A DNA stretch of 64,000 nt, taken from the IMG/VR virus record IMGVR_UViG_3300030108_003689, positions 10,613 to 74,612 of that record; one strand, 5' to 3'. Below the pieces are notes generated by a model. It saw only the letters and a program-made list of their open reading frames with translations. It ran no database searches and was not told the origin of the DNA. Both the position numbers and the translations under genes were made by a program. This stretch comes from a virus. How positions within the stretch are numbered: the first letter of the stretch is position 1; the number at the start of each line of letters is the position of its first letter. This document shows positions 1 to 64,000 of the stretch, one piece after another.

Positions 1-2
1 CA

Positions 3-641
3 CGCACAACTTCATTCGAAGAGGCTCTTCAGCAGCCTGCTACCTGGAGCAGCCGACTGAGCAAATGGCTGATTGGAAGGAGGTTTGCTCCCGCAGTGCT
101 CGACAGTACACATTGCGTTCGAGTCCTGCCGATTCCAACTGAATACAAATATCCAGAGTGGTTTCCTCATCAATGGGGCGGCGTGTACCGCATTGCTGCA
201 CCATGTTTCGAACCGGATGGATCATTCGCCAGCATTCATTGTAGAAGCGTCACCTACACCAAAGGTCGCCAACCGTCAGGATCAAAGACGAGATGGCCTA
301 CTGGTTACGAGGCCGGTGGCTTGTTGATGGCCAACGAAAGCGCCCAACGACTCATGAAGCAAGACATCGATAATGACCTTCAAGGATTTTTGATTTGCGA
401 AGGGATTACCGACTTCATGCGTGCATGTGAGCAGGCTTTTCGAGAGTCGCTCAAGCTTGCAATTGTTGCCGGTACTTCAGGGAGCTACAAATCTCTTGGT
501 AAGATCGACATCCCTTCTTCTCTGAAAATATTCATAGCAACCGACACAGATGATTCCGGCGATGCATATGCGTCAGAAATCTGCGACCAACTTCCCCAAC
601 ACACATTGTATCGCGTACCGCTGGAGCAAAAAAATGGCTGA
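3..641 (+). CDS. Toprim-domain primase-like protein (5' truncated by window edge)
   Basis: Frame open from position 3; Toprim motifs FLICEGITDF and IATDTDDSGD (E...DxD); directly upstream of VapE-like helicase. Confidence 0.7.
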   Translation, partial: RTTSFEEALQQPATWSSRLSKWLIGRRFAPAVLDSTHCVRVLPIPTEYKYPEWFPHQWGGVYRIAAPCFEPDGSFASIHCRSVTYTKGRQPSGSKTRWPTGYEAGGLLMANESAQRLMKQDIDNDLQGFLICEGITDFMRACEQAFRESLKLAIVAGTSGSYKSLGKIDIPSSLKIFIATDTDDSGDAYASEICDQLPQHTLYRVPLEQKNG

Positions 642-1968
642 TTTAGATGAGGTTCTCGCCGCTGGACAGACTCGACTCGCAGACTTGCTGCACATTGCTG
701 AAAATCAGAACTGCATCAATCAGCCCACAAGCCAAGCACAGGAACCTGAACTCTCAGAGCATGAGTCAGATGATCGGATCGTAGACATTCTCGATCAGTA
801 CATGGATCGAAACGGTCAACCTTCTGGCCGGTTTCGCAAAAACAAGAACAACCTGTACATCATCCTTAGAAGAGATCGGAGATGGCGTGGCCGGGTCTGG
901 CTAAACAGCTTCACCAATACGCTCAAGATCGATGATCGCGACTACAAGGACACAGACGATACGAGAATATCTTTGTGGGTCTCTCGTTCCTATGGTCTTG
1001 AGTACGGTGAGGCGGCTGTAAGCTCAACCGTCCAACTCATTGGTGAAGAGAACAAGCGGAACCCACTATTGGAGTGGCTGGATTCGATAGAGTGGGATGG
1101 GGTCAATCGTCTCAACTCTTGGGTCGTAGAGGCGACGGACTGTGAGGACAACGAGCTTAACCGAAAGATGGGCGAGAAATGGCTTATCCAGGCGATTGCT
1201 CGTGCATACGAGCCCGGTTGTAAGGCGGACTGCGTTTTGATCCTGGCTGGCGCTCAAGGCGCAGGCAAGAGCACTTTGTTCAGGACTCTGGCAACTGATG
1301 AATACTTCGCGGATACGCCGCTCGACATCGGTTCTGCCAACTCCTACAGCCAGATTGCCCGCGCTTGGATCTATGAGGTAGCCGAGTTGGACTCTGTTCG
1401 TCGATCAGCTAACAGCGCAACCAAGGCGTTCCTCAGCGCCCAGGAGGATAACTTCCGGCCTGCGTATGGTCGTCACGCGATCACCATCAAGCGACATGTA
1501 GTGTTCGCAGGAACGACGAATGAATCCCAGTTTATCAATGATATGACTGGATCGCGTAGGTATTGGCCGATCAAAGTAGACGCGGTCAATCTCAACTGGG
1601 TTCGAGAAAACAGAGATCAACTTTGGGCTGAGGCTATACTCGCGTACAAAAATGGTGAGACTTGGTATCTGGATAAAAAGCTCGACAAGGTTCGACATGA
1701 TTCGAGCAAGATATACCGACAAGACGACCCATGGTTGGAACCTATATCGAGCTTCCTAATGCTAAATCGTGGTTACGTGACAATGACTATGGTTATGGAA
1801 GATGGGTTAAAAATCGAACGAGGACGAATGAATAGACGAGATGAGATGAGAATATCAGAGATACTTAGGGAGCTTGATTACGAAAAGAAAAGGATGACCG
1901 TAGGCGGAAAAAGAAAGTATGTCTGGGCTAAAAATGAAATACTAACAATGAAAAGTAAGGAAGCATGA
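634..1968 (+). CDS. VapE/virulence-associated E family P-loop helicase (primase-associated)
   Basis: LEWLDSIEWDGVNR, PGCKAD, Walker A GAQGAGKST, YEVAELD, FRPAYGR, GTTN, TGSRRYWP, RDQLWAEA motifs; ATG 634 with GGAG RBS. Confidence 0.9.
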   Translation: MADLDEVLAAGQTRLADLLHIAENQNCINQPTSQAQEPELSEHESDDRIVDILDQYMDRNGQPSGRFRKNKNNLYIILRRDRRWRGRVWLNSFTNTLKIDDRDYKDTDDTRISLWVSRSYGLEYGEAAVSSTVQLIGEENKRNPLLEWLDSIEWDGVNRLNSWVVEATDCEDNELNRKMGEKWLIQAIARAYEPGCKADCVLILAGAQGAGKSTLFRTLATDEYFADTPLDIGSANSYSQIARAWIYEVAELDSVRRSANSATKAFLSAQEDNFRPAYGRHAITIKRHVVFAGTTNESQFINDMTGSRRYWPIKVDAVNLNWVRENRDQLWAEAILAYKNGETWYLDKKLDKVRHDSSKIYRQDDPWLEPISSFLMLNRGYVTMTMVMEDGLKIERGRMNRRDEMRISEILRELDYEKKRMTVGGKRKYVWAKNEILTMKSKEA

Positions 1969-3341
1969 TGAGTCAAGGAAGAGTAGCTATGGGTGGTGGG
2001 ATGTTCCTCGAGCCCGGAAGTAATAATGAAGAAGATATTTTGAGTAGATTTAAACTGTTGAACCCAGAATATAAGATGGCGGTTGGGCTGCGGGAGAAGG
2101 GTAAGTTTATCGCTTTACCCGATAAGTACATTAACGCATGCCATCGCATTCCACATGAGCACCCCTGGGGCGGAGGTCTTGCGATTCCGAGGAAGGCTGC
2201 GGCACAAATCAATCTCGGATCTTTCGCTGATGTGAGAACAGAGCCACAAGCTGAAAGTCTTAAGTTGGCATCAGGTTTCAGCCTGAGAGATTATCAACAA
2301 GACGCATTAGACGAGTGGGTCAAAAGTGGTGGCGAGGGCGTAATCATTGCACCGTGCGGTGCCGGAAAGACTGCTATCGGACTAACGGCAGCAACGGTAT
2401 TCGATACGAAGTGCTTGATCTTGGTTCACACCAACGATCTGGCTGTCCAGTGGATGAATCGATGCAAGTCAATGCTCGGTACGGAGGCAACGCAGTATGG
2501 CGCGGGTAAGAAAGATGACTCGGGACGGATTGTTGTCGCAACTTTCCAGACTCTTGAACGAATGTCATTCACAGAGAGGTACAACTTCGGGCGTCAGTTC
2601 GGACTCTGTATTGTTGATGAAGCACACCACGTTCCAGCGCACACCTTCTGCTCAGTTATGTTCTGTATGCCCGCGCGATACCGACTCGGACTAACGGCCA
2701 CGCCGAACAGACCAGATGGCCTAACATCCATTTTGTGGTGGCACTTCGGACAAGCAGTATACGAAATCACTAACGCACAGCTTGCAGGATCTGGTCACGT
2801 TGTTCCCCCTCGAATCGAGTGGTTCTTTACTGATTTTGCGGGGCCGCTACACCGAGTGGACTGGTCTAAGCTCATCACATTGATGACAACGGATGAGGAT
2901 CGTAATCAAAAGATTATCGATCGTGTCGTCCAGGCTTGTCGCAATAACAGGCAGGTCCTGGTCTTATCTGATCGGGTGGATCATTGTATAAAGTTGGCAG
3001 AGCAAATCAGCGCACATGACATCATCGCTGAACCACTGGTCGGTAAGATGACTAAGAAACAACGAGCAGAGGTTTTAGATCGTGCGGATAAAAGACAAAT
3101 TCAGGTCGTTTGCGCGACCACGGTTGCTGATGAAGGGCTTGACCTACCGTCTTTGGACACAGTTGTGCTTACAACTCCGACAAAGGCTATGGGTCGAATA
3201 CAACAAAGAATCGGCAGAGTCATGCGACCACACCCTGAAAAACAAGATCCGATCGTTATTGATTGCGTCGATGATATTGGATCAATGCGCGGTTTGGCTC
3301 GAAAAAGAAATAAACTCTATACGCAGATCGGATGTCATTAA
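1965..3341 (+). CDS. Superfamily 2 DEAH helicase (XPB/Res-III-like)
   Basis: LRDYQ Q-motif, APCGAGKT, IVDEAHH, LTATP, EGLDLP, QRIGRVMR. Confidence 0.93.
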   Translation: MMSQGRVAMGGGMFLEPGSNNEEDILSRFKLLNPEYKMAVGLREKGKFIALPDKYINACHRIPHEHPWGGGLAIPRKAAAQINLGSFADVRTEPQAESLKLASGFSLRDYQQDALDEWVKSGGEGVIIAPCGAGKTAIGLTAATVFDTKCLILVHTNDLAVQWMNRCKSMLGTEATQYGAGKKDDSGRIVVATFQTLERMSFTERYNFGRQFGLCIVDEAHHVPAHTFCSVMFCMPARYRLGLTATPNRPDGLTSILWWHFGQAVYEITNAQLAGSGHVVPPRIEWFFTDFAGPLHRVDWSKLITLMTTDEDRNQKIIDRVVQACRNNRQVLVLSDRVDHCIKLAEQISAHDIIAEPLVGKMTKKQRAEVLDRADKRQIQVVCATTVADEGLDLPSLDTVVLTTPTKAMGRIQQRIGRVMRPHPEKQDPIVIDCVDDIGSMRGLARKRNKLYTQIGCH

Positions 3342-3342
3342 G

Positions 3343-3552
3343 ATGGTTGATATTGTACAGAAACTACCAGTAGGTTGGTCAGTAATAGAAGCTGAAGATG
3401 AATGGATCGTCTATGACCAATATGATGAGCTTATATGCAAAGCCAGTACACCGGAGAAGCTCAATAGGCTTTTAGATATTGAGTTTCACATCGCTCAAAC
3501 ATTTGTAAGCGTGATGCACGCAATCAAAAATATTGAGCCTGCTGAAGCCTGA
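3343..3552 (+). CDS. Hypothetical protein (69 aa)
   Basis: ATG 1 nt after helicase stop; fills the gap to the convergent HTH gene. Confidence 0.6.
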   Translation: MVDIVQKLPVGWSVIEAEDEWIVYDQYDELICKASTPEKLNRLLDIEFHIAQTFVSVMHAIKNIEPAEA

Positions 3553-3786
3553 TCATCGTTTTATAGACAACCCAACCCAGTCTCTGACTGAAACTTGGTT
3601 GTTTGTGAGATCCTCTACAGCGATGGCAAGTCTCAACGAGGGCACTGATCGTCCCGATTCCAGATCTCTCAGATAGGGAACGGAAATGCTCAGGTCTCGT
3701 TGAGACAAGCTCTCGTTGATCCACTTGCAAAAAGCAAAGCGACTATTGAATCGAGGCTGAGCCTCTCGATAGTTCCTGATGTTCAT
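3553..3786 (-). CDS. XRE/Cro-like HTH transcriptional regulator
   Basis: ISVPYLRDLESGRSVPSLRLAIAVEDLT..VSVRDW is typical of Cro/CI-like HTH; divergent from YqaJ. Confidence 0.8.
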   Translation of the reverse strand: MNIRNYREAQPRFNSRFAFCKWINESLSQRDLSISVPYLRDLESGRSVPSLRLAIAVEDLTNNQVSVRDWVGLSIKR

Positions 3787-3817
3787 TAAATGTCCAGTCA
3801 GATTTTGTCCGGTAAAA

Positions 3818-3849
3818 GTGATGGTATTACCATCACATCATGATACTAT
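3818..3849. promoter_or_regulatory. Palindromic operator plus extended -10 in the divergent HTH/YqaJ intergenic region
   Basis: Perfect inverted repeat GTGATGGTA-T-TACCATCAC (3818-3836); TG-A-TACTAT (3841-3849) on + strand. Confidence 0.6.
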
Positions 3850-3877
3850 CCAATCGTACAAGCAAATAGGAGAAAAA

Positions 3878-4789
3878 ATGCCAAACGACTTGCCTACTAT
3901 AGGCAGCAGTAGCATCGGAGCGATACTCGGCCTTTCGCCCTGGAGTAGTCCATGGGATGTATGGGCCAGGGCACATGGGTTGACTGAAAGCTCATCATCA
4001 GCAGCGACTCAACGAGGACACATCCTCGAACCGGCAATCGGAGCGCACTACGCACACCTAAATAACGTTCAAATCAAAAGCGGACCCGCATACGAGGCCG
4101 ATCCAATCATAGGACCGGAAGAGTGGATGCACGCTCGTCCCGATTTCTTTGTCACCTCAGACAGTGCAAAGTGGTTGCTTGAGATCAAATCTACTCGAAA
4201 ATTCGATCACAGGTGGGGCTTTTCTGGTACAAACTCAGTCCCACCGTACTATGCCGCCCAGTGTGTTTGGCAGATGGCGGTAACTGACGATGACCGATGC
4301 GATCTTGCGGCCTTCGCCACGATGTCAGACGAGTATAGGTGCTTCAACATTTATCGAGACAAGTCAGTGGAATCCAAGATTCTTGACTATGTGCGCGACT
4401 GGTATGACAAGCACATACGTGCTGGCGCTCCGCCCGAAGTTGATGGATCAACAGCCTGCTCTAAGTCTTTAGCAAAGCTCTTCGAGCAAGAATCCAAGAC
4501 ATTCATCGAGCCTTCTGATACCCACATCGAGTTGGCGGCAAAGCTGAAAGACATACGCCGACAATGCGCCGAGCTTGACGATCAAAAGCGTCGTTTGGAA
4601 AATCAACTCAAAGAACAGATTGGCACCGCATATGGTATTGCTGGTGTCGCAACATGGTCCCAGAGCAAACCAAGAAGTCGATTCGATAGATCATCTTTCG
4701 AAGCCGACAACCCAGACCTCGCCAAGAAGTACATCATAGAAGGCGAACCAACCAGAACATTCAGATTCAACTACACAGGAGAGAAATAA
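3878..4789 (+). CDS. YqaJ-like (lambda Exo family) exonuclease
   Basis: IGSSSIGAILGLSPWSSP, RGHILEP, ARPD...LEIKS (PD-(D/E)xK), YYAAQCVWQM; ATG 3878 with AGGAG RBS. Confidence 0.92.
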   Translation: MPNDLPTIGSSSIGAILGLSPWSSPWDVWARAHGLTESSSSAATQRGHILEPAIGAHYAHLNNVQIKSGPAYEADPIIGPEEWMHARPDFFVTSDSAKWLLEIKSTRKFDHRWGFSGTNSVPPYYAAQCVWQMAVTDDDRCDLAAFATMSDEYRCFNIYRDKSVESKILDYVRDWYDKHIRAGAPPEVDGSTACSKSLAKLFEQESKTFIEPSDTHIELAAKLKDIRRQCAELDDQKRRLENQLKEQIGTAYGIAGVATWSQSKPRSRFDRSSFEADNPDLAKKYIIEGEPTRTFRFNYTGEK

Positions 4790-5613
4790 TGGCTAACGCA
4801 CTACATCCAGCAGTTCAGTTTAGAAACAACGTCGAGTCCAAGGCTTCTGATTTTCTTCAGACGATGGTAGGCACAGAAGAAGGAGCGCAGGCCGCTGGTC
4901 GAGTTGCGCTGGCATTTAGACAAGCAGCACAGGTCAATGACCGTCTGTACTCTTGTGACCCAGCCTCGGTCGCCCAGGCGGTTGCCTTGTCTGCTATGAC
5001 TGGTCTTATGCCCGGTGGGCCACTGCCTGACGTTTACTTGCTACCAAGAGGCAAAACGCTTCAATGGCAAGTATCCCACCGAGGGTTCGCCAAGCTCGCC
5101 GCCAGGGGAGGAGTCCGACTCCGAACCAAGGCTGTGTTTGAAAGCGACACGTTCCATGTCATCGAAGGAACGGAGCCAAAGCTGGAACACGTACCAGACC
5201 TAAACGCACAACAATCATGGGAATCTCTTACAGCGGTATACGTAGTTGCACACTACAAGGACGGCTCTAAAGACTTTGTCGTCATCCGTAAGGCCGACAT
5301 CGAAAAGCGTAGGGCCAACTCCGATGCCTGGAAGCGAAACAAGAACCAATCCCCATGGGGCCAGTGGCCTATCGAGATGGCACTCAAGACTGGACTTAGG
5401 TATGCGTTTGCTCGCGGCATCGTCCCTATGGATGATACAACTTCCAATGCCTATGATCATGATGGCAAGCAAGATGCCATAGCTGAGGATCTCAAAGTCG
5501 TTGAGATGAATGATATTCCTGAGATGGATTCTATGAATCTGTTGACCGAACAACTCGACGAGCTTTCAGAGGTTAAGGAGAAAGAGAAGGAAGAATCCGT
5601 ACTCGAAGATTAG
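4789..5613 (+). CDS. recT: RecT family single-strand annealing recombinase
   Basis: SCDPASV..A...GL.PG, YLLPRG...QWQVSHRGF, PWGQWPIEMALKT, acidic C-terminal tail; paired with YqaJ. Confidence 0.88.
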   Translation: MANALHPAVQFRNNVESKASDFLQTMVGTEEGAQAAGRVALAFRQAAQVNDRLYSCDPASVAQAVALSAMTGLMPGGPLPDVYLLPRGKTLQWQVSHRGFAKLAARGGVRLRTKAVFESDTFHVIEGTEPKLEHVPDLNAQQSWESLTAVYVVAHYKDGSKDFVVIRKADIEKRRANSDAWKRNKNQSPWGQWPIEMALKTGLRYAFARGIVPMDDTTSNAYDHDGKQDAIAEDLKVVEMNDIPEMDSMNLLTEQLDELSEVKEKEKEESVLED

Positions 5614-5621
5614 GTACCAAT

Positions 5622-5843
5622 ATGGCTCGTGACTACAAAAAGGAATACCGGGAATACCATAGCAAACCGGAGCAGAAGAAGCGGCGGGCGGGTAGAAATC
5701 GCGCTCGCCGCATCATGACAATGCTCAAACGTGTTAAAAAGGGTGATGGTAAAGATGTCCATCACAAAGACGGAAACCCAAAAAATAACTCTAAGAAAAA
5801 CCTTAGAGTTGAAAGCAAAAAAACAAATCGTTCGAGAAAGTAA
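5622..5843 (+). CDS. Small HNH-motif protein
   Basis: RDYKKEY..YH..PEQKKRRA.RN.AR and GDGKDVHHKDGNPKNN...NLRV...NR, a common phage HNH family. Confidence 0.8.
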   Translation: MARDYKKEYREYHSKPEQKKRRAGRNRARRIMTMLKRVKKGDGKDVHHKDGNPKNNSKKNLRVESKKTNRSRK

Positions 5844-5855
5844 TAGGAGAAGACA

Positions 5856-6512
5856 ATGAGTCTTTTTGAAGAAGTAGAGCGCGCTAAAAATCCATTCGTT
5901 GGCAAAACACTACAAGAAGGAAACAAGCAAGCGACGTTTATCAACCAAACATCGTCACTGCTTAGCATTTTGAATGAAATTATTTCTTCTGAAAAGTTAC
6001 CAACGAAGAAGGCAAAGGAGTGCAAGGACTACAGAACTAAGCTGGGCGATTGCTCCTGGCCTCTGCACAACCTTCAAGGAAAGGTGAACGAGCAAACCTG
6101 GATGTCTATCGTTCAATCAGCAATCAGAGGCATGCTCAAGACCATTCGCAACTCTCAGCCTAATGGTGAGTGGGCGCTGATGGACTATGAAGTGAAGATC
6201 GATTTTGCACCAGACGGCGTTGAGCGTTTGTATTTGGTGGTCAAGTTTGTAGATGTAGACAACACCGAAGAGCTTCTTTACAGGAACGGAGTGCCGATTA
6301 CGACTACTGTAAATGTAAACACAAGCCCAATCGCACCCGAAGTTGTCGAAGCTTTGAGCAGCAAGAACACAGATGATGGTGAGCTTAAAGAGTTGATCAA
6401 GCAACTGGTTGTTGCGATGTCCGCTGGTGCCATTGCAAGCAACGCTCAGACAACAGAAGAAATCGAAACGTACCCAGTACCAGACGAAGAAAAAGTTGTC
6501 TTTGACGATTAA
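5856..6512 (+). CDS. Hypothetical protein
   Basis: 218-aa ORF with AGGAG RBS, in operon. Confidence 0.75.
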   Translation: MSLFEEVERAKNPFVGKTLQEGNKQATFINQTSSLLSILNEIISSEKLPTKKAKECKDYRTKLGDCSWPLHNLQGKVNEQTWMSIVQSAIRGMLKTIRNSQPNGEWALMDYEVKIDFAPDGVERLYLVVKFVDVDNTEELLYRNGVPITTTVNVNTSPIAPEVVEALSSKNTDDGELKELIKQLVVAMSAGAIASNAQTTEEIETYPVPDEEKVVFDD

Positions 6513-6514
6513 CG

Positions 6515-6718
6515 ATGCCGCTGTATCAATTCGTCTGCCCTAACTGCAATCAAACCGTAGAAGTTTTGCAGGCATTTGGAGACCCAAGCCCCCATTGTGG
6601 GGCTTGTGCTCTCGACTTCGGCACATCCGTCGATATGAAGCGAAAGATATGTGTCACCAACTTCAGCCTCAAGGGCGAAGGATGGGCCAGGGACAACTAC
6701 GGATTGAAGAAGAAGTAA
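6515..6718 (+). CDS. FmdB family zinc-ribbon protein
   Basis: MPLYQFVCPNC...CGAC...FSLKGEGWARDNY signature. Confidence 0.85.
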   Translation: MPLYQFVCPNCNQTVEVLQAFGDPSPHCGACALDFGTSVDMKRKICVTNFSLKGEGWARDNYGLKKK

Positions 6719-6792
6719 TGGGGTGAAGCGCCACAGGCAGGTGCATCGGGCTGTTACCCCGACCGTTGTTGGTTCGAGTCCAACCGCCCCAG
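6719..6792 (+). tRNA. tRNA-Asn (GTT), no encoded CCA
   Basis: Acceptor TGGGGTG/CGCCCCA, D arm GCGC/GTGC, anticodon stem TCGGG/CCCGA with loop CTGTTAC, T arm GTTGG-TTCGAGT-CCAAC, discriminator G. Confidence 0.88.
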
Positions 6793-6801
6793 CTTTTGAG
6801 G

Positions 6802-7179
6802 ATGAACATGAAAAAAACCAAGCGTAGATGCTTTCCAATATTCAAGGAAAACAGCCGGATTCCTGTTTGGTTGTCAAAAGTTTCTCCTATTGAAATCGGT
6901 GCTATCAGCCTTGCTTTGTTCGTCTTCGCTCGCGGCGAAATGAGCAAGACCACAAAGCGACATGAGACCATCCACTACCTTCAGTGGGTCGAGCTTGGTT
7001 TTATCGGATTTCTACTGCTGTACCCTTCATTCTGGCTCATCAACTTCGTCAGGTATCGAGACGGAGATAGGGCGTATCGAGAGATACCGTTCGAGCGTGA
7101 AGCCTACGGACACGAGGAGGAGGGCGGATATCTGGCGACCAGGAAGCGTTACGCTTGGCTCAAGTACATCAGACGGTAA
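6802..7179 (+). CDS. Membrane-associated zincin-like protein (HExxH)
   Basis: RHETIHYLQW, hydrophobic stretch, AYREIPFEREAY; start 6802 or 6808. Confidence 0.7.
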   Translation: MNMKKTKRRCFPIFKENSRIPVWLSKVSPIEIGAISLALFVFARGEMSKTTKRHETIHYLQWVELGFIGFLLLYPSFWLINFVRYRDGDRAYREIPFEREAYGHEEEGGYLATRKRYAWLKYIRR

Positions 7180-7191
7180 CTCGGAGACATA

Positions 7192-7686
7192 ATGGCTGAT
7201 CATTCTTTAGATGACATCGTACATTCGATTCAATCTGCGGTTATAGCTGCCACCGACATTGCCGAGAGGCATGAGCTTGATTCAATTACGAATCAAGAGT
7301 TCTGGGAGTTGAAGACGAATGATTCCGGGGAGCCACTTAATGATGAACATGGAAGGCCCATTTATGTACCTCGTATGGTCGTCATGGAGATCCCAACATG
7401 GGAAGATGGAGTACTGGTACAAAAAAGAGTTCCAGTCCCGCTCCAATCCCTCACGACTGGTCAAAGCCTTCGCGTGGATACGCTTGAGGTTGAAATGTCA
7501 GTCGAGATATCTGGGCTTACGGCGGACAAAAAGAAAGGCAAGTTGATGGTCCGGCCTTGTGCCAACACTCCGTCATGGTTCAAAAAGCAGAACAATGCTG
7601 CTAAGGTAAAGCTGATCTTCAAGGGCAGCGAGCCCCCAGAAGGTTATGCAAGAATCGACGATCAACTAATCAAGCTGCTTCCGTAG
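7192..7686 (+). CDS. DUF2589 family protein
   Basis: VPVPLQSL...L.V...VEMSVEI and C-terminal EPPEGYARI; GGAG RBS. Confidence 0.75.
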   Translation: MADHSLDDIVHSIQSAVIAATDIAERHELDSITNQEFWELKTNDSGEPLNDEHGRPIYVPRMVVMEIPTWEDGVLVQKRVPVPLQSLTTGQSLRVDTLEVEMSVEISGLTADKKKGKLMVRPCANTPSWFKKQNNAAKVKLIFKGSEPPEGYARIDDQLIKLLP

Positions 7687-7695
7687 GAGAACATC

Positions 7696-8298
7696 ATGGC
7701 AGATTCCGGCCTCGTACAAATGTCATCACAGTTTGGTGGACTTCCAATGGAGCAACTCATTGGTGGACCGCTCAAGGCTGCATGTAACGCTCAGACTTTG
7801 CTCGCAAAGGCATCAAGTGACTTCATCAAGGATGTCGGTCTCAACGACGACGGAAAGGGTAACTTGTCCGCGCGCACCGTTGACTTTGGCTTCAACAGGC
7901 CGGTTCAAGACGCTGCCGGAAATACCACGATGGAAAAGGTGGATCTTCAGGTTCCACTTCTTGCGATGATCAACACTCCAGCCCTTTCAGTCAAGGAAGC
8001 AGAGGTTCGGTTCACCATGGAGGTCAAGTCCTCCACGTCGAGCAAGACCACGTCAGACAGCAAGGCTGACCTTACAGCCAAGGCTAAGTACAACGCTGGT
8101 CTCTTCTCTTGTGAAGTGACGGTACACGGCTCAGTAGCCAACCACAGTGAGAATAGCCGTAGCAGCGACAACAGCGCCAAGTACGATGTCAAAGTAGTAG
8201 CGCGAGATGACGGTCCTCCAGAAGGTCTCATGAAGGTTCTGGACATGCTTAACGACGCCATTGCGCCGACCCCGGCAGCCGCATCTTCTAAGAAGTAA
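7696..8298 (+). CDS. DUF2589 family protein
   Basis: GLPMEQLIGGPLKAACNAQ, VPLLAMINTPALSV, FTMEVKS, DNSAKYDV, PPEGLMKVLDML. Confidence 0.85.
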   Translation: MADSGLVQMSSQFGGLPMEQLIGGPLKAACNAQTLLAKASSDFIKDVGLNDDGKGNLSARTVDFGFNRPVQDAAGNTTMEKVDLQVPLLAMINTPALSVKEAEVRFTMEVKSSTSSKTTSDSKADLTAKAKYNAGLFSCEVTVHGSVANHSENSRSSDNSAKYDVKVVARDDGPPEGLMKVLDMLNDAIAPTPAAASSKK

Positions 8299-8306
8299 CA
8301 ACATCC

Positions 8307-8488
8307 CCTGCGCCCCCCCACCCACATCGCTTGTTCCCATACTCGGGACGTGAGCATGGGCGATTCCTACCGGGTGGGGGGGTGGCAGGCATAATGCCTA
8401 TAGGTCTTAATCCATATAATTGGTGGTGTTGTAAACATTTTGATCTTGGATAGGCTGAGATCAATTTAATCCCGTGGATTAAACCTGT
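8307..8488 (+). ncRNA. Candidate structured intergenic RNA (long hairpin plus multibranch domain)
   Basis: Nested stems with several G-U pairs that only work on the + strand; followed by an intrinsic terminator. Confidence 0.45.
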
Positions 8489-8527
8489 GCCCCATCCAAG
8501 TGTCACGACTTGGGTGGGGTTTTTTTT
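8489..8527 (+). terminator. Rho-independent terminator
   Basis: GCCCCATCCAAGT-gtcacg-ACTTGGGTGGGGT followed by a T run. Confidence 0.85.
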
Positions 8528-8540
8528 GTTACACTACCGC

Positions 8541-8834
8541 ATGGCTCGATGCGGACGATGTGGATTTTTTAAGTCTTACGAAGGTGTCAGCAAACAGGCA
8601 GGCGTCTGTTTGATGTATCGAGGCCTTGACATTCCTGAGGACGCTCTGTGGGAGCATCGTGAGTGTTCTGAGTACACTCAGAGGATTCCTGACTGGACGC
8701 CTGAGCAGCATTTCGACTTTGAAGTGAAGCGACATGGTGTTGAGCGCAGTTGGCGTGCCAGTAAACGAGCGATGATCTTTTCTTCTGCGGCATTGATCGT
8801 CTCCATCGTGACGCTGATGAGCAAGCTGATTTAG
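8541..8834 (+). CDS. Small Cys-rich protein with C-terminal TM helix
   Basis: CGRC...C...C motif; hydrophobic C-terminus; ATG 5 nt after TG-T-TACACT (probably leaderless). Confidence 0.65.
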   Translation: MARCGRCGFFKSYEGVSKQAGVCLMYRGLDIPEDALWEHRECSEYTQRIPDWTPEQHFDFEVKRHGVERSWRASKRAMIFSSAALIVSIVTLMSKLI

Positions 8835-9337
8835 TTTTTCTCGACGATTTCGAACAACTCGTCAACGCGCTTCTTCATTCGCTTGACCTTACGCTCGACA
8901 TCGTCACCATCGAAGTCAGCAGAGATACTGGATGTCTTCTTCTCGATGCCTGCCAGCTTTGTCTTGAGACTTTCAATCTCTGCCTGCATGGCAGCACACT
9001 TAGCTGCACAAGGAGGGGGCTGCTGGCCCTCGAGACCCTGATTCTGGGACTCGATCTCCAGCTTCTTCATCTCCCGCTCGTGCTTCTGCTCAGCCCAGTC
9101 CCTGTACAGCTTGAACGCCTTAGACCCACCGGCAACGGCCATGCCAGCCAAAGCGATTGCGACCATGGGTGCGTGCTCGCCGCCCAACGACTTAGCCGCA
9201 TTGGCTGCCGCTGTGATATCTGGAGCGATACCGACTGACTCCGATAGTTGTGGCGGATCAGGGCCTACATCGAAGTTTTCTATATCAACAGGTTGAGGAG
9301 TTGCGACTGGTGCAGGTGTTTCCGCTTGTGATGGCAT
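8831..9337 (-). CDS. Membrane-anchored coiled-coil protein (lysis-region accessory)
   Basis: Hydrophobic MVAIALAGMAVAGG followed by coiled coil; last gene of the late operon. Confidence 0.65.
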   Translation of the reverse strand: MPSQAETPAPVATPQPVDIENFDVGPDPPQLSESVGIAPDITAAANAAKSLGGEHAPMVAIALAGMAVAGGSKAFKLYRDWAEQKHEREMKKLEIESQNQGLEGQQPPPCAAKCAAMQAEIESLKTKLAGIEKKTSSISADFDGDDVERKVKRMKKRVDELFEIVEKN

Positions 9338-9348
9338 GGATTTCTTCC

Positions 9349-9657
9349 TTACTTGTCTCGATCTAAAATGCGGTCGAGTCGAGATACGATATCGTTGTGT
9401 ACTTTCGTACGTGCAATCAAAAAGTCTTTGGACTGACTGTCAGCGTTGTTCCGATACTCTTGAATGACTCGGTCGTACCGCTCACGTATCTTCTCAATGC
9501 GATCGTTGTAGTCCTTACGGATCTCTTCAATTTGCTCCTGAAACCCCTCAACAAGCTTGTCCAAGCGCTTCTGCATCGTGATGAACTGGAACACCAGAAA
9601 CGCTGCAAAGATGCCGAGGTGACCATCGGCCAACAGGGAATCAAGAACCGCTTCCAT
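9349..9657 (-). CDS. Holin-like protein (single TM + coiled coil)
   Basis: N-terminal TM GHLGIFAAFLVFQFI, BhlA-like architecture; adjacent to putative endolysin. Confidence 0.55.
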   Translation of the reverse strand: MEAVLDSLLADGHLGIFAAFLVFQFITMQKRLDKLVEGFQEQIEEIRKDYNDRIEKIRERYDRVIQEYRNNADSQSKDFLIARTKVHNDIVSRLDRILDRDK

Positions 9658-10232
9658 TAGAACTCCGGTTCATCAATCAGCGTATACGTAAAGCTGTTTC
9701 CCCACTTCTCCCTTGCTGCGTAGCAGATGCTCATGAACTCTTCAAAGTCAGCGCTACGGCTGAAAACCTGACATCCAGCAGACCACTTATCTACTTGCGT
9801 TGAGGCCGACCCTGCCTTGTGGATATTGATGCCATAGAACCCTTCAGTAATAGAGTCCACATCAAGATCAATGATGTCGTCTTTATTGTCGTCACGATAA
9901 GTTTTGACCTTACCGTTCCTCTGACAGAGCGCGTCATACTTCCCTTGATGCTTGTCAATCTTCCACACAGATCTGTATTGACCTGGAACAAGGATAGCAG
10001 TTCCATCGACGTTGCTGGGATTTTCCAACCAATACTTACCCGGCTCCGTCGTGCATTCCCACGTTCTTACGATCCAACCCTGTTCGTCCCTAAATACAAC
10101 GCATATACGATCATCAAAACTATTTGCTTGGTGATCCTTGCTTCGAATACCGATAATGTTCAGGTTGTACTCACCACTTTCGAATACTGCGTGGCCGAGG
10201 GATTCTACATAATCAAGAATAAGTGGTCTCAT
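9657..10232 (-). CDS. Putative endolysin, L,D-transpeptidase (YkuD)-like His/Cys catalytic motif
   Basis: YNLNIIGIR, NSFDD, TTEPG, AILVPGQY, GINIH...WSAGCQV; flanked by TM proteins. Confidence 0.65.
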   Translation of the reverse strand: MRPLILDYVESLGHAVFESGEYNLNIIGIRSKDHQANSFDDRICVVFRDEQGWIVRTWECTTEPGKYWLENPSNVDGTAILVPGQYRSVWKIDKHQGKYDALCQRNGKVKTYRDDNKDDIIDLDVDSITEGFYGINIHKAGSASTQVDKWSAGCQVFSRSADFEEFMSICYAAREKWGNSFTYTLIDEPEF

Positions 10233-10519
10233 CAGTTACAACTCGCATTAGTAGCGGCACAAATTTTGGCCTGATTAATCGCCTGCTGCTGCTGAACTTC
10301 GAGCATCTTACCCATGAGTTCTTCCATTTTATCGAGGCGCTTTTCGACTCCTTCGATTTTAAGGTCTACAACTTCTTGTTTTCCTTCTTTGGACTCGATG
10401 ACTGTGACTCTTCTCTCAAGTTCTTCTGTTTCTTGTGCAGCAGACTCGAATGATGCAAAAGCGGCGCCAGCAGCAAACAAAATAGTCCCGCAGGGAATGG
10501 CTATATCTTTCATGTTCAT
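10232..10519 (-). CDS. TM + coiled-coil protein (holin/antiholin-like)
   Basis: N-terminal hydrophobic segment then heptad repeats; in lysis cluster. Confidence 0.55.
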   Translation of the reverse strand: MNMKDIAIPCGTILFAAGAAFASFESAAQETEELERRVTVIESKEGKQEVVDLKIEGVEKRLDKMEELMGKMLEVQQQQAINQAKICAATNASCN

Positions 10520-10956
10520 TGTCCTGCTCCTGATGCGTAATGATATGTGGCCCCTAACCCAGCCGTAACAACTCCGACTATAACTATCGTTTCTATTCTA
10601 CCAAGCCACCGCTGAGTAGATGGCCTCTCTAACCATGGTTTAGGCTTTAACTGATCATTTAGTTGCTGTTTGTACCAATCACGTTCCATTTGCAATTTAG
10701 ATATTTCTATCGAAGAAATCTTGTAGGTACTATTCCCCCAAGCTTCAATAGATAACAGGTCTGCATAATGAGAAAGCGGGACAGCCACCGCAGAGCAGGA
10801 GGCAGAAGAGAGATCAACGGACAGTTCAACAGGTAGTGGCTGCCCCTTATTGATTGGAAAAACCTTGGGGCATTGTCCAGAAATTGGTTCTGGCGCATCG
10901 GGTTTCGCTGGTAAGTCAGCCCACGCAAGCGATGATAGTAAAAGATACAGCATCAT
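10516..10956 (-). CDS. Exported protein with C-terminal TM (spanin-like candidate)
   Basis: Signal peptide MMLYLLLSSLAWA, coiled coil, C-terminal IVIVGVVTAGLGA. Confidence 0.55.
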   Translation of the reverse strand: MMLYLLLSSLAWADLPAKPDAPEPISGQCPKVFPINKGQPLPVELSVDLSSASCSAVAVPLSHYADLLSIEAWGNSTYKISSIEISKLQMERDWYKQQLNDQLKPKPWLERPSTQRWLGRIETIVIVGVVTAGLGATYHYASGAGQ

Positions 10957-11189
10957 CGTTTGCGGGCGTTGCCAAGATCAGCAAGAGAGTCGGCAGCCGA
11001 ATCAGACTGCAAAGCGTCCTCGATCTTTTGTAGATTTTGTTGAAGCTGCTCAACTTCTTGAGCCTGAGCAACGTCAGCAGCAAGATTGTCGGGAGGAGCA
11101 GTGACAGTCGGCTTTTTTTTGCGCTTGCCGAAAAACAGGGCAAAAACTGCAACGGTCATCGCGCCGATCAATGCTACGATATTAGCCAT
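10953..11189 (-). CDS. N-terminal TM + coiled-coil protein (i-spanin-like candidate)
   Basis: Real start probably ATG 11189 (MANIVALIGAMTVAVFALFFGKRKKK), overlapping the upstream stop. Confidence 0.55.
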   Translation of the reverse strand: MANIVALIGAMTVAVFALFFGKRKKKPTVTAPPDNLAADVAQAQEVEQLQQNLQKIEDALQSDSAADSLADLGNARKR

Positions 11190-11406
11190 TTTTCTTAGCA
11201 CGGGACTTCTTCGCTGGAGCTTTTTTGGCCGGCGCCTTTTTTGCTGGAGCCTTCTTGACTGGAGCTTTCTTAGCCGGCGTCTTAAGCTGCTCAATTTCTT
11301 TCTGCATTTCAGATATCACATAAAACAAAGATTTTAATGCAGCTTGTTTGTTACCAGTTTTAGACTGATATTGAACTTTTGCTTTTTCGATCATGTCATT
11401 GTACAT
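11182..11406 (-). CDS. Small basic protein with histone H1-like PAKKA repeats
   Basis: PAKKAPVKKAPAKKAPAKKAPAKK C-terminus. Confidence 0.7.
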   Translation of the reverse strand: MYNDMIEKAKVQYQSKTGNKQAALKSLFYVISEMQKEIEQLKTPAKKAPVKKAPAKKAPAKKAPAKKSRAKKNG

Positions 11407-11413
11407 AAGTCAC

Positions 11414-11794
11414 CTATGTTGTTATAATTTTAATACAAACGTCTGATGTTGGTCTTGTAGATGAGTTATTGGCGGCTGATGTAACACCCCATAAACTCAG
11501 TCCATTGCTAAACGACCAACCCTCAGAAATGATGTAGCAAGTTTTCTTTCCGATTGGTGCGTAAAGTACAAGTTCTGGCTGTGTGCTACCACCTGTGGCG
11601 TTTGTAGCGTCTACAAGCTTGATGTAACAAGCAGGCTCAGCAGTGGTCGCAGCCCCCGCCGTAGCATCGATTTCAACCATATAAACGATGCCGGATGCGC
11701 TAGTAACGTTTGTTAGAGCAGTGCCAGTTATCGCGTCTATATATACAAGCTTTGTACCCAGATTACTTTGTATGGATTTGGTAGTGTACGCCAT
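11414..11794 (-). CDS. Virion structural beta-sandwich protein (paralog family A)
   Basis: Thr/Ser-rich; YIKLVDA...STQPELVL...FSNGLSLW motif shared with three other ORFs. Confidence 0.7.
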   Translation of the reverse strand: MAYTTKSIQSNLGTKLVYIDAITGTALTNVTSASGIVYMVEIDATAGAATTAEPACYIKLVDATNATGGSTQPELVLYAPIGKKTCYIISEGWSFSNGLSLWGVTSAANNSSTRPTSDVCIKIITT

Positions 11795-12205
11795 TTAGTA
11801 TCCATTCGCAGAGCCAGATGATGTGGCAGAAGAGCTTTGAGTGAGGAGCGTAACAGCTACAGTTTCATTGCCCGATACAGATGGATTTGTGTTGTCCGAT
11901 ACTGATGCATTTTCGGTTGCCCACAAAGACAATGCATCGAAAGAACAACCATTAGGTATCTGAAAGGTTTGAGTACTTGATGCAGCGCACCTGAAAATCC
12001 AGTCCGGCGCTGTGTTGCCAGCAGTAAAGGTAAGTGCATTAGATATTTTTACAAAAACAGCAGCATCGTTACCATTAACTATTTTTACGGAATAAAGTAT
12101 ACCTGGACCGTCAGTAACATTTTTGCTACCAGATGCGGTAAGGTTTGAGCTATTAGTAATCTTATAACTAACTACATCATTAAATTTTGTAGTTGAAATG
12201 GACAT
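11795..12205 (-). CDS. Virion structural beta-sandwich protein (paralog family A)
   Basis: NVTDGPGILYSV...FVKI...TAPDWIF...IPNGCSFDALSLW. Confidence 0.7.
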   Translation of the reverse strand: MSISTTKFNDVVSYKITNSSNLTASGSKNVTDGPGILYSVKIVNGNDAAVFVKISNALTFTAGNTAPDWIFRCAASSTQTFQIPNGCSFDALSLWATENASVSDNTNPSVSGNETVAVTLLTQSSSATSSGSANGY

Positions 12206-12208
12206 TTA

Positions 12209-12400
12209 CTATTTCTTTCCGATAGCAGCCATTGCTTTTTCGGCACTGTCGCCAGCGATGTAGGCGAGGGCTACGTACAGCCATTGGTCTGAAGCAAGTA
12301 AACCAGCGGCAAGTAGGCCAGTACCAAGCACCAAAACAGCAAGACGACGCCAAGATACGCGCTTTTGAGAGCAAAAAAGAGAGTTGATAAGGTCTTTCAT
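12209..12400 (-). CDS. Small two-TM membrane protein (holin-like)
   Basis: SWRRLAVLVLGTGLL...QWLYVALAYIAG; AGGAG RBS. Confidence 0.65.
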   Translation of the reverse strand: MKDLINSLFCSQKRVSWRRLAVLVLGTGLLAAGLLASDQWLYVALAYIAGDSAEKAMAAIGKK

Positions 12401-12418
12401 GATTTCTCCTTAAAATGA

Positions 12419-13276
12419 TTAGCCGCTTTCGCCGCTTCCTGGGATGTAGCTTGGGTTCAACCCATCTCTGGCCACGTTAACGCGATACCATACTCCCCAG
12501 GTCGCATCGGCGTCAGCGATTCCGTTGATGCTTGTTCCCCAGTTGAGGGCCAAAAATAAATATACGTTATCGGTTACGGTGTACTCGTGAGTTTGAATGG
12601 CAGCGCGAGTTGCACCGTTGGACAAATGGACGACGTGATTGTTGCTATCGAGCATTACCGCTGCGACATGCCGAGTGCTTGGATTGTCATCCCCATTATC
12701 GTCATCATCCACAGGCGGAGAAATCGTGGTGTGAATACCAACGCACGAGCCGTCCTGCGCGTTGTTTGTGGAAGCATCACCACCGATCACGCTTTGCAGG
12801 AAGATATTCGGGTCTGTGTCTTTCAGCAATGCGCCTTGACCGACCCAGTTTATACCTTGTGTGGAGCTTGTAACACCGTTCCCACCAATACCGACAGTGA
12901 TTCCAGATCGGTCGCTGCCGTCAATACTGGTGTTTCCGTGCAAAGTGTGGAGCTTGATGAGAAACTCGATGCTAAAAAAATCACCGAAAGTCAAAGGATT
13001 GCCGTCTGGTCCTTCGAGTTGTTGATAGTAGCGTCCAGTTGTCTGAGTGCTGGCGTTCCATCGTCGGGCGGTTTCATCTTTATCGCTTACAATTCGCAGC
13101 CCGTTCGCGGTGGTGGTGGTGCTGACGACCGTGCTGTGGGGGTCGTACAGAGTCCACCTGCCATCGTTGACATCAATGCTCTTCCAACGACTCAGCCTAT
13201 CGCTGTGCCGTTCGCCACTGTTACCCATAGTCTGGTCATGGGTAATCGGTCCTGGTACTCGTGTACGCTTAGCCAT
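12419..13276 (-). CDS. Tail/receptor-associated structural protein
   Basis: 285 aa, beta-rich, downstream of tail fibre. Confidence 0.6.
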   Translation of the reverse strand: MAKRTRVPGPITHDQTMGNSGERHSDRLSRWKSIDVNDGRWTLYDPHSTVVSTTTTANGLRIVSDKDETARRWNASTQTTGRYYQQLEGPDGNPLTFGDFFSIEFLIKLHTLHGNTSIDGSDRSGITVGIGGNGVTSSTQGINWVGQGALLKDTDPNIFLQSVIGGDASTNNAQDGSCVGIHTTISPPVDDDDNGDDNPSTRHVAAVMLDSNNHVVHLSNGATRAAIQTHEYTVTDNVYLFLALNWGTSINGIADADATWGVWYRVNVARDGLNPSYIPGSGESG

Positions 13277-13638
13277 TAGCTAATATCGATTCGGTTAACA
13301 AAACCGTGGCAAGTAATTTCGTTGGCAGTTCCTGCGAATGCTCTAACTTCAAGCCCCGCCTTCAGGATAAGTCCCGGCACCACCAAGGCCGTGGTCTCTG
13401 CCGGGATGAGTGCAACAATATGGTCATCTGGGTCTGTGGTACCACCGAACTCGATCGTGAGCTTGATTTGTGCTGTATGCGTATTTGTCGCGTAGATAAA
13501 GATTTCGTCTATGTCAGCATTGCTGCCACCAGTTGTTACCGTGTGAAGTAAAACCGAATTACCTGTTCCAGTACCAGTTACTTTTAAGCCCTTACCGTTC
13601 GTAGATCCGCTAAGGATCTCCTTTGACATTGTTGGCAT
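13276..13638 (-). CDS. Tail-fibre-associated small structural protein
   Basis: LSGSTNGKG.KV...DEIFIYA.N...LTIEFGGTT.PDD...VVPGLIL...VRAFA...GFVNRI, a common phage family. Confidence 0.7.
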   Translation of the reverse strand: MPTMSKEILSGSTNGKGLKVTGTGTGNSVLLHTVTTGGSNADIDEIFIYATNTHTAQIKLTIEFGGTTDPDDHIVALIPAETTALVVPGLILKAGLEVRAFAGTANEITCHGFVNRIDIS

Positions 13639-13647
13639 GATTACATC

Positions 13648-14931
13648 CTACGAGAAAGTTTGCATGTGAAGAATAAGGTTTAGGTCATCGGCTGCAGTGC
13701 CGCCACCGCTTGATGCCTGCCAAGAGATGTCGGTACCGTCACTGGTGAGTACTGTGCCATTGCTGCCTGGAGCCAGCTTAGCAGTCTCAGCACTTGCGTT
13801 GCCGTAGATAATGTTTCCACGGGCGAGGTCTTCAATCTTGGCCACGGTAACCGCATCATCAGAAATGGCGTTTGTGCCTACAGCGTCAAGAACGAAGTCG
13901 AGTGTACCGTCGCCGTCCTGGTAGCTGACTGAAATGCCGGTCTCAGTGTTCGAGCCGACCATGGCTCCGACTGTGTCTTGAATGACCTCTGCAAGAGTGT
14001 CACTGCCAACCCTAAAGGCGGTCGCTTGCAGTGTACCAGTGACCACAACTTCGCCATCTGGAGTCAAGTTGATGTCTGCATTCGCGCCATCATCGTCGGT
14101 AGTCGTAATGGTCAGAGCACCGTTCGCTCCCGTAGCGATTGTGCAGAAGTCCCCAGTGTCGGCTGAACTCAGCATCTTGATGTCGGGTCCACCGTCATCA
14201 ACCTTCATGAAGATGCCCTGGTTAAAATCGGCACCCGTTGCTGTTAGATCCAAAGCCCTGGTTGTCGTATTGCCGGGTCCGCTACCCGTCGCAGTAATCT
14301 CAATACCTTTGACCAGAGTTGTGCCTGCTGCCGAAGCATGCTGAAGCGTCGGAGTCAACTTCGCACCAACCATGGTGTTTGTACCATTGGTAGCGCTTGT
14401 GTTGTCCATGTCGACGTTCAAGCCGATCATGGTGTTGTCTGATGTGCTGGCACCCGTCTTGTCGAAGTTAATATCGAGTGACGTAAACGACCCCGCATTG
14501 GTATCCGAAGAAGAGTTAATCAGGTTAAGAGTATTACCGTCGAACGTCAGGTTCGCTTCACCGTTGAGGGACGCGGCTCCACTGGCTGTGGCAATACGGT
14601 TGTTTGAACCATTGGACATTGACACTGCATTCGCGGCACCAGCAACTGATGTGCCTGTCGTGATCTGAATGTCATCACCAGCATCTGTGGTGAAATGAAG
14701 CTCGTTGGGTGTAGCAGTCTTGACCCACAACTGCCCATACGCTGCGGTGTCACCATCAGCGCTTGCCTGCTCTTTAAGTGTGACTGGACCTTCGACAGTG
14801 AGTTTAGTTCTTGGGGTATCCGTGCCGATGCCAACACGGTCATTGGTCTCATCGACCACAACCGTGGTTCCGTCTACTTCAAGGTCTGTGAGGACTTGAG
14901 ATCCACCCCCACGGTTGTAAAAGTCAGCCAT
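13648..14931 (-). CDS. Tail fibre protein
   Basis: RVGIGTDTP, YGQLWVKTATPNELHFTTDAG, NGEANLTFDG, VGAMVGSNTETGISV, GTVLTSDGTDISW fibre repeats. Confidence 0.85.
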   Translation of the reverse strand: MADFYNRGGGSQVLTDLEVDGTTVVVDETNDRVGIGTDTPRTKLTVEGPVTLKEQASADGDTAAYGQLWVKTATPNELHFTTDAGDDIQITTGTSVAGAANAVSMSNGSNNRIATASGAASLNGEANLTFDGNTLNLINSSSDTNAGSFTSLDINFDKTGASTSDNTMIGLNVDMDNTSATNGTNTMVGAKLTPTLQHASAAGTTLVKGIEITATGSGPGNTTTRALDLTATGADFNQGIFMKVDDGGPDIKMLSSADTGDFCTIATGANGALTITTTDDDGANADINLTPDGEVVVTGTLQATAFRVGSDTLAEVIQDTVGAMVGSNTETGISVSYQDGDGTLDFVLDAVGTNAISDDAVTVAKIEDLARGNIIYGNASAETAKLAPGSNGTVLTSDGTDISWQASSGGGTAADDLNLILHMQTFS

Positions 14932-14943
14932 TGTATGCTCCGA

Positions 14944-15393
14944 TTAAGCAGTTTCGCGAACAACCCAGTGCAGCCGAGCTTTCTTTAAGGTGATTACTCC
15001 GCCAGCAGCGTTTTGCTTCAAATGAAGGTACAACTTTCCAGATGTCGTTTGGTCGGCAGGTCGAGTCACATATGTGCCAAGAAAAATCGACGTAGAAAGA
15101 AGCGTCGTATCAGTTAATCCAGCCTGGGCCTTGATTCCCTCGGCGAGGCCGGTGCAAGGGTCATCACCGTTAGCATCCCAAGTTAAAAAAGCAGTAAGCT
15201 TAGTTGGTGTTCCAGACGTAATCTTTACTTGAAGATCAAGATGAGACAGGAAGCACGAGTTGGGCATCGCTTTTGAAAAAACATCCATCCCTGTGGAAGG
15301 ATCGTTGTCTTCATGAAGCAATATTTTTTTCGATAGATCAAACGAGCCGTTGATGCCTGTTACTTCCGCATCATTGACAATAAACCCTTGCAT
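14944..15393 (-). CDS. Virion structural protein (hypothetical)
   Basis: 149-aa ORF with GGAGG RBS in structural operon. Confidence 0.65.
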   Translation of the reverse strand: MQGFIVNDAEVTGINGSFDLSKKILLHEDNDPSTGMDVFSKAMPNSCFLSHLDLQVKITSGTPTKLTAFLTWDANGDDPCTGLAEGIKAQAGLTDTTLLSTSIFLGTYVTRPADQTTSGKLYLHLKQNAAGGVITLKKARLHWVVRETA

Positions 15394-15453
15394 TAGAGCC
15401 TCCAGGGAGAAGTGATCCGGGGGACGTTTGCCCCCCGAGTCAGGGGTTTAAGA

Positions 15454-15903
15454 TCAAGAGTTGCCGCCAACAAGACCGCGCCAAGTAGTGCCATCACAGA
15501 ACAGCACAGCGCCCTCTGTTTGTCCTACAGTGACAATAGTTGCAGGTTCATCGCTTCTTACCACTAGACTTTCGTCAGCATCGGCAGCGTTGAACAAGAA
15601 CAACAAGAGACCAGTGCTGCTTGCTTCTGCGGGCAAAGTAATGTTTCGGCCAGCGCCACCTGGATCCATAATAATCACGTTAGACTTGATCACTGTTTGG
15701 TTAGCAGCAGCCGTTCCACTGACCAAAAGAGTGTGGTCTCCAGCGCATGTGATTGCTTCGCTTTTATGGGCGAGCAGGTTGGTTGCGCCACTTAAGGCAG
15801 TCAAAAGTGCGGTTTGAGCCTTTACCTTAAAGCCTTTTCCAGGCTCGAAAGCGATGTCGTGGGCAAGAGCGCGACCACCTGTAAGTTCAGGAATTGAGGA
15901 CAT
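15454..15903 (-). CDS. Structural protein with tail-fibre-like C-terminal domain
   Basis: DPGGAGRNITLPA...FNAAD..E.L.V...TVGQTEGAVLFCDGTTW; GGAG RBS. Confidence 0.7.
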   Translation of the reverse strand: MSSIPELTGGRALAHDIAFEPGKGFKVKAQTALLTALSGATNLLAHKSEAITCAGDHTLLVSGTAAANQTVIKSNVIIMDPGGAGRNITLPAEASSTGLLLFLFNAADADESLVVRSDEPATIVTVGQTEGAVLFCDGTTWRGLVGGNS

Positions 15904-15988
15904 GATTTACTCCATTTGGGGAAGGGGAATGGTTGTTCGAAAAGATCATAACACAGACTAAAGGCTATGAAGAAAAGACATACTAAAT

Positions 15989-18900
15989 CTATTGTTCATT
16001 GTCGATAGGAGCAGTACGCTCCAGAATTCTTTGTTGTGCTTCATTGCGTCTAATAGCTTCTGCTGACTTCTTAGCGTGTTGTTTATATTTCCAGTACGCC
16101 AATTTTTTCCAAGTTTGAGGGTGCCAAGCTGAAAAACCTATAGTTCGGCCAATTTCAGTCGGGTAAAATTGGTCAGCATAAACATTATATGTCGAACCGT
16201 CTTTGCTTTTGTAGGCTACTCCATACTTCCTGAGCGTAGGAATACTCGCGGTCGTTATTTGATCCGCTCGCTTGACGGCCTCTTTAGCACCATCCTTTGC
16301 CAATCCTGGCTCTGTTGGGCTGACATACGCTTGAGCTATTCCTGCATCATCGGGAACACTGACACGAATATCCTTCTCCTTGACGAAGCCGAGAACCTGA
16401 AGGGCTCCGATATTTGAAAGAATCGGCTTATCTGGATTCAAAGATTTCAGCGCATGCGTCAAATCCATCAACCCTTCGACAACACCCGCGTTCGCACGAG
16501 ATAGCGCCCAAAGGTTGTCTCCCATCCGACCAGTCACTGGAGTTTGCAAGTACTCCATCAAGAATAGATACGCTTTCGTGTTTTTGGCAACAAAGATGCC
16601 TCTCCCAGGCATTTCGATGTTTCGTTCGTTCACTCGTCGCTTTTCTTTATCGTCCCACACGAAACGAATGTTTTCTGGCTCGATGTACTCGATGCCCAAA
16701 ATGTCATGTAGTGTTCCGCCAGTAAACTCCAAATCGAACTCAACAAGCTCTGCTGGAACCTGTAAGGTTGCCCTTTCAAGCGGGAAGCCAAGACCAGGAT
16801 CAATGCCGAACGTTACGGCAGCCCCAAGACCTAACTGAGGCGCCAGTCTCGAGAAGACACCAAGCCTAGCTGCTCTGGAAGACTCATCTCCTCCAGTAAA
16901 TGGAAGCGCCAAGAAGAGTTCAAGCAACAAGCCAACAGAGTCACCAGTCAGCAAGAATGGAAGCCTGAATCTTTGGCCCATGATTTCGAACGGTAAAAAC
17001 GATCGATATCTATCCCATGGAGACAACATCAGGTCTGGGTCCTTGGACTCCGTAGCCTTCAACTGCGTGTTTCTCGCAAACTTAAGCTGAGTAATCACTC
17101 GGTCAGGGTTTTCCAACAATGAAGTGAACAGCAGCTTGTTTGCCTGCGAGAAGTATGTATAGAAAGCGAAATACCGCTTGAAGTAACTTGCCTCAGCATC
17201 ACTCAGATCAGAGTAATCCAGCATAATCTTGCGAGTTTTCTTGGCGGCATCGTCTAAAGTGGCACCAGCTTTAAGCTCTCTCACCAACACCTTTATTCTC
17301 ATGTAGGTGTCAATAGCGACGAATGATTCCCTATAGAACCTATGCGCTTTGCTGAAGATGTTTCCAGGCTTCAGAGACTGAGCCATGCTCATTCCGAATG
17401 CTGCACTCAAAAGCGCACTCTGTGGGCCAAGTGGAGCACCTATTAGGCCAAACATCGCTCCATTGATCCAAGTCGGATTTGCTTGAGTAAACCGCTCATA
17501 GAACTGATCGTATAAATTATTGCTGGCTAAAGCATCAGCAAACGCACTCTTCCAGCCATATCGATCAACAGTGTTCGCCAACATGTCGGCAGTAATGATT
17601 CGGCCATCTGGTAATACCAGCGGCTTTGTACGGGGCCTATGCGAGCCGTCACCGAAAAGTCTGGCCAGTGTTCCTGCTACAAACTGGATCTCTACGTCCG
17701 CAGCCTCTGCAATGTTTCTGACCAGCGGAGTGACCTCGGAGGCTACCCTGGCGCCTGTTCCTGGTGCTTCAAGAAGGTCTTGTGTCGCAGCTAAGACGCC
17801 TTGTCCGAGGTGAACCTGACTGAGACCACCGATGAATACGCCCATTCCGTAGCCCACCATAGGTAAGCCACCGACACCAATCAAAAGACCAGTGTAGAAC
17901 GTTCTTGGTGATACTAAAAACTCAGCCGCTCTTTGCCAAACCAAAGCCGCATTTGCAATCTGCTCTTTGATTCTTTGAGAGTTTTGCGTAGACGCATCTT
18001 TCAACTCAAGTTGATACTCGGCTCTACCAGTTCTACCCCATGTTTTTTTGAAACGAGCGTTCGGATACGTTTCTTGAGCCCAGCTTTCAAGCTGATCAAC
18101 CATGTTCTTAGGCATGATGAACTGCTTGTCACCAATCATAATGATTTCAGCGGTGCCGTCATCAATACGAATACCTGCACGCTTCAGTATCTGATCGGCC
18201 TCATATTGTGCTGACTTATCAATACGGGTGATAACGTCGGAGTCTGGCCTTTTTGCTGATGGCTTCTCGGTAGGCCCGTACATGTCTTTCACGGGCTTCT
18301 GCGCGATTCTGACCTTTCGTCCAAACTGCAGATCACTGAACCCAGCCACTTCATCGGACTTACTCAGGGTACGATCGATGTAGAACAGTACTCGATCTAC
18401 GTACTTGCTCCTACTGATGTTGATTTCACCTTTAAGATCAAGATTGTTTGTTATTGATCTGCGCGACAAGTCGTAACCATTTTCGGCAAGCTCTCGGGCC
18501 AAACCGAACCGAACATCATCGACTTTCAACATGATCATCAGAGCCATCAAGGCTTGATTCAAGTCTGGAGTCTTTGTAGAGTACTTCACTCCGAGTTGAT
18601 CAGCGATCGGCCTCGATACTCCCTCGATGATTTTACCCATCAAGCCCAGTTTCTTGCTGTACTGGAATACTTGTCGTGGCGTCTGCGCTTCTGGTGCGCG
18701 TCGGATCTTTTTAGGTGTTCCGATATCCAGCAGACCCTTGATGTCACCTCTGTAGAACTTTTGATATATATCGATCACTAAAGGGTCGTTCAAATCGAAT
18801 TGAGTGGCTTGCTTGATAGCAAGAATCTTTTCGAAGACATTGGTAGAAAAAGACTCAACATACTGCTTCTTTTCTCGCAGTCCTTCGTGAATCACCTGGA

Positions 18901-21900
18901 TAGCATCAGCAATTGTTGCTCGATCGGTTGTGGTGAACTCTGCGGCGTCCTGAGCGTACTTCAATCGTTCATTGAAAATACGAAGCTGATTGATAGCCTC
19001 TCTCTCCCTAGGGGTCATTCCATACGGACCATCAAGCAGGTCCTGCATGAGGGCAATCTTCCTACCAATCTCTTGAAGGGTTACGCCACCACCTGGGGAC
19101 ATCTTGCCGAGGGCTGCATCGTCCAAATCAAACGGATCATAGGTTGTGGGAATAGGCTTTCCAGCCTCCTCCGCTTCCGCGACTCTAGCTGCGGCCTTCG
19201 CCTCCATTTTTTGGATAGAGCCATCCAAAGTTCCAACAATTTCAAAAAGCGAGCGAACGCTGGAAAGGTTCACTCTTGGTGTGTGTAAAGAAACATCATA
19301 TTGGAAGAAATCATACAGAGTATCGATAGCCTTCAACTCTGGATCATTAGCAAGCCTAATAATCGACTTACCGGCATTCATGATCATTCGCCCATAACCG
19401 TCAAGAATTTCCACCATATTCGGGTCGGTGGTCATTTCTGAGATTTCTTTCTTCTTGCGCGTCGTCTCAGCTATTTTCCTAAGAGCCTCTCCTATGCCTT
19501 CGAATTGTTCCCTGTTTTCGAAGAACGATGCCATCCTCATTAAGTATCCAGGATGAGTCGTGTTCCTGCTACGCCTGTTTAATGGGGTCGCAACAATGTC
19601 AGTTACAACATTTCTGATCGTGTTGTATTCATCGACCGAAATCAGTCTCAAGTTGACATCGGGATCGAGCAAAGAGAATGGGATCAAATCTGCTTCAGGT
19701 TGGTTACCGATTTCTTGTATCAGTGTTTTCAATCCCGCCTGAGCACGATCGTCCAAGACAATGAACCCGGTTTCTTGAACGCGCTTGTTTATCTGCTCAT
19801 TTGACTCATTGAAAAATCTAGCAGCAAATCGATTCCTGTAAGAAAGAATATCAACGTCCGTGACACCATCCGGGATGGTGTCGGGGTCAGCCAACGAGTT
19901 CAACCCACTACGATTTGGCTGTTCAATTTGCTTGGTGATTGTTTCCGGGTCCATCCCAAGGGCATCAATAAATCTGTTTGTAGACTTATCTGTGATGGTT
20001 TTGAGGATCGCAACAGGGACGTGGTATCGACCAGAGCCAACAGGCGTCATTGGCTTATTGGCCAAGCTTTTCCTAAACGCAGTGTTTTTGATCAATGCAT
20101 ATACTTCGAGGCCAGCATCAATCGCGTCATACTCTCTGGGATCGTATGAGCGCTCTAATACGCGCTGTCTTTCGCCCGTGTTTAGATCAGTCTCAAAGCG
20201 AATCCTGTTTTGCTTCCGATCACCGAGAAGGGAGTGCATGGTCTCTGAGTCAAAACCAAGCTCCATTGCAACTCGCTTACGAGCCTTGTCTGCATCCGGG
20301 CTATACAAAATTCGCTCTTGTTGGGTAGCCCTCAGCTTGGTGTACTTAGGCCGCTTATTTAAGGCAGCATTTGTAATTGCTTGAACGTTACGCCTATCTT
20401 TCGGTGCTTCACCAAACTCAAGGTCCCAATACTGGCGAACCTCATTGGGAAGAAGCCCAGGCTTCTTTCGAATGCGAGACCAAAGATTGTGCAGAGAAAT
20501 CCAAAGCTCGTCCATCAGCCTTCTTACGAAGCCGTTTGGATTGTCTCGAACCCTCCGGTAGTACCTCCAGGCCTCCGCAAATTGCTCATGACCCAGATCG
20601 GTGAGTGATCGAGTTCCGTCATCCATCAACTCATTATCGAAGTAGCGGAAAAGCTTATCCGTAAACTCTCTGCCCATGAGCGTGGCCATGAAGTGGCCGT
20701 TCTCGTGCCAAAGGGTGTCAAGATCGCCCTTCTCGAACAGGTTGATGATTGCCTTGCGAGTACGCTGATCGTACTCGAAGTAACCGAGTGGCACGCCCTC
20801 CTTACGCTGGAACCTTGTGTCTGGATCACCGTCTTCGACTAAACGAAGCACTGTGGGCTCAACAGGATCTTTCGTTTGATCTTCTCCAAGCCCTGTTCTT
20901 CGGAGGTCTTTGTTTCCAGGATTCAGGAGGTCTGATTCTGCTCCTGCCGCATCTCTTGCTCTTCCCGAATCAGGTCTAAGTTCTCCGGTTCCACTGGAGT
21001 ATCGGTCGAGAGCCACATTTTCGTTATCAGTTGCTCTTCTTCCGTATCTTCTGATGAGTTTGTCAAGGTTGTCGCGGTCGACAGACGCTCGATGATACCA
21101 GGGAGTATTCTCAAATTTTTCATTTTGTATGCTCCATCCTTTCGGAATTACTCGATCTTCTACTTTTACTCTTTCTTTATGTCGTTTGATTTCACCAAAA
21201 AAGTCTGAATATGCTGCGGCATCGAATACGTAATTTACCCCATCTTGGGTCGCCATGACAAATGTTTGTTGACCGTCGGGCATAACCGCGTACTTGATAC
21301 CGTACCGGAACATGCCGAACTTGCCTTCGCTTACGTATGCGCCTACTGCTGGATCGTCATACCCAAGAGCTTGCTTCAGAATCACTGCAAGCGTGTCGTG
21401 ACCGACCTCTTGTCCGCTATTGATGACCCATGTTTCCCAATGAAGTCGACCGATGCTTCCTTCACCTTCTCGACCAGCGAGTCGATATGCCTCATCGATG
21501 CTGCCCAACAGCAGGCTTTCGATGGCCTCATACAAGATTGCGCCACGACCACCCGATAAAACATCTGCCAATCCTCGGGACGCAGAATATGGCCTCGGGT
21601 TTTTGAGCCACTTCTTCCAAGACGCATCCGATGTGGGCTTTGAAAAGCCCTCGTAGAGATCCATTTGAGTGCCATCTCTGCGAAGAACTCCATCACCGAG
21701 AAGGTTCTCAGCCTGACCCCAGAAGTGATTCGCTTGAATGCGGTCAATAACGATGACATCAGTTCGGCCAGCAGCCAACAACATGAAGGAGATTACCTTG
21801 TTGTCGATACCAGACGATTGATAGATTTGATGGAACAATCGTCGAGCTTGCTGACCACTAATGGATTGATCAAGCAAGATAGAGTGCCATGCAGCCAGCT

Positions 21901-24900
21901 TGGTTTGTCCTGCATACGGATGGCCCTCGGGCAAAATTTCGCTGGATTGAGACAGAAAGTTTTTACCAAATGCCCGTAGGTTTGCCGCAGCCGGATTACC
22001 TGCACCCTCAATTCTTAAGGCAGGGGCGAAACCAACTAATTTACCAAACTCATCAGGTGTTATCTTTTCCTCACGAAGTAGTGCCGCCGCGTCTTTTCGG
22101 GCGTCAACCATAGTCTCCGTGATTTTTTCATTAGCTTTTTTATTATCAGCCAAAGCAGGCAAAAGCTGAGTTTTAAATCTATCTGCTTGATCTTCGTCGA
22201 TTACGTTTCGATTCAACAAATCATTGATTGTATCAGCATCGCGTCCGACGAATAGTGTGTGTGTGGCCTGATCGATATCGCCATCAGCAAGCATCTTGTC
22301 TGCCGCACGCTGCCGATGAACGCCACCAACCCATACGTCGTACTCGAGCATCATTTTCGCGTCGAAAGTACCTTCGACCGCAGACCTAATGAAACCATCC
22401 AAGTTCTTTTGAAAGACGCTTGCCGGAGGTGAGTTGAGGAAGATGTCTAAGAAGGCGCTTTCATGCGGGAACGCAGACAGGCTTCGACTTAGAATCGCCC
22501 AAGCGAGAAGTTGGGCGGTGACATTTGCCTCAGCAATCCCGGTGTTGTACAGATTGCCGAGACCCTCAACCAACTCCATACCGCCATCGGCGCGCTTTTT
22601 TTGCTCTGGTGTTAGCCTGTTCAACTCCGCTGCAAGGCTCTCAGGATTAGCATATGTTCTGAGTTTCAGCGGTGGCCGAAGAACCTGCTTAGTATCGGTG
22701 ATGCCTCCCCACCATTGATTCCAATCCTCGTCGGACAAGATGGGATTACGACCATCTAATAATTCGGTGTGATTGTCCGCCTTTTCGAATGATGCTGCCG
22801 CATTTTTGGTATTCGTTCCTTTTGGTACAGGCTTTTCTTTGAATTTTTTCCTGCTGGGGTTCTTTCTCGTGAGAGGATCAGGCACACCGGAGTGCGTCTT
22901 GGCTTGGTACTTCTTTTTCTCGGCAGCCAGTTTTTTCCGGTCTACTTTAACAACAGCGGGCTTCTCAACTTTCATTTGAGCTTTGAAGAGTCTGTCTTTA
23001 AGTTCTAAGCGCTCGGCGTCTGAAAAATCTTCGAGATTTGATTTACCAAATTTCTTTTCTAAATCAGCCTTGAAGACCGGGTCAGTTTCTTCAATATTCA
23101 AGTCGTCCATGATCGCACGAATGCGACTCAATGAGTTGTCTCGACCGAGTGGTTGACTGAAAGCATTCTCAGGCGTTTCATCAACTTCTTCCAGGCCCTT
23201 GCCCATGAATCGAGCGCCAGGACGAGCAGGGCGGTTTGTGGTAATCCTCAGACCCCCTAGAACCTCTGCTGCTGAACGATAAGGGGTATCTGTTGCGTCT
23301 GCGATACGAGTGGCCTGAGCCTCAAGCATAGACATAAATCGAGCGGCATCGTCGGCCTTGATTCGACCGGCCTGAACAAGATCATTCACATCAGCCAACA
23401 GAGCTTTATATTCGGGGCTGTTCTTCAATACGATGATGTCGTTCGTATCTACTGCTCGGGTAATTTTTTCAGACTGTCGTCGAACATATTTACTGACTTG
23501 TGCCGCTTCTTGAAATGCAGCAAAAACCTCATCTGGATTTCTTCCAGTTGCGATAAGAATGTCGCTAAACAACTCACGCTCAGCAGCATCCATCCTATCA
23601 AGTGGGTTTGGACCCTCATTAAGCTCAGCTTGCGCGTTTTGCTTGAGCAGCTTGTGGTTGGCTACTGTGGGGTCTTCTGTTCTATCGAAATCAGTGTTTT
23701 GAAGTAATCGACGCTTGGTAAGAGCAGCCCGATTCGCAGGGTGCTCAGACATAAAGACTTTACCAGCAGGGATCGCGTTGGCTCCAACTCTACCCACGTT
23801 TCCTACTGCACGACCGATATACTTTTCGAGGTTCAGCATATCTAAACCGAACCCAAGGTTTTGAGCCAAGTTGAACTCTGGGCTCCCTCGCTCGAAGCCC
23901 TTAGCGAGCATAAGCTCTTCGTAGCCAACCTGGAATCCACCAGTGCCAGACTTTCGTCGAGCCCTGATCCGGCTTTGTAGCGTTGATTCAGGGTTTCTAA
24001 TCCCCAATCCTTCGAGTAAATCAACACCGGCTGGTGTACCCACTACTGTTGGCAAGCCCAGCGTTTCCACTACAGGCAGAAGGGTGTCTGGGAAATCTTT
24101 GAAATCGACCGCAACGTCAGTTTCTGCGGCTACGGTTGGTATGAGTGCTGCCCACTGAAGAAGCTCACCAAAAAGAGTTGGAGCGTATTGGAGACTACCG
24201 CCCTTTTTGAGCATCAAAGATTGCATCGTCCGTTGAATTTCACGTGTAGATTTTCGACCGACCTTTTCTTCGAGGAACTTTGCGTTATCTCTTGCCCATT
24301 TTTCGACTTGGTCTGTCGTTGGCATTTGATAAATGCCTGCGCTGTTTGACTGCCTGAATTGATTGACAAACCGCAAAGGCATCGAGTTCAATAGCTGCTG
24401 TACTGCTGCTTTATTATCGCCCTCTCGAATAGCCTCAAGTGTAGCGTCAATCTTCGGATTGCCGTGGTACTCTTTGCCGCCCATGGCCATGTCGAGCTTT
24501 ACGAATTCAATAAACGCATCAACGTTAGGCTGTTCACCTTTGATGTCTGGATTCAACTCATTGTACGATTGCTCATAAAGCCAAGATTTCACCCACAGCT
24601 TCTTATTTTTATCTGAGGGATTGTGAACGCCTAAATCGATATCCTCAAAATATTGAATTGCATCCCAATCTTTATACTCGGGCTCTCTCTTTCGTCTTGC
24701 CCTTGTAAGTTGTTCACTGAGGTCTTTAATCTCTTCTTCTCTTGCTAAATTTGCCGCTTCTCGAAACTCAGGAGTTTCCTTCAGTTCGGTTTGAATTTCT
24801 GCAAGAACTTCAGCAAACTGTTGACCAGCGCTTTTTTCTCCAGATGTGTCAATACCGAGTGCTACTTCAACAGCAGTCTGTTCCAAATCTGTGAGCTTGT

Positions 24901-26293
24901 CTTTTCCAGAAGCATATGAATGAGATAAAATTGAAGCTAAAGCTCTTTTACTACGCAATTGCGATAAAGCGGTTCCACCAATTGCGGCTGCTTGAACGGT
25001 TTCGATAAAATTGGGATCATTTTTTGCCCAATCAATAAAGTTGCTCAAAACTTCGGAATCGCCAATCTTGTCGGCAACACCAAAAGCTTCTGCGGCAGCA
25101 ACAGACCTCGATATTAATGCAGCACGAGCCTCAGCCGATGAAACCTCTAGCTGATCTGCAATGTCGTTTACGGTGCCGAAAGCACTCAACATGCCTTTGG
25201 CCAAGTCATAGCTGAACTGACCAGCCCTACGAGCGCCTGCTATATCGGCTTCAGGTCCACCTTCGTAGCTGTGCCGTTCTGCGTCTAGAATCTTTACACC
25301 CATGGCCCCCATGGTGTGTCCACTTGCATAGCCTACGACGCCACCAACTAAACCACCAAACACCCTGCCTTTAGTTTTGAAAAGCTTTTCACCAAATGCA
25401 GCACCACTTTTTCCGAGCGCTTTCGCTTGCTTATACCCAAGCACGGCCCCAGCAGCGTTGGCAGCGATGTCTACGTCTTCGTGAGTAATCTTGAAGTCTA
25501 AAGCTTCACCTGGGAGATCGTATGTTCGTCGCTCCTCCTCAAATGGAGTGTACGTGAACTCGAACAATTCCGTCCCTTCTTCGTCGGCCTTCTTCTGAAG
25601 CTCTACTCTGACCTCTTCTTCGGTCTTTCCTTCTCCCCTAAGCTTCTCGGCCAACTCCTTATTCGTGTACTGAATTGATCGCGACTGAACCAGTTGCTCG
25701 GCGTCGATCAACTGCTCTGGACGAATGCCTTTGAAAAATCCAATGAAGCTATCAAGGTATGTCTCTTCTGACTCAAGCAAGGCCATTTCTGCGGCCTCAT
25801 GTACCTGATACATGTAGGCAGTAGGCGCGTCTTTTAAAAGACGAGAGGTGTTGAACCCAGTTGCGTCACCAGCCAGCACCATATTGGGTTTTGATTTTTC
25901 TACTGTTTCATTGATCTCGTCTTCGATGATCTGATCGATGTCTACAGTGACTGGGATCTCTCCCCTTTCTTTCTGCGCTTCAAGCTCCTTCCTTCTGGTG
26001 TCTGAGCCTTCTTTGAGTGCTTCCCGCAGAGCGATCCGCCAGTTGGTTGTCGCCAGTTCCGAGGCGTCCTCGGACTCATAAAGAGGAGCCTCAACGGTTG
26101 TTTGAATCGGTACAGTTTTGCTTGCTTTTAGTTTAAGCTGCTCTTCGCCTGTGGAGTCGACAACAACGTCTTCAATGGCCTGAGCTTCGATCGGGTCATC
26201 AATCGGCTCGAACTCAAGCTCTATCTCTTGTTCGGGCTCGGGCTCGGGCTCAGGTTCAACCTTGTCTTCTTCGATTTCTTCAGGCTCAGCCAC
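15989..26293 (-). CDS. Giant (3434 aa) internal virion/ejection polyvalent protein
   Basis: Single long ORF after ejection-like genes; zincin motif TLWHENGH...HEQFAEAW; HhH glycosylase-like segment; C-terminal DYSDLS..E..YFKRYFAFYTY. Confidence 0.85.
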   Translation of the reverse strand: MAEPEEIEEDKVEPEPEPEPEQEIELEFEPIDDPIEAQAIEDVVVDSTGEEQLKLKASKTVPIQTTVEAPLYESEDASELATTNWRIALREALKEGSDTRRKELEAQKERGEIPVTVDIDQIIEDEINETVEKSKPNMVLAGDATGFNTSRLLKDAPTAYMYQVHEAAEMALLESEETYLDSFIGFFKGIRPEQLIDAEQLVQSRSIQYTNKELAEKLRGEGKTEEEVRVELQKKADEEGTELFEFTYTPFEEERRTYDLPGEALDFKITHEDVDIAANAAGAVLGYKQAKALGKSGAAFGEKLFKTKGRVFGGLVGGVVGYASGHTMGAMGVKILDAERHSYEGGPEADIAGARRAGQFSYDLAKGMLSAFGTVNDIADQLEVSSAEARAALISRSVAAAEAFGVADKIGDSEVLSNFIDWAKNDPNFIETVQAAAIGGTALSQLRSKRALASILSHSYASGKDKLTDLEQTAVEVALGIDTSGEKSAGQQFAEVLAEIQTELKETPEFREAANLAREEEIKDLSEQLTRARRKREPEYKDWDAIQYFEDIDLGVHNPSDKNKKLWVKSWLYEQSYNELNPDIKGEQPNVDAFIEFVKLDMAMGGKEYHGNPKIDATLEAIREGDNKAAVQQLLNSMPLRFVNQFRQSNSAGIYQMPTTDQVEKWARDNAKFLEEKVGRKSTREIQRTMQSLMLKKGGSLQYAPTLFGELLQWAALIPTVAAETDVAVDFKDFPDTLLPVVETLGLPTVVGTPAGVDLLEGLGIRNPESTLQSRIRARRKSGTGGFQVGYEELMLAKGFERGSPEFNLAQNLGFGLDMLNLEKYIGRAVGNVGRVGANAIPAGKVFMSEHPANRAALTKRRLLQNTDFDRTEDPTVANHKLLKQNAQAELNEGPNPLDRMDAAERELFSDILIATGRNPDEVFAAFQEAAQVSKYVRRQSEKITRAVDTNDIIVLKNSPEYKALLADVNDLVQAGRIKADDAARFMSMLEAQATRIADATDTPYRSAAEVLGGLRITTNRPARPGARFMGKGLEEVDETPENAFSQPLGRDNSLSRIRAIMDDLNIEETDPVFKADLEKKFGKSNLEDFSDAERLELKDRLFKAQMKVEKPAVVKVDRKKLAAEKKKYQAKTHSGVPDPLTRKNPSRKKFKEKPVPKGTNTKNAAASFEKADNHTELLDGRNPILSDEDWNQWWGGITDTKQVLRPPLKLRTYANPESLAAELNRLTPEQKKRADGGMELVEGLGNLYNTGIAEANVTAQLLAWAILSRSLSAFPHESAFLDIFLNSPPASVFQKNLDGFIRSAVEGTFDAKMMLEYDVWVGGVHRQRAADKMLADGDIDQATHTLFVGRDADTINDLLNRNVIDEDQADRFKTQLLPALADNKKANEKITETMVDARKDAAALLREEKITPDEFGKLVGFAPALRIEGAGNPAAANLRAFGKNFLSQSSEILPEGHPYAGQTKLAAWHSILLDQSISGQQARRLFHQIYQSSGIDNKVISFMLLAAGRTDVIVIDRIQANHFWGQAENLLGDGVLRRDGTQMDLYEGFSKPTSDASWKKWLKNPRPYSASRGLADVLSGGRGAILYEAIESLLLGSIDEAYRLAGREGEGSIGRLHWETWVINSGQEVGHDTLAVILKQALGYDDPAVGAYVSEGKFGMFRYGIKYAVMPDGQQTFVMATQDGVNYVFDAAAYSDFFGEIKRHKERVKVEDRVIPKGWSIQNEKFENTPWYHRASVDRDNLDKLIRRYGRRATDNENVALDRYSSGTGELRPDSGRARDAAGAESDLLNPGNKDLRRTGLGEDQTKDPVEPTVLRLVEDGDPDTRFQRKEGVPLGYFEYDQRTRKAIINLFEKGDLDTLWHENGHFMATLMGREFTDKLFRYFDNELMDDGTRSLTDLGHEQFAEAWRYYRRVRDNPNGFVRRLMDELWISLHNLWSRIRKKPGLLPNEVRQYWDLEFGEAPKDRRNVQAITNAALNKRPKYTKLRATQQERILYSPDADKARKRVAMELGFDSETMHSLLGDRKQNRIRFETDLNTGERQRVLERSYDPREYDAIDAGLEVYALIKNTAFRKSLANKPMTPVGSGRYHVPVAILKTITDKSTNRFIDALGMDPETITKQIEQPNRSGLNSLADPDTIPDGVTDVDILSYRNRFAARFFNESNEQINKRVQETGFIVLDDRAQAGLKTLIQEIGNQPEADLIPFSLLDPDVNLRLISVDEYNTIRNVVTDIVATPLNRRSRNTTHPGYLMRMASFFENREQFEGIGEALRKIAETTRKKKEISEMTTDPNMVEILDGYGRMIMNAGKSIIRLANDPELKAIDTLYDFFQYDVSLHTPRVNLSSVRSLFEIVGTLDGSIQKMEAKAAARVAEAEEAGKPIPTTYDPFDLDDAALGKMSPGGGVTLQEIGRKIALMQDLLDGPYGMTPREREAINQLRIFNERLKYAQDAAEFTTTDRATIADAIQVIHEGLREKKQYVESFSTNVFEKILAIKQATQFDLNDPLVIDIYQKFYRGDIKGLLDIGTPKKIRRAPEAQTPRQVFQYSKKLGLMGKIIEGVSRPIADQLGVKYSTKTPDLNQALMALMIMLKVDDVRFGLARELAENGYDLSRRSITNNLDLKGEINISRSKYVDRVLFYIDRTLSKSDEVAGFSDLQFGRKVRIAQKPVKDMYGPTEKPSAKRPDSDVITRIDKSAQYEADQILKRAGIRIDDGTAEIIMIGDKQFIMPKNMVDQLESWAQETYPNARFKKTWGRTGRAEYQLELKDASTQNSQRIKEQIANAALVWQRAAEFLVSPRTFYTGLLIGVGGLPMVGYGMGVFIGGLSQVHLGQGVLAATQDLLEAPGTGARVASEVTPLVRNIAEAADVEIQFVAGTLARLFGDGSHRPRTKPLVLPDGRIITADMLANTVDRYGWKSAFADALASNNLYDQFYERFTQANPTWINGAMFGLIGAPLGPQSALLSAAFGMSMAQSLKPGNIFSKAHRFYRESFVAIDTYMRIKVLVRELKAGATLDDAAKKTRKIMLDYSDLSDAEASYFKRYFAFYTYFSQANKLLFTSLLENPDRVITQLKFARNTQLKATESKDPDLMLSPWDRYRSFLPFEIMGQRFRLPFLLTGDSVGLLLELFLALPFTGGDESSRAARLGVFSRLAPQLGLGAAVTFGIDPGLGFPLERATLQVPAELVEFDLEFTGGTLHDILGIEYIEPENIRFVWDDKEKRRVNERNIEMPGRGIFVAKNTKAYLFLMEYLQTPVTGRMGDNLWALSRANAGVVEGLMDLTHALKSLNPDKPILSNIGALQVLGFVKEKDIRVSVPDDAGIAQAYVSPTEPGLAKDGAKEAVKRADQITTASIPTLRKYGVAYKSKDGSTYNVYADQFYPTEIGRTIGFSAWHPQTWKKLAYWKYKQHAKKSAEAIRRNEAQQRILERTAPIDNEQ

Positions 26294-26320
26294 GGTGTCT
26301 CCAGAGGATTTGAATCAATA

Positions 26321-29300
26321 CTATTCGTCTAGTGCGCCTTGTCCAGCAACCTTAATATTGTATGTTTCTGCGACAGTTTTGCCTGTCTCTTTGATAACAA
26401 AGTCAGAAAATAGATCGCCCATGTGTTCTAACGGAGGGACTGCAACCAGTTCACCCTTATCGTTTGGTTTGTGCAGTTCGAAATGTAGGTGAGGACCGTC
26501 AACATTACCTGTTGCACCGGATTTCATAATTTCCTGACCAGCTTTTACTTCAGTGCCGACTTCAAGACCTTCAGTAATTGCACTGGCATGGTAGTACTTA
26601 GTAACGCTTCCATCAGCGTGCCTAATTGAAACATTTAGTCCTGAGCCATCATTGTCAGTTCGATCTGCTCTTATTACCACACCATCTGCGACTGAAAAGA
26701 CAGGCTCACCAAGCTTTGCCCTCAAGTCGATGCCGTTATGATCCTGCACTTTTCCAGTGTTCGGATCTGGTCTAAGACCGAACTTTGCACTGGTGATGAC
26801 TTGAGCCCCATCAATAGTGTATTTAGTTTTCACGGGAGAAACGAACCCAAGCTTCGCCACCTTAGTGACTGCTTCTTCTTGGGGTTGTTCTTGTGTCTCT
26901 GGGGCTGGGGTTGATTGTCGTTGAATTGCGCGGCCAACGTCTAACGAAAACTTCATTGCTTCTTTGGCGCCAGGAATCTCATCTTGTGCGAGCCCGAATT
27001 CCTTTTCCAGATCCCCCAACATGTTTCGCGCCTGATAAGGCTCGATTTTGCCACTGGTTAATTGTCCTCTGATGAACAAAACCTGAGATGCAGCTTTAGC
27101 GATTCGGTCGTCAACTGGGGCTGGTTCCGGGGTCGGGGCCGGTGCGGAATCATCACCCTTAGCGCTATCTGCTACGATTACTGGTGTGTCACCCACTCTG
27201 GGTGAATCTACAGCAACAAGCAGATCTTCGCCAGACTGTCCTCTTATCTCAGATTCAAGTCGGTCTTTTGCGTCCTGATTTGCTTTTTCCTTTTCGAGTC
27301 TTGCTTTTTCAAGTTCTGCTTTTCGGTTCGCTGCCAAAGAATCTTGAGTGATTTGTTCCTGAGGTCGCTCATCATCCTGGATACGCTGCTGAGGTGTCGG
27401 CGTTAGATCAATATACTTAACTGGTGGTTTCTCCTCTGCTGCCGCAGCGGCGGTTGGTTGCGGATCAGGCGGGGGTGTTGGAGTTTTAACAGGCGGGGGT
27501 GCTGGCGGTTCAACAGGCTCCATTGTGGCGAAGCTGGACTCGAGCGTGGCTGTATCATCATCCGTTGGCCGCATAGGACCTTCGAACGTTGCAGCTTTTG
27601 GCTCAGGGATAGGTACATCTCGTTTCCCCCTAATGCCTGACGAATCTTGATCAACTCTGGGCGTAGTTGCAGCATAAGCCTTTGCCCCTGGTGTTGATGC
27701 CTCGTAACCCTCCTGCTGAGCCTTTGCGATTGCCCTCTGCTCAGCCATAGATTGTTCGGCGCTTTTCAGTTCTGGTATGTTTACCTCTGGAGCCTCATCT
27801 TGCGGCTCTGCAGTCATTTCGGCAATTTGCTCTCGTTGAAATTCCGACATGAAATCTGTTGGAGGCGGGGGAGGAGTCGGAGCCTTAGTCGGAGGTGGCG
27901 GTGGCTGGTCCTCAGGCCTTTCGTTGGCCTGAAAACGAACCTCGTCGCCTCTTCTACTGTCCCTGATGTCCCCATCCATGCGGCCTAAAAAGCGGTCTAC
28001 AGAGGCGAAAGACCCATACTTGGGATCGAAGTATTCGCCACGGGGACCCTGCTCAGGGATTAATTTAGATCGATTAATGATCGACTGAACGCCTTGAAAC
28101 TTGTTGGCCGAAGCATCCAAAAAGTCAGATCCAACTGTGCCTAATGGGTTTGTGCCTTCGGCAGCGTTTTGACCCAAGCTGTCTGGATTATCTAAGAACC
28201 CTAAGACCCTTTTTGTGTTTTCATATTCAGCTTCATTTGTGCGGCTAACAAGCTGACCCACTGTCATTGTGGTGACTGGTGTTCTGTCTAACAAACCCTT
28301 TTGCGTGACAGACCTTTCCCATTCCAAATTCTTTCTGGTTGGAGTATTGCTTGCACCCTTGGTATCAAAACCTTCGAGCCACTCATCAACAGCCTCATTG
28401 AAGTCGGTGGGAAATCTAGCTTTCACACTATCTGGCAGATCTTCATACTGTTCTAAAACATCCGAAAACTCTTCCATTCGCACTGTTGCATCTGATGTTG
28501 TCTCAGCATTTTTGGCCCGCTCTGCAGCACGTTCGATACGATTGATGATGCCTGGAATAACTGGAACTCCGCTATCCTCAGCGCTTACATCTCTTTCTGG
28601 GGCTTCTGTTGCCTCAGGGGCAGCCTCCGCTGGGGCTCGACCAGGAGCCTCTACTGAGGGCATTGTAAACCTGTCGGTTCCCGTCAACTCACCGCTTGGG
28701 CCTCTGCGAAAGTTTGTTCTTGTGAATAACGGATTGGTTAGAACAGAGATTTGTGCTGGCGTTAGATTTCGATCATTAACGGATCGTTGAATTAATTCAT
28801 CTCGCTGACTCTTATACTGTTCAATAGCCTGAGCGATTTGTCTTTTTTGAGACGAAGGCGAAAGAAGACCAGAAACAGAGTTTTTCACGAAGTTTGAAGA
28901 TACTAAATCATTGAAATCAGATCCTTCTTTCAGGCCCTCATTCGCAAGGATTTTAGTGAATACCTTCTTCTCTTCTTCATTGGCATCTGCTTTGAAAGCA
29001 ATCTTGCCGTCAACCTCTTCGAGAGGAGATGATTTTTGTACGATTTCAGAGATTTGCTCGGGAGTCATCTTTCCAGAAGAAAGCTCGGTAGACACTGTCT
29101 GATCAAACAACATTCCATCTAAAAGTTTTTTGTACTTTGTGATGTCTTCTGAATGGTCGATATAGTCAATGACATTCTCATTATGGAATGCCCCTGCAAC
29201 ACCTTCTGGTCCCTGGTAATCTTTAGGGTTCGCAAGAATCTTCTGACGGTTTAGACGACCCTTCTCGCTCGTGGTCCCTACATCTGGATAGTATTTACTC

Positions 29301-29899
29301 AGCCAATCTTTAGGATCGATAGATGTTTGATTAGAAAATCGTTCATCATCCGGGTACATCCGTTTGACCTGATCGGCCATCACTTCATCAATTTTAGCTT
29401 TATCATCTTCATTTTTCAAACGGCCCTTAATTGACATTAGAGCTAAAAGCGTTCGCTCCGAAGGACCCTTTTTTTCATCTAATAAATTTGCATTACCTAA
29501 CTTAGCCGCAAGACTATCGAAGTTGTAGTTGCCCGCATTTATCTCTCCTGAAATGTCAGAAATAGATTTGATGGCGGCTTCACTTCTAACAGCCTTAAAC
29601 TCATCATTTCTATTGCTGGTATATGTATCTAAATTCTTATCAATATTTTCTCGTATCTTGGCATTTCTTTCGAGTGCCTTTTCTTGAAGGTCGCTTAATC
29701 TCCCAACAAGTCGGCTAAGTTCACCGTACGAAGGACTTCCACTAGCCCTACCTCGGTTCCTCGGGTTTTCGAGTGTAGAGATTCGTTTATTGAGAAAAAC
29801 GAGCCGCTTTACATATTCGGAGTAATCCCTTTCACGAGCCTTGATGTAAGTGCTGGCAGCAGGGAGAAATTTTTCTCTCAGTTCATCAGTAAAAGACAT
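26321..29899 (-). CDS. Large virion protein with C-terminal M23 peptidase
   Basis: HNGIDLRA, ADGVV, TKYYH, VKAGQEI, GPHLHFE; Pro-rich linker. Confidence 0.85.
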   Translation of the reverse strand: MSFTDELREKFLPAASTYIKARERDYSEYVKRLVFLNKRISTLENPRNRGRASGSPSYGELSRLVGRLSDLQEKALERNAKIRENIDKNLDTYTSNRNDEFKAVRSEAAIKSISDISGEINAGNYNFDSLAAKLGNANLLDEKKGPSERTLLALMSIKGRLKNEDDKAKIDEVMADQVKRMYPDDERFSNQTSIDPKDWLSKYYPDVGTTSEKGRLNRQKILANPKDYQGPEGVAGAFHNENVIDYIDHSEDITKYKKLLDGMLFDQTVSTELSSGKMTPEQISEIVQKSSPLEEVDGKIAFKADANEEEKKVFTKILANEGLKEGSDFNDLVSSNFVKNSVSGLLSPSSQKRQIAQAIEQYKSQRDELIQRSVNDRNLTPAQISVLTNPLFTRTNFRRGPSGELTGTDRFTMPSVEAPGRAPAEAAPEATEAPERDVSAEDSGVPVIPGIINRIERAAERAKNAETTSDATVRMEEFSDVLEQYEDLPDSVKARFPTDFNEAVDEWLEGFDTKGASNTPTRKNLEWERSVTQKGLLDRTPVTTMTVGQLVSRTNEAEYENTKRVLGFLDNPDSLGQNAAEGTNPLGTVGSDFLDASANKFQGVQSIINRSKLIPEQGPRGEYFDPKYGSFASVDRFLGRMDGDIRDSRRGDEVRFQANERPEDQPPPPPTKAPTPPPPPTDFMSEFQREQIAEMTAEPQDEAPEVNIPELKSAEQSMAEQRAIAKAQQEGYEASTPGAKAYAATTPRVDQDSSGIRGKRDVPIPEPKAATFEGPMRPTDDDTATLESSFATMEPVEPPAPPPVKTPTPPPDPQPTAAAAAEEKPPVKYIDLTPTPQQRIQDDERPQEQITQDSLAANRKAELEKARLEKEKANQDAKDRLESEIRGQSGEDLLVAVDSPRVGDTPVIVADSAKGDDSAPAPTPEPAPVDDRIAKAASQVLFIRGQLTSGKIEPYQARNMLGDLEKEFGLAQDEIPGAKEAMKFSLDVGRAIQRQSTPAPETQEQPQEEAVTKVAKLGFVSPVKTKYTIDGAQVITSAKFGLRPDPNTGKVQDHNGIDLRAKLGEPVFSVADGVVIRADRTDNDGSGLNVSIRHADGSVTKYYHASAITEGLEVGTEVKAGQEIMKSGATGNVDGPHLHFELHKPNDKGELVAVPPLEHMGDLFSDFVIKETGKTVAETYNIKVAGQGALDE

Positions 29900-29909
29900 T
29901 TTGGCCCCG

Positions 29910-30482
29910 CTATATAGTAAGTGTCACTAAAGTCAGATCAGTGGTTTTATCCAAGTACAGAACTAAAAGCTTATCGCCACTTGTATCTGTACCTCCTGAG
30001 TTTGTGATTGTATCAGATGAAGCAATGGCAAACTCAGTTGTAAGGTCTGTCAATAATCCAGACGTTCCATTTTGCTCTAATACAGAAATAAGCTCATCTC
30101 CAGTACGTATTCCCGCAACTGTGTGACTACCCGCAGAACCACCATCAACGAGGGCAACCTTGATGGGGTTAGAAATTTTCGATCCACTGATTGCATCATT
30201 AGCGATCATGCTCCGACTGACAAAGCCGGATGTAAACAAGGCACGCATTCCGTTTGCTGCTGAGAACACGCCATCAGGTATCAATCGTTTTAGCACCGAT
30301 GCCGTGAATGACCTTGCTGCAAACTTAGAGTTCAGCAGCGATGTAGTGAACAACCCATTTGGGATGTCGTCTCCATCGAGAGGTTCCGGGGCACGATAGC
30401 TGTTTAGATTATCGTTGGAGTTCGATGTTGATTGATTGTTCGGCGGGACTCGGGGAACAAATACACCGTTTACAAATGGCAT
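29910..30482 (-). CDS. Virion structural protein
   Basis: 190-aa ORF; TVAGIRTGDEL..V...DLT.EF...TITN..GTDTS.DKLLVLY. Confidence 0.65.
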   Translation of the reverse strand: MPFVNGVFVPRVPPNNQSTSNSNDNLNSYRAPEPLDGDDIPNGLFTTSLLNSKFAARSFTASVLKRLIPDGVFSAANGMRALFTSGFVSRSMIANDAISGSKISNPIKVALVDGGSAGSHTVAGIRTGDELISVLEQNGTSGLLTDLTTEFAIASSDTITNSGGTDTSGDKLLVLYLDKTTDLTLVTLTI

Positions 30483-30491
30483 ACGAGCCCC

Positions 30492-31421
30492 CTAAGACGG
30501 AAGAGTTTCGCTCGTTGGTAATTGAAAGCTTGATGCCATCGTACCGCCGTACAGCGCTCTTTGCTTGGCAAGCTTTTCTGCTTGAGACTTTCGCAACTTA
30601 TCGAGCGCTGTTTCTCTTTTTTCGAATCCCCTTTCAGCACGCTTCATGGCACGATCTCTTCGTCCCTCTAAACGTGTCGCAAGCGCGTCGTCTCCCGCTG
30701 CTGTTGCCTGTGCAGCCTCGTAAGAAAGATCAATGGCTTTTTGACCCTGTTTTTGGAACTTCTTTTGTCCACGACGTGCCTTATCGGCTTGGGCTCTTTC
30801 GAAGTCTTTCGGCGCGAAGCTCGCGGCAAGCTTGCCAACACTAAACACGCCTTCCTTGATTCGTTGAAGTCTGCGTGCGTCTTTGGCTGTTTTAGCCGCT
30901 AGTTCTTCTTGTTTTGCTGCATACGTTTCTTGCAATCCAAGCTCTTGCTCGCGGAGCGCCCTTTCCATTTCACGAGTTTCTTCTACACCAGCATCACCAG
31001 CAGCCTTGATGGTGTCTGGCGCCCTTTGAGCTAACTCAATCGCTGCAGTCCCTGTAGTATCCATTGCCGCCTTATCTGCTGCGCGTTGAAGCGTAGATTG
31101 CGCTGCAGCCATCTTTGCTCCCCGTGCGGCCTCGATGCGCTCTTCCGCGCCTTCACCGGCTTTTGCAATGATTTCTTCACCACGCTTCTTTCGATCTCTA
31201 GCGGCTGCAGCCCGTCTATTTGCTTCCATAGCAAAGGCTTGGTAGTCCATTTGCTGGCCAAACAGATCTAATCCTGTGCCAAAAATAGAGTCGAGATTCT
31301 TCATGCGGTTGTAATAGTCGTCTTCCTCTTCGGCGGCGGTTTTAGCCATAGAGTCAAACAAAAGTTGATCATCGGCGGTAGAGTCTCTGAGCGATGTCTG
31401 AGTGGGGTCTTGCTTTGGCAT
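30492..31421 (-). CDS. Putative ejection/internal virion protein
   Basis: Ala/Glu/Arg-rich helical protein between pilot-like gene and large ejection proteins. Confidence 0.6.
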   Translation of the reverse strand: MPKQDPTQTSLRDSTADDQLLFDSMAKTAAEEEDDYYNRMKNLDSIFGTGLDLFGQQMDYQAFAMEANRRAAAARDRKKRGEEIIAKAGEGAEERIEAARGAKMAAAQSTLQRAADKAAMDTTGTAAIELAQRAPDTIKAAGDAGVEETREMERALREQELGLQETYAAKQEELAAKTAKDARRLQRIKEGVFSVGKLAASFAPKDFERAQADKARRGQKKFQKQGQKAIDLSYEAAQATAAGDDALATRLEGRRDRAMKRAERGFEKRETALDKLRKSQAEKLAKQRALYGGTMASSFQLPTSETLPS

Positions 31422-31429
31422 GACTAATC

Positions 31430-31861
31430 CTATCCTGTAGTACTTTGAGGCTGACCATACGTTTGAACAATGTATGTGTCATACGGGCTACCAGTTCCAA
31501 CGGCCATTGAGGATTGAAGCGTCATTTCGGTTGATGAAACCCGAGGAGCAGGTATTGTTGAATCGTCTTTTGCTGATCGAGCAGAAGCGGCCTTTTGTTG
31601 GGCTAATGATCGCCTTTCAACGCTTCTTTGCTTGGCTCTGAGATTCTTTTCCCTGCGTCTTTGTTGTCGAGCAAGCCTTCTCTGCTGACGCAATGCTTTT
31701 TCTTCTTGATCGGCCTGTGCGCCTCCAAAAATGGCACCAGCAATACCGCCGGCAACACCACCGATTGCTGCACCCAATGGGCCAAAAGCGGCACCTGCAG
31801 AGGCTCCTGTTGCTGCGCCGCTAAAAGCACCCGATCCTATCGCTACAGCTTTATCACTCAT
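31430..31861 (-). CDS. Pilot/ejection protein with glycine zipper
   Basis: GAATGASAGAAFGPLGAAIGGVAGGIAGAIFGG then basic coiled coil. Confidence 0.7.
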   Translation of the reverse strand: MSDKAVAIGSGAFSGAATGASAGAAFGPLGAAIGGVAGGIAGAIFGGAQADQEEKALRQQRRLARQQRRREKNLRAKQRSVERRSLAQQKAASARSAKDDSTIPAPRVSSTEMTLQSSMAVGTGSPYDTYIVQTYGQPQSTTG

Positions 31862-31888
31862 GACTTAAAATCCTTCGATTCAATCGTA

Positions 31889-32776
31889 TCATTTATAGTG
31901 AACATCTACGAAGAAATTTCTGGCATCAATATAAAGGTGTTGCTGAAGTCTTGAGTCGATAGCTGGAAGCCTGTAAACACATCTATAAGAAACTTTATTC
32001 ATGCCTGGAGACAGCGTAACTCTGGTTGCAAAAGAGATTTGTGACCTCTTGCTCCTGTAACTCATCTGACCTCTACCAAAAAGCCTTCTCTCAGTATGTT
32101 GAAAATCCTCTATGGTATCGCTATCTGGTCGATCAACGTAAAGCTTGAAGATACCAATAGTTGCTTTACCAGCTTTTGATCTGTACCAAGCTTTCCATTG
32201 TGATTCTGATAGCCTGTGCCCTTCTTCCGGGCCACGGCCATAGTTTTGAGCTTGATCAGCCAAGCTCATGCCATAAAAATCCGTAGAGCCTGAAGCATGG
32301 GCGTACATTGATCCACACACAAAAGCATTAACGTTTTCTGTTCCCTTCACGTAAATATTCGCAGACATCCCATCAATAGGTTGCCAAGCGCTCGCTGGCA
32401 GATCGTGAACATCATCCGTTTTCAAAAATTCAGCCAATATTTGACCGGATGTTTCGTGTCTCACATGACGATTCATTTTTCCATCAGCAACGTTTCTGTA
32501 GTACGTAGAAGACGAAACCGCATCCACTCTCGGGTTAGCACTGATGTAATACTCTGGTCGTAAAATATGTCTTGATTCAAGAGCGTTCGTTCTCGGATCA
32601 ACAGCGGGAGTAACGCCAGCATCAATTGTCGATGATTCTGTAGCGTATTGAATATCTTCAACAGATATTCCACCATTTACGAAGTTTTCTAACAGGTCAA
32701 ATCTGTCGTTGAACGAGTCCGGCGTGATTTTGTCACCTAAACCGACGGTATCACTAAAACTTGGATCTAAAGGCAT
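31889..32776 (-). CDS. Tail-associated protein (paralog family B)
   Basis: N-terminal GDKITPDSFNDRFDLLENFVNGGISVEDI shared with the next two ORFs. Confidence 0.65.
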   Translation of the reverse strand: MPLDPSFSDTVGLGDKITPDSFNDRFDLLENFVNGGISVEDIQYATESSTIDAGVTPAVDPRTNALESRHILRPEYYISANPRVDAVSSSTYYRNVADGKMNRHVRHETSGQILAEFLKTDDVHDLPASAWQPIDGMSANIYVKGTENVNAFVCGSMYAHASGSTDFYGMSLADQAQNYGRGPEEGHRLSESQWKAWYRSKAGKATIGIFKLYVDRPDSDTIEDFQHTERRLFGRGQMSYRSKRSQISFATRVTLSPGMNKVSYRCVYRLPAIDSRLQQHLYIDARNFFVDVHYK

Positions 32777-33804
32777 TATCTACGTACCGGGTAAGCAGTG
32801 ATTGTGTAGTCCATGAAATCTACAGGTAGCCTGATTGGTGTCAAACAACCTGCTTTACCTCCAGCCCCAGTATCTGCAGGCATGCCAGGATCCATGCCAG
32901 AAATGTAAGCGAGCAAGAAAAAACTTACATCGATTTTGTCTGAGACATCGTGCTCATACAAGTGGCATGCAGTGTAGTTGAACTGGGCCGGAAAGTTCAT
33001 TGTACCAGCGGTAGTCGGGTGATGATCATCGTATGTGTCACCGGGATCTAGCCTTTCACCACCCCTGTTGTCCCTGTACCACCATCCATCTACTGACCCG
33101 TAACCGTAGTCAATTTCTGCATCTTCGCCACCGTAAAATGAGTCTCTAGCGCGATGATGATCCGACATATCGTATTCATCACCGTCGCTTGTGTAAGTTT
33201 CACCCTCTAACGCCGTCTTAGACAAAGAAGAGGCGCTCGGCATTTTATCAGTAAAAGCAAACCGAAAACGTTGTTCCGTTTGCCTGATAATATCGGCATT
33301 GATGGTGTTAGTGTCTGCGACATCGTCAGGATCTCCTAAATACTTACAAAGCGCAAGTTGAATAGTGCATGGCTTGCCGTTGTAATAAGTTCTTGCCCCC
33401 ATATCGGGAACACCTAATCGCAAACTCGCCCTAATAATTAACTTTTCTCCTCTTTCCATATTTTTGACGAATATTCTAGTTGAAAATGGATAATTATATC
33501 GCTCAGCTAGAGTTATAGGCGAAGTTGATGGGTAAGTAAAAGGATTCGGAATTGAGATTGAATCGTCACCGTGCAACATTTGCCAATAAGCCTTCGATAT
33601 AAACGGATGTCGGGCATCTCCTCCAGACCCCTTAACCGTCAAAGACGTTTCATCGGGTACTTCGAACTCACCGAATGCTTCGTCTTTAAAATTAAATCCA
33701 TCAAGCTTACTGCAAACTGATTGAATTTTTGAAGTTGCTTCATTAAAGTCAGAATGTGAAATAACTTCATTATGTTTAAACTCTGGAATTTTTAAATAAG
33801 GCAT
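32776..33804 (-). CDS. Tail-associated protein (paralog family B)
   Basis: N-terminal NEVISHSDFNE...KLDGFNFK. Confidence 0.65.
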   Translation of the reverse strand: MPYLKIPEFKHNEVISHSDFNEATSKIQSVCSKLDGFNFKDEAFGEFEVPDETSLTVKGSGGDARHPFISKAYWQMLHGDDSISIPNPFTYPSTSPITLAERYNYPFSTRIFVKNMERGEKLIIRASLRLGVPDMGARTYYNGKPCTIQLALCKYLGDPDDVADTNTINADIIRQTEQRFRFAFTDKMPSASSLSKTALEGETYTSDGDEYDMSDHHRARDSFYGGEDAEIDYGYGSVDGWWYRDNRGGERLDPGDTYDDHHPTTAGTMNFPAQFNYTACHLYEHDVSDKIDVSFFLLAYISGMDPGMPADTGAGGKAGCLTPIRLPVDFMDYTITAYPVRR

Positions 33805-34868
33805 TATCCCTTCCTATACTGAACAACTAAATTTGCAGCACCAATCCAACACTCTATACCTAAAATAATTGTGTAAGTTGTCTCGCCACTGTTTTGCATG
33901 TCCAGATTGAAGTATTCCGCTGTAGCATCATCAACAGTAAAAGTTTCCTGTTTTAACTCTGGCAGCACGGATAGAGTATCCTCAGAAGATACAAACGATT
34001 TGGGGAAGTACCCGCCTTTTTTAGATACCTCTCCGGTTTCGGCTCGAACACCTTGAGATGTTCCCCATAAGTTTTCTACGTTCGCTACGGCGACTTCACT
34101 CTTGATAACGTTACGACCTGCTCGAACGGGAATCACGCCGCAGGTATAGCAACCATTGCGGTCCTTTCCGTTATATTGCCAACCAGTTTCACATATTTCC
34201 GCACCGTTCAAAGTGACTCGATATTTGATTCCAAACCTATCAACTGGTTGCAAGATATATTTACCCTGAGGGAAATCCCTATTGAAGAGCGATACATCAT
34301 CACCAGAATCCATATGCGTGATTATTTTCGATGCTTCGAGACCTCTTGATTCGCCATCACGGCAAGTAAGGCCAATCCATCCACCAACTGGTAAGCTGCT
34401 GTTGTGCATGGCTAAACGATCGTAATGTTGCACTGGCCAGTGTCTTTTAATGAGCAGCTTTCTTTCTGCCTCACTTAAGCTTAATAGTCCCGTTCCTTTC
34501 CACATATGGGATGCGTTGAAATCAATGATTACCCAACCATCACGCTCGGCTACAAATTCAACAGAGGGCATTTCCTTGCCTTCTGTACCAACAGACGTGT
34601 ACCCGGTAGTATTCCTTGATGGAATCAAAGCGGCCTTTCCGCTGGCCCAATCACCAGTGGCGAAAATACTAGATTCAAAAACCTCGCAGAAAGTTTCATT
34701 TTTGAACTGATGTGGTTTAAGTTTTTGACTCGAATCATTAATTTTCAAGTTTTCCCTTGATAAATTACCATTCAACTCGTCTGTAAATTGTTTGAAGTTT
34801 TCATTTAAATCATCAGGCTCAACTATTTCGCCATTGCTGGGCCGTATTTTAGGAAATCTATACCCCAT
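33804..34868 (-). CDS. Tail-associated protein (paralog family B)
   Basis: N-terminal GEIVEPDDLNENFKQFTDELNGNLSRENL. Confidence 0.65.
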   Translation of the reverse strand: MGYRFPKIRPSNGEIVEPDDLNENFKQFTDELNGNLSRENLKINDSSQKLKPHQFKNETFCEVFESSIFATGDWASGKAALIPSRNTTGYTSVGTEGKEMPSVEFVAERDGWVIIDFNASHMWKGTGLLSLSEAERKLLIKRHWPVQHYDRLAMHNSSLPVGGWIGLTCRDGESRGLEASKIITHMDSGDDVSLFNRDFPQGKYILQPVDRFGIKYRVTLNGAEICETGWQYNGKDRNGCYTCGVIPVRAGRNVIKSEVAVANVENLWGTSQGVRAETGEVSKKGGYFPKSFVSSEDTLSVLPELKQETFTVDDATAEYFNLDMQNSGETTYTIILGIECWIGAANLVVQYRKG

Positions 34869-34869
34869 G

Positions 34870-37122
34870 CTATCTCCTATCTGATCCTAAAACATCGGTT
34901 AAAGCTCTTATGTTTCTTTGCTCTCCGAGCTTGGCATCAACAGAGTACCCAACAAGCATAATCCTGCTCAAATCTTCCGATGCATCTTGAGTTACCCGAA
35001 CAGCAAATTCAGTTACCAACGTTTTATTTATGTGGGAAATATCAAAACGAATAACTATCGGTCTATGATATCCAAACCTATCACTACCAAAAGATGATTT
35101 GCCGTAGACATCTAGCTTTTCTTCAGAGTCGATATGCTGCTGAATCATCGATTTATCAGACTCTAACGCAAGCTCCTGATTTCTATTTATCTTAAAGTTG
35201 AGCTTTACAGGAATATCTCCGTATGCAACAGCATAAAGATTAACGTAAGCAATCCTGGCAGACCCATATGTTCCATTTAGTTTTATTGGTACAGTTTCAT
35301 AGACGGGATTATCCAAAAAAGACTTTCGTGTAATAAATTTATCTACTGGGCCGTCTGAATTACCAGCAGTAGATCCTTCTTTATTTTTATGTCTAAAGTA
35401 ATGTCCATAAACAAAAATACCTGGAACCTCACCATCAGAACTACCAAAAATAACATCTGATGATGGGCCTCTCGTTTCTATTGCACAACCGATTGGATAG
35501 TTGTTTCTCAGGCTCCAAGCGCCAACCTCATAATGCCATACCAACAATAAATTATTTTTTTCTCCAATTGTAGGAACGCAAAGCCAGTACTCCTTGTCTT
35601 GTCGATTCAGGCATCCAACAGAACCAAATGAGGAACTCACACACACTCGATCCATTGTTTCTTTAATTGGTGTGCTCAGATCAATAATAGATGTTGGTGA
35701 GTTCGAGTCTTCGAGAAACCCTTTAAGAGCAAAGATACCATTGTGAGACAAGAACACGAGGCCGGTGAATGGCACATCCTTGATCGAGTTTGGTGCAATG
35801 CACCCGATATCACGAGATATTGTTTGATAGGTGAAAGACCCGTCCGGGTTCGATTTTACCAAGTAGGTTCCGTATTCTTTGAACACAACCAAGGAGTTTG
35901 TGCTCGCATACATCCCGGTGATCTTTCCAGCATCCGAGTCACCCAAGTCAATGACATTCCTTTTGGGGAACACCTCAGGCATTCCGCTCGCACTGAATCG
36001 CAATAAATTATCAGGACCGCCAGTTAGGAATACACAGTTCTTGAACGATGCAATGAACTTAGCTTGCATCGGATATTTCCCGAATTCGAAATCATCAACC
36101 ATGAAACCTAAGCTTGCATCGGGCAAACCGTCCTCAAACATGGTTGTTTCATTGTCTTTGATTTCTCGCACGAAGTAGAAATTTCTACCAACCTGTGCTC
36201 CAATCGAGTTTCCGAAATCATCTAATTGATCATGTGTTCGATACAGTCTTCTTGCGACAGTGGAATCATCGCCAACAGGCAACTGTATTTGAACGAATCG
36301 CTTCTTACCATCGGCGCACTCAAAAATACACATGTCGCTGGGTTCGGACATTTCACTTTCTTGTCCACGGCTATTTACATATGTGACTCTATACTGGTAT
36401 CCGGCAAGTTTTCCATCGATGAAATCCTTGGAACCGTTCTTGGATTTAGCGCCTTTCGGCTTCAAACTACCCAATCCCCAACTTTTGAGTCGAGTCCCTA
36501 AAAAGTAGTCGGTGTCGGCACCGCCAGCAGAAATGTGCTCGTTGTGATATGACCTCACAACTACATTTGCTTTCGGTTGTCCGGGCTTTTCATAAAATCC
36601 GGCGCGATCTACTGTGTTTCCATCATATACGATTGGCTCGTCGACACCATTTACCAGATACAATCGACCACCGAACGTGCATGATTGTGTTCCAATGTCG
36701 TTGTTACGGGGGATGTATCTCTTTCTACCGCTAGACAAACCATTATATTCAACGTTTTGCAAATCACGCAAGAAACGAAAAGGCTCCTCCCTTGTAAGAC
36801 CAGCTTTTCTTTTACCTATATCTAATACACAAAGTCTGCCGTAATTGTCTTCAAATATAATTTCGTTATAATTAGATCGTTTAGAATAAAAGTGTATTGA
36901 CGTTATGCTTGTTCCACTTGGATCGGATAAATATCCTAAACTTTCATCTATATAGTTCCAATTGTATAGATCACGAGTGATGCATTCGTAACCCCCAGCA
37001 GCTTTCCAACCGTCGTACGTATCCCAGGTCATTTCCTCGATAATCGCGGCGTTTTCCGGTCGAGTGTAATAACGCTGATCAATGCCTCTCAGGCGCTCTA
37101 CGATAAGACGTTGTGTGTTCAT
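34870..37122 (-). CDS. Tail nozzle/tubular protein B-like beta-propeller (P22 gp10/T7 gp12-like)
   Basis: 750 aa; LRFS..G.PEVF, ITGM...LVVFKE, ISRDIGCIAPNSI, VFLSHNGIF motifs; position after adaptor. Confidence 0.7.
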   Translation of the reverse strand: MNTQRLIVERLRGIDQRYYTRPENAAIIEEMTWDTYDGWKAAGGYECITRDLYNWNYIDESLGYLSDPSGTSITSIHFYSKRSNYNEIIFEDNYGRLCVLDIGKRKAGLTREEPFRFLRDLQNVEYNGLSSGRKRYIPRNNDIGTQSCTFGGRLYLVNGVDEPIVYDGNTVDRAGFYEKPGQPKANVVVRSYHNEHISAGGADTDYFLGTRLKSWGLGSLKPKGAKSKNGSKDFIDGKLAGYQYRVTYVNSRGQESEMSEPSDMCIFECADGKKRFVQIQLPVGDDSTVARRLYRTHDQLDDFGNSIGAQVGRNFYFVREIKDNETTMFEDGLPDASLGFMVDDFEFGKYPMQAKFIASFKNCVFLTGGPDNLLRFSASGMPEVFPKRNVIDLGDSDAGKITGMYASTNSLVVFKEYGTYLVKSNPDGSFTYQTISRDIGCIAPNSIKDVPFTGLVFLSHNGIFALKGFLEDSNSPTSIIDLSTPIKETMDRVCVSSSFGSVGCLNRQDKEYWLCVPTIGEKNNLLLVWHYEVGAWSLRNNYPIGCAIETRGPSSDVIFGSSDGEVPGIFVYGHYFRHKNKEGSTAGNSDGPVDKFITRKSFLDNPVYETVPIKLNGTYGSARIAYVNLYAVAYGDIPVKLNFKINRNQELALESDKSMIQQHIDSEEKLDVYGKSSFGSDRFGYHRPIVIRFDISHINKTLVTEFAVRVTQDASEDLSRIMLVGYSVDAKLGEQRNIRALTDVLGSDRR

Positions 37123-38633
37123 GACTTACTCGGTATGCCCCATCGTTCACGATCTGCCATAGCCCTATCGAATCCACGACGAACATACATTCGATCAGTC
37201 CTGCTGAGGTATTTAGATTTCATTCGCTCCATCAATTGATTTGCACGGCCATCGTAAAGTTCGCTGTGTTGGAGCATCCCGTGTTGCATACAGATGTCTC
37301 TGAGTGACGCATAAACCAAGTAGTGATGGTACTGAACAGGCCATTCAGGGGCATCGTTATCGTTCACCAGCCGAAGTGGTCTCCGGTGATAACGAACTTC
37401 AACTTTGTAGTCGGAGTTAGGCGTATACCAAAACCTAAGGTACTGACGAGGACCAATGTCATTAAGCCTGTCCAAATCAAATGGTGTACCAGAAGGGTCT
37501 GCGGAGATGAATGGTTCGCCTGGAGCGACTACAACGGTATTAGTTGTAAGCTCATCACAGTCATCGGTAAACTCCGTTATGTCCTCAGCAACAGTGGCTA
37601 TATGACGCCACGGACCCATTCCACCTCTGAGTGCGATGTCTTTAACCAAGCCCACACCTTCGAAACGTTTACTCTCTGGTTTCACTGAAACTCTGCGGTA
37701 AATTTTCTTTACCATCCCAGTAATCCCGCTTTTACCCTCAGCCACCAACCTGTGGGCTCTGGTGTCCATTAACTTTGAAATTACAAATGCTAGAGTGTGA
37801 TGAGTCGACGAGGCTGAGGCTGTCACTTCGCTTATCGGAGACGGCGGGCTTTCCATTCCAGCGTACTGAAAGGTGTAGCAATACTCATATGTCGCGCCCC
37901 TAATCGGGTGAGCAACCGTATCTGTTGGACTAGCGGAAGAAATAACCGGCTCAAGAACAGGAGCAAAGTCAGGCGGCTGAAGGTTCGCGTGCATCTCCTC
38001 AATGCTAACGAACGGGTCGCCAGTATCCTCACGATCAAGGTACAGATACTCCTCTTTCCGTGCATCAAGGAAAATAAACCGGCCACGATCTGGGCCAGTT
38101 GTTGTTTTTGTCGTTGTCTCTCCCGGCTGACTTTGATCAGTCGGATGATCGAACGTAATGATTTCGGTATGAGGAAATCCACGATCCATAATCCCAAGCA
38201 CCTCAACAGTGTCTCGAGGCATGGGGTACTTTAAATATTTAATTGTCCAAGTTGGATTCGATGCCGCAGCGATGGGCTTATCAACAACGAAGGTCCTGGC
38301 GTCATGCCGAGCAGTAATTTTGTATTCTTCGTTATTCAAAAAGAACGTTTGTCCAACAATATCCTCGGGCAAATTAACGACGCCAGTGCCAATCGTTGTG
38401 GGCAAGCTGACAATACGACTTCCGTCTGTTGTTGCTCTGTCTTCATTTCCAGCAACGATATCAGCCCTCAGCATCAGGTACTTTCGTTCCTGCATAAAGA
38501 GCCATTGATACTGGCTTGAAACCTGCAAGTAGTGACGATTGATGACCCTCGAAATGCTATCGTCGTACTGCTTGATGTCAGGATTGTAGTCCAATGCAGA
38601 GTTGATTTCTTGTCTGATTTCCTTGAGGTTCAC
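37119..38633 (-). CDS. Head-tail adaptor/tail tubular protein A-like with inserted domains
   Basis: GTG 38633 after GGAG; N-term NLKEIRQEI..L, C-term LRFWYTP...YHRRP..LVNDNDAPEWPVQYHHYLVY. Confidence 0.7.
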   Translation of the reverse strand: MNLKEIRQEINSALDYNPDIKQYDDSISRVINRHYLQVSSQYQWLFMQERKYLMLRADIVAGNEDRATTDGSRIVSLPTTIGTGVVNLPEDIVGQTFFLNNEEYKITARHDARTFVVDKPIAAASNPTWTIKYLKYPMPRDTVEVLGIMDRGFPHTEIITFDHPTDQSQPGETTTKTTTGPDRGRFIFLDARKEEYLYLDREDTGDPFVSIEEMHANLQPPDFAPVLEPVISSASPTDTVAHPIRGATYEYCYTFQYAGMESPPSPISEVTASASSTHHTLAFVISKLMDTRAHRLVAEGKSGITGMVKKIYRRVSVKPESKRFEGVGLVKDIALRGGMGPWRHIATVAEDITEFTDDCDELTTNTVVVAPGEPFISADPSGTPFDLDRLNDIGPRQYLRFWYTPNSDYKVEVRYHRRPLRLVNDNDAPEWPVQYHHYLVYASLRDICMQHGMLQHSELYDGRANQLMERMKSKYLSRTDRMYVRRGFDRAMADRERWGIPSKS

Positions 38634-38647
38634 CTTGGACTCCAAAA

Positions 38648-38690
38648 ATGAAAACGGCTGCTGAAGTAGTATACCCCAGCAGCCGAAAAT
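38648..38690 (-). terminator. Intrinsic terminator after decoration genes
   Basis: CGGCTGCTG...CAGCAGCCG followed by TTTTCATTTTT on - strand. Confidence 0.7.
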
Positions 38691-38717
38691 GGACCGAGGT
38701 CCGGTAGCGAATATGGC

Positions 38718-39212
38718 TTAGAAGTAGCCTTGATCAACAATCAGGACATCAGCTTTATTTGTGGTTCCAGATGCTGGCTCTGTACCAGAGGCCGAAGCTT
38801 CACTCTCTAAAGCTACTGCAATGATATTACGCTCAAGTGCGTCTGCGTTACTCGAACTATCAAGCTGAGTTGCGTCTTGTGCCATACCTGGAGAAGCGCT
38901 CATTACCAAGTTCTGACCGGAAACAACAGTTGTTGCTACCGATGCATTTTCATACTTTCCGGCAGTCTGAATGACACAATACTTTCCAGCAGCAACTGTC
39001 TCTGTAGCAACACCGATGCAAAGCCCTTCATGAATATTCGCGTTGTAGCCTGATTGAGACTTACGAACAGAAGCGCCAAGACCATTGGTGGTGTCCAACG
39101 GATCGATCATCACGAAATCGCCTGCAGCAAGGAGCCCAGAGGCATAAAGAGTGACATACTTTTTTGGAAAGTGATCAACGCCATCGACGCCTTCGATCTT
39201 ATGAACTGACAT
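38718..39212 (-). CDS. Capsid decoration/cement protein, copy 2
   Basis: Follows MCP; CIGVATE..AAG...VIQTAG cement-like motif; paralog of 39241-39738; GGAGG RBS. Confidence 0.75.
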   Translation of the reverse strand: MSVHKIEGVDGVDHFPKKYVTLYASGLLAAGDFVMIDPLDTTNGLGASVRKSQSGYNANIHEGLCIGVATETVAAGKYCVIQTAGKYENASVATTVVSGQNLVMSASPGMAQDATQLDSSSNADALERNIIAVALESEASASGTEPASGTTNKADVLIVDQGYF

Positions 39213-39240
39213 ATTATCCTCCTCCTTTTGACCTTACGGC

Positions 39241-39738
39241 CTAAAAGTAGCCTTGGTTTTTGATCAGAACATCAACCTTGTTTGTAAGGCCAGATGCTGG
39301 CTCTGTACCAGTGGCCGAACCTTCACTTTCAAGCGCAACAGCAATAATGTTACGCTCAAGTGCGTCTGCATTGGTCTGACAAGCAAGCTGAGTTGCGTCT
39401 TGTGCTCGACCAGCAGTACCGCTCATCACTAGATTTTGACCGCAAACAACAGTTGTAGCAACGTTTGCGTTTTCGTATTTTCCAGCGATCTGAACTCTGA
39501 TTTCTCCAGTAGCAGTAGTTGTTGCAACCGCAACACCAATACACAGACCTTCATGAATATTCGCGTTGTAGCCTGATTCTGCTTGTCGAACTGATCCACC
39601 CAAACCATTGGTAGTGTCCAACGGATCGATCATCACGAAATCGCCTGCAGTGATTGAAGTGTCTGCTGTGTACAGTGTCACAAACTTCTTCGGAAAATTA
39701 TCGACGCCATCGACGCCGTCTACCTTATGAATTGCCAT
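39241..39738 (-). CDS. Capsid decoration/cement protein, copy 1
   Basis: Directly downstream of MCP; ITAGDFV...CIGVAV...VQIAG; GGAGG RBS. Confidence 0.75.
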   Translation of the reverse strand: MAIHKVDGVDGVDNFPKKFVTLYTADTSITAGDFVMIDPLDTTNGLGGSVRQAESGYNANIHEGLCIGVAVATTTATGEIRVQIAGKYENANVATTVVCGQNLVMSGTAGRAQDATQLACQTNADALERNIIAVALESEGSATGTEPASGLTNKVDVLIKNQGYF

Positions 39739-39775
39739 GATATCCTCCCTCTTTTGATTCTATGGCTATGAAATA

Positions 39776-39803
39776 GGGTGGGGATCACCGCGACCCCCAC
39801 CCA
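39776..39803 (-). terminator. Hairpin terminator after major capsid gene
   Basis: GGGTGGGGGTC-gcggt-GATCCCCACCC-TATTT on - strand. Confidence 0.55.
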
Positions 39804-39814
39804 ATCAGTGTGAC

Positions 39815-40870
39815 CTAGAAGGTGTCCAGGTCGAATGCAACACCGCTTGAACCAAGGTGCTTGGCGATCAACTGACCACGGCACCGGAGCTTAGCAGCGC
39901 GAACATCGTACTCACCCGACACAGTCTCGAAGTCCGAGAGGTCGAAGTAACCTTGTGGATCCCACAGGCAGTAGATGTCGTTCATGTTCAAGAAGTAGAA
40001 GCTGATTGGATCGTCAGCGGAACCGCCAGCCTTGTCGTTGGGCATGTTGTACTCAACGTTGATTGGCACACCGTCGAACATCTCAACCATGCGACCGCCA
40101 TCGATCTTAGCTTGATCGACATAGCGCTCGTGAGCTTGAAGAGCACGCTTAAGGTTCTTGAATCCAGCGCGGGATGCAAGGATCACGTTGGGAGCGCCAG
40201 AAGGCGACACAGCGTTGATCTCAACCTTGAGGTCATAAAGACCAGCGAGGCCGTTCGAGTTGAAAGATCCAGCACCATCGAAGACTTGGTTCTGCCAACC
40301 AGTCTTCGTAGTGTAGGTTCCCTTGTCGATTGTACCGACAACGTTGGTTTGAGAACCTACAGCGAGGGTCTCAAGGAAACCGTGGTGGTCGCCTGATGTG
40401 ACATCAAGACCATTCAGGGTGTTCCAGTCTTCCCAACCAGCTTGCTCGCCGTTGACGATCTGCTTGACAAACTCACGCTTGAGAGCGTTTGCAGTCATGG
40501 TGACACGGCTCTCAAGAATGGAGAGAACAGCAGCATCACCTTGGTTGACCATCTCTTCCTCAGAGGAGATAGCGACGGGACGGACAACGTGTCCCCAGTC
40601 GTACTGAGCAGGGACGAACACGTCTTCGACGCTCAGGTCGATGCGCTCGAAACCAGTCTGCATACGAGTGGTTGAAGAGTGCTCACCGAAGCCAAGAGGG
40701 ACAACGATACGAGAACCACCAGATTGAACTGGCTTGCCTGCGCCGTGAACACGTTCTTGTGCATCAAGAAATGCGACTGACTCGTGAACGTTGTCACGAA
40801 AGTCCTTCATCAGGATGTGCATGGTTGTGGAAAGCAGTTCGTTTCCAATGGTAAGTGTAGAGGTTGCCAT
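39815..40870 (-). CDS. Major capsid protein (HK97 fold)
   Basis: 351 aa after scaffold; GGSRIVVPL, AQYDWGH..PV.IS..E...N.G...V..ILE, W.NQ, FDGVPI, YFLN; strongly biased codon use. Confidence 0.85.
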   Translation of the reverse strand: MATSTLTIGNELLSTTMHILMKDFRDNVHESVAFLDAQERVHGAGKPVQSGGSRIVVPLGFGEHSSTTRMQTGFERIDLSVEDVFVPAQYDWGHVVRPVAISSEEEMVNQGDAAVLSILESRVTMTANALKREFVKQIVNGEQAGWEDWNTLNGLDVTSGDHHGFLETLAVGSQTNVVGTIDKGTYTTKTGWQNQVFDGAGSFNSNGLAGLYDLKVEINAVSPSGAPNVILASRAGFKNLKRALQAHERYVDQAKIDGGRMVEMFDGVPINVEYNMPNDKAGGSADDPISFYFLNMNDIYCLWDPQGYFDLSDFETVSGEYDVRAAKLRCRGQLIAKHLGSSGVAFDLDTF

Positions 40871-40882
40871 TTTTGGCTCCTA

Positions 40883-41839
40883 TTAGCGGTTGTTAGAAAA
40901 GGCTTTTGCAGCTTCGGGGTTGGACTGTAGCCAAGCAGCAATTGAAGCTGCACCTTGCTTCTTGACCTCAGGGGGAATCTCAGCGGTCCCAGGAGAACCA
41001 CTTACAGAACTTCTTTGTACTCGACGAGCAGCATCTGCACGGGCACGACGCTCTTTCTCTGTGCGAGCACGTTGCTCAGACATAATCTTACGAGCCTTCA
41101 CGACCTCGTAAGCATCTTGAGTGCTGAGCGGGGCATCAGTGCCTTTTCGCTCCGTAACCAGCGATGCAACTTCTCTTTTGAACGCTGGATCCTTCATTTC
41201 AGGATGAGCGTCTAAGAAGTCATAAAACGCGCTTTGTTGTCGGCGCTGTGCAGAAGCTTCCTGCATGGGCGAGAAAACATTCGCTACAGCTTCTGCAACC
41301 CTGCGATTGATATGAGCGTTGATACCTTCCTCAGACATGATGTCTGGAAGCTCTTCATCGCTAACCTTGAGACTTTCCTTAATGCTTGGATCATCAATCA
41401 AAGAAGCAAACTCAGCTTGTCGTCGAGCAAAGTCACGCTCTAGATGCTGGATCTGTTGCTCCCGCTGCTTGTATTCATTGAGCCGCTTTTCATACGACTG
41501 ATCCAATGCAGACTGCTTCTGCTTATAAGCAACCCGGAAGTTGTGAAGCATGCGACGAGCAACTGTTGGAAGCTCCTTAATGTCATGCTCAGAGATGCCC
41601 TCATAAAAAGCATCCGTCTTCAACTCCTCATCATCAATGTCAGAAAATAAAGGATCAAACGACCTTTCGTTTACAGACCCGACACTGTTTGATGGTGCAT
41701 CGGAGCTACTGAAGCTCGCCGGCTCCTCTGCACTTACTTCGGGCTCCTCTGCAACAGGGCTACTTTCCTGTCCGTCTAAAAGCCCGGTAGATCCAGCACT
41801 TTGCTCAAGATCTACCTCATTTTCAATTTCGTCACTCAC
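40883..41839 (-). CDS. Capsid scaffolding protein
   Basis: Acidic N-terminus, coiled coil, immediately upstream of MCP; GTG with AAGGAG RBS. Confidence 0.75.
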   Translation of the reverse strand: MSDEIENEVDLEQSAGSTGLLDGQESSPVAEEPEVSAEEPASFSSSDAPSNSVGSVNERSFDPLFSDIDDEELKTDAFYEGISEHDIKELPTVARRMLHNFRVAYKQKQSALDQSYEKRLNEYKQREQQIQHLERDFARRQAEFASLIDDPSIKESLKVSDEELPDIMSEEGINAHINRRVAEAVANVFSPMQEASAQRRQQSAFYDFLDAHPEMKDPAFKREVASLVTERKGTDAPLSTQDAYEVVKARKIMSEQRARTEKERRARADAARRVQRSSVSGSPGTAEIPPEVKKQGAASIAAWLQSNPEAAKAFSNNR

Positions 41840-41903
41840 AAAAATCTCCTTTAGCGGTAAAAATCTACCATCATATAATCTAAATGTTCAATCATTTTTA
41901 AGT

Positions 41904-42512
41904 TTAAGCCATCGCCGAAGCAAGCTCTTGGTCATCTTCATTCATTTCAGTAGGTGCTGGAGCCATAGGTTCTTCTGCACCAGCGGTATCGGCTGGCCCT
42001 TCATCACCAGCCATTTCTTGGCCTTCGGTCATTTCTTTGACCGATTCAATCAACTTTTTATCTTTACTAATACGCTTTAGCTGTGCGGTCATCTTTCGCA
42101 AGTCGGTATCAGTAACTGCAGTAAATGGATCAAACTCATACTTGTCTGCGAACTCTCCGCCACCGACCATTTGAATAAGCTGAACAATCGCAAGCAATGT
42201 AATGAAAAGCTCTGCTGGGAGAGGAGAGTCAAACTTGCCTCCCTTCGCATCTCCAGCATCAAAAGTAATCTCTGGGATTTCCTCGTCTGAAAGCGATGAA
42301 ATCGTATCGTTGACTTGCTTTACGAGAGTGTTGATGGCCTTTACCGTGTATGGCTTTTCGGGCTGCGGTGCCGATTGCGCCATCTGCTGGTATTGCATTT
42401 CCATATCATCAGCAGGAGGAGCTTCGCCGGGTGCCTGATCAGCGCCCATGGGTGGCTGCTGTGCGGCTTCTTCTGACTCTGGCTGACCGTATTCTTTTTT
42501 CATCCCGTACAT
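41904..42512 (-). CDS. Acidic head-associated hypothetical protein
   Basis: 202 aa, Met/Pro/Glu-rich ends, between portal and scaffold. Confidence 0.7.
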   Translation of the reverse strand: MYGMKKEYGQPESEEAAQQPPMGADQAPGEAPPADDMEMQYQQMAQSAPQPEKPYTVKAINTLVKQVNDTISSLSDEEIPEITFDAGDAKGGKFDSPLPAELFITLLAIVQLIQMVGGGEFADKYEFDPFTAVTDTDLRKMTAQLKRISKDKKLIESVKEMTEGQEMAGDEGPADTAGAEEPMAPAPTEMNEDDQELASAMA

Positions 42513-42521
42513 GGTTTTTCC

Positions 42522-43118
42522 CTAAATTTGGTTTTTGTCTCTTGATTCTCTGAATTGCCTAAAGGCTGGATGATTATCAAGCCTATCACAATAGTCGTCG
42601 TACTCTCGTGTTTCTTTTTCTGCTCTCTGGTCCCACTTACTATATTCTTTTTCGATATCCCAGTCACCATCGACTGGAGTAAGTCCCCGCTCTTTGCAAA
42701 TATCTAATCGATGTTGCTTGCTTTGAAGCATAACACCTAAACCTCGATCATAATAAGGGAACCTTTCACTAAATCTATCAATACGAGCCATCGGAACCCA
42801 TTTAGAGTTCATCGATGAACACTTTGGACACTTTTGTTTATCTTCAAAATGTTGCCCTAATGAAAAATCAATAAGCTCGTCAAACTGATGATCGCAGTCC
42901 TTACACATATAAAGGTGCATAACCAAGCCGCTAGTCTTCTTAGACTTGGGTGCAGTTTGGTTGTAGGGGTCATTAGATTGGGCAACCGAAACCCTGAACA
43001 CCCTTTTGGAGCTTGATCCACACTCTTCGCATTCTAACGAGTCAGGTCGAGCAGAGAACCTACATGTGTGGTCTTGCTCATGTTCACATTCATCACACTT
43101 ATAACTATACGTTGGCAC
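42522..43118 (-). CDS. Double FmdB-type zinc-ribbon protein
   Basis: MPTYSYKCDEC...CEECG and YMCKDC...CPKC; YYDRGLG..LQSKQHR. Confidence 0.75.
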   Translation of the reverse strand: MPTYSYKCDECEHEQDHTCRFSARPDSLECEECGSSSKRVFRVSVAQSNDPYNQTAPKSKKTSGLVMHLYMCKDCDHQFDELIDFSLGQHFEDKQKCPKCSSMNSKWVPMARIDRFSERFPYYDRGLGVMLQSKQHRLDICKERGLTPVDGDWDIEKEYSKWDQRAEKETREYDDYCDRLDNHPAFRQFRESRDKNQI

Positions 43119-45510
43119 TAATTGCCTCCAATAACTGTTCGATAGCCGGACCCTGCTCTTCGGGCGGCATCGCTTCTATTTGATCTAATACTTGCGTCAT
43201 CTCAGGCGTATCGCCAACAATCTGCCTCAGCGTAGCAATAGCTTGCTCTGGAGGCATTTGAGCTACCTCAGCCAGGATGGCCTCTGGCGATGGCTGCCCA
43301 GCCGGTGGAACTCCGGGGGGTGATTCAGGTGGCGCTTCAGGTGGAGCCTCTTGTCCTTCCTCAGGTGGCGCTTCCGGTGGCGCTCCAGGTGAGGGAGGCG
43401 CATCAGCCTTAGCGTCCGGCTCATCTTGTCTCTTAAGCTCAGAGTCGAGTTCTTCGGGGTGGAGATCCTTGGGCAGGTCGAAACGCTCTGCAAGAACCTT
43501 CATATAGTTCTTAGCAAACACACCAACGGGTCCGCCCTGGTTCGCGGTTTGCCACAGAGCACTGTAAGGCTCAAGCAAAGCAACAAGGTTCTGTTGCATC
43601 GCTGCATCGCTTAATGGAGTTCGACCACCCTCTACGAAGCTAATCAGGAAGTTCGCATCCAAGTCTTCAACGGAAACAACAATCTGCTCATTGCGCTCAC
43701 GCAAGATGATTGTTTCTTGGCGAATCTTGTGGCCATCGTCAGACTCGAAAATACCAAGCTGTGGAACCACATCATCATCAACAAAAGGCTCTTGCATTGA
43801 TGCTGTGTTTTGAACCAGGGCAAGCTCTGCCTGCTCCTGCTCTCGAGTTTCTTCGGCTTTATCAATATCTGCTGTTCTGCCAGCCAACGTAGACCCGAGA
43901 AGATTCAACTCCTCTTCGGTCATGTCATCAAGCTCACGCTTGTCTGTGATCTTAGAGGCCAGATCCTTGAAGTCTTCATCATTGACATCAACGCCAATCA
44001 TTTCAGCAAGGCCCTTGATCTTGGCCTTGTCGAATACTTCAGGCACCTTTTCCTTAGTGTCATCAGATTGATCTTCTTGAGCAGTGGCTCCAACTTCTGC
44101 TACGTCAACCTTTTGGGCCTCAAACGCCCCTGCACTGTCTCCGTCGTCTTGCATGCAAGAGATCAGACATCTAAGCATCAACTCAGTCAGAGACGCCAAC
44201 CACTGGTCCTTAATCGCAGCATGAAGACCGAACTCGGATTCAGTGTACTGCTGTACAGTCTCTACTTCGTACGCCGTCGCTTTGGTGACGATACCTCGGG
44301 CTGCTGGGCTCGTCCCAATGACACGCTCCAGGTCAACCTCAACATTGGCCAAGTAGTTTTGAATGTTAGCTGAAATCGGCGCGTTTTGAATCGGAATAAT
44401 AGCATCGTTAAGTGGTCGCTCATATCCAGAGTCAACTTCAAGAATGAGGCCGTCATGACCCTCAGTAAGTAGAGTCATCTCCTCAGCATTGAACGTTCCT
44501 TTACGAGTCACATACTGACGAGTGTCCTTCCTTGTGGCCATCGCCATGTAGGATCGATACGCATTCAGTTCCTTAAATTGAGGCATCAAACGCTTGACGT
44601 GAGGGATGCCACGAAGTGGGAACTCAGGCTCGTAGTTGAAGATCAATGGGACAATGTGGGCCAAAGGCTCGCCATCATGACGAACAAAAGGAAGAGGACC
44701 CACATAAACAGGCTTTTTGGAAGTCTCTCCCTGACCAAGGACATAAATTTCGAGGCGACCTTCATACCGAATGTTCTCATTCTCGGGGTCCTGATAATGA
44801 TCAACTAAGTTGCAAAACTCTAAGACACGAACAAAGTTGTCGTCATCATCATAGCCGCCGCTCTTTTGTCGGTTTTGGTAGGTATCCGACTCAGTGTCTC
44901 CGCCCGACAAAAAGTCAACTCTTCGAGTACCACTCAAATCACTGAGCCCATACTCCTCTTCAACCTCGTGCTTCGGCCTGTAATACAGGTGACCACGATA
45001 TCGCTCGTCGTCTACGTCCGAAACTTCCGTATCGAGAAGCATTTCCCAAATAGGAATGACTCTCAACCAAACACGGTCCATCGGGTTTCCACGGCCATGC
45101 CTGTATCCAACCTTCATTCCTGAGCCGGGGTACAGCAGAGCTTGACGTAAGCCCGTCATCACGCGCTCGTGAATCTTGCGACTCGAAAGCATTCTGTTGA
45201 CAGCAAGTTCTGATTTCTCTGAATCACCCTTACCGGATGGGTCTGGCGTCAAAATCACCCGGCTTGCTCTTGGGTACAAGGCCGAGAGGTACGAAGTGAT
45301 GACGCCCCACAGGCGGTTTACCTCTACCTCTACCTCTTTGAGTCGGCGACTACGCTTGGATGTATCGTCACCATTCATGTACTCCCAATACCGAGTCATG
45401 TATGTATGCTTGTAAAGCGACCAATCTTTACGATTCTTACGAGCATGACGGTCGTGAGAGCGAACGAATTGATGTACGAGCTTTGGCGTTATTTGATCTT
45501 TTTTGCTCAC
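43105..45510 (-). CDS. Portal protein
   Basis: 801 aa directly after terminase; LERVIGTS..RG...ATAYEV motif; Pro/Gln-rich C-terminal tail typical of P22/T7-like portals. Confidence 0.75.
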   Translation of the reverse strand: MSKKDQITPKLVHQFVRSHDRHARKNRKDWSLYKHTYMTRYWEYMNGDDTSKRSRRLKEVEVEVNRLWGVITSYLSALYPRASRVILTPDPSGKGDSEKSELAVNRMLSSRKIHERVMTGLRQALLYPGSGMKVGYRHGRGNPMDRVWLRVIPIWEMLLDTEVSDVDDERYRGHLYYRPKHEVEEEYGLSDLSGTRRVDFLSGGDTESDTYQNRQKSGGYDDDDNFVRVLEFCNLVDHYQDPENENIRYEGRLEIYVLGQGETSKKPVYVGPLPFVRHDGEPLAHIVPLIFNYEPEFPLRGIPHVKRLMPQFKELNAYRSYMAMATRKDTRQYVTRKGTFNAEEMTLLTEGHDGLILEVDSGYERPLNDAIIPIQNAPISANIQNYLANVEVDLERVIGTSPAARGIVTKATAYEVETVQQYTESEFGLHAAIKDQWLASLTELMLRCLISCMQDDGDSAGAFEAQKVDVAEVGATAQEDQSDDTKEKVPEVFDKAKIKGLAEMIGVDVNDEDFKDLASKITDKRELDDMTEEELNLLGSTLAGRTADIDKAEETREQEQAELALVQNTASMQEPFVDDDVVPQLGIFESDDGHKIRQETIILRERNEQIVVSVEDLDANFLISFVEGGRTPLSDAAMQQNLVALLEPYSALWQTANQGGPVGVFAKNYMKVLAERFDLPKDLHPEELDSELKRQDEPDAKADAPPSPGAPPEAPPEEGQEAPPEAPPESPPGVPPAGQPSPEAILAEVAQMPPEQAIATLRQIVGDTPEMTQVLDQIEAMPPEEQGPAIEQLLEAISANV

Positions 45511-47075
45511 GAGACTTTCGCTCCGCTCATTACATTAAAAGGATTGCTGCGAGCATAATATCTCTTATTACGTCGCCGGGGTATATCTTGAGACTGAGGC
45601 ATGTTCCTACGGTTCCACTCTGCAAGCATTAACGCATCAGCATGATCGTCGTGGTAGCCATCTTGACCTTCAATTTTTCCTGATTGCTCACGAATGTGCA
45701 TCAACTCTTGAACGGTCGATAAATCATTCAAAAGCAGAGAGTCACCATTGACTATTTGTCTAAGGTGAGCGTAGCCCTGCTCTTTGCTTCCACGAGTTGT
45801 AGTCCAATACTTGACGACCTTGCTCGCAGCTTGACCCGGCTGTGGAGGCTTGTGCCACAAAGGGAGTCCAGCTTTTTGGAACTCTCGAATAACAACAGGC
45901 CCAGCACCACCAGTGTTGGCCTCAATCAATGTCCTGGCCTTGTTGTAGTGCATCGCAAGCTCAACAGCCTTCTGTGCAAACAGGATCTCTCCACCCTGAT
46001 TCATAGACAGCGTGGCAACTTGACGGCCATCCGCGCTCAAAACCTGGGCAACGGCATAATCTCCGCCATTACACCACGATGGATCAACACCGACTGAGTA
46101 GTTCATGCCTGGGTATGGGCGCTCATACACCCTGAGTTCACCTTCCACAGGACTCAGAGAAGACAACACAGAGTTCAAATAGTCTGTGTCGAACCAACTC
46201 CCATCATGGATAGCGAAGCCATCCTCGATCGTCAGTGGGTACTCACGCCTGAATCGACGAATGCCAATACCATTGACACCATGAATACGATCGTGTCGCC
46301 AATACAACTGCTGCATCGAGAGGTTGTGCTGTTGAGCTAACTCCCACTCCTCTTGATCTGGCTCCCAACCATCTGGGACTTCAGCTTGGTATGCCAAGTG
46401 GTCCGACCATTTGAAGAAACGAAACCTGACTGAGGTATCTCCACGCTGTTTGGCCTCGATAGCACTCAAAACTTTGGAGTGGAATAGATTGCCGGGTCCG
46501 TCAGCAGTAGAAATAATAATGATCTTCTTGTGTGGTCCCTCGTGCAGCGTCGATGTAACAGAGGCCCACACATCCTCTGCATTCGGCCAGAACGCCAACT
46601 CATCTGCATGCAGGCGCTGATATGTCCAACCACGAGCATCACTCTTACCGCCTGCCGTCATGCAGCGGAAACCGGCCATGCTGTCTTTGAAAATCAACTC
46701 ACGCTTGTTTGAGCGCTCAATAGGCTTCTTGAGCATCTGAGGCAGAGATCGGTAGTAGTGACGTACACGACCGAAGATGGCGTCAGTAGAGTCGTAAGAG
46801 TCAGCAACGACCAAACAACGAGCGGGGTCCGTTGCCCAATACAAATAGTTAAAGTTGTACGCCGTCGCTACGGTAGTATCGCCGATCTGACGAGGCTTAT
46901 AGTGGATGACTGTCTCTGCTTCTGACTGAAAGTCTTGGAGAGCCATGACTTGCTCTGCGAACGGTGTGTTGAAGTACCGCTCCTGACCTTTCTCATCTAC
47001 GATCTTTAATCTGCCTATGAACTCACCAGGGTTGGAGCACAGTTGGGCAAGACGCTTTTTGTCATTGGCATCCAC
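45507..47075 (-). CDS. Terminase large subunit
   Basis: KPRQIGDTT, LHADELAFW, STADG, FRREYP, GVDPS, IEAN, GYHDDHADAL. Confidence 0.92.
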   Translation of the reverse strand: MDANDKKRLAQLCSNPGEFIGRLKIVDEKGQERYFNTPFAEQVMALQDFQSEAETVIHYKPRQIGDTTVATAYNFNYLYWATDPARCLVVADSYDSTDAIFGRVRHYYRSLPQMLKKPIERSNKRELIFKDSMAGFRCMTAGGKSDARGWTYQRLHADELAFWPNAEDVWASVTSTLHEGPHKKIIIISTADGPGNLFHSKVLSAIEAKQRGDTSVRFRFFKWSDHLAYQAEVPDGWEPDQEEWELAQQHNLSMQQLYWRHDRIHGVNGIGIRRFRREYPLTIEDGFAIHDGSWFDTDYLNSVLSSLSPVEGELRVYERPYPGMNYSVGVDPSWCNGGDYAVAQVLSADGRQVATLSMNQGGEILFAQKAVELAMHYNKARTLIEANTGGAGPVVIREFQKAGLPLWHKPPQPGQAASKVVKYWTTTRGSKEQGYAHLRQIVNGDSLLLNDLSTVQELMHIREQSGKIEGQDGYHDDHADALMLAEWNRRNMPQSQDIPRRRNKRYYARSNPFNVMSGAKVS

Positions 47076-47635
47076 TACGCCTCACCCGGCTTGGATGTCC
47101 ACCCATCTCCGCCACCCATGGAGAAATAGTTTCTAAGCTCCAACAATGACTCGCTCTCCGCCTGATCCTTTTTGGCTGCAGCAGAATCGAAACGAGTCTT
47201 AGCATACTGACGATAAGCCCACTCTTCACCATCGCCCATGGCATCACGAACACCAGTCCAGTACTGCATGTCCATCATGCGAAACTCTTCCTCAGATAGT
47301 TCGCTGGTCTCAGGAAACTCATCGTAAAACCAAGCTTTGAATCGATCATCTTCAGTACACCATCGATTCCAAGTGCGCTCGTTAATGGGCACGCCTGCGT
47401 ATTCTTTCTTCTTCGTTGCCTTGTACCACTCACCACGGAAAAACTTTTTGTAGCGAGCCATTTTGTAGGCCAACTCTCGAAACTTTTCTTGCTGATGAGT
47501 GGGCCTAAACTCATTATCATCAGCCTTTAGCCAAGCGTTAACGTGGGGATTATCTATGTGAGCAGATCGATCTGAAATATCGATAACGCTCTCGCTCTCG
47601 CTCACATCGATTGAATCGTCGTTGTCGTCAGACAT
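47075..47635 (-). CDS. Putative terminase small subunit
   Basis: Directly upstream of TerL; HTH-like GVPINERTWNRW...FKAW. Confidence 0.55.
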   Translation of the reverse strand: MSDDNDDSIDVSESESVIDISDRSAHIDNPHVNAWLKADDNEFRPTHQQEKFRELAYKMARYKKFFRGEWYKATKKKEYAGVPINERTWNRWCTEDDRFKAWFYDEFPETSELSEEEFRMMDMQYWTGVRDAMGDGEEWAYRQYAKTRFDSAAAKKDQAESESLLELRNYFSMGGGDGWTSKPGEA

Positions 47636-47679
47636 ATTCACCCCTTTCAGTTCATTATCACATACACGGGATATCTAAA

Positions 47680-47850
47680 ATGAACAATAAAGCACAAGAA
47701 GACCACCGTAAGTTTAACGAGATTCTTCAAAAACTTAAAGAAGAAGGTAAAATAAGCGATGCTCCTCCCCCAACTGACAAGGTTGAAAGGAGGAAGTACA
47801 TCGAAAAGTTAACCACACTCTTTAAGAAAGAGGCCTACGGGTCAGACTAA
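47680..47850 (+). CDS. Small hypothetical protein on the opposite strand of the late operon
   Basis: MNNKAQEDHRKFNEILQKLKEEGK...; fills gap between SSB and TerS. Confidence 0.5.
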   Translation: MNNKAQEDHRKFNEILQKLKEEGKISDAPPPTDKVERRKYIEKLTTLFKKEAYGSD

Positions 47851-48242
47851 AACGGGATGTGCTCGTCATTAGAGCTATGAGCAACATTCTGCGCTTGAAC
47901 AATTGGGCTGTTATCAGCGCGGCTGCCAAGGAACCGCACATTGTCAGCGACGATTTCCGTTGAGAAGCGCTCGGCACCGTTCTTGTCTGTGTACTTACGA
48001 GTCTGGATCTTGCCTTCCACATAGATCTCTTTGCCCTTAGAGCAAAACTTTGCCACATTTTCTGCGGTTCGGCCCCATACGGTGACGTTGTGCCACTCTG
48101 TATGGTCTACCCAAGAGTCACCCTCTTTGCGCCGGTCAGTCGTTGCCATGCGAATGTTAACGACGGATGTCCCAGTGCCGGTTGTTCTAAGCTCTGGATC
48201 AACTCCGAGACGCCCTACGAGGATTGCTTTATTCACACTCAT
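47847..48242 (-). CDS. ssb: Single-stranded DNA-binding protein
   Basis: SVNKAILVGRLG.DPE, TEWHNV..WG..AE, KG..IYVEGKIQTR, C-terminal HIPF. Confidence 0.95.
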   Translation of the reverse strand: MSVNKAILVGRLGVDPELRTTGTGTSVVNIRMATTDRRKEGDSWVDHTEWHNVTVWGRTAENVAKFCSKGKEIYVEGKIQTRKYTDKNGAERFSTEIVADNVRFLGSRADNSPIVQAQNVAHSSNDEHIPF

Positions 48243-48595
48243 TACTTCTTCCTTTTCTTGTATTTGTTGTATCCAATCGCAAGCGCCTGCTTTTTCTGAT
48301 CAGGACTCATTCTTGGCTTCTTTTTGTATTCCATACGCATGTGTTTGGCCAGAAACTTGTCCTCTGCTGGATTGCCCGTTTCAGTCTCTGTTCTTTTAGG
48401 TCCTGTCTTTCTTTTGGTAAAGCTCGCTTTCTCTTCCTTGGACATTTCACCAGAAGTCTTGGGAGTCTTTTTAGACACCCGCCTGCTTGGCCGACATGCG
48501 GGGTAGCCCTTGCGCTTCTCACCCTTTTGTCGACCACACGGCTTGCCAGTCTTTATATCGACCCACTCCTCGTCAAACCATCGCGTAAGAGACAT
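48242..48595 (-). CDS. Basic protein, DUF5872-like C-terminal half
   Basis: LTRWFDEEWVD...CGR...YPACRPSRRVS..TPKT..E, plus KKQALAIG tail. Confidence 0.7.
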   Translation of the reverse strand: MSLTRWFDEEWVDIKTGKPCGRQKGEKRKGYPACRPSRRVSKKTPKTSGEMSKEEKASFTKRKTGPKRTETETGNPAEDKFLAKHMRMEYKKKPRMSPDQKKQALAIGYNKYKKRKK

Positions 48596-48597
48596 GA

Positions 48598-48846
48598 CTA
48601 GCCCTTCCGGTATCCACCGCCACGCTTCTTGTACTCGCGGACGAGCCATGCGTTTGCATAAGCGCTGGGGTACACATCAAACTTACGCTTGGCCTCTGCT
48701 TTGACTCTTGCGTAGAGCTTCGGATTCGTCGGGATGTTTCCCTTCTTCTTGCTCTTTTTCTTTTTCTTGCCAGGGCCACCCGTTTCCGAGGGACCCTTCA
48801 TACGCATATTACGCATCAGCATTTCGTCTTCTGAATATCCAGGCAT
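48598..48846 (-). CDS. Basic protein, DUF5872-like N-terminal half
   Basis: PTNPKLYARVKAEAKRKFDVYPSAYANAWLVREYKKRGGGY. Confidence 0.7.
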   Translation of the reverse strand: MPGYSEDEMLMRNMRMKGPSETGGPGKKKKKSKKKGNIPTNPKLYARVKAEAKRKFDVYPSAYANAWLVREYKKRGGGYRKG

Positions 48847-48850
48847 AATA

Positions 48851-49327
48851 TCACTTGAACTTAACTGTTGCTTTCAATCCACCGCCCAAACCTTCACCCA
48901 TTCGAACTGGTTCAAGAGTGGTTGTTTTGCTAACTGGTATTTTAGTTGAAAACTTTTTTGTGATTGGTTTCGGTGGAGGGCGAACAGTAGTTGATTGCTG
49001 ACCTGCCCTAAGCGCGCCCTGCTGAACCCGCTTAGGCTCCTGAAGTGCCGTAAGGTCCTCCTGCCGACGTTTCTCGTACAAAGCATCAAATCGTTTCTGA
49101 AAATCGTCTTGCTGACGTGCCGTAAGGTCCTCCTGCCGACGTTTCTCGTACAAAGCATCAAATCGTTTCTGAAAATCGTCAGGAGGCTGTCGTTCCTGCA
49201 TCACACGAGTGTCTACAGCACTGGTGTCTGCTGCACGTTTAATGGGTTGATTCCCGCTCATCGATTTCATCAAGAGTTGATCAAGAGACGGTCCTGACGG
49301 GGTCGGCTTTTTCGGTCCGTTACTCAT
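48851..49327 (-). CDS. Hypothetical basic protein with internal duplication
   Basis: DDFQKRFDALYEKRRQEDLTA twice. Confidence 0.6.
   Translation of the reverse strand: MSNGPKKPTPSGPSLDQLLMKSMSGNQPIKRAADTSAVDTRVMQERQPPDDFQKRFDALYEKRRQEDLTARQQDDFQKRFDALYEKRRQEDLTALQEPKRVQQGALRAGQQSTTVRPPPKPITKKFSTKIPVSKTTTLEPVRMGEGLGGGLKATVKFK
49045..49180. repeat. Exact 64-bp direct repeat, 72-bp period
   Basis: 49045-49108 is identical to 49117-49180. Confidence 0.9.
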
Positions 49328-49824
49328 AGCAAAAATCTCCTGGCGTTGGGCATCATGGGTCCTTCCATTTGGGCGGTAGATCCTTTAGAATTTTTAGATT
49401 TTACGATGACTGTGTAGTCTTCACTTGGATATGGGCCACTGATTGTGGCGATCATTCCAGAAGGCAGCATCTTCCCAAATTTATCTGAATCAGGAACGCT
49501 ATCTTTGACCATCTGCTCAAGCTCACGAACTAGCTGTTCGGACAAAAATCCTTCTGTAGCCAACTCAATGATGCAATCGGGATGGCTAGCAAGCGCATGC
49601 TTTACGTCCTGATTGATGTCGAGAGGGCCAAGAGGACCCTGATCACGCTTGAACATTGTCATAGCACGAAGGCCATCAAGCATATCAAGCTCACCCATCG
49701 GGCCGTGCTGTTGCTCAAGAAGATCATCTCTAGCCATCGCGTGGTCATAAAAAAACATCACACCCTCCCTGCCCAAACCATGCACGTTCGCATGGATGCA
49801 CATTTGAAATCTAAAGCCTGACAA
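49324..49824 (-). CDS. Hypothetical protein
   Basis: ORF in operon; true start probably an internal ATG near 49760. Confidence 0.55.
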   Translation of the reverse strand: MSGFRFQMCIHANVHGLGREGVMFFYDHAMARDDLLEQQHGPMGELDMLDGLRAMTMFKRDQGPLGPLDINQDVKHALASHPDCIIELATEGFLSEQLVRELEQMVKDSVPDSDKFGKMLPSGMIATISGPYPSEDYTVIVKSKNSKGSTAQMEGPMMPNARRFLL

Positions 49825-50171
49825 TACCCCAACTCTCCAGCCTCCACAGCCATCTCGGGGTCTCCCTCATCACCAATGCCCTTTTCAATACACTCCAGCA
49901 TCTGAGGAGAACGATCAAAGAAGGAGCAATTGCCACAGCGCATCTGCATCACATTCTCAATCGAGTCGTTGAACTGATCGGCAAAACGAGCCCAAAACTC
50001 TTCATTACCACCGCTCGCGTCAAGCTGAGGATTGGCAGGGCCGTACATCTTTGTATCTAAAGCATTCTGGCGGTTCTCAAGATTCATCTGAAGGTCCTGA
50101 GTCGCACGAGGACAAGAATCCGGTTGCCCGGTTTCCCTCATGTTCCGCATCAACATCTTGTTGAACATCAT
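49758..50171 (-). CDS. Conserved Cys-rich phage protein
   Basis: SCPRATQD...NL.NRQ.A...YGPANP...RCGNC..FD...MLECI...LGYC...FKCAS.RTC..W. Confidence 0.75.
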   Translation of the reverse strand: MMFNKMLMRNMRETGQPDSCPRATQDLQMNLENRQNALDTKMYGPANPQLDASGGNEEFWARFADQFNDSIENVMQMRCGNCSFFDRSPQMLECIEKGIGDEGDPEMAVEAGELGYCQALDFKCASMRTCMVWAGRV

Positions 50172-50467
50172 CCCTTCACCTTCGATCCAGCACGCCACTG
50201 GTAGCAAGACCAATACTTCGCCGTCAGCTTGTTCTTGGCACCAGCCTTGTCGCATCCATGGCGAGACCTAAAGTTCTTTCGAGCCTTAGGGTTGTCGCGT
50301 CGAATGGCCATCTTGGCATCGCCAAAGCGAATGACCTTCTTCTTGCCGCCAGAGCTAGCCACAACAACAAACTTCTTTTTACCGTACCCAGGCTCACCCT
50401 TTTTGATGCGACGAGGCTTGTTCGTCTTCATACCTGCTTTGAGTAGAGCGTCTGCTGACTGTGCCAT
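50168..50467 (-). CDS. DUF6321-like basic phage protein
   Basis: KKFVV...IRFGD..M.I....P.ARKNFRSRHGC...K..A.YWSC..W. Confidence 0.75.
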   Translation of the reverse strand: MAQSADALLKAGMKTNKPRRIKKGEPGYGKKKFVVVASSGGKKKVIRFGDAKMAIRRDNPKARKNFRSRHGCDKAGAKNKLTAKYWSCYQWRAGSKVKG

Positions 50468-50469
50468 GG

Positions 50470-50844
50470 CTACTTCATCTTCTTCGCAATCTTGCCTACA
50501 CGCTCTGACTGACGAGCATGCATATTAGATGCCTTTGTAAGCTGACTAGAAATCTCATTTAGATCTTCCTTGGGGCCACCAGTCTCACTGTAGCTCATAC
50601 CGGGACCACCACGCTCACTGAGCCTCGGTAGATTAGCAAGCCCACGGTCCTCTAAGAAGTCTTGCATCGCAGCATTGTGCTTGGCGCGAGTCACACGATT
50701 AACGGGCTCAGCAGGATTACCCTCCTCACGAGCATACCTACGAACGCGCTCCTTAGGCGGCAGATTGCCCACCTTGGGGTTCCGTTTCGCTATATCTGTA
50801 AGCTGAACAGCCTTTCCGTAGTACCCTTTTAATTTCTCATCCAT
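50470..50844 (-). CDS. Hypothetical basic protein
   Basis: MDEKLKGYYG... after GGAG RBS; C-term LTKASNMHARQS. Confidence 0.6.
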   Translation of the reverse strand: MDEKLKGYYGKAVQLTDIAKRNPKVGNLPPKERVRRYAREEGNPAEPVNRVTRAKHNAAMQDFLEDRGLANLPRLSERGGPGMSYSETGGPKEDLNEISSQLTKASNMHARQSERVGKIAKKMK

Positions 50845-50845
50845 C

Positions 50846-52240
50846 TTACTCTCCGTAGGCCTTCTTTTCATTCATAGTGTCCATGGGCTGATCTCCCATA
50901 GCAGGCTCAATCTCTCGACCCATACCACCTTGGCCTGCCATCATAGTCCTATCCTCAACGATAGGCATCGAAGGCTTGAAGGAGATTCCCTCACGAAGCA
51001 TGCGGCTTTCTTCATCCAACAAAGCACCACGAGTGTTCATCAGGGCCTCATACTTGCCCAAAGAGCGAGCCATACCAGAGGGCACTGAACCTGTTTGCTC
51101 AAAAATGCGAACCGCAGCATCTCGATTTTCCTGGTACAGCCCAGGAAGGTCAGCAAGCTCATCAGCACTGCTGAAGTTCATTGGATCTTGGCGGTCTGTC
51201 GTCTCAGCAAAGGCGTTGCCGTAGTCCGTTGTTTTCCTGACTTCGTTCATCATGCGAACGCTCAGGTTGGGATCAATCGGCTTGGCTGCCATCTCATCGA
51301 CCATGTCTTGGTAGCCCATGCCGCGAGCACCGGCAAAAACGTCCTCTTGACCGCTACCGTGTTTTTCCCTGACAAGCGCACCAATGGCGGCAGTGCCACC
51401 AACACCAAACGCAAGTGGATTCAACTGCGGAGGAGTCCTCATCGAATCTACTTGCTTTGTAATTTTAGATTGAATGTCCTTCATGTCGGGACGAAACTCT
51501 GGGAATCGACCGCCCGATCCATACCTGTTGGCGTATGCTTGATATTCGACCCCCTTTCGGAGGGCAGGAAGATATGCATCTTGTTCTGCCTTCGACATCT
51601 TGGACACCTCTTCTAAGCTTCGACGCGCTGAAGAAGGAGGCGTACCTGCACGTTTTGGAAAATTCAAAGGGTTGTCGTACATGACCGTAGGCGTCAAATC
51701 CTCAACATCATCGGCACGCTTCATGCCCTTGCGAGCCTCCTTGGCGGCCTTCGACATAATCGCGCCAGAACCAACACCAGCGGTCAACAGTCCACCACCA
51801 GCAGCCAACATGGCGTCACCATACGTGCCCTCTGGGTCAATCAACTCGCCAGCAGCATAACCAACGTCGCCAAGACCAAGATCATACGGCGTCACAGATG
51901 CAGCCATGCTCGCTGGCTTCACAACGCCCGCAATATTGCTGCGAATGTCTCTAGCTAAACCAGCACGAGCAGCAGCGTCACGCTCCACCTGACGCGAATC
52001 AAAGCCACTCAAACGATCGTCAATCGCTCGCTTGTAGCGTTGTTGTTGCTCAGGACTACCTGGAGGAACCCGAAAGCCCTTGTACTCCTCACGAGGAGGA
52101 CTTACGATCGGATCAAAACCTTCCAAAGATGGGTCAGTGACAATCTCCATGATCTCACGCGGAGAAAGATCTGGATATCGAGCACGGTACTTCTCAGCTA
52201 ATGCCTGCGCCTGCTCAGGACTCATTCTACGTCGTGCCAC
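50846..52240 (-). CDS. Hypothetical (possibly virion) protein
   Basis: 464 aa, GTG with AGGAG RBS, Gly/Ala hydrophobic patches. Confidence 0.7.
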   Translation of the reverse strand: MARRRMSPEQAQALAEKYRARYPDLSPREIMEIVTDPSLEGFDPIVSPPREEYKGFRVPPGSPEQQQRYKRAIDDRLSGFDSRQVERDAAARAGLARDIRSNIAGVVKPASMAASVTPYDLGLGDVGYAAGELIDPEGTYGDAMLAAGGGLLTAGVGSGAIMSKAAKEARKGMKRADDVEDLTPTVMYDNPLNFPKRAGTPPSSARRSLEEVSKMSKAEQDAYLPALRKGVEYQAYANRYGSGGRFPEFRPDMKDIQSKITKQVDSMRTPPQLNPLAFGVGGTAAIGALVREKHGSGQEDVFAGARGMGYQDMVDEMAAKPIDPNLSVRMMNEVRKTTDYGNAFAETTDRQDPMNFSSADELADLPGLYQENRDAAVRIFEQTGSVPSGMARSLGKYEALMNTRGALLDEESRMLREGISFKPSMPIVEDRTMMAGQGGMGREIEPAMGDQPMDTMNEKKAYGE

Positions 52241-52249
52241 AATAGTCTC

Positions 52250-52921
52250 CTAAAATAAGGTAACGTCGCCTAATAACTCTTTATATAACAGAAATGATAT
52301 CAGACCGGCGTCCTTTAAGCTCTGAACATTGTCTATATCTTTCATCAAAGCCAGTTTATCAGATCTATTCAACTGTACAGATTGAACTGGATGATTAAAT
52401 GTTGTGGCTTTATTGTAGATGAAACGGTTCATTGTGCCGTTTGGACCTGACAAATGGACGAGTGGGCCACCAGCCTCCAACGTCGCCTCAAACAAACCAG
52501 CCTGCTCAGACTCCTGAGCCATACGCATTTCGATGTCATCAGGAATCGCAGGACCAACATAATCAATCACATCAAAAGCACGACGAGCATCAAAATCGTC
52601 CAGAGCATACGGCTTCGTCTCGTAATAGTAGTCCTCGCCCCGCAAAAAGCGCATATACGCGCCCTGGTCAATCTTATCGCCGACCTCTGACAACTCATCC
52701 ATGCGAGCACTGTGCCACTCATTCAGAATTTCGCCACGCTTCGACTCACGATCAGCTTCAGATAAACTGTAGTACTCGGACTCAATCATGCCGATTTCGT
52801 CAGCCAAATCGTCAAACTGCTGACTCAAAGCACGCCTTTGGTCGTATACCTGCTTGGAATCGCTCAACTCGTACGACTGAGCATAGCCGTCACCAGTATA
52901 AAAGGCATCCTCTGACGCCAT
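52250..52921 (-). CDS. Acidic hypothetical protein
   Basis: 223-aa ORF in operon. Confidence 0.7.
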   Translation of the reverse strand: MASEDAFYTGDGYAQSYELSDSKQVYDQRRALSQQFDDLADEIGMIESEYYSLSEADRESKRGEILNEWHSARMDELSEVGDKIDQGAYMRFLRGEDYYYETKPYALDDFDARRAFDVIDYVGPAIPDDIEMRMAQESEQAGLFEATLEAGGPLVHLSGPNGTMNRFIYNKATTFNHPVQSVQLNRSDKLALMKDIDNVQSLKDAGLISFLLYKELLGDVTLF

Positions 52922-52925
52922 GGCG

Positions 52926-53318
52926 CTAAGCCCCTAACAAAGTGATTGACACAGTACCTGTAGGATTCGTGTTGCCAGCAACGCCAGCCTCCTGACAAAC
53001 AGCCATATGAATATAAGCGCTGTTGCCTACAGTGATTCCTTCAGGAACATATGCGTCAACAACCTTGCCAGCAGCGCACTTGTACACCAAAAACGGATTC
53101 GTTGTACCAACAGTTACATTCTGACCCGTTGCACTCGTGTCAGTGTAAAGCTTCAAGTACACATCTTCTGCTGTGTTTGAAGTCGCGTCAATCTTGATAA
53201 AGTGGACCTTGGCAGCCTGCTTTTGAAAAATGTTTTGAACAATAGTCGCGTTAGCTGCAGTCTCAGTGAAAGCCAGCGTAGCGATAGGGTTTTCTAAATT
53301 AGCAAGAAAATCAGCCAC
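52926..53318 (-). CDS. Virion structural beta-sandwich protein (paralog family A)
   Basis: IKIDAT...VYLKLY...VTVGTTNPFLVYKCAAG...PEGI. Confidence 0.7.
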   Translation of the reverse strand: MADFLANLENPIATLAFTETAANATIVQNIFQKQAAKVHFIKIDATSNTAEDVYLKLYTDTSATGQNVTVGTTNPFLVYKCAAGKVVDAYVPEGITVGNSAYIHMAVCQEAGVAGNTNPTGTVSITLLGA

Positions 53319-53326
53319 TTAAAACC

Positions 53327-53704
53327 TCACTTGTATAATACGGTTACGGTTACGTCTTGACCAGGATTACTCGTGTCATTCGTTTGAGCAGACGCGACAC
53401 AACGCATCGACAAGCCATTGACTACAGCAAGTCCAGCCGGAAAACTAAATACATTCTTCTTCGCACCATCAACTTGAAGAATGTAGTCAGGCTCCGTACT
53501 CGCAGCGACAATGCCACCATCAGTCAATGCATCGTAGAGCTTCAAATAAGATGGCGTAGCTGAGTTCTGGCTACTGTTGTCGACTGTGATTGAATACACA
53601 GTAACCGGACCACCAGTAAAGTTTTGAACAGGCGCACTGCCTAAATCTGTATCGATCAAAACCTTGTAACTACAATACGATGAATCTAGTTTCGTTATAG
53701 CCAT
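53327..53704 (-). CDS. Virion structural beta-sandwich protein (paralog family A)
   Basis: NFTGGPVTVYSI.VDN...YLKLYDA...STEPDYIL...FPAGL...NGLSM. Confidence 0.7.
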   Translation of the reverse strand: MAITKLDSSYCSYKVLIDTDLGSAPVQNFTGGPVTVYSITVDNSSQNSATPSYLKLYDALTDGGIVAASTEPDYILQVDGAKKNVFSFPAGLAVVNGLSMRCVASAQTNDTSNPGQDVTVTVLYK

Positions 53705-53765
53705 ATGTCATAGCCCTCAAGTTAAGGTCCTCACAACTTTACCTTATATTGAGAATATAGCAAAC

Positions 53766-53801
53766 AAAGAAAAAGACCCTACCAGAGCAAGTAGGGCCTT
53801 T
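53766..53801 (-). terminator. Intrinsic terminator after RusA operon
   Basis: AAAGGCCCTAC-ttgctctg-GTAGGGTCTTT-TTCTTT on - strand. Confidence 0.75.
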
Positions 53802-53874
53802 CGAACAAACAAACAGGAGAGAACCGTAGAACAACCGTTCCTTGGCAACTCAATAGCAAGGTACCACACAGTGA

Positions 53875-54411
53875 CTACCAAGGCAAGTCGTGCAGAAAGC
53901 CGTCCTCCTCTTCTTGAAAAACCTCCATCAGTGTCTTGCCCATTCTCTTAGACGCCAAGTCCCACCAGCCCTCCACAGGCTCAGGACCCACTGGACGCAT
54001 ACGCAAACATAGCCTCGGACCACGATCACGCTCTGCATAGAAGTCCTGTATCGTTACCTTGACCGCTAATGAGTCATCTCGTATCACCCCAGCCATCACC
54101 AAGGCATCCAGCGCACATTTACAGATGTTGTCTGCATCTGGCTTAGATCGCTTCCAAATCACATGATCTGGGTCTTTTCGGCGCAATAAACGCTTAGGAC
54201 GATGCGAAAATGCCGCTATTTCGACCTCAACAGGCTCATCAAGTGGCGCTTTTCGCCAAACACTGGTCATCACCATTGCCGCAGAACGCTCCCAATCTGC
54301 AGTCTTTTTAGGCGTATATAGCCTTACGTGGCCGCCAACTGACGTTCCTCTTGGCCTTCCCTTGCCGATTGGGTCACCAGGAACCTCTACCATGTACATC
54401 CATTCACTCAT
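53875..54411 (-). CDS. rusA: RusA family Holliday junction resolvase
   Basis: VPGDPIGKGRPR, YTPKKT..WE, KPDADNICKCALDAL, IRDDS. Confidence 0.9.
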   Translation of the reverse strand: MSEWMYMVEVPGDPIGKGRPRGTSVGGHVRLYTPKKTADWERSAAMVMTSVWRKAPLDEPVEVEIAAFSHRPKRLLRRKDPDHVIWKRSKPDADNICKCALDALVMAGVIRDDSLAVKVTIQDFYAERDRGPRLCLRMRPVGPEPVEGWWDLASKRMGKTLMEVFQEEEDGFLHDLPW

Positions 54412-54727
54412 ATTCATCCTCATGCCACTCTAAAAGATGGTTCCTCAGCTTATCAATAGACGGAACATTCTCCATCTGCTCACAAGCCATATAGATCTCG
54501 TCCACTACTACAAACAATGCACGCAGCATCTGACGCCGATCCTTGTGCTTGTCCAACTCGAACAATGCCCAAGGTATGTCCAGCCTTGATGGAATCTGCT
54601 TGCACCAATGAGGCACTGCTCTCCATTCATCTTGATGCATGGCCTTGTCAGCCAACCACGCATACCACTCTCGAATCACAACTCTCAGATTGCGAGATAC
54701 GAACTTTACATCCAACATCAGTTCCAC
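54404..54727 (-). CDS. Hypothetical protein
   Basis: 107-aa ORF overlapping neighbours in operon fashion. Confidence 0.65.
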   Translation of the reverse strand: MELMLDVKFVSRNLRVVIREWYAWLADKAMHQDEWRAVPHWCKQIPSRLDIPWALFELDKHKDRRQMLRALFVVVDEIYMACEQMENVPSIDKLRNHLLEWHEDEYE

Positions 54728-55680
54728 TTGGCCATGTTCTTGTTGCGAAATGTGCTGAAGTGAAACGGATCATGACAATCATTCCATTCAGGCCAAGATA
54801 CGCATCGCAGAATCTCGTCTACCTCGGACAACTCCACACGCACCCATCTGGCCTCGCATCCTTTAGACGCAACAAACGACAGCGCTCTTGGTAGAGAGTC
54901 TGGATCGTTCAAGTACTCGACCTGTGCCCGCTTCCAAAACTCTTGTGTGTGCTTGTGAGTTCTTCTTGTATGAAGCCTCAGATATGGCCCCATCTCTGGA
55001 GTAGGCAAAGACATCGCAACTCTATGATGTCTTTCCAGCATCTTCTTGAGTTGATGGTATTGACCATTCGGCACAACTGGACCATTCGACATGATGTAGT
55101 GATGCAGAAACCTAAAGGTAGTCCATGCCCATCTTGGCTTGTCTGATGGCATAGATAAGTGACCCTTGTACGGATCGTACGTCACACGACGCTTATCTCT
55201 CTCGGTCTGCAGCAAAACAGCAAATGCGTACTTGAATAAACGCCTTGGCGTAGCGAATGCGCCCCTCAGCACAGCAAGCCTACCGCTTGGATCACATATG
55301 GCCACTTGGTAGTCATTACATGTAAGAGACCATTCGCCTGACTCGAGAGCCTTCTCTCTTGCCTCCTCAGCCAACGGCCAGTCAATCTCACCAGACTTGT
55401 AGTTGGTATTCATGCTTGCAGTCTCAACAGGACGCAAGACATCCAGAAACCTTTCCGACAAGCCGCTATATTTGACCACTACGTCACCTGACTTGAGATG
55501 ACTCTGCGACTTTTCAGGTATGGCAGTAAGCCGAACGAATCGAACCTTGTCAGCAGCAACAGGCACAGGAAGCTCTTCTAAATAAGAATCGATTTCATCA
55601 GGGTTTGTTACTGGAACACCAAGAACGCCATCGATTCCCTTGGCTGGAAAACGACGCGCTAAACACACATAGTCAGTCAT
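54718..55680 (-). CDS. Hypothetical protein
   Basis: 320-aa ORF with GGAG RBS directly behind a sigma70-type promoter. Confidence 0.75.
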   Translation of the reverse strand: MTDYVCLARRFPAKGIDGVLGVPVTNPDEIDSYLEELPVPVAADKVRFVRLTAIPEKSQSHLKSGDVVVKYSGLSERFLDVLRPVETASMNTNYKSGEIDWPLAEEAREKALESGEWSLTCNDYQVAICDPSGRLAVLRGAFATPRRLFKYAFAVLLQTERDKRRVTYDPYKGHLSMPSDKPRWAWTTFRFLHHYIMSNGPVVPNGQYHQLKKMLERHHRVAMSLPTPEMGPYLRLHTRRTHKHTQEFWKRAQVEYLNDPDSLPRALSFVASKGCEARWVRVELSEVDEILRCVSWPEWNDCHDPFHFSTFRNKNMAKWN

Positions 55681-55697
55681 ATTTACTCCGAGACCGG

Positions 55698-55726
55698 AGT
55701 CTATATTTGTACAAACACCACGTCAA
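55698..55726 (-). promoter_or_regulatory. Sigma70-type promoter (leftward)
   Basis: TTGACG-17 nt-TAGACT on - strand. Confidence 0.7.
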
Positions 55727-55933
55727 CCCTGAGCTTTGTAGATTTACTATCACTATCATTTCCCCAGGGGGGGACTTCGTCCCCCCCCAGCGCTGCGAGC
55801 CGCCACCGGCAGCCGCGATGGCCACCGCCTCTCCCCCCGCCGCGACGAGGCGAGGCTCCGCCCTGACCCTGGTCCGGGCCTCCGGTTCACCCCTCGAAAA
55901 ACCCAGGGCAAAGGCGGGTTATGGCGTATGCTT

Positions 55934-56389
55934 CTACATATCGTCACCTCCACAGGGGGGGCAGGCCATGGGGCCAGCACCGCCCACAGGGGGGGCACCG
56001 TCGCCGATGGCGAGGGCACCAGCCACCAGGGCGGCACGGGCACCAGCCACCAGGGCTGAGGCCTTACGGCGGAACCACCGCCCAGCAGCACCAGCCGCCG
56101 CGCGCGCGCCATTAAGAAGTGCAGCCACCACAGGGGGGGCAGCATCAGCCTCGGCACCGTCAACGATGGCGACCGGGGCAACCTCAGCAGCAGGGGCCAC
56201 CGGGGCAGCCTCGGCACCGTCAGCAGCAACCACCACCAGGGGGGAAGCGATGACGACGACGCGAGGGGCACCGGGGACCCGAAGCTGAGGAACCTTGGCC
56301 CAGGCCACGAATCGACCCGTCGCAGCACACCGAGCCCGTTGCCGGGGGGCGGCTGCGTCGAGGTCTGCAAAGGCAAGTGCGAAGGTCAT
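55934..56389 (-). CDS. Ala-rich low-complexity protein, possibly leaderless from a sigma54 promoter
   Basis: In-frame peptide repeats (DGAEA x2, ALVAGA x2); ATG about 2 nt after predicted TSS; overlaps other GC-rich ORFs, so uncertain. Confidence 0.45.
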   Translation of the reverse strand: MTFALAFADLDAAAPRQRARCAATGRFVAWAKVPQLRVPGAPRVVVIASPLVVVAADGAEAAPVAPAAEVAPVAIVDGAEADAAPPVVAALLNGARAAAGAAGRWFRRKASALVAGARAALVAGALAIGDGAPPVGGAGPMACPPCGGDDM

Positions 56390-56400
56390 GGCCCCTTCTT

Positions 56401-56418
56401 ATGCAAGTGCCGTGCCAA
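56401..56418 (-). promoter_or_regulatory. Sigma54 (-24/-12) promoter, leftward
   Basis: TTGGCAC-GGCAC-TTGCAT, a perfect match to TGGCAC-N5-TTGCW. Confidence 0.75.
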
Positions 56419-56466
56419 TCTTTGGCACACCCTGACGGGGGGCTCACCTGGCAGCAAACGGGCCAA

Positions 56467-56811
56467 AAACGCTGTACGCAAAGCCATTTTGGCACAACCA
56501 AGGTATGGCACAGGACTTGCATGGGGGGAGAGCATTTTTCCCTTGCCACGTCAACACCACGACTCGAAACCCAAAATGCTAAACGCTGTACGTCTCTGCA
56601 TTTGTCGTCCTTCGAAAAGTAGACCACGACATGTGTGTCGCGGTTTGGCAGGGTCTTCCAAACGTTGTACGTCTCTGCATCGAAATATTGCGTACAGCGT
56701 TTAGGCCATTCCTGACCACGACATATATGTCACGGTTTGGCATGGACTGTCTGTGCCAAATCAGGCCCCTACTGGTGAGTAGATTTTCAAAACCGCTGTA
56801 CGTCTCTGCAT
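56467..56811. repeat. Dispersed repeats AAACGCTGTACG(TCTCTGCAT) x5 and GACCACGACATRTRTGTCRCGGTTTGGCA x2
   Basis: First family at about 56467, 56581, 56660, 56689-56702 (inverted), 56791; second family at 56622-56650 and 56714-56742. Confidence 0.85.
56506..56522 (+). promoter_or_regulatory. Sigma54 (-24/-12) promoter, rightward 1
   Basis: TGGCAC-AGGAC-TTGCAT, a perfect consensus match. Confidence 0.75.
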
Positions 56812-56820
56812 TGGCACAGT

Positions 56821-56837
56821 TTGGCACGGTATGTGCT
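56821..56837 (+). promoter_or_regulatory. Sigma54 (-24/-12) promoter, rightward 2
   Basis: TTGGCACG-GTAT-GTGCT with exact GG-N10-GC spacing; predicted TSS about 56848. Confidence 0.6.
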
Positions 56838-56847
56838 ATATAGGTTG

Positions 56848-57433
56848 CCGACCGGCGGGACACTCCCCGCCCCGCTCTTTGACATCGTCAACCGGCTCCT
56901 TGCCAACACCAAGGTTGGAGCCGGCGAAGTGGAGGACATCAACACTCGCCCCCTTAGTTGTAGGGGGGTCGGACTCAACAAACAGTCCCCATCATCTGAT
57001 GACGTACCAGAACCGACCGGGCTCAGCCCTACTGCCACGGCAGGAACATCGGGGATTATCGGAAGCCAGACACCGACAGCGACCCCTGAGGGTAACAACC
57101 TCAGGCTGACCGGGTAGACGGCACTCAGTGAGGGGCTGGCCCATGAGAGCAAGCGAGGCCAGGAAGAGTGAGCGCAACAGCCCCTTTGAACGTGGGGTGG
57201 CGAAGACCGGGAGACAAGACCGGGAGCCAAGCACCGATGTCCGCAACCACTTGGGAATACTCCCTCAACACTCAACCACACTGCCGACTTGGAGGCAGTC
57301 CGGGCAACCCTTCACCCGGTCAATGAACTGGTCATCTCAACGAGGGCATCGGCAGCCGTGGCTGCTGCATGCATGGACCGCCAAACGCTCCCCCCTTCCA
57401 CTCCCGGAATGCAGGGGGGGCGCTGCAATCGTC
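56848..57433 (+). ncRNA. Candidate large structured non-coding RNA
   Basis: No credible ORF/RBS; dense local and long-range stems; bounded by a promoter and a hammerhead cleavage site. Confidence 0.5.
56854..56884 (+). promoter_or_regulatory. Hairpin plus boxA antitermination signal (rrn/nut-like)
   Basis: GGCGGG-acactc-CCCGCC followed by CGCTCTTTGACA (E. coli rrn boxA is TGCTCTTTAACA). Confidence 0.55.
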
Positions 57434-57485
57434 CGGTGCTGATGCTGCACCGCTGATGAGGGCCCACAGCAGGGCCGAAACGATT
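57427..57485 (+). ncRNA. Type III hammerhead ribozyme 1 (cleavage after GUC at 57433)
   Basis: Stem III AATCGT/ACGATT; stem I CGGTGC-TGATGCT-GCACCG; core CTGATGA(+G); stem II GGCCC-ACAGCA-GGGCC; GAAA. Confidence 0.9.
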
Positions 57486-57616
57486 CACATAGCCGTCGCC
57501 GGGGCTCCTCCAGCGTCAGACGAGAGTCGAGCCCTGGCGGGCGGCGGACCTCCCCCGGTTCGCTGCTCCGCCGCTCCGACGGCCAAGCACCTGCAACCCT
57601 CAAACCCAGAGAAACC

Positions 57617-57853
57617 AAGGTTCCCCGGTACTTTCCGGGCAGCACCTGGAACCCGAAACCCGACGCCGGATGGCTGGGGGACGGGCTGAACCTGGAAGGG
57701 TCCACTTTCACCTGGAACCCGAAACGCGATTATTGGGCCTCGAACGCCGGATATCGCGTGGCCGATGGTAGTTTCAAACCGGTAGAGAGCGATGCGCCGC
57801 TGACCCCCTACGCACTGAACCTCGCCATATCGCGCCTCTATTCGAGCCTGTGA
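57617..57853 (+). pseudogene. Coding-like frame lacking a canonical start codon
   Basis: 78 codons with high GC3 and TWNPK repeat; AAG where a start is expected. Confidence 0.35.
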
Positions 57854-57860
57854 GCCTCAA

Positions 57861-58055
57861 CCTGCCCCGACCTGCCCCGACCTTTCCCGCCTTTTTTGGT
57901 GGGGTTAGGGCAGCGATTATCCGGGGATGAAGCTCAACTATCATCGAGCAGGGGGTGAGGTTAGGGCAGAAAGCCCCCAACTTTTTCTCTCTCTCCCCCC
58001 TATGGGGTTCTCCCCCTTGCTCTTCTTTCCCTGAGGTTAGGGCAGGTTAGGGCAG
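57861..58055. repeat. Iteron-like GGTTAGGGCA x4 plus inverted variant x2 around a pyrimidine tract (candidate origin)
   Basis: Copies at 57903, 57959, 58035, 58045; CCTGCCCCGA x2 at 57861-57880; CT tract 57981-58000. Confidence 0.7.
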
Positions 58056-58150
58056 CAGCGAATAACCCAGGTACAACCGTTACTTTCAATCAACCCTGAC
58101 GGTCCAACCGTCAACCCCAACCGGGAGCCACTGGCCCCAACGGACACCCC

Positions 58151-58558
58151 ATGACCATGATTAGCAGCAACATCACCGCCCGGCGACCCACCGGAGTCGG
58201 ACTCCTCCCCTGGCAGGCACGCAGTGACGCCTGGACCGCTCAGATTCACTACCAGGGGCGCAGCATGACCGTGCCGTTTTTCACCGGGTCCGCGCATGCT
58301 CACCCCACAACCTGGGACGTGGTCTACTGCCTGCTCTCTGATGCCCACTATGTGATGTGGGGCCAGACCCTTGAAGAGTTCTGCTCGGACTTCGGGTACG
58401 ACCTTGACGACCCCGACAGCCGCGAAGCGAAGGAGGCCACCGCCACGTATCGCCAGACGGTCAAGCAGACTCGCAGCCTCAAGCGGTTGCTCGGCGATGA
58501 CTTCGAGCGGTTCATGGCCATGGACCTTGAAGAAGAACTGACGGCGCACTGCCAATAA
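58151..58558 (+). CDS. Conserved phage early hypothetical protein
   Basis: VPFFTG...PT..DV..CLLSDA...EEFCSDFGYD.D motif; high GC3. Confidence 0.8.
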   Translation: MTMISSNITARRPTGVGLLPWQARSDAWTAQIHYQGRSMTVPFFTGSAHAHPTTWDVVYCLLSDAHYVMWGQTLEEFCSDFGYDLDDPDSREAKEATATYRQTVKQTRSLKRLLGDDFERFMAMDLEEELTAHCQ

Positions 58559-58566
58559 CCCCCACC

Positions 58567-58582
58567 GGGGGCTTCGGCCCCC
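58567..58582 (+). other. C(UUCG)G tetraloop hairpin (repeated at about 58834)
   Basis: CACCGGGGGCTTCGGCCCC appears after two consecutive stops. Confidence 0.75.
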
Positions 58583-58596
58583 ATTGGATACCCACC

Positions 58597-58818
58597 ATGT
58601 CACGTGTTTACGAAGACTCAAACGGCAACCGCCGAGAGCACGACCTTCGCGGCGTGTACGTTATTCACCGCGACGGTGACAAGGTCACCGGCCACTACAT
58701 CAGCCGCAGCCGTGGTCGCTTTCACATTCACAAGTTCACCAACTGCACACTTGAATCGGTGGTTGAGCAAGCCGAGCGTCTCATTCATGAGCCGCCTGTC
58801 TACTTCCTGACCGCCTGA
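58597..58818 (+). CDS. Early hypothetical protein
   Basis: 73 aa, high GC3, flanked by UUCG hairpins. Confidence 0.7.
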   Translation: MSRVYEDSNGNRREHDLRGVYVIHRDGDKVTGHYISRSRGRFHIHKFTNCTLESVVEQAERLIHEPPVYFLTA

Positions 58819-58871
58819 ACCCCAACCCTCACCGGGGGCTTCGGCCCCTACCCCCTCACACTGGAGCTACC

Positions 58872-59309
58872 ATGTCAGCACTCATCAACGATTCCCACAT
58901 CTTCCTCAACTCAATGGCCCGCTTCGAGCCTGAGAGCCCCCTCGAAGAGGCCATGGGCCGCGACAACTTCGTCGAGATGGACCTTTTCAACGCTATGGCG
59001 CTCATGAGCACCAAACAAAAGGACATCCTCAACGAACTGGCGTTCAGGGGTGCCGAGTTCAGCCTTATCCGGGTCGCTCTTGGTAAGGGACGCGAGCGCC
59101 AGGGCACACTGAGGCTGTGTGTTCAGCGCAGCATCGCCTTCGACTCTGCTCACATCGACATCAGCCCCCGTGGCAAGGTGACCGGGATGGTGTTCGGCCA
59201 CCCATGGGCAACCGACAAGCGGAAGGCGCTGGGCGACGTGAAGGTGAAGAGCCTCCGCGACCTGACCAGCCACTACGGCGAGATGGGCTTGGATAGACTC
59301 GATGACTGA
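58872..59309 (+). CDS. Early hypothetical protein
   Basis: GGAG RBS, high GC3. Confidence 0.75.
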   Translation: MSALINDSHIFLNSMARFEPESPLEEAMGRDNFVEMDLFNAMALMSTKQKDILNELAFRGAEFSLIRVALGKGRERQGTLRLCVQRSIAFDSAHIDISPRGKVTGMVFGHPWATDKRKALGDVKVKSLRDLTSHYGEMGLDRLDD

Positions 59310-59352
59310 CAGTCTCTGGATAGTTCCCGAACAACTCAACCATGGAGACCCC

Positions 59353-59706
59353 ATGCACATGTTCTACCTCACGAGCAGGGCCGATAACACCGGCCCCCTG
59401 CTCGACCTGCTGCCGTCGTTTCACCTGAACAACGACACCCCAGACACTTCCCTGGTGGATGCTGGCTGGCGCTATGCCCAGTTCGCCTACACCGGGGCCC
59501 GTGTGCTGGTCCGGTGGAAGCAGAACCGCCGATGGCTCAACGCCTGGAGCAACTTCGTAACCGACTTCGAGGTCCGCCACGTTGACACCGTGGTTGACTC
59601 GGATGGCGTCATCTGGGCTGGCCTGGGTGAGCCTCACAACCTCAAGCTGTATGCACTCGCCGACCGTGTAGCGGAACGCGAGGGCTATCCCATCCTCTCT
59701 AAGTAG
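59353..59706 (+). CDS. Early hypothetical protein
   Basis: ATG 59353 after GGAG (alternative start 59302). Confidence 0.7.
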   Translation: MHMFYLTSRADNTGPLLDLLPSFHLNNDTPDTSLVDAGWRYAQFAYTGARVLVRWKQNRRWLNAWSNFVTDFEVRHVDTVVDSDGVIWAGLGEPHNLKLYALADRVAEREGYPILSK

Positions 59707-59746
59707 AACCCCCCACCCTCTCTCAAACAAACAGGAGCCCATCACT

Positions 59747-60697
59747 ATGGCTAAGTTCGACCCATACAAAGTAATCGCAGACACCCTCATCGCCTCCATC
59801 GAGGCAGGCACCCTCGCATGGCGCTGCGGCTGGAAGAAGCTGGGCGGCGCACTCGTTCGCCCCGTCAGCGGAGGCAGCGGCAAGCCTTACAACGGCATCA
59901 ACGTGCTGCTGCTCTGGGGCTCTGCTCAGGACCAGGGCTTCTGGTCGCCGACTTGGCACACCTACAAGGGTGCCCAGGGCAAGGGCGGCCAAGTCCGCAA
60001 GGGCGAGAAGGGCACCAAGATTGTGAAGTGGCTGTTCCTGCCCTACAAGGACCCCAAGACCGGCAAGCCCCAACTTGACGCCAACGGTGAGCCCATGACC
60101 TATGCACGGCTCAGGCTGTACACGGTCTTCAATGCCTGCCAGATTGAGTGGGCCGAGGGCAGCGAGCACGCCCCAGGGCCACGGCCTACGGTTGAGGACC
60201 ACGATGGCTCTCAAGCTGGCGACAACTTCGAGCAGGCCAAGGTCATCCTCGATGCATGGGCCACCGAGGTTGAGATTCGCCACGGCGGCGACCGTGCCTT
60301 CTACCGTCCATCGGATGACCACATCCAGTTGCCACTGTTCGAGCAGTTCGAGAGTGAGGCCGAGTACTTCTCGACCGCGTTCCACGAGGCCGTCCACAGC
60401 ACGGGCCACAAGTCCAGGCTGAACCGCTTCAAGAAGGAGCGCAAGGGCAGCTACAAGGATGCCTACGCATTCGAAGAGTTGGTCGCCGAGCTTGGCGCAG
60501 CGTTCCTCTGCTGCGATGCTGGTATCAGCCAGCCTGACGAGCCACGCGCCGACCACGCTGCGTACCTGAGCCACTGGCTCAAGGTCCTCAAGGGTGACCC
60601 CAAGGCCATCGTGTCTGCGGCATCCAAGGCCGAGAAGGCCGCCAAGCTGGTGCTCGCCAAGGCTGACGAGGCCGACCAGCAGATGGCCGCCAAGTAA
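59747..60697 (+). CDS. ardC: ArdC-like antirestriction protein (ssDNA-binding domain + zincin MPTase)
   Basis: GKPYNGINVLLLW, W.TYK.A...GGQVRKGEKG, YTVFNACQ, AFY.PS.D.I.LP, FHEAVHSTGH..RL.R, YAFEELVAELGAAFLC. Confidence 0.92.
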   Translation: MAKFDPYKVIADTLIASIEAGTLAWRCGWKKLGGALVRPVSGGSGKPYNGINVLLLWGSAQDQGFWSPTWHTYKGAQGKGGQVRKGEKGTKIVKWLFLPYKDPKTGKPQLDANGEPMTYARLRLYTVFNACQIEWAEGSEHAPGPRPTVEDHDGSQAGDNFEQAKVILDAWATEVEIRHGGDRAFYRPSDDHIQLPLFEQFESEAEYFSTAFHEAVHSTGHKSRLNRFKKERKGSYKDAYAFEELVAELGAAFLCCDAGISQPDEPRADHAAYLSHWLKVLKGDPKAIVSAASKAEKAAKLVLAKADEADQQMAAK

Positions 60698-60769
60698 TCT
60701 GTGAGAGGGTAGCAGTCCGCGCGGCCTGCTTTATCAAAGCCGCGCCCCCTTCAATCAACAGGAGCAATC

Positions 60770-61228
60770 ATGATCGACACTTTCAACCCCCTTGAGCTTC
60801 AGCGCGTCGAGGTCTACTGGAACCTCCACAAGAACCTGTGGAGCATCCGCAGCACAGCGACTGGCCGCCTGATACCGATACGCCCCCACCGTCAGAACCT
60901 ACACCTGATGTTCGTCAAGTGGGTAGTGCAGCCCGCTGGCCGTGCTCGTGTCCTCCGTGAGGGCCGTAAGAACGTCCATGCCTTCGCCCGTGGCTACCTC
61001 GTGCCTGATTGTGGCACCTTCAATCACTTCATGGTGGATGCTGAGGAGTACGCCGACGCTGACCCGCTCATGTACAACCCCTACAAAATGGACACCTTCC
61101 AGACTGTGGGCACCGGCAAGACGGTGCGCGAGTCCGAGAAGGCCTACCTCGACATGAGAGCAGGCCGCCCCCGCGTGTCCGCTGTTCGCAGCACCCCCAA
61201 CCCTTCACCCTTTGCACAGGAAGCATAA
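60770..61228 (+). CDS. Conserved phage early protein
   Basis: VYWNLHK..WSIR, V..AGR.RVLRE.RKNVHAF..G, YNPYK; AGGAG RBS. Confidence 0.8.
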   Translation: MIDTFNPLELQRVEVYWNLHKNLWSIRSTATGRLIPIRPHRQNLHLMFVKWVVQPAGRARVLREGRKNVHAFARGYLVPDCGTFNHFMVDAEEYADADPLMYNPYKMDTFQTVGTGKTVRESEKAYLDMRAGRPRVSAVRSTPNPSPFAQEA

Positions 61229-61503
61229 TGACTGACAACATCTCTTTCGACCGCACCTTCTGCATGAACCGTCACCACAACGACTGGGAGGAAGCGTGGC
61301 AGACGCTCGCCCGCCACTATTCGAACGCCCGCATGGCTGACAAGGTAAATGCCCCTTGCCCCTTCAGTGGCGAGTCCTGGCAGTACATGGGCAGCTACAA
61401 CAAGCCACAGGGCAACGTCCACACGTTCCGCCATCGCTGCCACCCTGGCATGGATGGCCAGCGCGTCAACGTCCGAGTGTTCATCCGGGGAGGTGAGATG
61501 TGA
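61228..61503 (+). CDS. Early hypothetical protein
   Basis: GESWQYMG...HTFRHRCHP motif; TAATG overlap. Confidence 0.75.
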   Translation: MTDNISFDRTFCMNRHHNDWEEAWQTLARHYSNARMADKVNAPCPFSGESWQYMGSYNKPQGNVHTFRHRCHPGMDGQRVNVRVFIRGGEM

Positions 61504-61907
61504 TTGCCCGATTCAAGGACAGCGTGAACGGCGGCGATGTCGTCGTCCAACTGAAGACCGGCCAGACCCTGCGGCACCACCGCTTCACACCCACCGATGA
61601 GGGGTATGACCGCACTATCATCGAGTGGGAATACGACGGGCACACGGTCACCCGTACCTACTTCAATGAGGGACGCGACTGCGACGGCTACATGTCCAGC
61701 CAGTTCGTCCAGTTCTGCCCTGTGGGCAGGCTTCGCTCGGAGACAGTGAACCGCCCGACTGGTGAACGGTGGGAAGCATTCACCGACTACGACGGCACCA
61801 CTGCCCACGAGTGTGTGACCACCTGGGAAGAGCAACCCGGCTGGCCCGCATGGACCGAGGACAGCCACGAGTACTACGACGCCAACGCTGTAGCCGCTGG
61901 CTACTGA
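61500..61907 (+). CDS. Early hypothetical protein
   Basis: GTG after GGAGG; PTDEGY, GRDCDG, D.NA.AAGY motifs. Confidence 0.75.
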   Translation: MIARFKDSVNGGDVVVQLKTGQTLRHHRFTPTDEGYDRTIIEWEYDGHTVTRTYFNEGRDCDGYMSSQFVQFCPVGRLRSETVNRPTGERWEAFTDYDGTTAHECVTTWEEQPGWPAWTEDSHEYYDANAVAAGY

Positions 61908-61930
61908 ACCCCCCCACCCCTGGAGCCCCC

Positions 61931-62026
61931 ATGACTTGGTACTGCTCTCTTTGCAAAACCTTCAATGCCCTTAACATCCTCCGCTGCCGCTGCTGTGGAA
62001 AGCATCGCGACGACAGCCGCTACTGA
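61931..62026 (+). CDS. 31-aa RanBP2-type zinc-finger microprotein
   Basis: MTWYCSLCKTFN...RCRCCG with GGAG RBS. Confidence 0.55.
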   Translation: MTWYCSLCKTFNALNILRCRCCGKHRDDSRY

Positions 62027-62052
62027 ACCCCCCCACTAACTGGAGAACCGAC

Positions 62053-62466
62053 ATGCCATGGACTGAAGAAGAGAAAGAGCAGCACCGTCAGCAAATGCGA
62101 GATGAGTATGCGAGAATCGCCGCAGAACTGAAGGCCGAGAAGGCGCGAGAGTGGGCGACCATTCCGCCCGAAGTTCTCGAAGTTCACAACGCCCTGACCG
62201 ATAACGCCCGGAAGGTCTACACGGACCCGGAAGAGTACGAGGCGATACGCCCGGTCCACACCTACCCAGAGGACTACTGGGAGGGCTCGGAGCGCAAGTA
62301 CACCGGGGCATGGGTCACCGGCAGTAACTACGAGGACGGCAAGGCCGTCATGGTCTGGAAGGACGGCGCGTGGTTCTACCACTCGACGCGGTCTGGTCAT
62401 CGGCGTCCGATGGAGGGCGGCCACGAAGAGGCGCTCGCGAATGCGTCAATCTTCTGGACTGGATGA
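62053..62466 (+). CDS. Early hypothetical protein
   Basis: GGAG RBS, high GC3. Confidence 0.75.
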   Translation: MPWTEEEKEQHRQQMRDEYARIAAELKAEKAREWATIPPEVLEVHNALTDNARKVYTDPEEYEAIRPVHTYPEDYWEGSERKYTGAWVTGSNYEDGKAVMVWKDGAWFYHSTRSGHRRPMEGGHEEALANASIFWTG

Positions 62467-62485
62467 GCGATGGCCCTTCGGGGCC

Positions 62486-62538
62486 GTGTCGGGGCGTGAT
62501 GCTCGCCCCCTGATGATGACCGAGCACGGTCGAAACAC
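62486..62538 (+). ncRNA. Type III hammerhead ribozyme 2 (cleavage after GUC at 62490)
   Basis: Stem III GTGT/ACAC; stem I GGGGCG-TGATGCT-CGCCCC; core CTGATGA(+T); stem II GACCG-AGCA-CGGTC; GAAA; intergenic. Confidence 0.9.
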
Positions 62539-62556
62539 AACCAACAGGAGCCCATC

Positions 62557-62760
62557 ATGAAGTACCCACCCGGAACCATTTTCACCGTCGGCTATCAACT
62601 CGAAAGCTGCTGGATGGTTATCCACACCAGCAAGGTCGAGGCCCGTAGCAAAGAAGAGGCCGTCAACAAGGTTGCGACTGACGTGCCCCGTTCCTACGGA
62701 CACTACGTCGATCGCATCCAAGGCACCCTTGGCCCCAAGAAGTCTGGAGGTGCGGCATGA
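62557..62760 (+). CDS. Early hypothetical protein
   Basis: AGGAG RBS just after hammerhead 2. Confidence 0.7.
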   Translation: MKYPPGTIFTVGYQLESCWMVIHTSKVEARSKEEAVNKVATDVPRSYGHYVDRIQGTLGPKKSGGAA

Positions 62761-63239
62761 GGCGCGACATCGACACCCTACGCTTCACCTTCCCGGCCCG
62801 CTCGGGCCGACCCATGGATGAAATCCGGTTCGGCCTGGAGGAGAACCTTGTGACGTTCTACTTCCGCCGCACTGGAACGGACACCACCGCGTACTGGATA
62901 GACCGCAAGGGTCTGGACATTGACGACTTGGACTTGATGGTGCTGGACTCAGTGTGCCCCTTGCGTAACCTTGGAGCACGGCAGGCCATCATGGACCTGT
63001 CGCGATACGCCCGCCACCTCCAATCTCAAGGCTTGGTGCAAGTCGGGAACTGTCGTCTCACCATCACTCGATGCGGGACAACCGGCGACCGGAGGTATTG
63101 CATGACCGGCCCGTCAGGGGTTCACACCCTCGACTTCGACAGCACCGACCCTAAACGACTGGAGGCCCACTGGCATGGCTTCCTGCACAATAACGGTTGC
63201 CCTCATTACAGGAGCCAGTGGAAAGCGCCCACTTCCTGA
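62757..63239 (+). CDS. Early hypothetical protein
   Basis: GGAGG RBS, ATGA overlap. Confidence 0.7.
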   Translation: MRRDIDTLRFTFPARSGRPMDEIRFGLEENLVTFYFRRTGTDTTAYWIDRKGLDIDDLDLMVLDSVCPLRNLGARQAIMDLSRYARHLQSQGLVQVGNCRLTITRCGTTGDRRYCMTGPSGVHTLDFDSTDPKRLEAHWHGFLHNNGCPHYRSQWKAPTS

Positions 63240-63318
63240 CCTATGTCCGCGTTTAGAACCCCTCTCGTTCTGTAGGGTGAGAGGCAAACCAAACAACCCC
63301 CGACACACAGGAGCCATC

Positions 63319-63468
63319 GTGAACGACTCAAGAAAAGCAACCGGATCCTTCCGGTTCATCATCGGCAAGCCTTGCAGGTTCTGGACCGACACAGTTGGCA
63401 ACGGCTTTCTCATGGACAACTGGGGCAACCTGCTTCCAGTTCCAAACATCAAAACAATCACCCAATAG
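63319..63468 (+). CDS. Small early hypothetical protein (49 aa)
   Basis: GTG after ACAGGAGCCATC, the same RBS cassette as neighbours. Confidence 0.55.
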   Translation: MNDSRKATGSFRFIIGKPCRFWTDTVGNGFLMDNWGNLLPVPNIKTITQ

Positions 63469-63478
63469 GAGGTGTATC

Positions 63479-63835
63479 ATTACACCCATCACTAATCGTC
63501 AAATGTCCGCTCGGCTTCGCAAGCTGGGCTTCCGCAAGTCCCGCTTCCAAATGAGCCGCAATGGTGTGAGCTTCGAGCATCCCGATGCATCGGCGCTGTT
63601 CACCTTCGGCAAGCACCCTGAAAGCAGCGTCATGGTCACCGCGCCCGACAACCCTGGGTGGTCGTTCGCCTTCCTGACTGAAGACACCTGGGACCGCATC
63701 CAGCGCAACCCTTGGGTAGTCCTGCCATGGGAGGAGCCCAAGGACGGGGTAGAGCAGCCCCTGTGCCACCGTGAGATTCTACTGTGCTGGGCTCGCGCCT
63801 TCGCCGCCATGCTCGCCGAGTCGGGTGAGGAATAG
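63479..63835 (+). CDS. Early hypothetical protein (ATT 63479 or ATG 63503 start)
   Basis: Perfect AGGAGGT at 63467-63473 precedes in-frame ATC/ATT; coding-like downstream. Confidence 0.65.
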   Translation: MTPITNRQMSARLRKLGFRKSRFQMSRNGVSFEHPDASALFTFGKHPESSVMVTAPDNPGWSFAFLTEDTWDRIQRNPWVVLPWEEPKDGVEQPLCHREILLCWARAFAAMLAESGEE

Positions 63836-63863
63836 GCCAACCGGCCCCCCCATACTGACAGAC

Positions 63864-63893
63864 TTGACACCCCGAACCAAACAAGTGTATAAG
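63864..63893 (+). promoter_or_regulatory. Sigma70-type promoter
   Basis: TTGACA-18 nt-TATAAG. Confidence 0.55.
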
Positions 63894-63902
63894 GAGATTC
63901 TG

Positions 63903-64000
63903 ATGAGCGATACACACACACAGCCCAAGGTTGACTTCATCCACAATCAAGTAGAGAACAGGCTGCAAAGCCTGCGCTCTCTTCTGGAGGGTGAGTACGC
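63903..64000 (+). CDS. Hypothetical protein, 3' truncated by window edge
   Basis: AAGGAG then ATG AGC GAT...; open to the end of the window. Confidence 0.6.
   Translation, partial: MSDTHTQPKVDFIHNQVENRLQSLRSLLEGEY

What the first reader, a model, noticed from the sequence alone, without database searches (positions are those of the whole stretch)
56848..57433. ~590-nt structured leader RNA with a ribozyme-defined 3' end
Seen: no ORF with an RBS, but many stems: CCGGCTCC/GGAGCCGG (~56892-56924), GGTCGG/CCGACC (~56947-57018), CCTGAGG/CCTCAGG (~57085-57105), AGGGGCTG/CAGCCCCT (~57131-57185), long-range ACATCGG/CCGATGT (~57046/57234), GACCGGG/CCCGGTC, a tandem AAGACCGGGAG, and CGCTCCCCCC/GGGGGGGCG just before hammerhead 1. 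Inference: a new class of large phage ncRNA (in the sense of GOLLD/ROOL-type RNAs), for example a decoy for host RNA-binding or defence proteins, released intact by hammerhead 1.
Basis: partly seen in the sequence, partly recalled or inferred. Interest (0 to 1): 0.78.

Follow-up and report, generated by a model that had tools for sequence, protein, structure and literature searches.

The report
New large structured phage RNA
A 586-base gene-free stretch at the start of the early region of an uncultured marine N4-like phage encodes a large, intricately folded RNA that matches no catalogued RNA family, is kept in related ocean phages, and has its 3' end cut by a self-cleaving hammerhead; its job is unknown.

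Summary
The region is real, non-coding and conserved. I found 13 distinct homologues, falling into about 8 lineages, in marine metagenome and virus contigs. They show no codon periodicity, their indels are not multiples of three, and no reading frame stays open in all of them. A fold predicted from one sequence alone is kept by its relatives: 85% and 95% of cells pair in the two clades, against 36-47% when partners are slid. There are 27 and 16 pairs with compensatory changes, against 0-9 in the slid controls. The tandem repeat is present and probably forms a hairpin. Four stems are not supported, and covariation gives two of them better partners: three nested long-range helices and a local hairpin. 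The type III hammerhead that cuts after 57433 is credible, because all three stems covary. Rfam 15 has no match for the body.

New points:
- A hairpin plus a boxA-like motif is the best-kept 5' feature.
- Two invariant, mutually complementary hexaloops (CCACGG and CCGUGG) are present.
- More distant relatives carry an equivalent unit, matched by position and shared motifs, that ends in an intrinsic terminator instead of a hammerhead. This argues for a discrete RNA rather than a mere leader.

Function, promoter and expression remain untested. This scan has noted comparable boxA-bearing large phage RNAs on other DNA.

The parts
56848..57433 (+). The whole structured non-coding RNA unit (586 nt). 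The 5' end is inferred from a promoter-like motif. The 3' end is the hammerhead cleavage site.
   Evidence: Conserved in 13 distinct homologues. Non-coding. Structure is kept, with compensatory changes. No Rfam family matches.
56822..56837 (+). TGGCAC-N5-GTGC motif, resembling a sigma-54 -24/-12 element. It is a candidate promoter that would place the start near 56848.
   Evidence: Read directly from the sequence. Kept in L003, L157, L139, L160, L127 and L129. Function is inferred only; a second, perfect TGGCAC-N5-TTGCA lies at 56506-56522.
56854..56871 (+). 5' hairpin P1 (GGCGGG / CCCGCC)
   Evidence: Every lineage has a hairpin here with a different sequence: AGCGGG/CCCGCU, GACGGG/CCCGUC, GGCGG/CCGCC, GCCGG/CCGGC and UGGC/GCCA.
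56874..56886 (+). boxA-like motif GCUCUUUGACAUC
   Evidence: The best-conserved island of the 5' part in all clades, with core UCUUU-N-A-M-A-U-C. It occurs exactly only once in the window. Its identity as boxA rests on resemblance to the E. coli rrn boxA as I recall it and was not tested against a host.
56892..56924 (+). Hairpin P2 (CCGGCUCC ... GGAGCCGG). Clade B has a three-way junction here.
   Evidence: Pairs change on both sides: GC/CG, CG/GC/UG, CG/UA; the inner pair is CG/GC. The same compensatory variant is seen in environmental contigs at 56896/56897 and 56919/56920.
56927..56947 (+). 5' strands of three nested long-range helices: AAGUGG (56927-56932), GGACAUC (56934-56940) and CACUC (56943-56947)
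   Evidence: Their partners are at 57247-57252, 57236-57242 and 57166-57170. Compensated variants: AAAUGG/CCAUUU; GGAUAUC/GAUAUCC; CAUUC/GAAUG, CAAUC/GAUUG and, in clade B, CGCUC/GAGCG.
56949..56967 (+). C-rich hairpin (CCCCCU / AGGGGG)
   Evidence: Kept in all lineages with shifted or changed arms: CCCCCUGG/CCAGGGGG, CCCCCCGG/CCGGGGGG and CUCCCCG/CGGGGAG.
57033..57042 (+). Small hairpin presenting the invariant hexamer CCACGG
   Evidence: Invariant in clades A and B. In clades C-E the same hexamer tops hairpins with different stems: CCG/CGG, CCGG/CCGG.
57085..57105 (+). Hairpin CCUGAGG / CCUCAGG
   Evidence: Other lineages have an unrelated hairpin sequence at the same position: GGCCCA/UGGGCU, GACCU/GGGUC, GACGC/GCGUC, GUCACC/GGUGGC, GCUGCC/GGUAGC.
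57166..57170 (+). 3' strand (GAGUG) of long-range helix L3
   Evidence: 100% paired with 56943-56947. Three pair types occur at the middle position in clade A.
57180..57198 (+). Invariant hairpin GCCCC-UUUGAACGU-GGGGU
   Evidence: The stem is kept in all 13 sequences. L175 keeps the stem with a different, longer loop.
57203..57228 (+). Tandem AAGACCGGGAG, probably a CCGG/CCGG hairpin (57207-57210 / 57220-57223)
   Evidence: Direct repeat. Invariant pairing in clade A. Clade B has an 8-bp hairpin here.
57236..57252 (+). 3' strands GAUGUCC and CCACUU of long-range helices L2 and L1
57281..57319 (+). Two adjacent hairpins: CUGCC/GGCAG and CCGGG/CCCGG
   Evidence: Changes on both sides: UA to CG and CG to GC in the first, GC to CG in the second.
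57346..57372 (+). Long hairpin presenting the invariant hexamer CCGUGG (57356-57361), which is complementary to CCACGG at 57035-57040
   Evidence: Three stem pairs have 2-3 pair types each: AU/GC/GU, CG/UA/UG and AU/CG/UA. The same hexamer sits at a hairpin apex in clades C-E.
57386..57422 (+). 3'-terminal hairpin CGCUCCCCC / GGGGGGGCG. Its conserved loop contains CUCCCGG (57401-57407), complementary to the CCGGGAG repeats.
   Evidence: 100% paired, with only U.G to C-G changes. The loop-to-repeat pairing is my inference and is not supported in clade B.
57427..57485 (+). Type III hammerhead ribozyme; cleavage between C57433 and C57434
   Evidence: RF00008, 32.5 bits. The core CUGAUGA ... GAAAC and the GUC triplet are present, and 8 of 15 stem pairs change on both sides across 11 sequences. 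Self-cleavage itself was not tested.

Best explanation
This is a gene for a discrete, highly folded non-coding RNA of about 560-700 nt. It is a new family carried by a group of marine N4-like phages at the very start of their rightward (early) gene block.

Shown:
- The sequence is non-coding and conserved.
- It adopts a multi-domain fold with a 5' hairpin, about a dozen local hairpins and three nested long-range helices.
- A credible hammerhead lies exactly at its 3' end.

Inferred steps:
1. Host RNA polymerase starts at the TGGCAC-type motif upstream.
2. The nascent hairpin plus boxA-like sequence recruits NusB/NusE-type factors. The polymerase can then finish this long untranslated RNA without Rho termination.
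3. The RNA folds, and its two complementary hexaloops (CCACGG and CCGUGG) pair within or between molecules.
4. The hammerhead cuts after C57433. This frees the RNA with a 2',3'-cyclic phosphate and leaves a 5'-OH on the downstream early transcript. In sister clades a terminator releases the RNA instead.
5. The freed RNA acts in trans early in infection, most likely as a scaffold or sponge for a host factor. The Nus factors bound at its own boxA are one concrete candidate.
For: Conservation:
- There are 13 distinct homologues in about 8 lineages (48-92% identity). The region is 86.5% identical to L003, while the neighbouring coding DNA is 76% identical.

Non-coding.

Structure:
- The single-sequence MFE of the window laid on clade A gives 85.3% paired against 36-47% slid, and 27 double-change pairs against 3-9. 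No shuffle out of 500 reached the observed values.
- Clade B gives 94.9% against 38-47%, and 16 against 0-4.
- Long-range helices have independent compensations.

Strand: the z-score is -1.96 on the plus strand and -0.75 on the minus strand. The hammerhead, boxA and all downstream genes are on the plus strand.

Discrete unit:
- The hammerhead sits at the 3' end in clades A and B.
- Clades C-E, identified as equivalents by position and shared motifs only, have the same hallmarks: 5' hairpin, boxA-like motif, CCACGG hairpin and CCGUGG hairpin about 300 nt later. About 40 nt after that comes a GC hairpin plus T-run, whose stem shows a compensated change from GGCGA/UCGCC to GGUGA/UCACC.
- Clade C is itself structured: 79.5% paired against 37-43%, and 22 double-change pairs against 3-7.

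No Rfam match.
Against: - Transcription, the 5' end, ribozyme activity and any trans function are untested.
- The one RNA-library contig (57282-57446) crosses the cleavage site by 13 nt and could be DNA carry-over.
- N4-type phages are known to transcribe early genes with their own virion polymerase, which would not use boxA. So host-polymerase transcription is an assumption.
- The G.U versus A.C count did not single out the plus strand.
- nhmmer does not link clades C-E to clades A and B. Their homology rests on position and short motifs.
- Both hexaloops are invariant, so their pairing cannot be tested by covariation.
Confidence: 0.6

Rival explanations
1. It is only a cis-acting 5' leader of the early polycistronic transcript. 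The hairpin and boxA make the polymerase termination-resistant. The folded body protects an untranslated stretch from Rho and nucleases while transcription draws the genome into the cell. The hammerhead then discards it and gives the mRNA a 5'-OH end. The RNA has no function once released.
For: It sits first in the rightward block, directly after promoter-like motifs. The boxA-like motif is its best-kept part. Hammerheads that cut phage polycistronic RNAs into gene blocks are known (PMC3088659), and a second one lies at 62490. From my memory, unchecked: T7 has a long non-coding early leader removed by RNase III.
Against: A spacer would not need three nested long-range helices, invariant complementary hexaloops and about 15 conserved hairpins kept across lineages that are only 48-55% identical. 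In clades C-E the unit ends in a terminator-like hairpin and T-run, which would stop rather than lead the downstream message. About 700 nt of further non-coding sequence and a new repeat array separate the ribozyme from the first ORF at 58151.
Confidence: 0.25
2. It is a sensor or regulatory domain that controls the adjacent hammerhead or downstream expression. On this reading it is an allosteric ribozyme or riboswitch-like leader, and the large fold decides whether cleavage or read-through occurs.
For: The 3'-terminal hairpin ends 4 nt before the first strand of hammerhead stem III. In the L004 single-sequence fold the 5' end pairs with the stem III strand (helix 1), which could compete with ribozyme folding.
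Against: Clades C-E keep the same kind of unit but have no hammerhead within several kb. No known riboswitch aptamer matches. The 5'-to-3' pairing seen in L004 has no counterpart in the window.
Confidence: 0.08
3. The conservation acts at the DNA level. The region would be the genome terminus, a packaging site, a replication origin or a set of protein-binding sites. GCCACGGC and GCCGTGGC, for example, are one site in two orientations.
For: The region lies where late and early arms diverge, next to dense repeat arrays. The two invariant octamers form an inverted DNA repeat 320 bp apart. The G.U versus A.C count is symmetric.
Against: Compensatory changes occur in helices whose strands lie 220-320 nt apart, and in many short hairpins whose sequences are otherwise free to change. 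DNA-binding sites do not explain that. A ribozyme and a boxA-like motif bracket the unit on one strand. The plus strand folds better relative to its own shuffles than the minus strand does.
Confidence: 0.05
4. It encodes one or more small proteins missed because of unusual start codons. Candidates are the 92- and 104-aa plus-strand ORFs or the 164-aa minus-strand ORF.
For: G+C-rich sequence gives long open frames here. The minus-strand frame is open for 154-194 aa in the window, L003 and L157.
Against: Each of these frames has 3-12 stops in other homologues. Substitutions are evenly spread over the three codon positions. Indels are mostly 1-2 nt.
Confidence: 0.02

Closest known systems
GOLLD and ROOL (large 'ornate' non-coding RNAs often carried by phages and prophages; Rfam families; cryo-EM homo-oligomers in PMC12286853)
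   Same: It is a several-hundred-nucleotide, G+C-rich, multi-domain RNA of unknown function. It is phage-borne, defined by covariation rather than by any protein partner, and has loops that could mediate RNA-RNA contacts.
   Different: There is no sequence or structure match to either covariance model. It lies at a fixed place at the head of the early region of N4-like phages. It carries a boxA-like signal. Its 3' end is set by a hammerhead or a terminator. Oligomerisation here is only a conjecture.
rrn operon leader antitermination signal (boxB-like hairpin followed by boxA; NusB/NusE/NusA/NusG/SuhB complex)
   Same: A hairpin is followed within 2-15 nt by GCUCUUUGACAUC near the 5' end of a long, structured, untranslated RNA. 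This is the same order of elements as in rrn leaders. By my recollection it matches the E. coli rrn boxA UGCUCUUUAACAA at 11 of 13 positions.
   Different: It is phage-borne. The host and its own boxA are unknown. No Nus binding or antitermination was tested. N4-type phages normally use a virion polymerase for early genes.
Type III hammerhead ribozymes that flank genes in phage and prophage transcripts (Rfam RF00008; Perreault et al. 2011, PMC3088659)
   Same: The core, the GUC site and three covarying stems are present. There are two same-strand copies bracketing a gene block that includes an anti-restriction (ArdC-like) gene. This resembles the ardA block of A. tumefaciens described in that paper.
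   Different: The hammerhead here releases a large non-coding RNA rather than separating two protein genes. It has an extra nucleotide between A9 and stem II, or a 13-nt hairpin there in three relatives. It scores below the Rfam gathering cut-off.
phi29 pRNA (packaging RNA that multimerises through complementary loops)
   Different: pRNA is about 170 nt, unrelated in sequence, and works on the portal of phi29-like phages. Here the loops are hexamers 320 nt apart and may just as well pair within one molecule. The resemblance is recalled from memory and was not tested.

Membership tests
Hammerhead ribozyme, type III (RF00008) | Conserved core CUGANGA ... GAAA and a cleavable NUH triplet | tested here: met
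   CUGAUGA at 57453-57459, GAAA at 57477-57480, GUC at 57431-57433. All are invariant in 11 sequences apart from N7 = U or A.
Hammerhead ribozyme, type III (RF00008) | Three helices around the core, with stems I and II closed and stem III open, supported by covariation | tested here: met
   8 of 15 predicted pairs change on both sides, spread over all three stems.
Hammerhead ribozyme, type III (RF00008) | Score at or above the Rfam gathering threshold | tested here: not met
   32.5 bits against 48.5. The hammerhead is not reported in the whole-window search. The shortfall is probably due to the extra nucleotide after A9 and the 7-nt loop I.
Hammerhead ribozyme, type III (RF00008) | Self-cleavage activity | not testable with these tools
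   This needs in vitro transcription of 56848-57490.
rrn-type boxA antitermination signal | boxA consensus sequence near the 5' end of the transcript, preceded by a hairpin | tested here: inconclusive
   GCUCUUUGACAUC lies 2 nt after a covarying hairpin. The core UCUUU.AMAUC is kept in clades A-E. The comparison with the bacterial consensus is from memory, and a literature search for the sequence gave nothing useful.
rrn-type boxA antitermination signal | Match to the host's own rrn boxA; NusB/NusE binding; transcription by host RNA polymerase | not testable with these tools
   The host is unknown, since this is an uncultured virus record. The control genomes gave no usable loci.
GOLLD / ROOL / other catalogued large RNAs (Rfam 15) | Match to the family covariance model | tested here: not met
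   There is no hit for the body at the gathering threshold or at E up to 10 in the window, or at E up to 1 in four relatives.
Sigma-54 promoter | TGGCAC-N5-TTGC with GG and GC ten bases apart | tested here: met
   TGGCAC GGTAT GTGC at 56822-56836. Relatives have GTGC or ATGC. The motif alone does not show use. An activator protein and the start site were not tested.
Structured non-coding RNA (general criterion) | Base pairs kept by compensatory changes more often than in controls | tested here: met
   No shuffle out of 500 reached the observed covariation score, and slid controls gave 2-5 times fewer double changes. Caveat: there are only 5-8 sequences per clade, and the shuffle control ignores relatedness.

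The most novel reading that the evidence does not exclude
The RNA is the founding member of an undescribed class of boxA-headed early phage RNAs that work as RNA-only machines. The boxA end holds the host's NusB/NusE. Together these would drain the rRNA antitermination system and shut down host ribosome synthesis at the onset of infection.
Probability: 0.12. Interest if true: 0.9.

Novelty: new variant of a known kind. Interest (0 to 1): 0.7.

Why it matters
Very few large structured RNAs of phages are known, and none has an established function. This one comes with unusually clear handles:
- a fixed place at the head of the early region of a widespread group of ocean phages;
- a probable host-factor recruitment signal;
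- a 3' end made by a ribozyme in some lineages and by a terminator in others;
- two invariant complementary loops that can be tested by paired mutations.

It would also mean that N4-like phages, the textbook case of early transcription by an injected polymerase, include lineages whose first product is an RNA, possibly made by the host enzyme. Earlier notes of this scan describe similar boxA-bearing large RNAs in unrelated phages, so the arrangement may be general.

Tried and rejected
- **The look-up of encoding contigs:** Contigs behind the 26 homologues of the anchor protein could not be fetched that way. The search for related loci with the alignment was used instead.
- **Phage GenBank collection:** no blastn match to 56300-58200.
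- **Peptide-based searches** with the downstream ORF and with the stop-free frame 57593-57850 found no relatives.
- **A loose hammerhead pattern** in viral contigs gave mostly chance hits. Two leader patterns found only the three known relatives plus chance hits in coding DNA.
- **RNAalifold on plain MAFFT alignments** of both clades together missed most helices, because arms were misaligned. A strict all-column helix scan found only 4.
- **G.U versus A.C counts** did not discriminate the strand.
- **RNA evidence:** one oligo-dT run holds a single 165-nt contig, 57282-57446. Two metatranscriptomes from a sample that holds the phage DNA had nothing laid on the stretch. This counts neither for nor against expression.
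- **Literature searches** for boxA sequences and for N4-like phage non-coding RNAs or hammerheads gave nothing relevant.
- **Control-genome 16S search** gave no loci from which to read host boxA.
- **nhmmer with the clade A/B profile** did not reach clades C-E.
- **The octamer GCCACGGC** is not unique to the RNA; it occurs 5 times in the window.
- **The terminator scan** recognised the clade D terminator but not the clade C one, which has a 4-T run in L184.
- **Not used:** covariance models were not built. The remaining viral and genome collection scans were not spent.

Full report
**Where it is.** The window is bases 10613-74612 of a 74.6-kb uncultured virus record. A 3434-aa ORF on the minus strand, the size of the N4 virion RNA polymerase, and the gene order mark it as an N4-like phage. 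Leftward late genes end at 56389 and rightward genes begin after about 56850. G+C rises there from about 0.48 to about 0.61. DNA nearly identical to the stretch is held by marine, estuary and seawater metagenomes from 13 studies.

**The observation.** The stretch 56848-57433 has only G+C-driven ORFs. A type III hammerhead follows at 57427-57485, with GUC at 57431-57433. It scores 32.5 bits, under Rfam's cut-off of 48.5. Across 11 sequences, including the window's second copy at 62490, the core is invariant and 8 of 15 stem pairs change on both sides. Folding energy alone is weak evidence: z = -1.96 for the window, -2.06 and -3.69 for two relatives, and -0.75 for the reverse complement.

**Relatives.** I used the 320-aa late protein at 54718-55680 as an anchor. 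It has 26 homologues. Searching with their alignment, I fetched 63 loci from viral and metagenome contigs. A profile of the stretch found 18 of them, 13 of which are distinct. They fall into two clades:
- Clade A: the window, L003, L157, the L139 group, L160 and L175.
- Clade B: L004/L002, L162, L148 and L127. Clade B is 48-60% identical to clade A.

L003 is 86.5% identical over 56624-57486, while the adjacent coding DNA is 76% identical.

**Not coding.** No frame is open in all homologues. Substitutions fall evenly on the three codon positions, for example 46/44/45 for the window against L139. Indels are mostly 1-2 nt.

**Structure.** To avoid circularity I took the minimum-energy fold of one sequence alone and asked whether the relatives keep it.

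| Test | Cells paired | Slid controls | Double-change pairs | Slid controls |
|---|---|---|---|---|
| Clade A, window fold | 85.3% | 36-47% | 27 | 3-9 |
| Clade A, 17 curated local hairpins | 88.5% | 38-56% | 13 | 2-8 |
| Clade B, L004 fold | 94.9% | 38-47% | 16 | 0-4 |

In all three tests no shuffle out of 500 reached the observed covariation score. The sets are small (5-8 sequences) and the shuffle control ignores relatedness. The slid controls, which keep relatedness, are therefore the more telling comparison.

**Which stems hold.**
- Supported: P2 (56892-56899 / 56917-56924), the hairpin at 57085-57105, and the terminal hairpin 57386-57394 / 57414-57422.
- Not supported: GGUCGG/CCGACC, AGGGGCUG/CAGCCCCU, ACAUCGG/CCGAUGU and GACCGGG/CCCGGUC.

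Covariation instead supports three nested long-range helices:
- AAGUGG 56927 / CCACUU 57247 (L139: AAAUGG/CCAUUU).
- GGACAUC 56934 / GAUGUCC 57236 (L175: GGAUAUC/GAUAUCC).
- CACUC 56943 / GAGUG 57166 (CAUUC/GAAUG and CAAUC/GAUUG; clade B has CGCUC/GAGCG at the equivalent place).

Clade B has the same nested topology, with its own compensations (helices 8-10). Every lineage has a 5' hairpin of different sequence.

**Conserved single-stranded features.**
- GCUCUUUGACAUC at 56874-56886 follows the 5' hairpin. It is the best-kept island of the 5' part. I could confirm its conservation but not its identity with a host boxA.
- Two invariant hexamers sit at hairpin tips: CCACGG (57035-57040) and CCGUGG (57356-57361). 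They are exact complements. The stems beneath them covary.

**A wider family with a different 3' end.** Loci whose anchor protein is only 50-64% identical gave no profile hit, but they hold a 550-620-nt G+C-rich gene-free unit at the same place. It has a 5' hairpin, a boxA-like motif, a CCACGG-tipped hairpin about 190 nt later and a CCGUGG-tipped hairpin about 300 nt after that. Then, about 40 nt on, comes a GC hairpin followed by a T-run instead of a hammerhead. The terminator stem shows a compensated change, GGCGA/UCGCC to GGUGA/UCACC. The L184 fold is kept in that clade: 79.5% paired against 37-43%, and 22 double-change pairs against 3-7.

Of about 32 loci with enough upstream DNA, about 29 have one or the other form. 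L143 has none. L187 has a boxA-headed RNA of another kind that ends in a hammerhead. L129 joins a clade-A-type promoter motif and 5' hairpin to a clade-C-type body.

That two unrelated devices mark the same boundary is my main reason to read the unit as a discrete RNA and not as a disposable leader.

**Known families.** Rfam 15 has nothing for the body, in the window or in four relatives. Hammerheads flanking gene blocks in phage transcripts, including around an anti-restriction gene, are described (PMC3088659). Large ornate phage RNAs that assemble into RNA-only multimers are described (PMC12286853). Neither covers this RNA. Notes from this scan report comparable boxA-bearing or hammerhead-ended large RNAs in other phages. 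I did not test those notes.

**Expression.** One oligo-dT RNA run holds a 165-nt contig covering 57282-57446, and nothing else was found. This is not evidence of transcription.

**Verdict.** A new family of large structured phage RNA is well supported. Its boundaries are reasonable: the 3' end is firm and the 5' end is inferred. Biogenesis by boxA-assisted transcription and ribozyme release is plausible. Its function is open.

Noticed in passing
L157:146-226, L175:39-119, L002:713-793 (minus strand): In three relatives the hammerhead carries a 13-nt hairpin (GCCGARAGGCYNC) inserted between core A9 and stem II. The window's two hammerheads have a single extra nucleotide at that spot. This is an unusual place for an insertion.
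   Followed up: partly
window 57487-57580: Directly after the RNA's 3' end, all clades have a second conserved folded element. It starts with ACAUAGCC and continues with GCCG..GGGCUCC ... GAGCCC..GGCGG..GGACCU.
   Followed up: no
window 57443-57853: A 136-codon stop-free frame has no ATG, GTG or TTG before 57758. Its last 80 codons look protein-like, but L003 has TAA in that frame. It contains three copies of a 21-mer, CACCTGGAACCCGAAAC.., at 57588, 57643 and 57709.
   Followed up: partly
window 57862-58055: There are four copies of GGTTAGGGCAG, and upstream of them two inverted copies, CTGCCCCGACCT. This is a second regulatory-looking array between the non-coding block and the first ORF at 58151.
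   Followed up: no
window 56401-56837: There are four direct copies and one inverted copy of AAACGCTGTACGTCTCTGCATT, several TGGCAC boxes and a perfect TGGCAC-N5-TTGCA at 56506-56522. The 22-mer also precedes the unit in the distant L187.
   Followed up: partly
L129 (upstream of the anchor gene, minus strand): This is a mosaic unit: a clade-A-type promoter motif and 5' hairpin are joined to a clade-C-type RNA body with a terminator. A DNA-run contig also shows the hammerhead preceded by unrelated sequence (loose end at 57431). The modules appear to be exchanged between phages.
   Followed up: partly
window 59747-60697: An ArdC-N plus zincin-peptidase (anti-restriction-like) gene lies inside the block bracketed by the two hammerheads. 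This recalls ardA flanked by hammerheads in Agrobacterium (PMC3088659).
   Followed up: no
window 56000-64000: G+C is about 0.61 in the rightward block, against about 0.48 in the rest of the phage.
   Followed up: no
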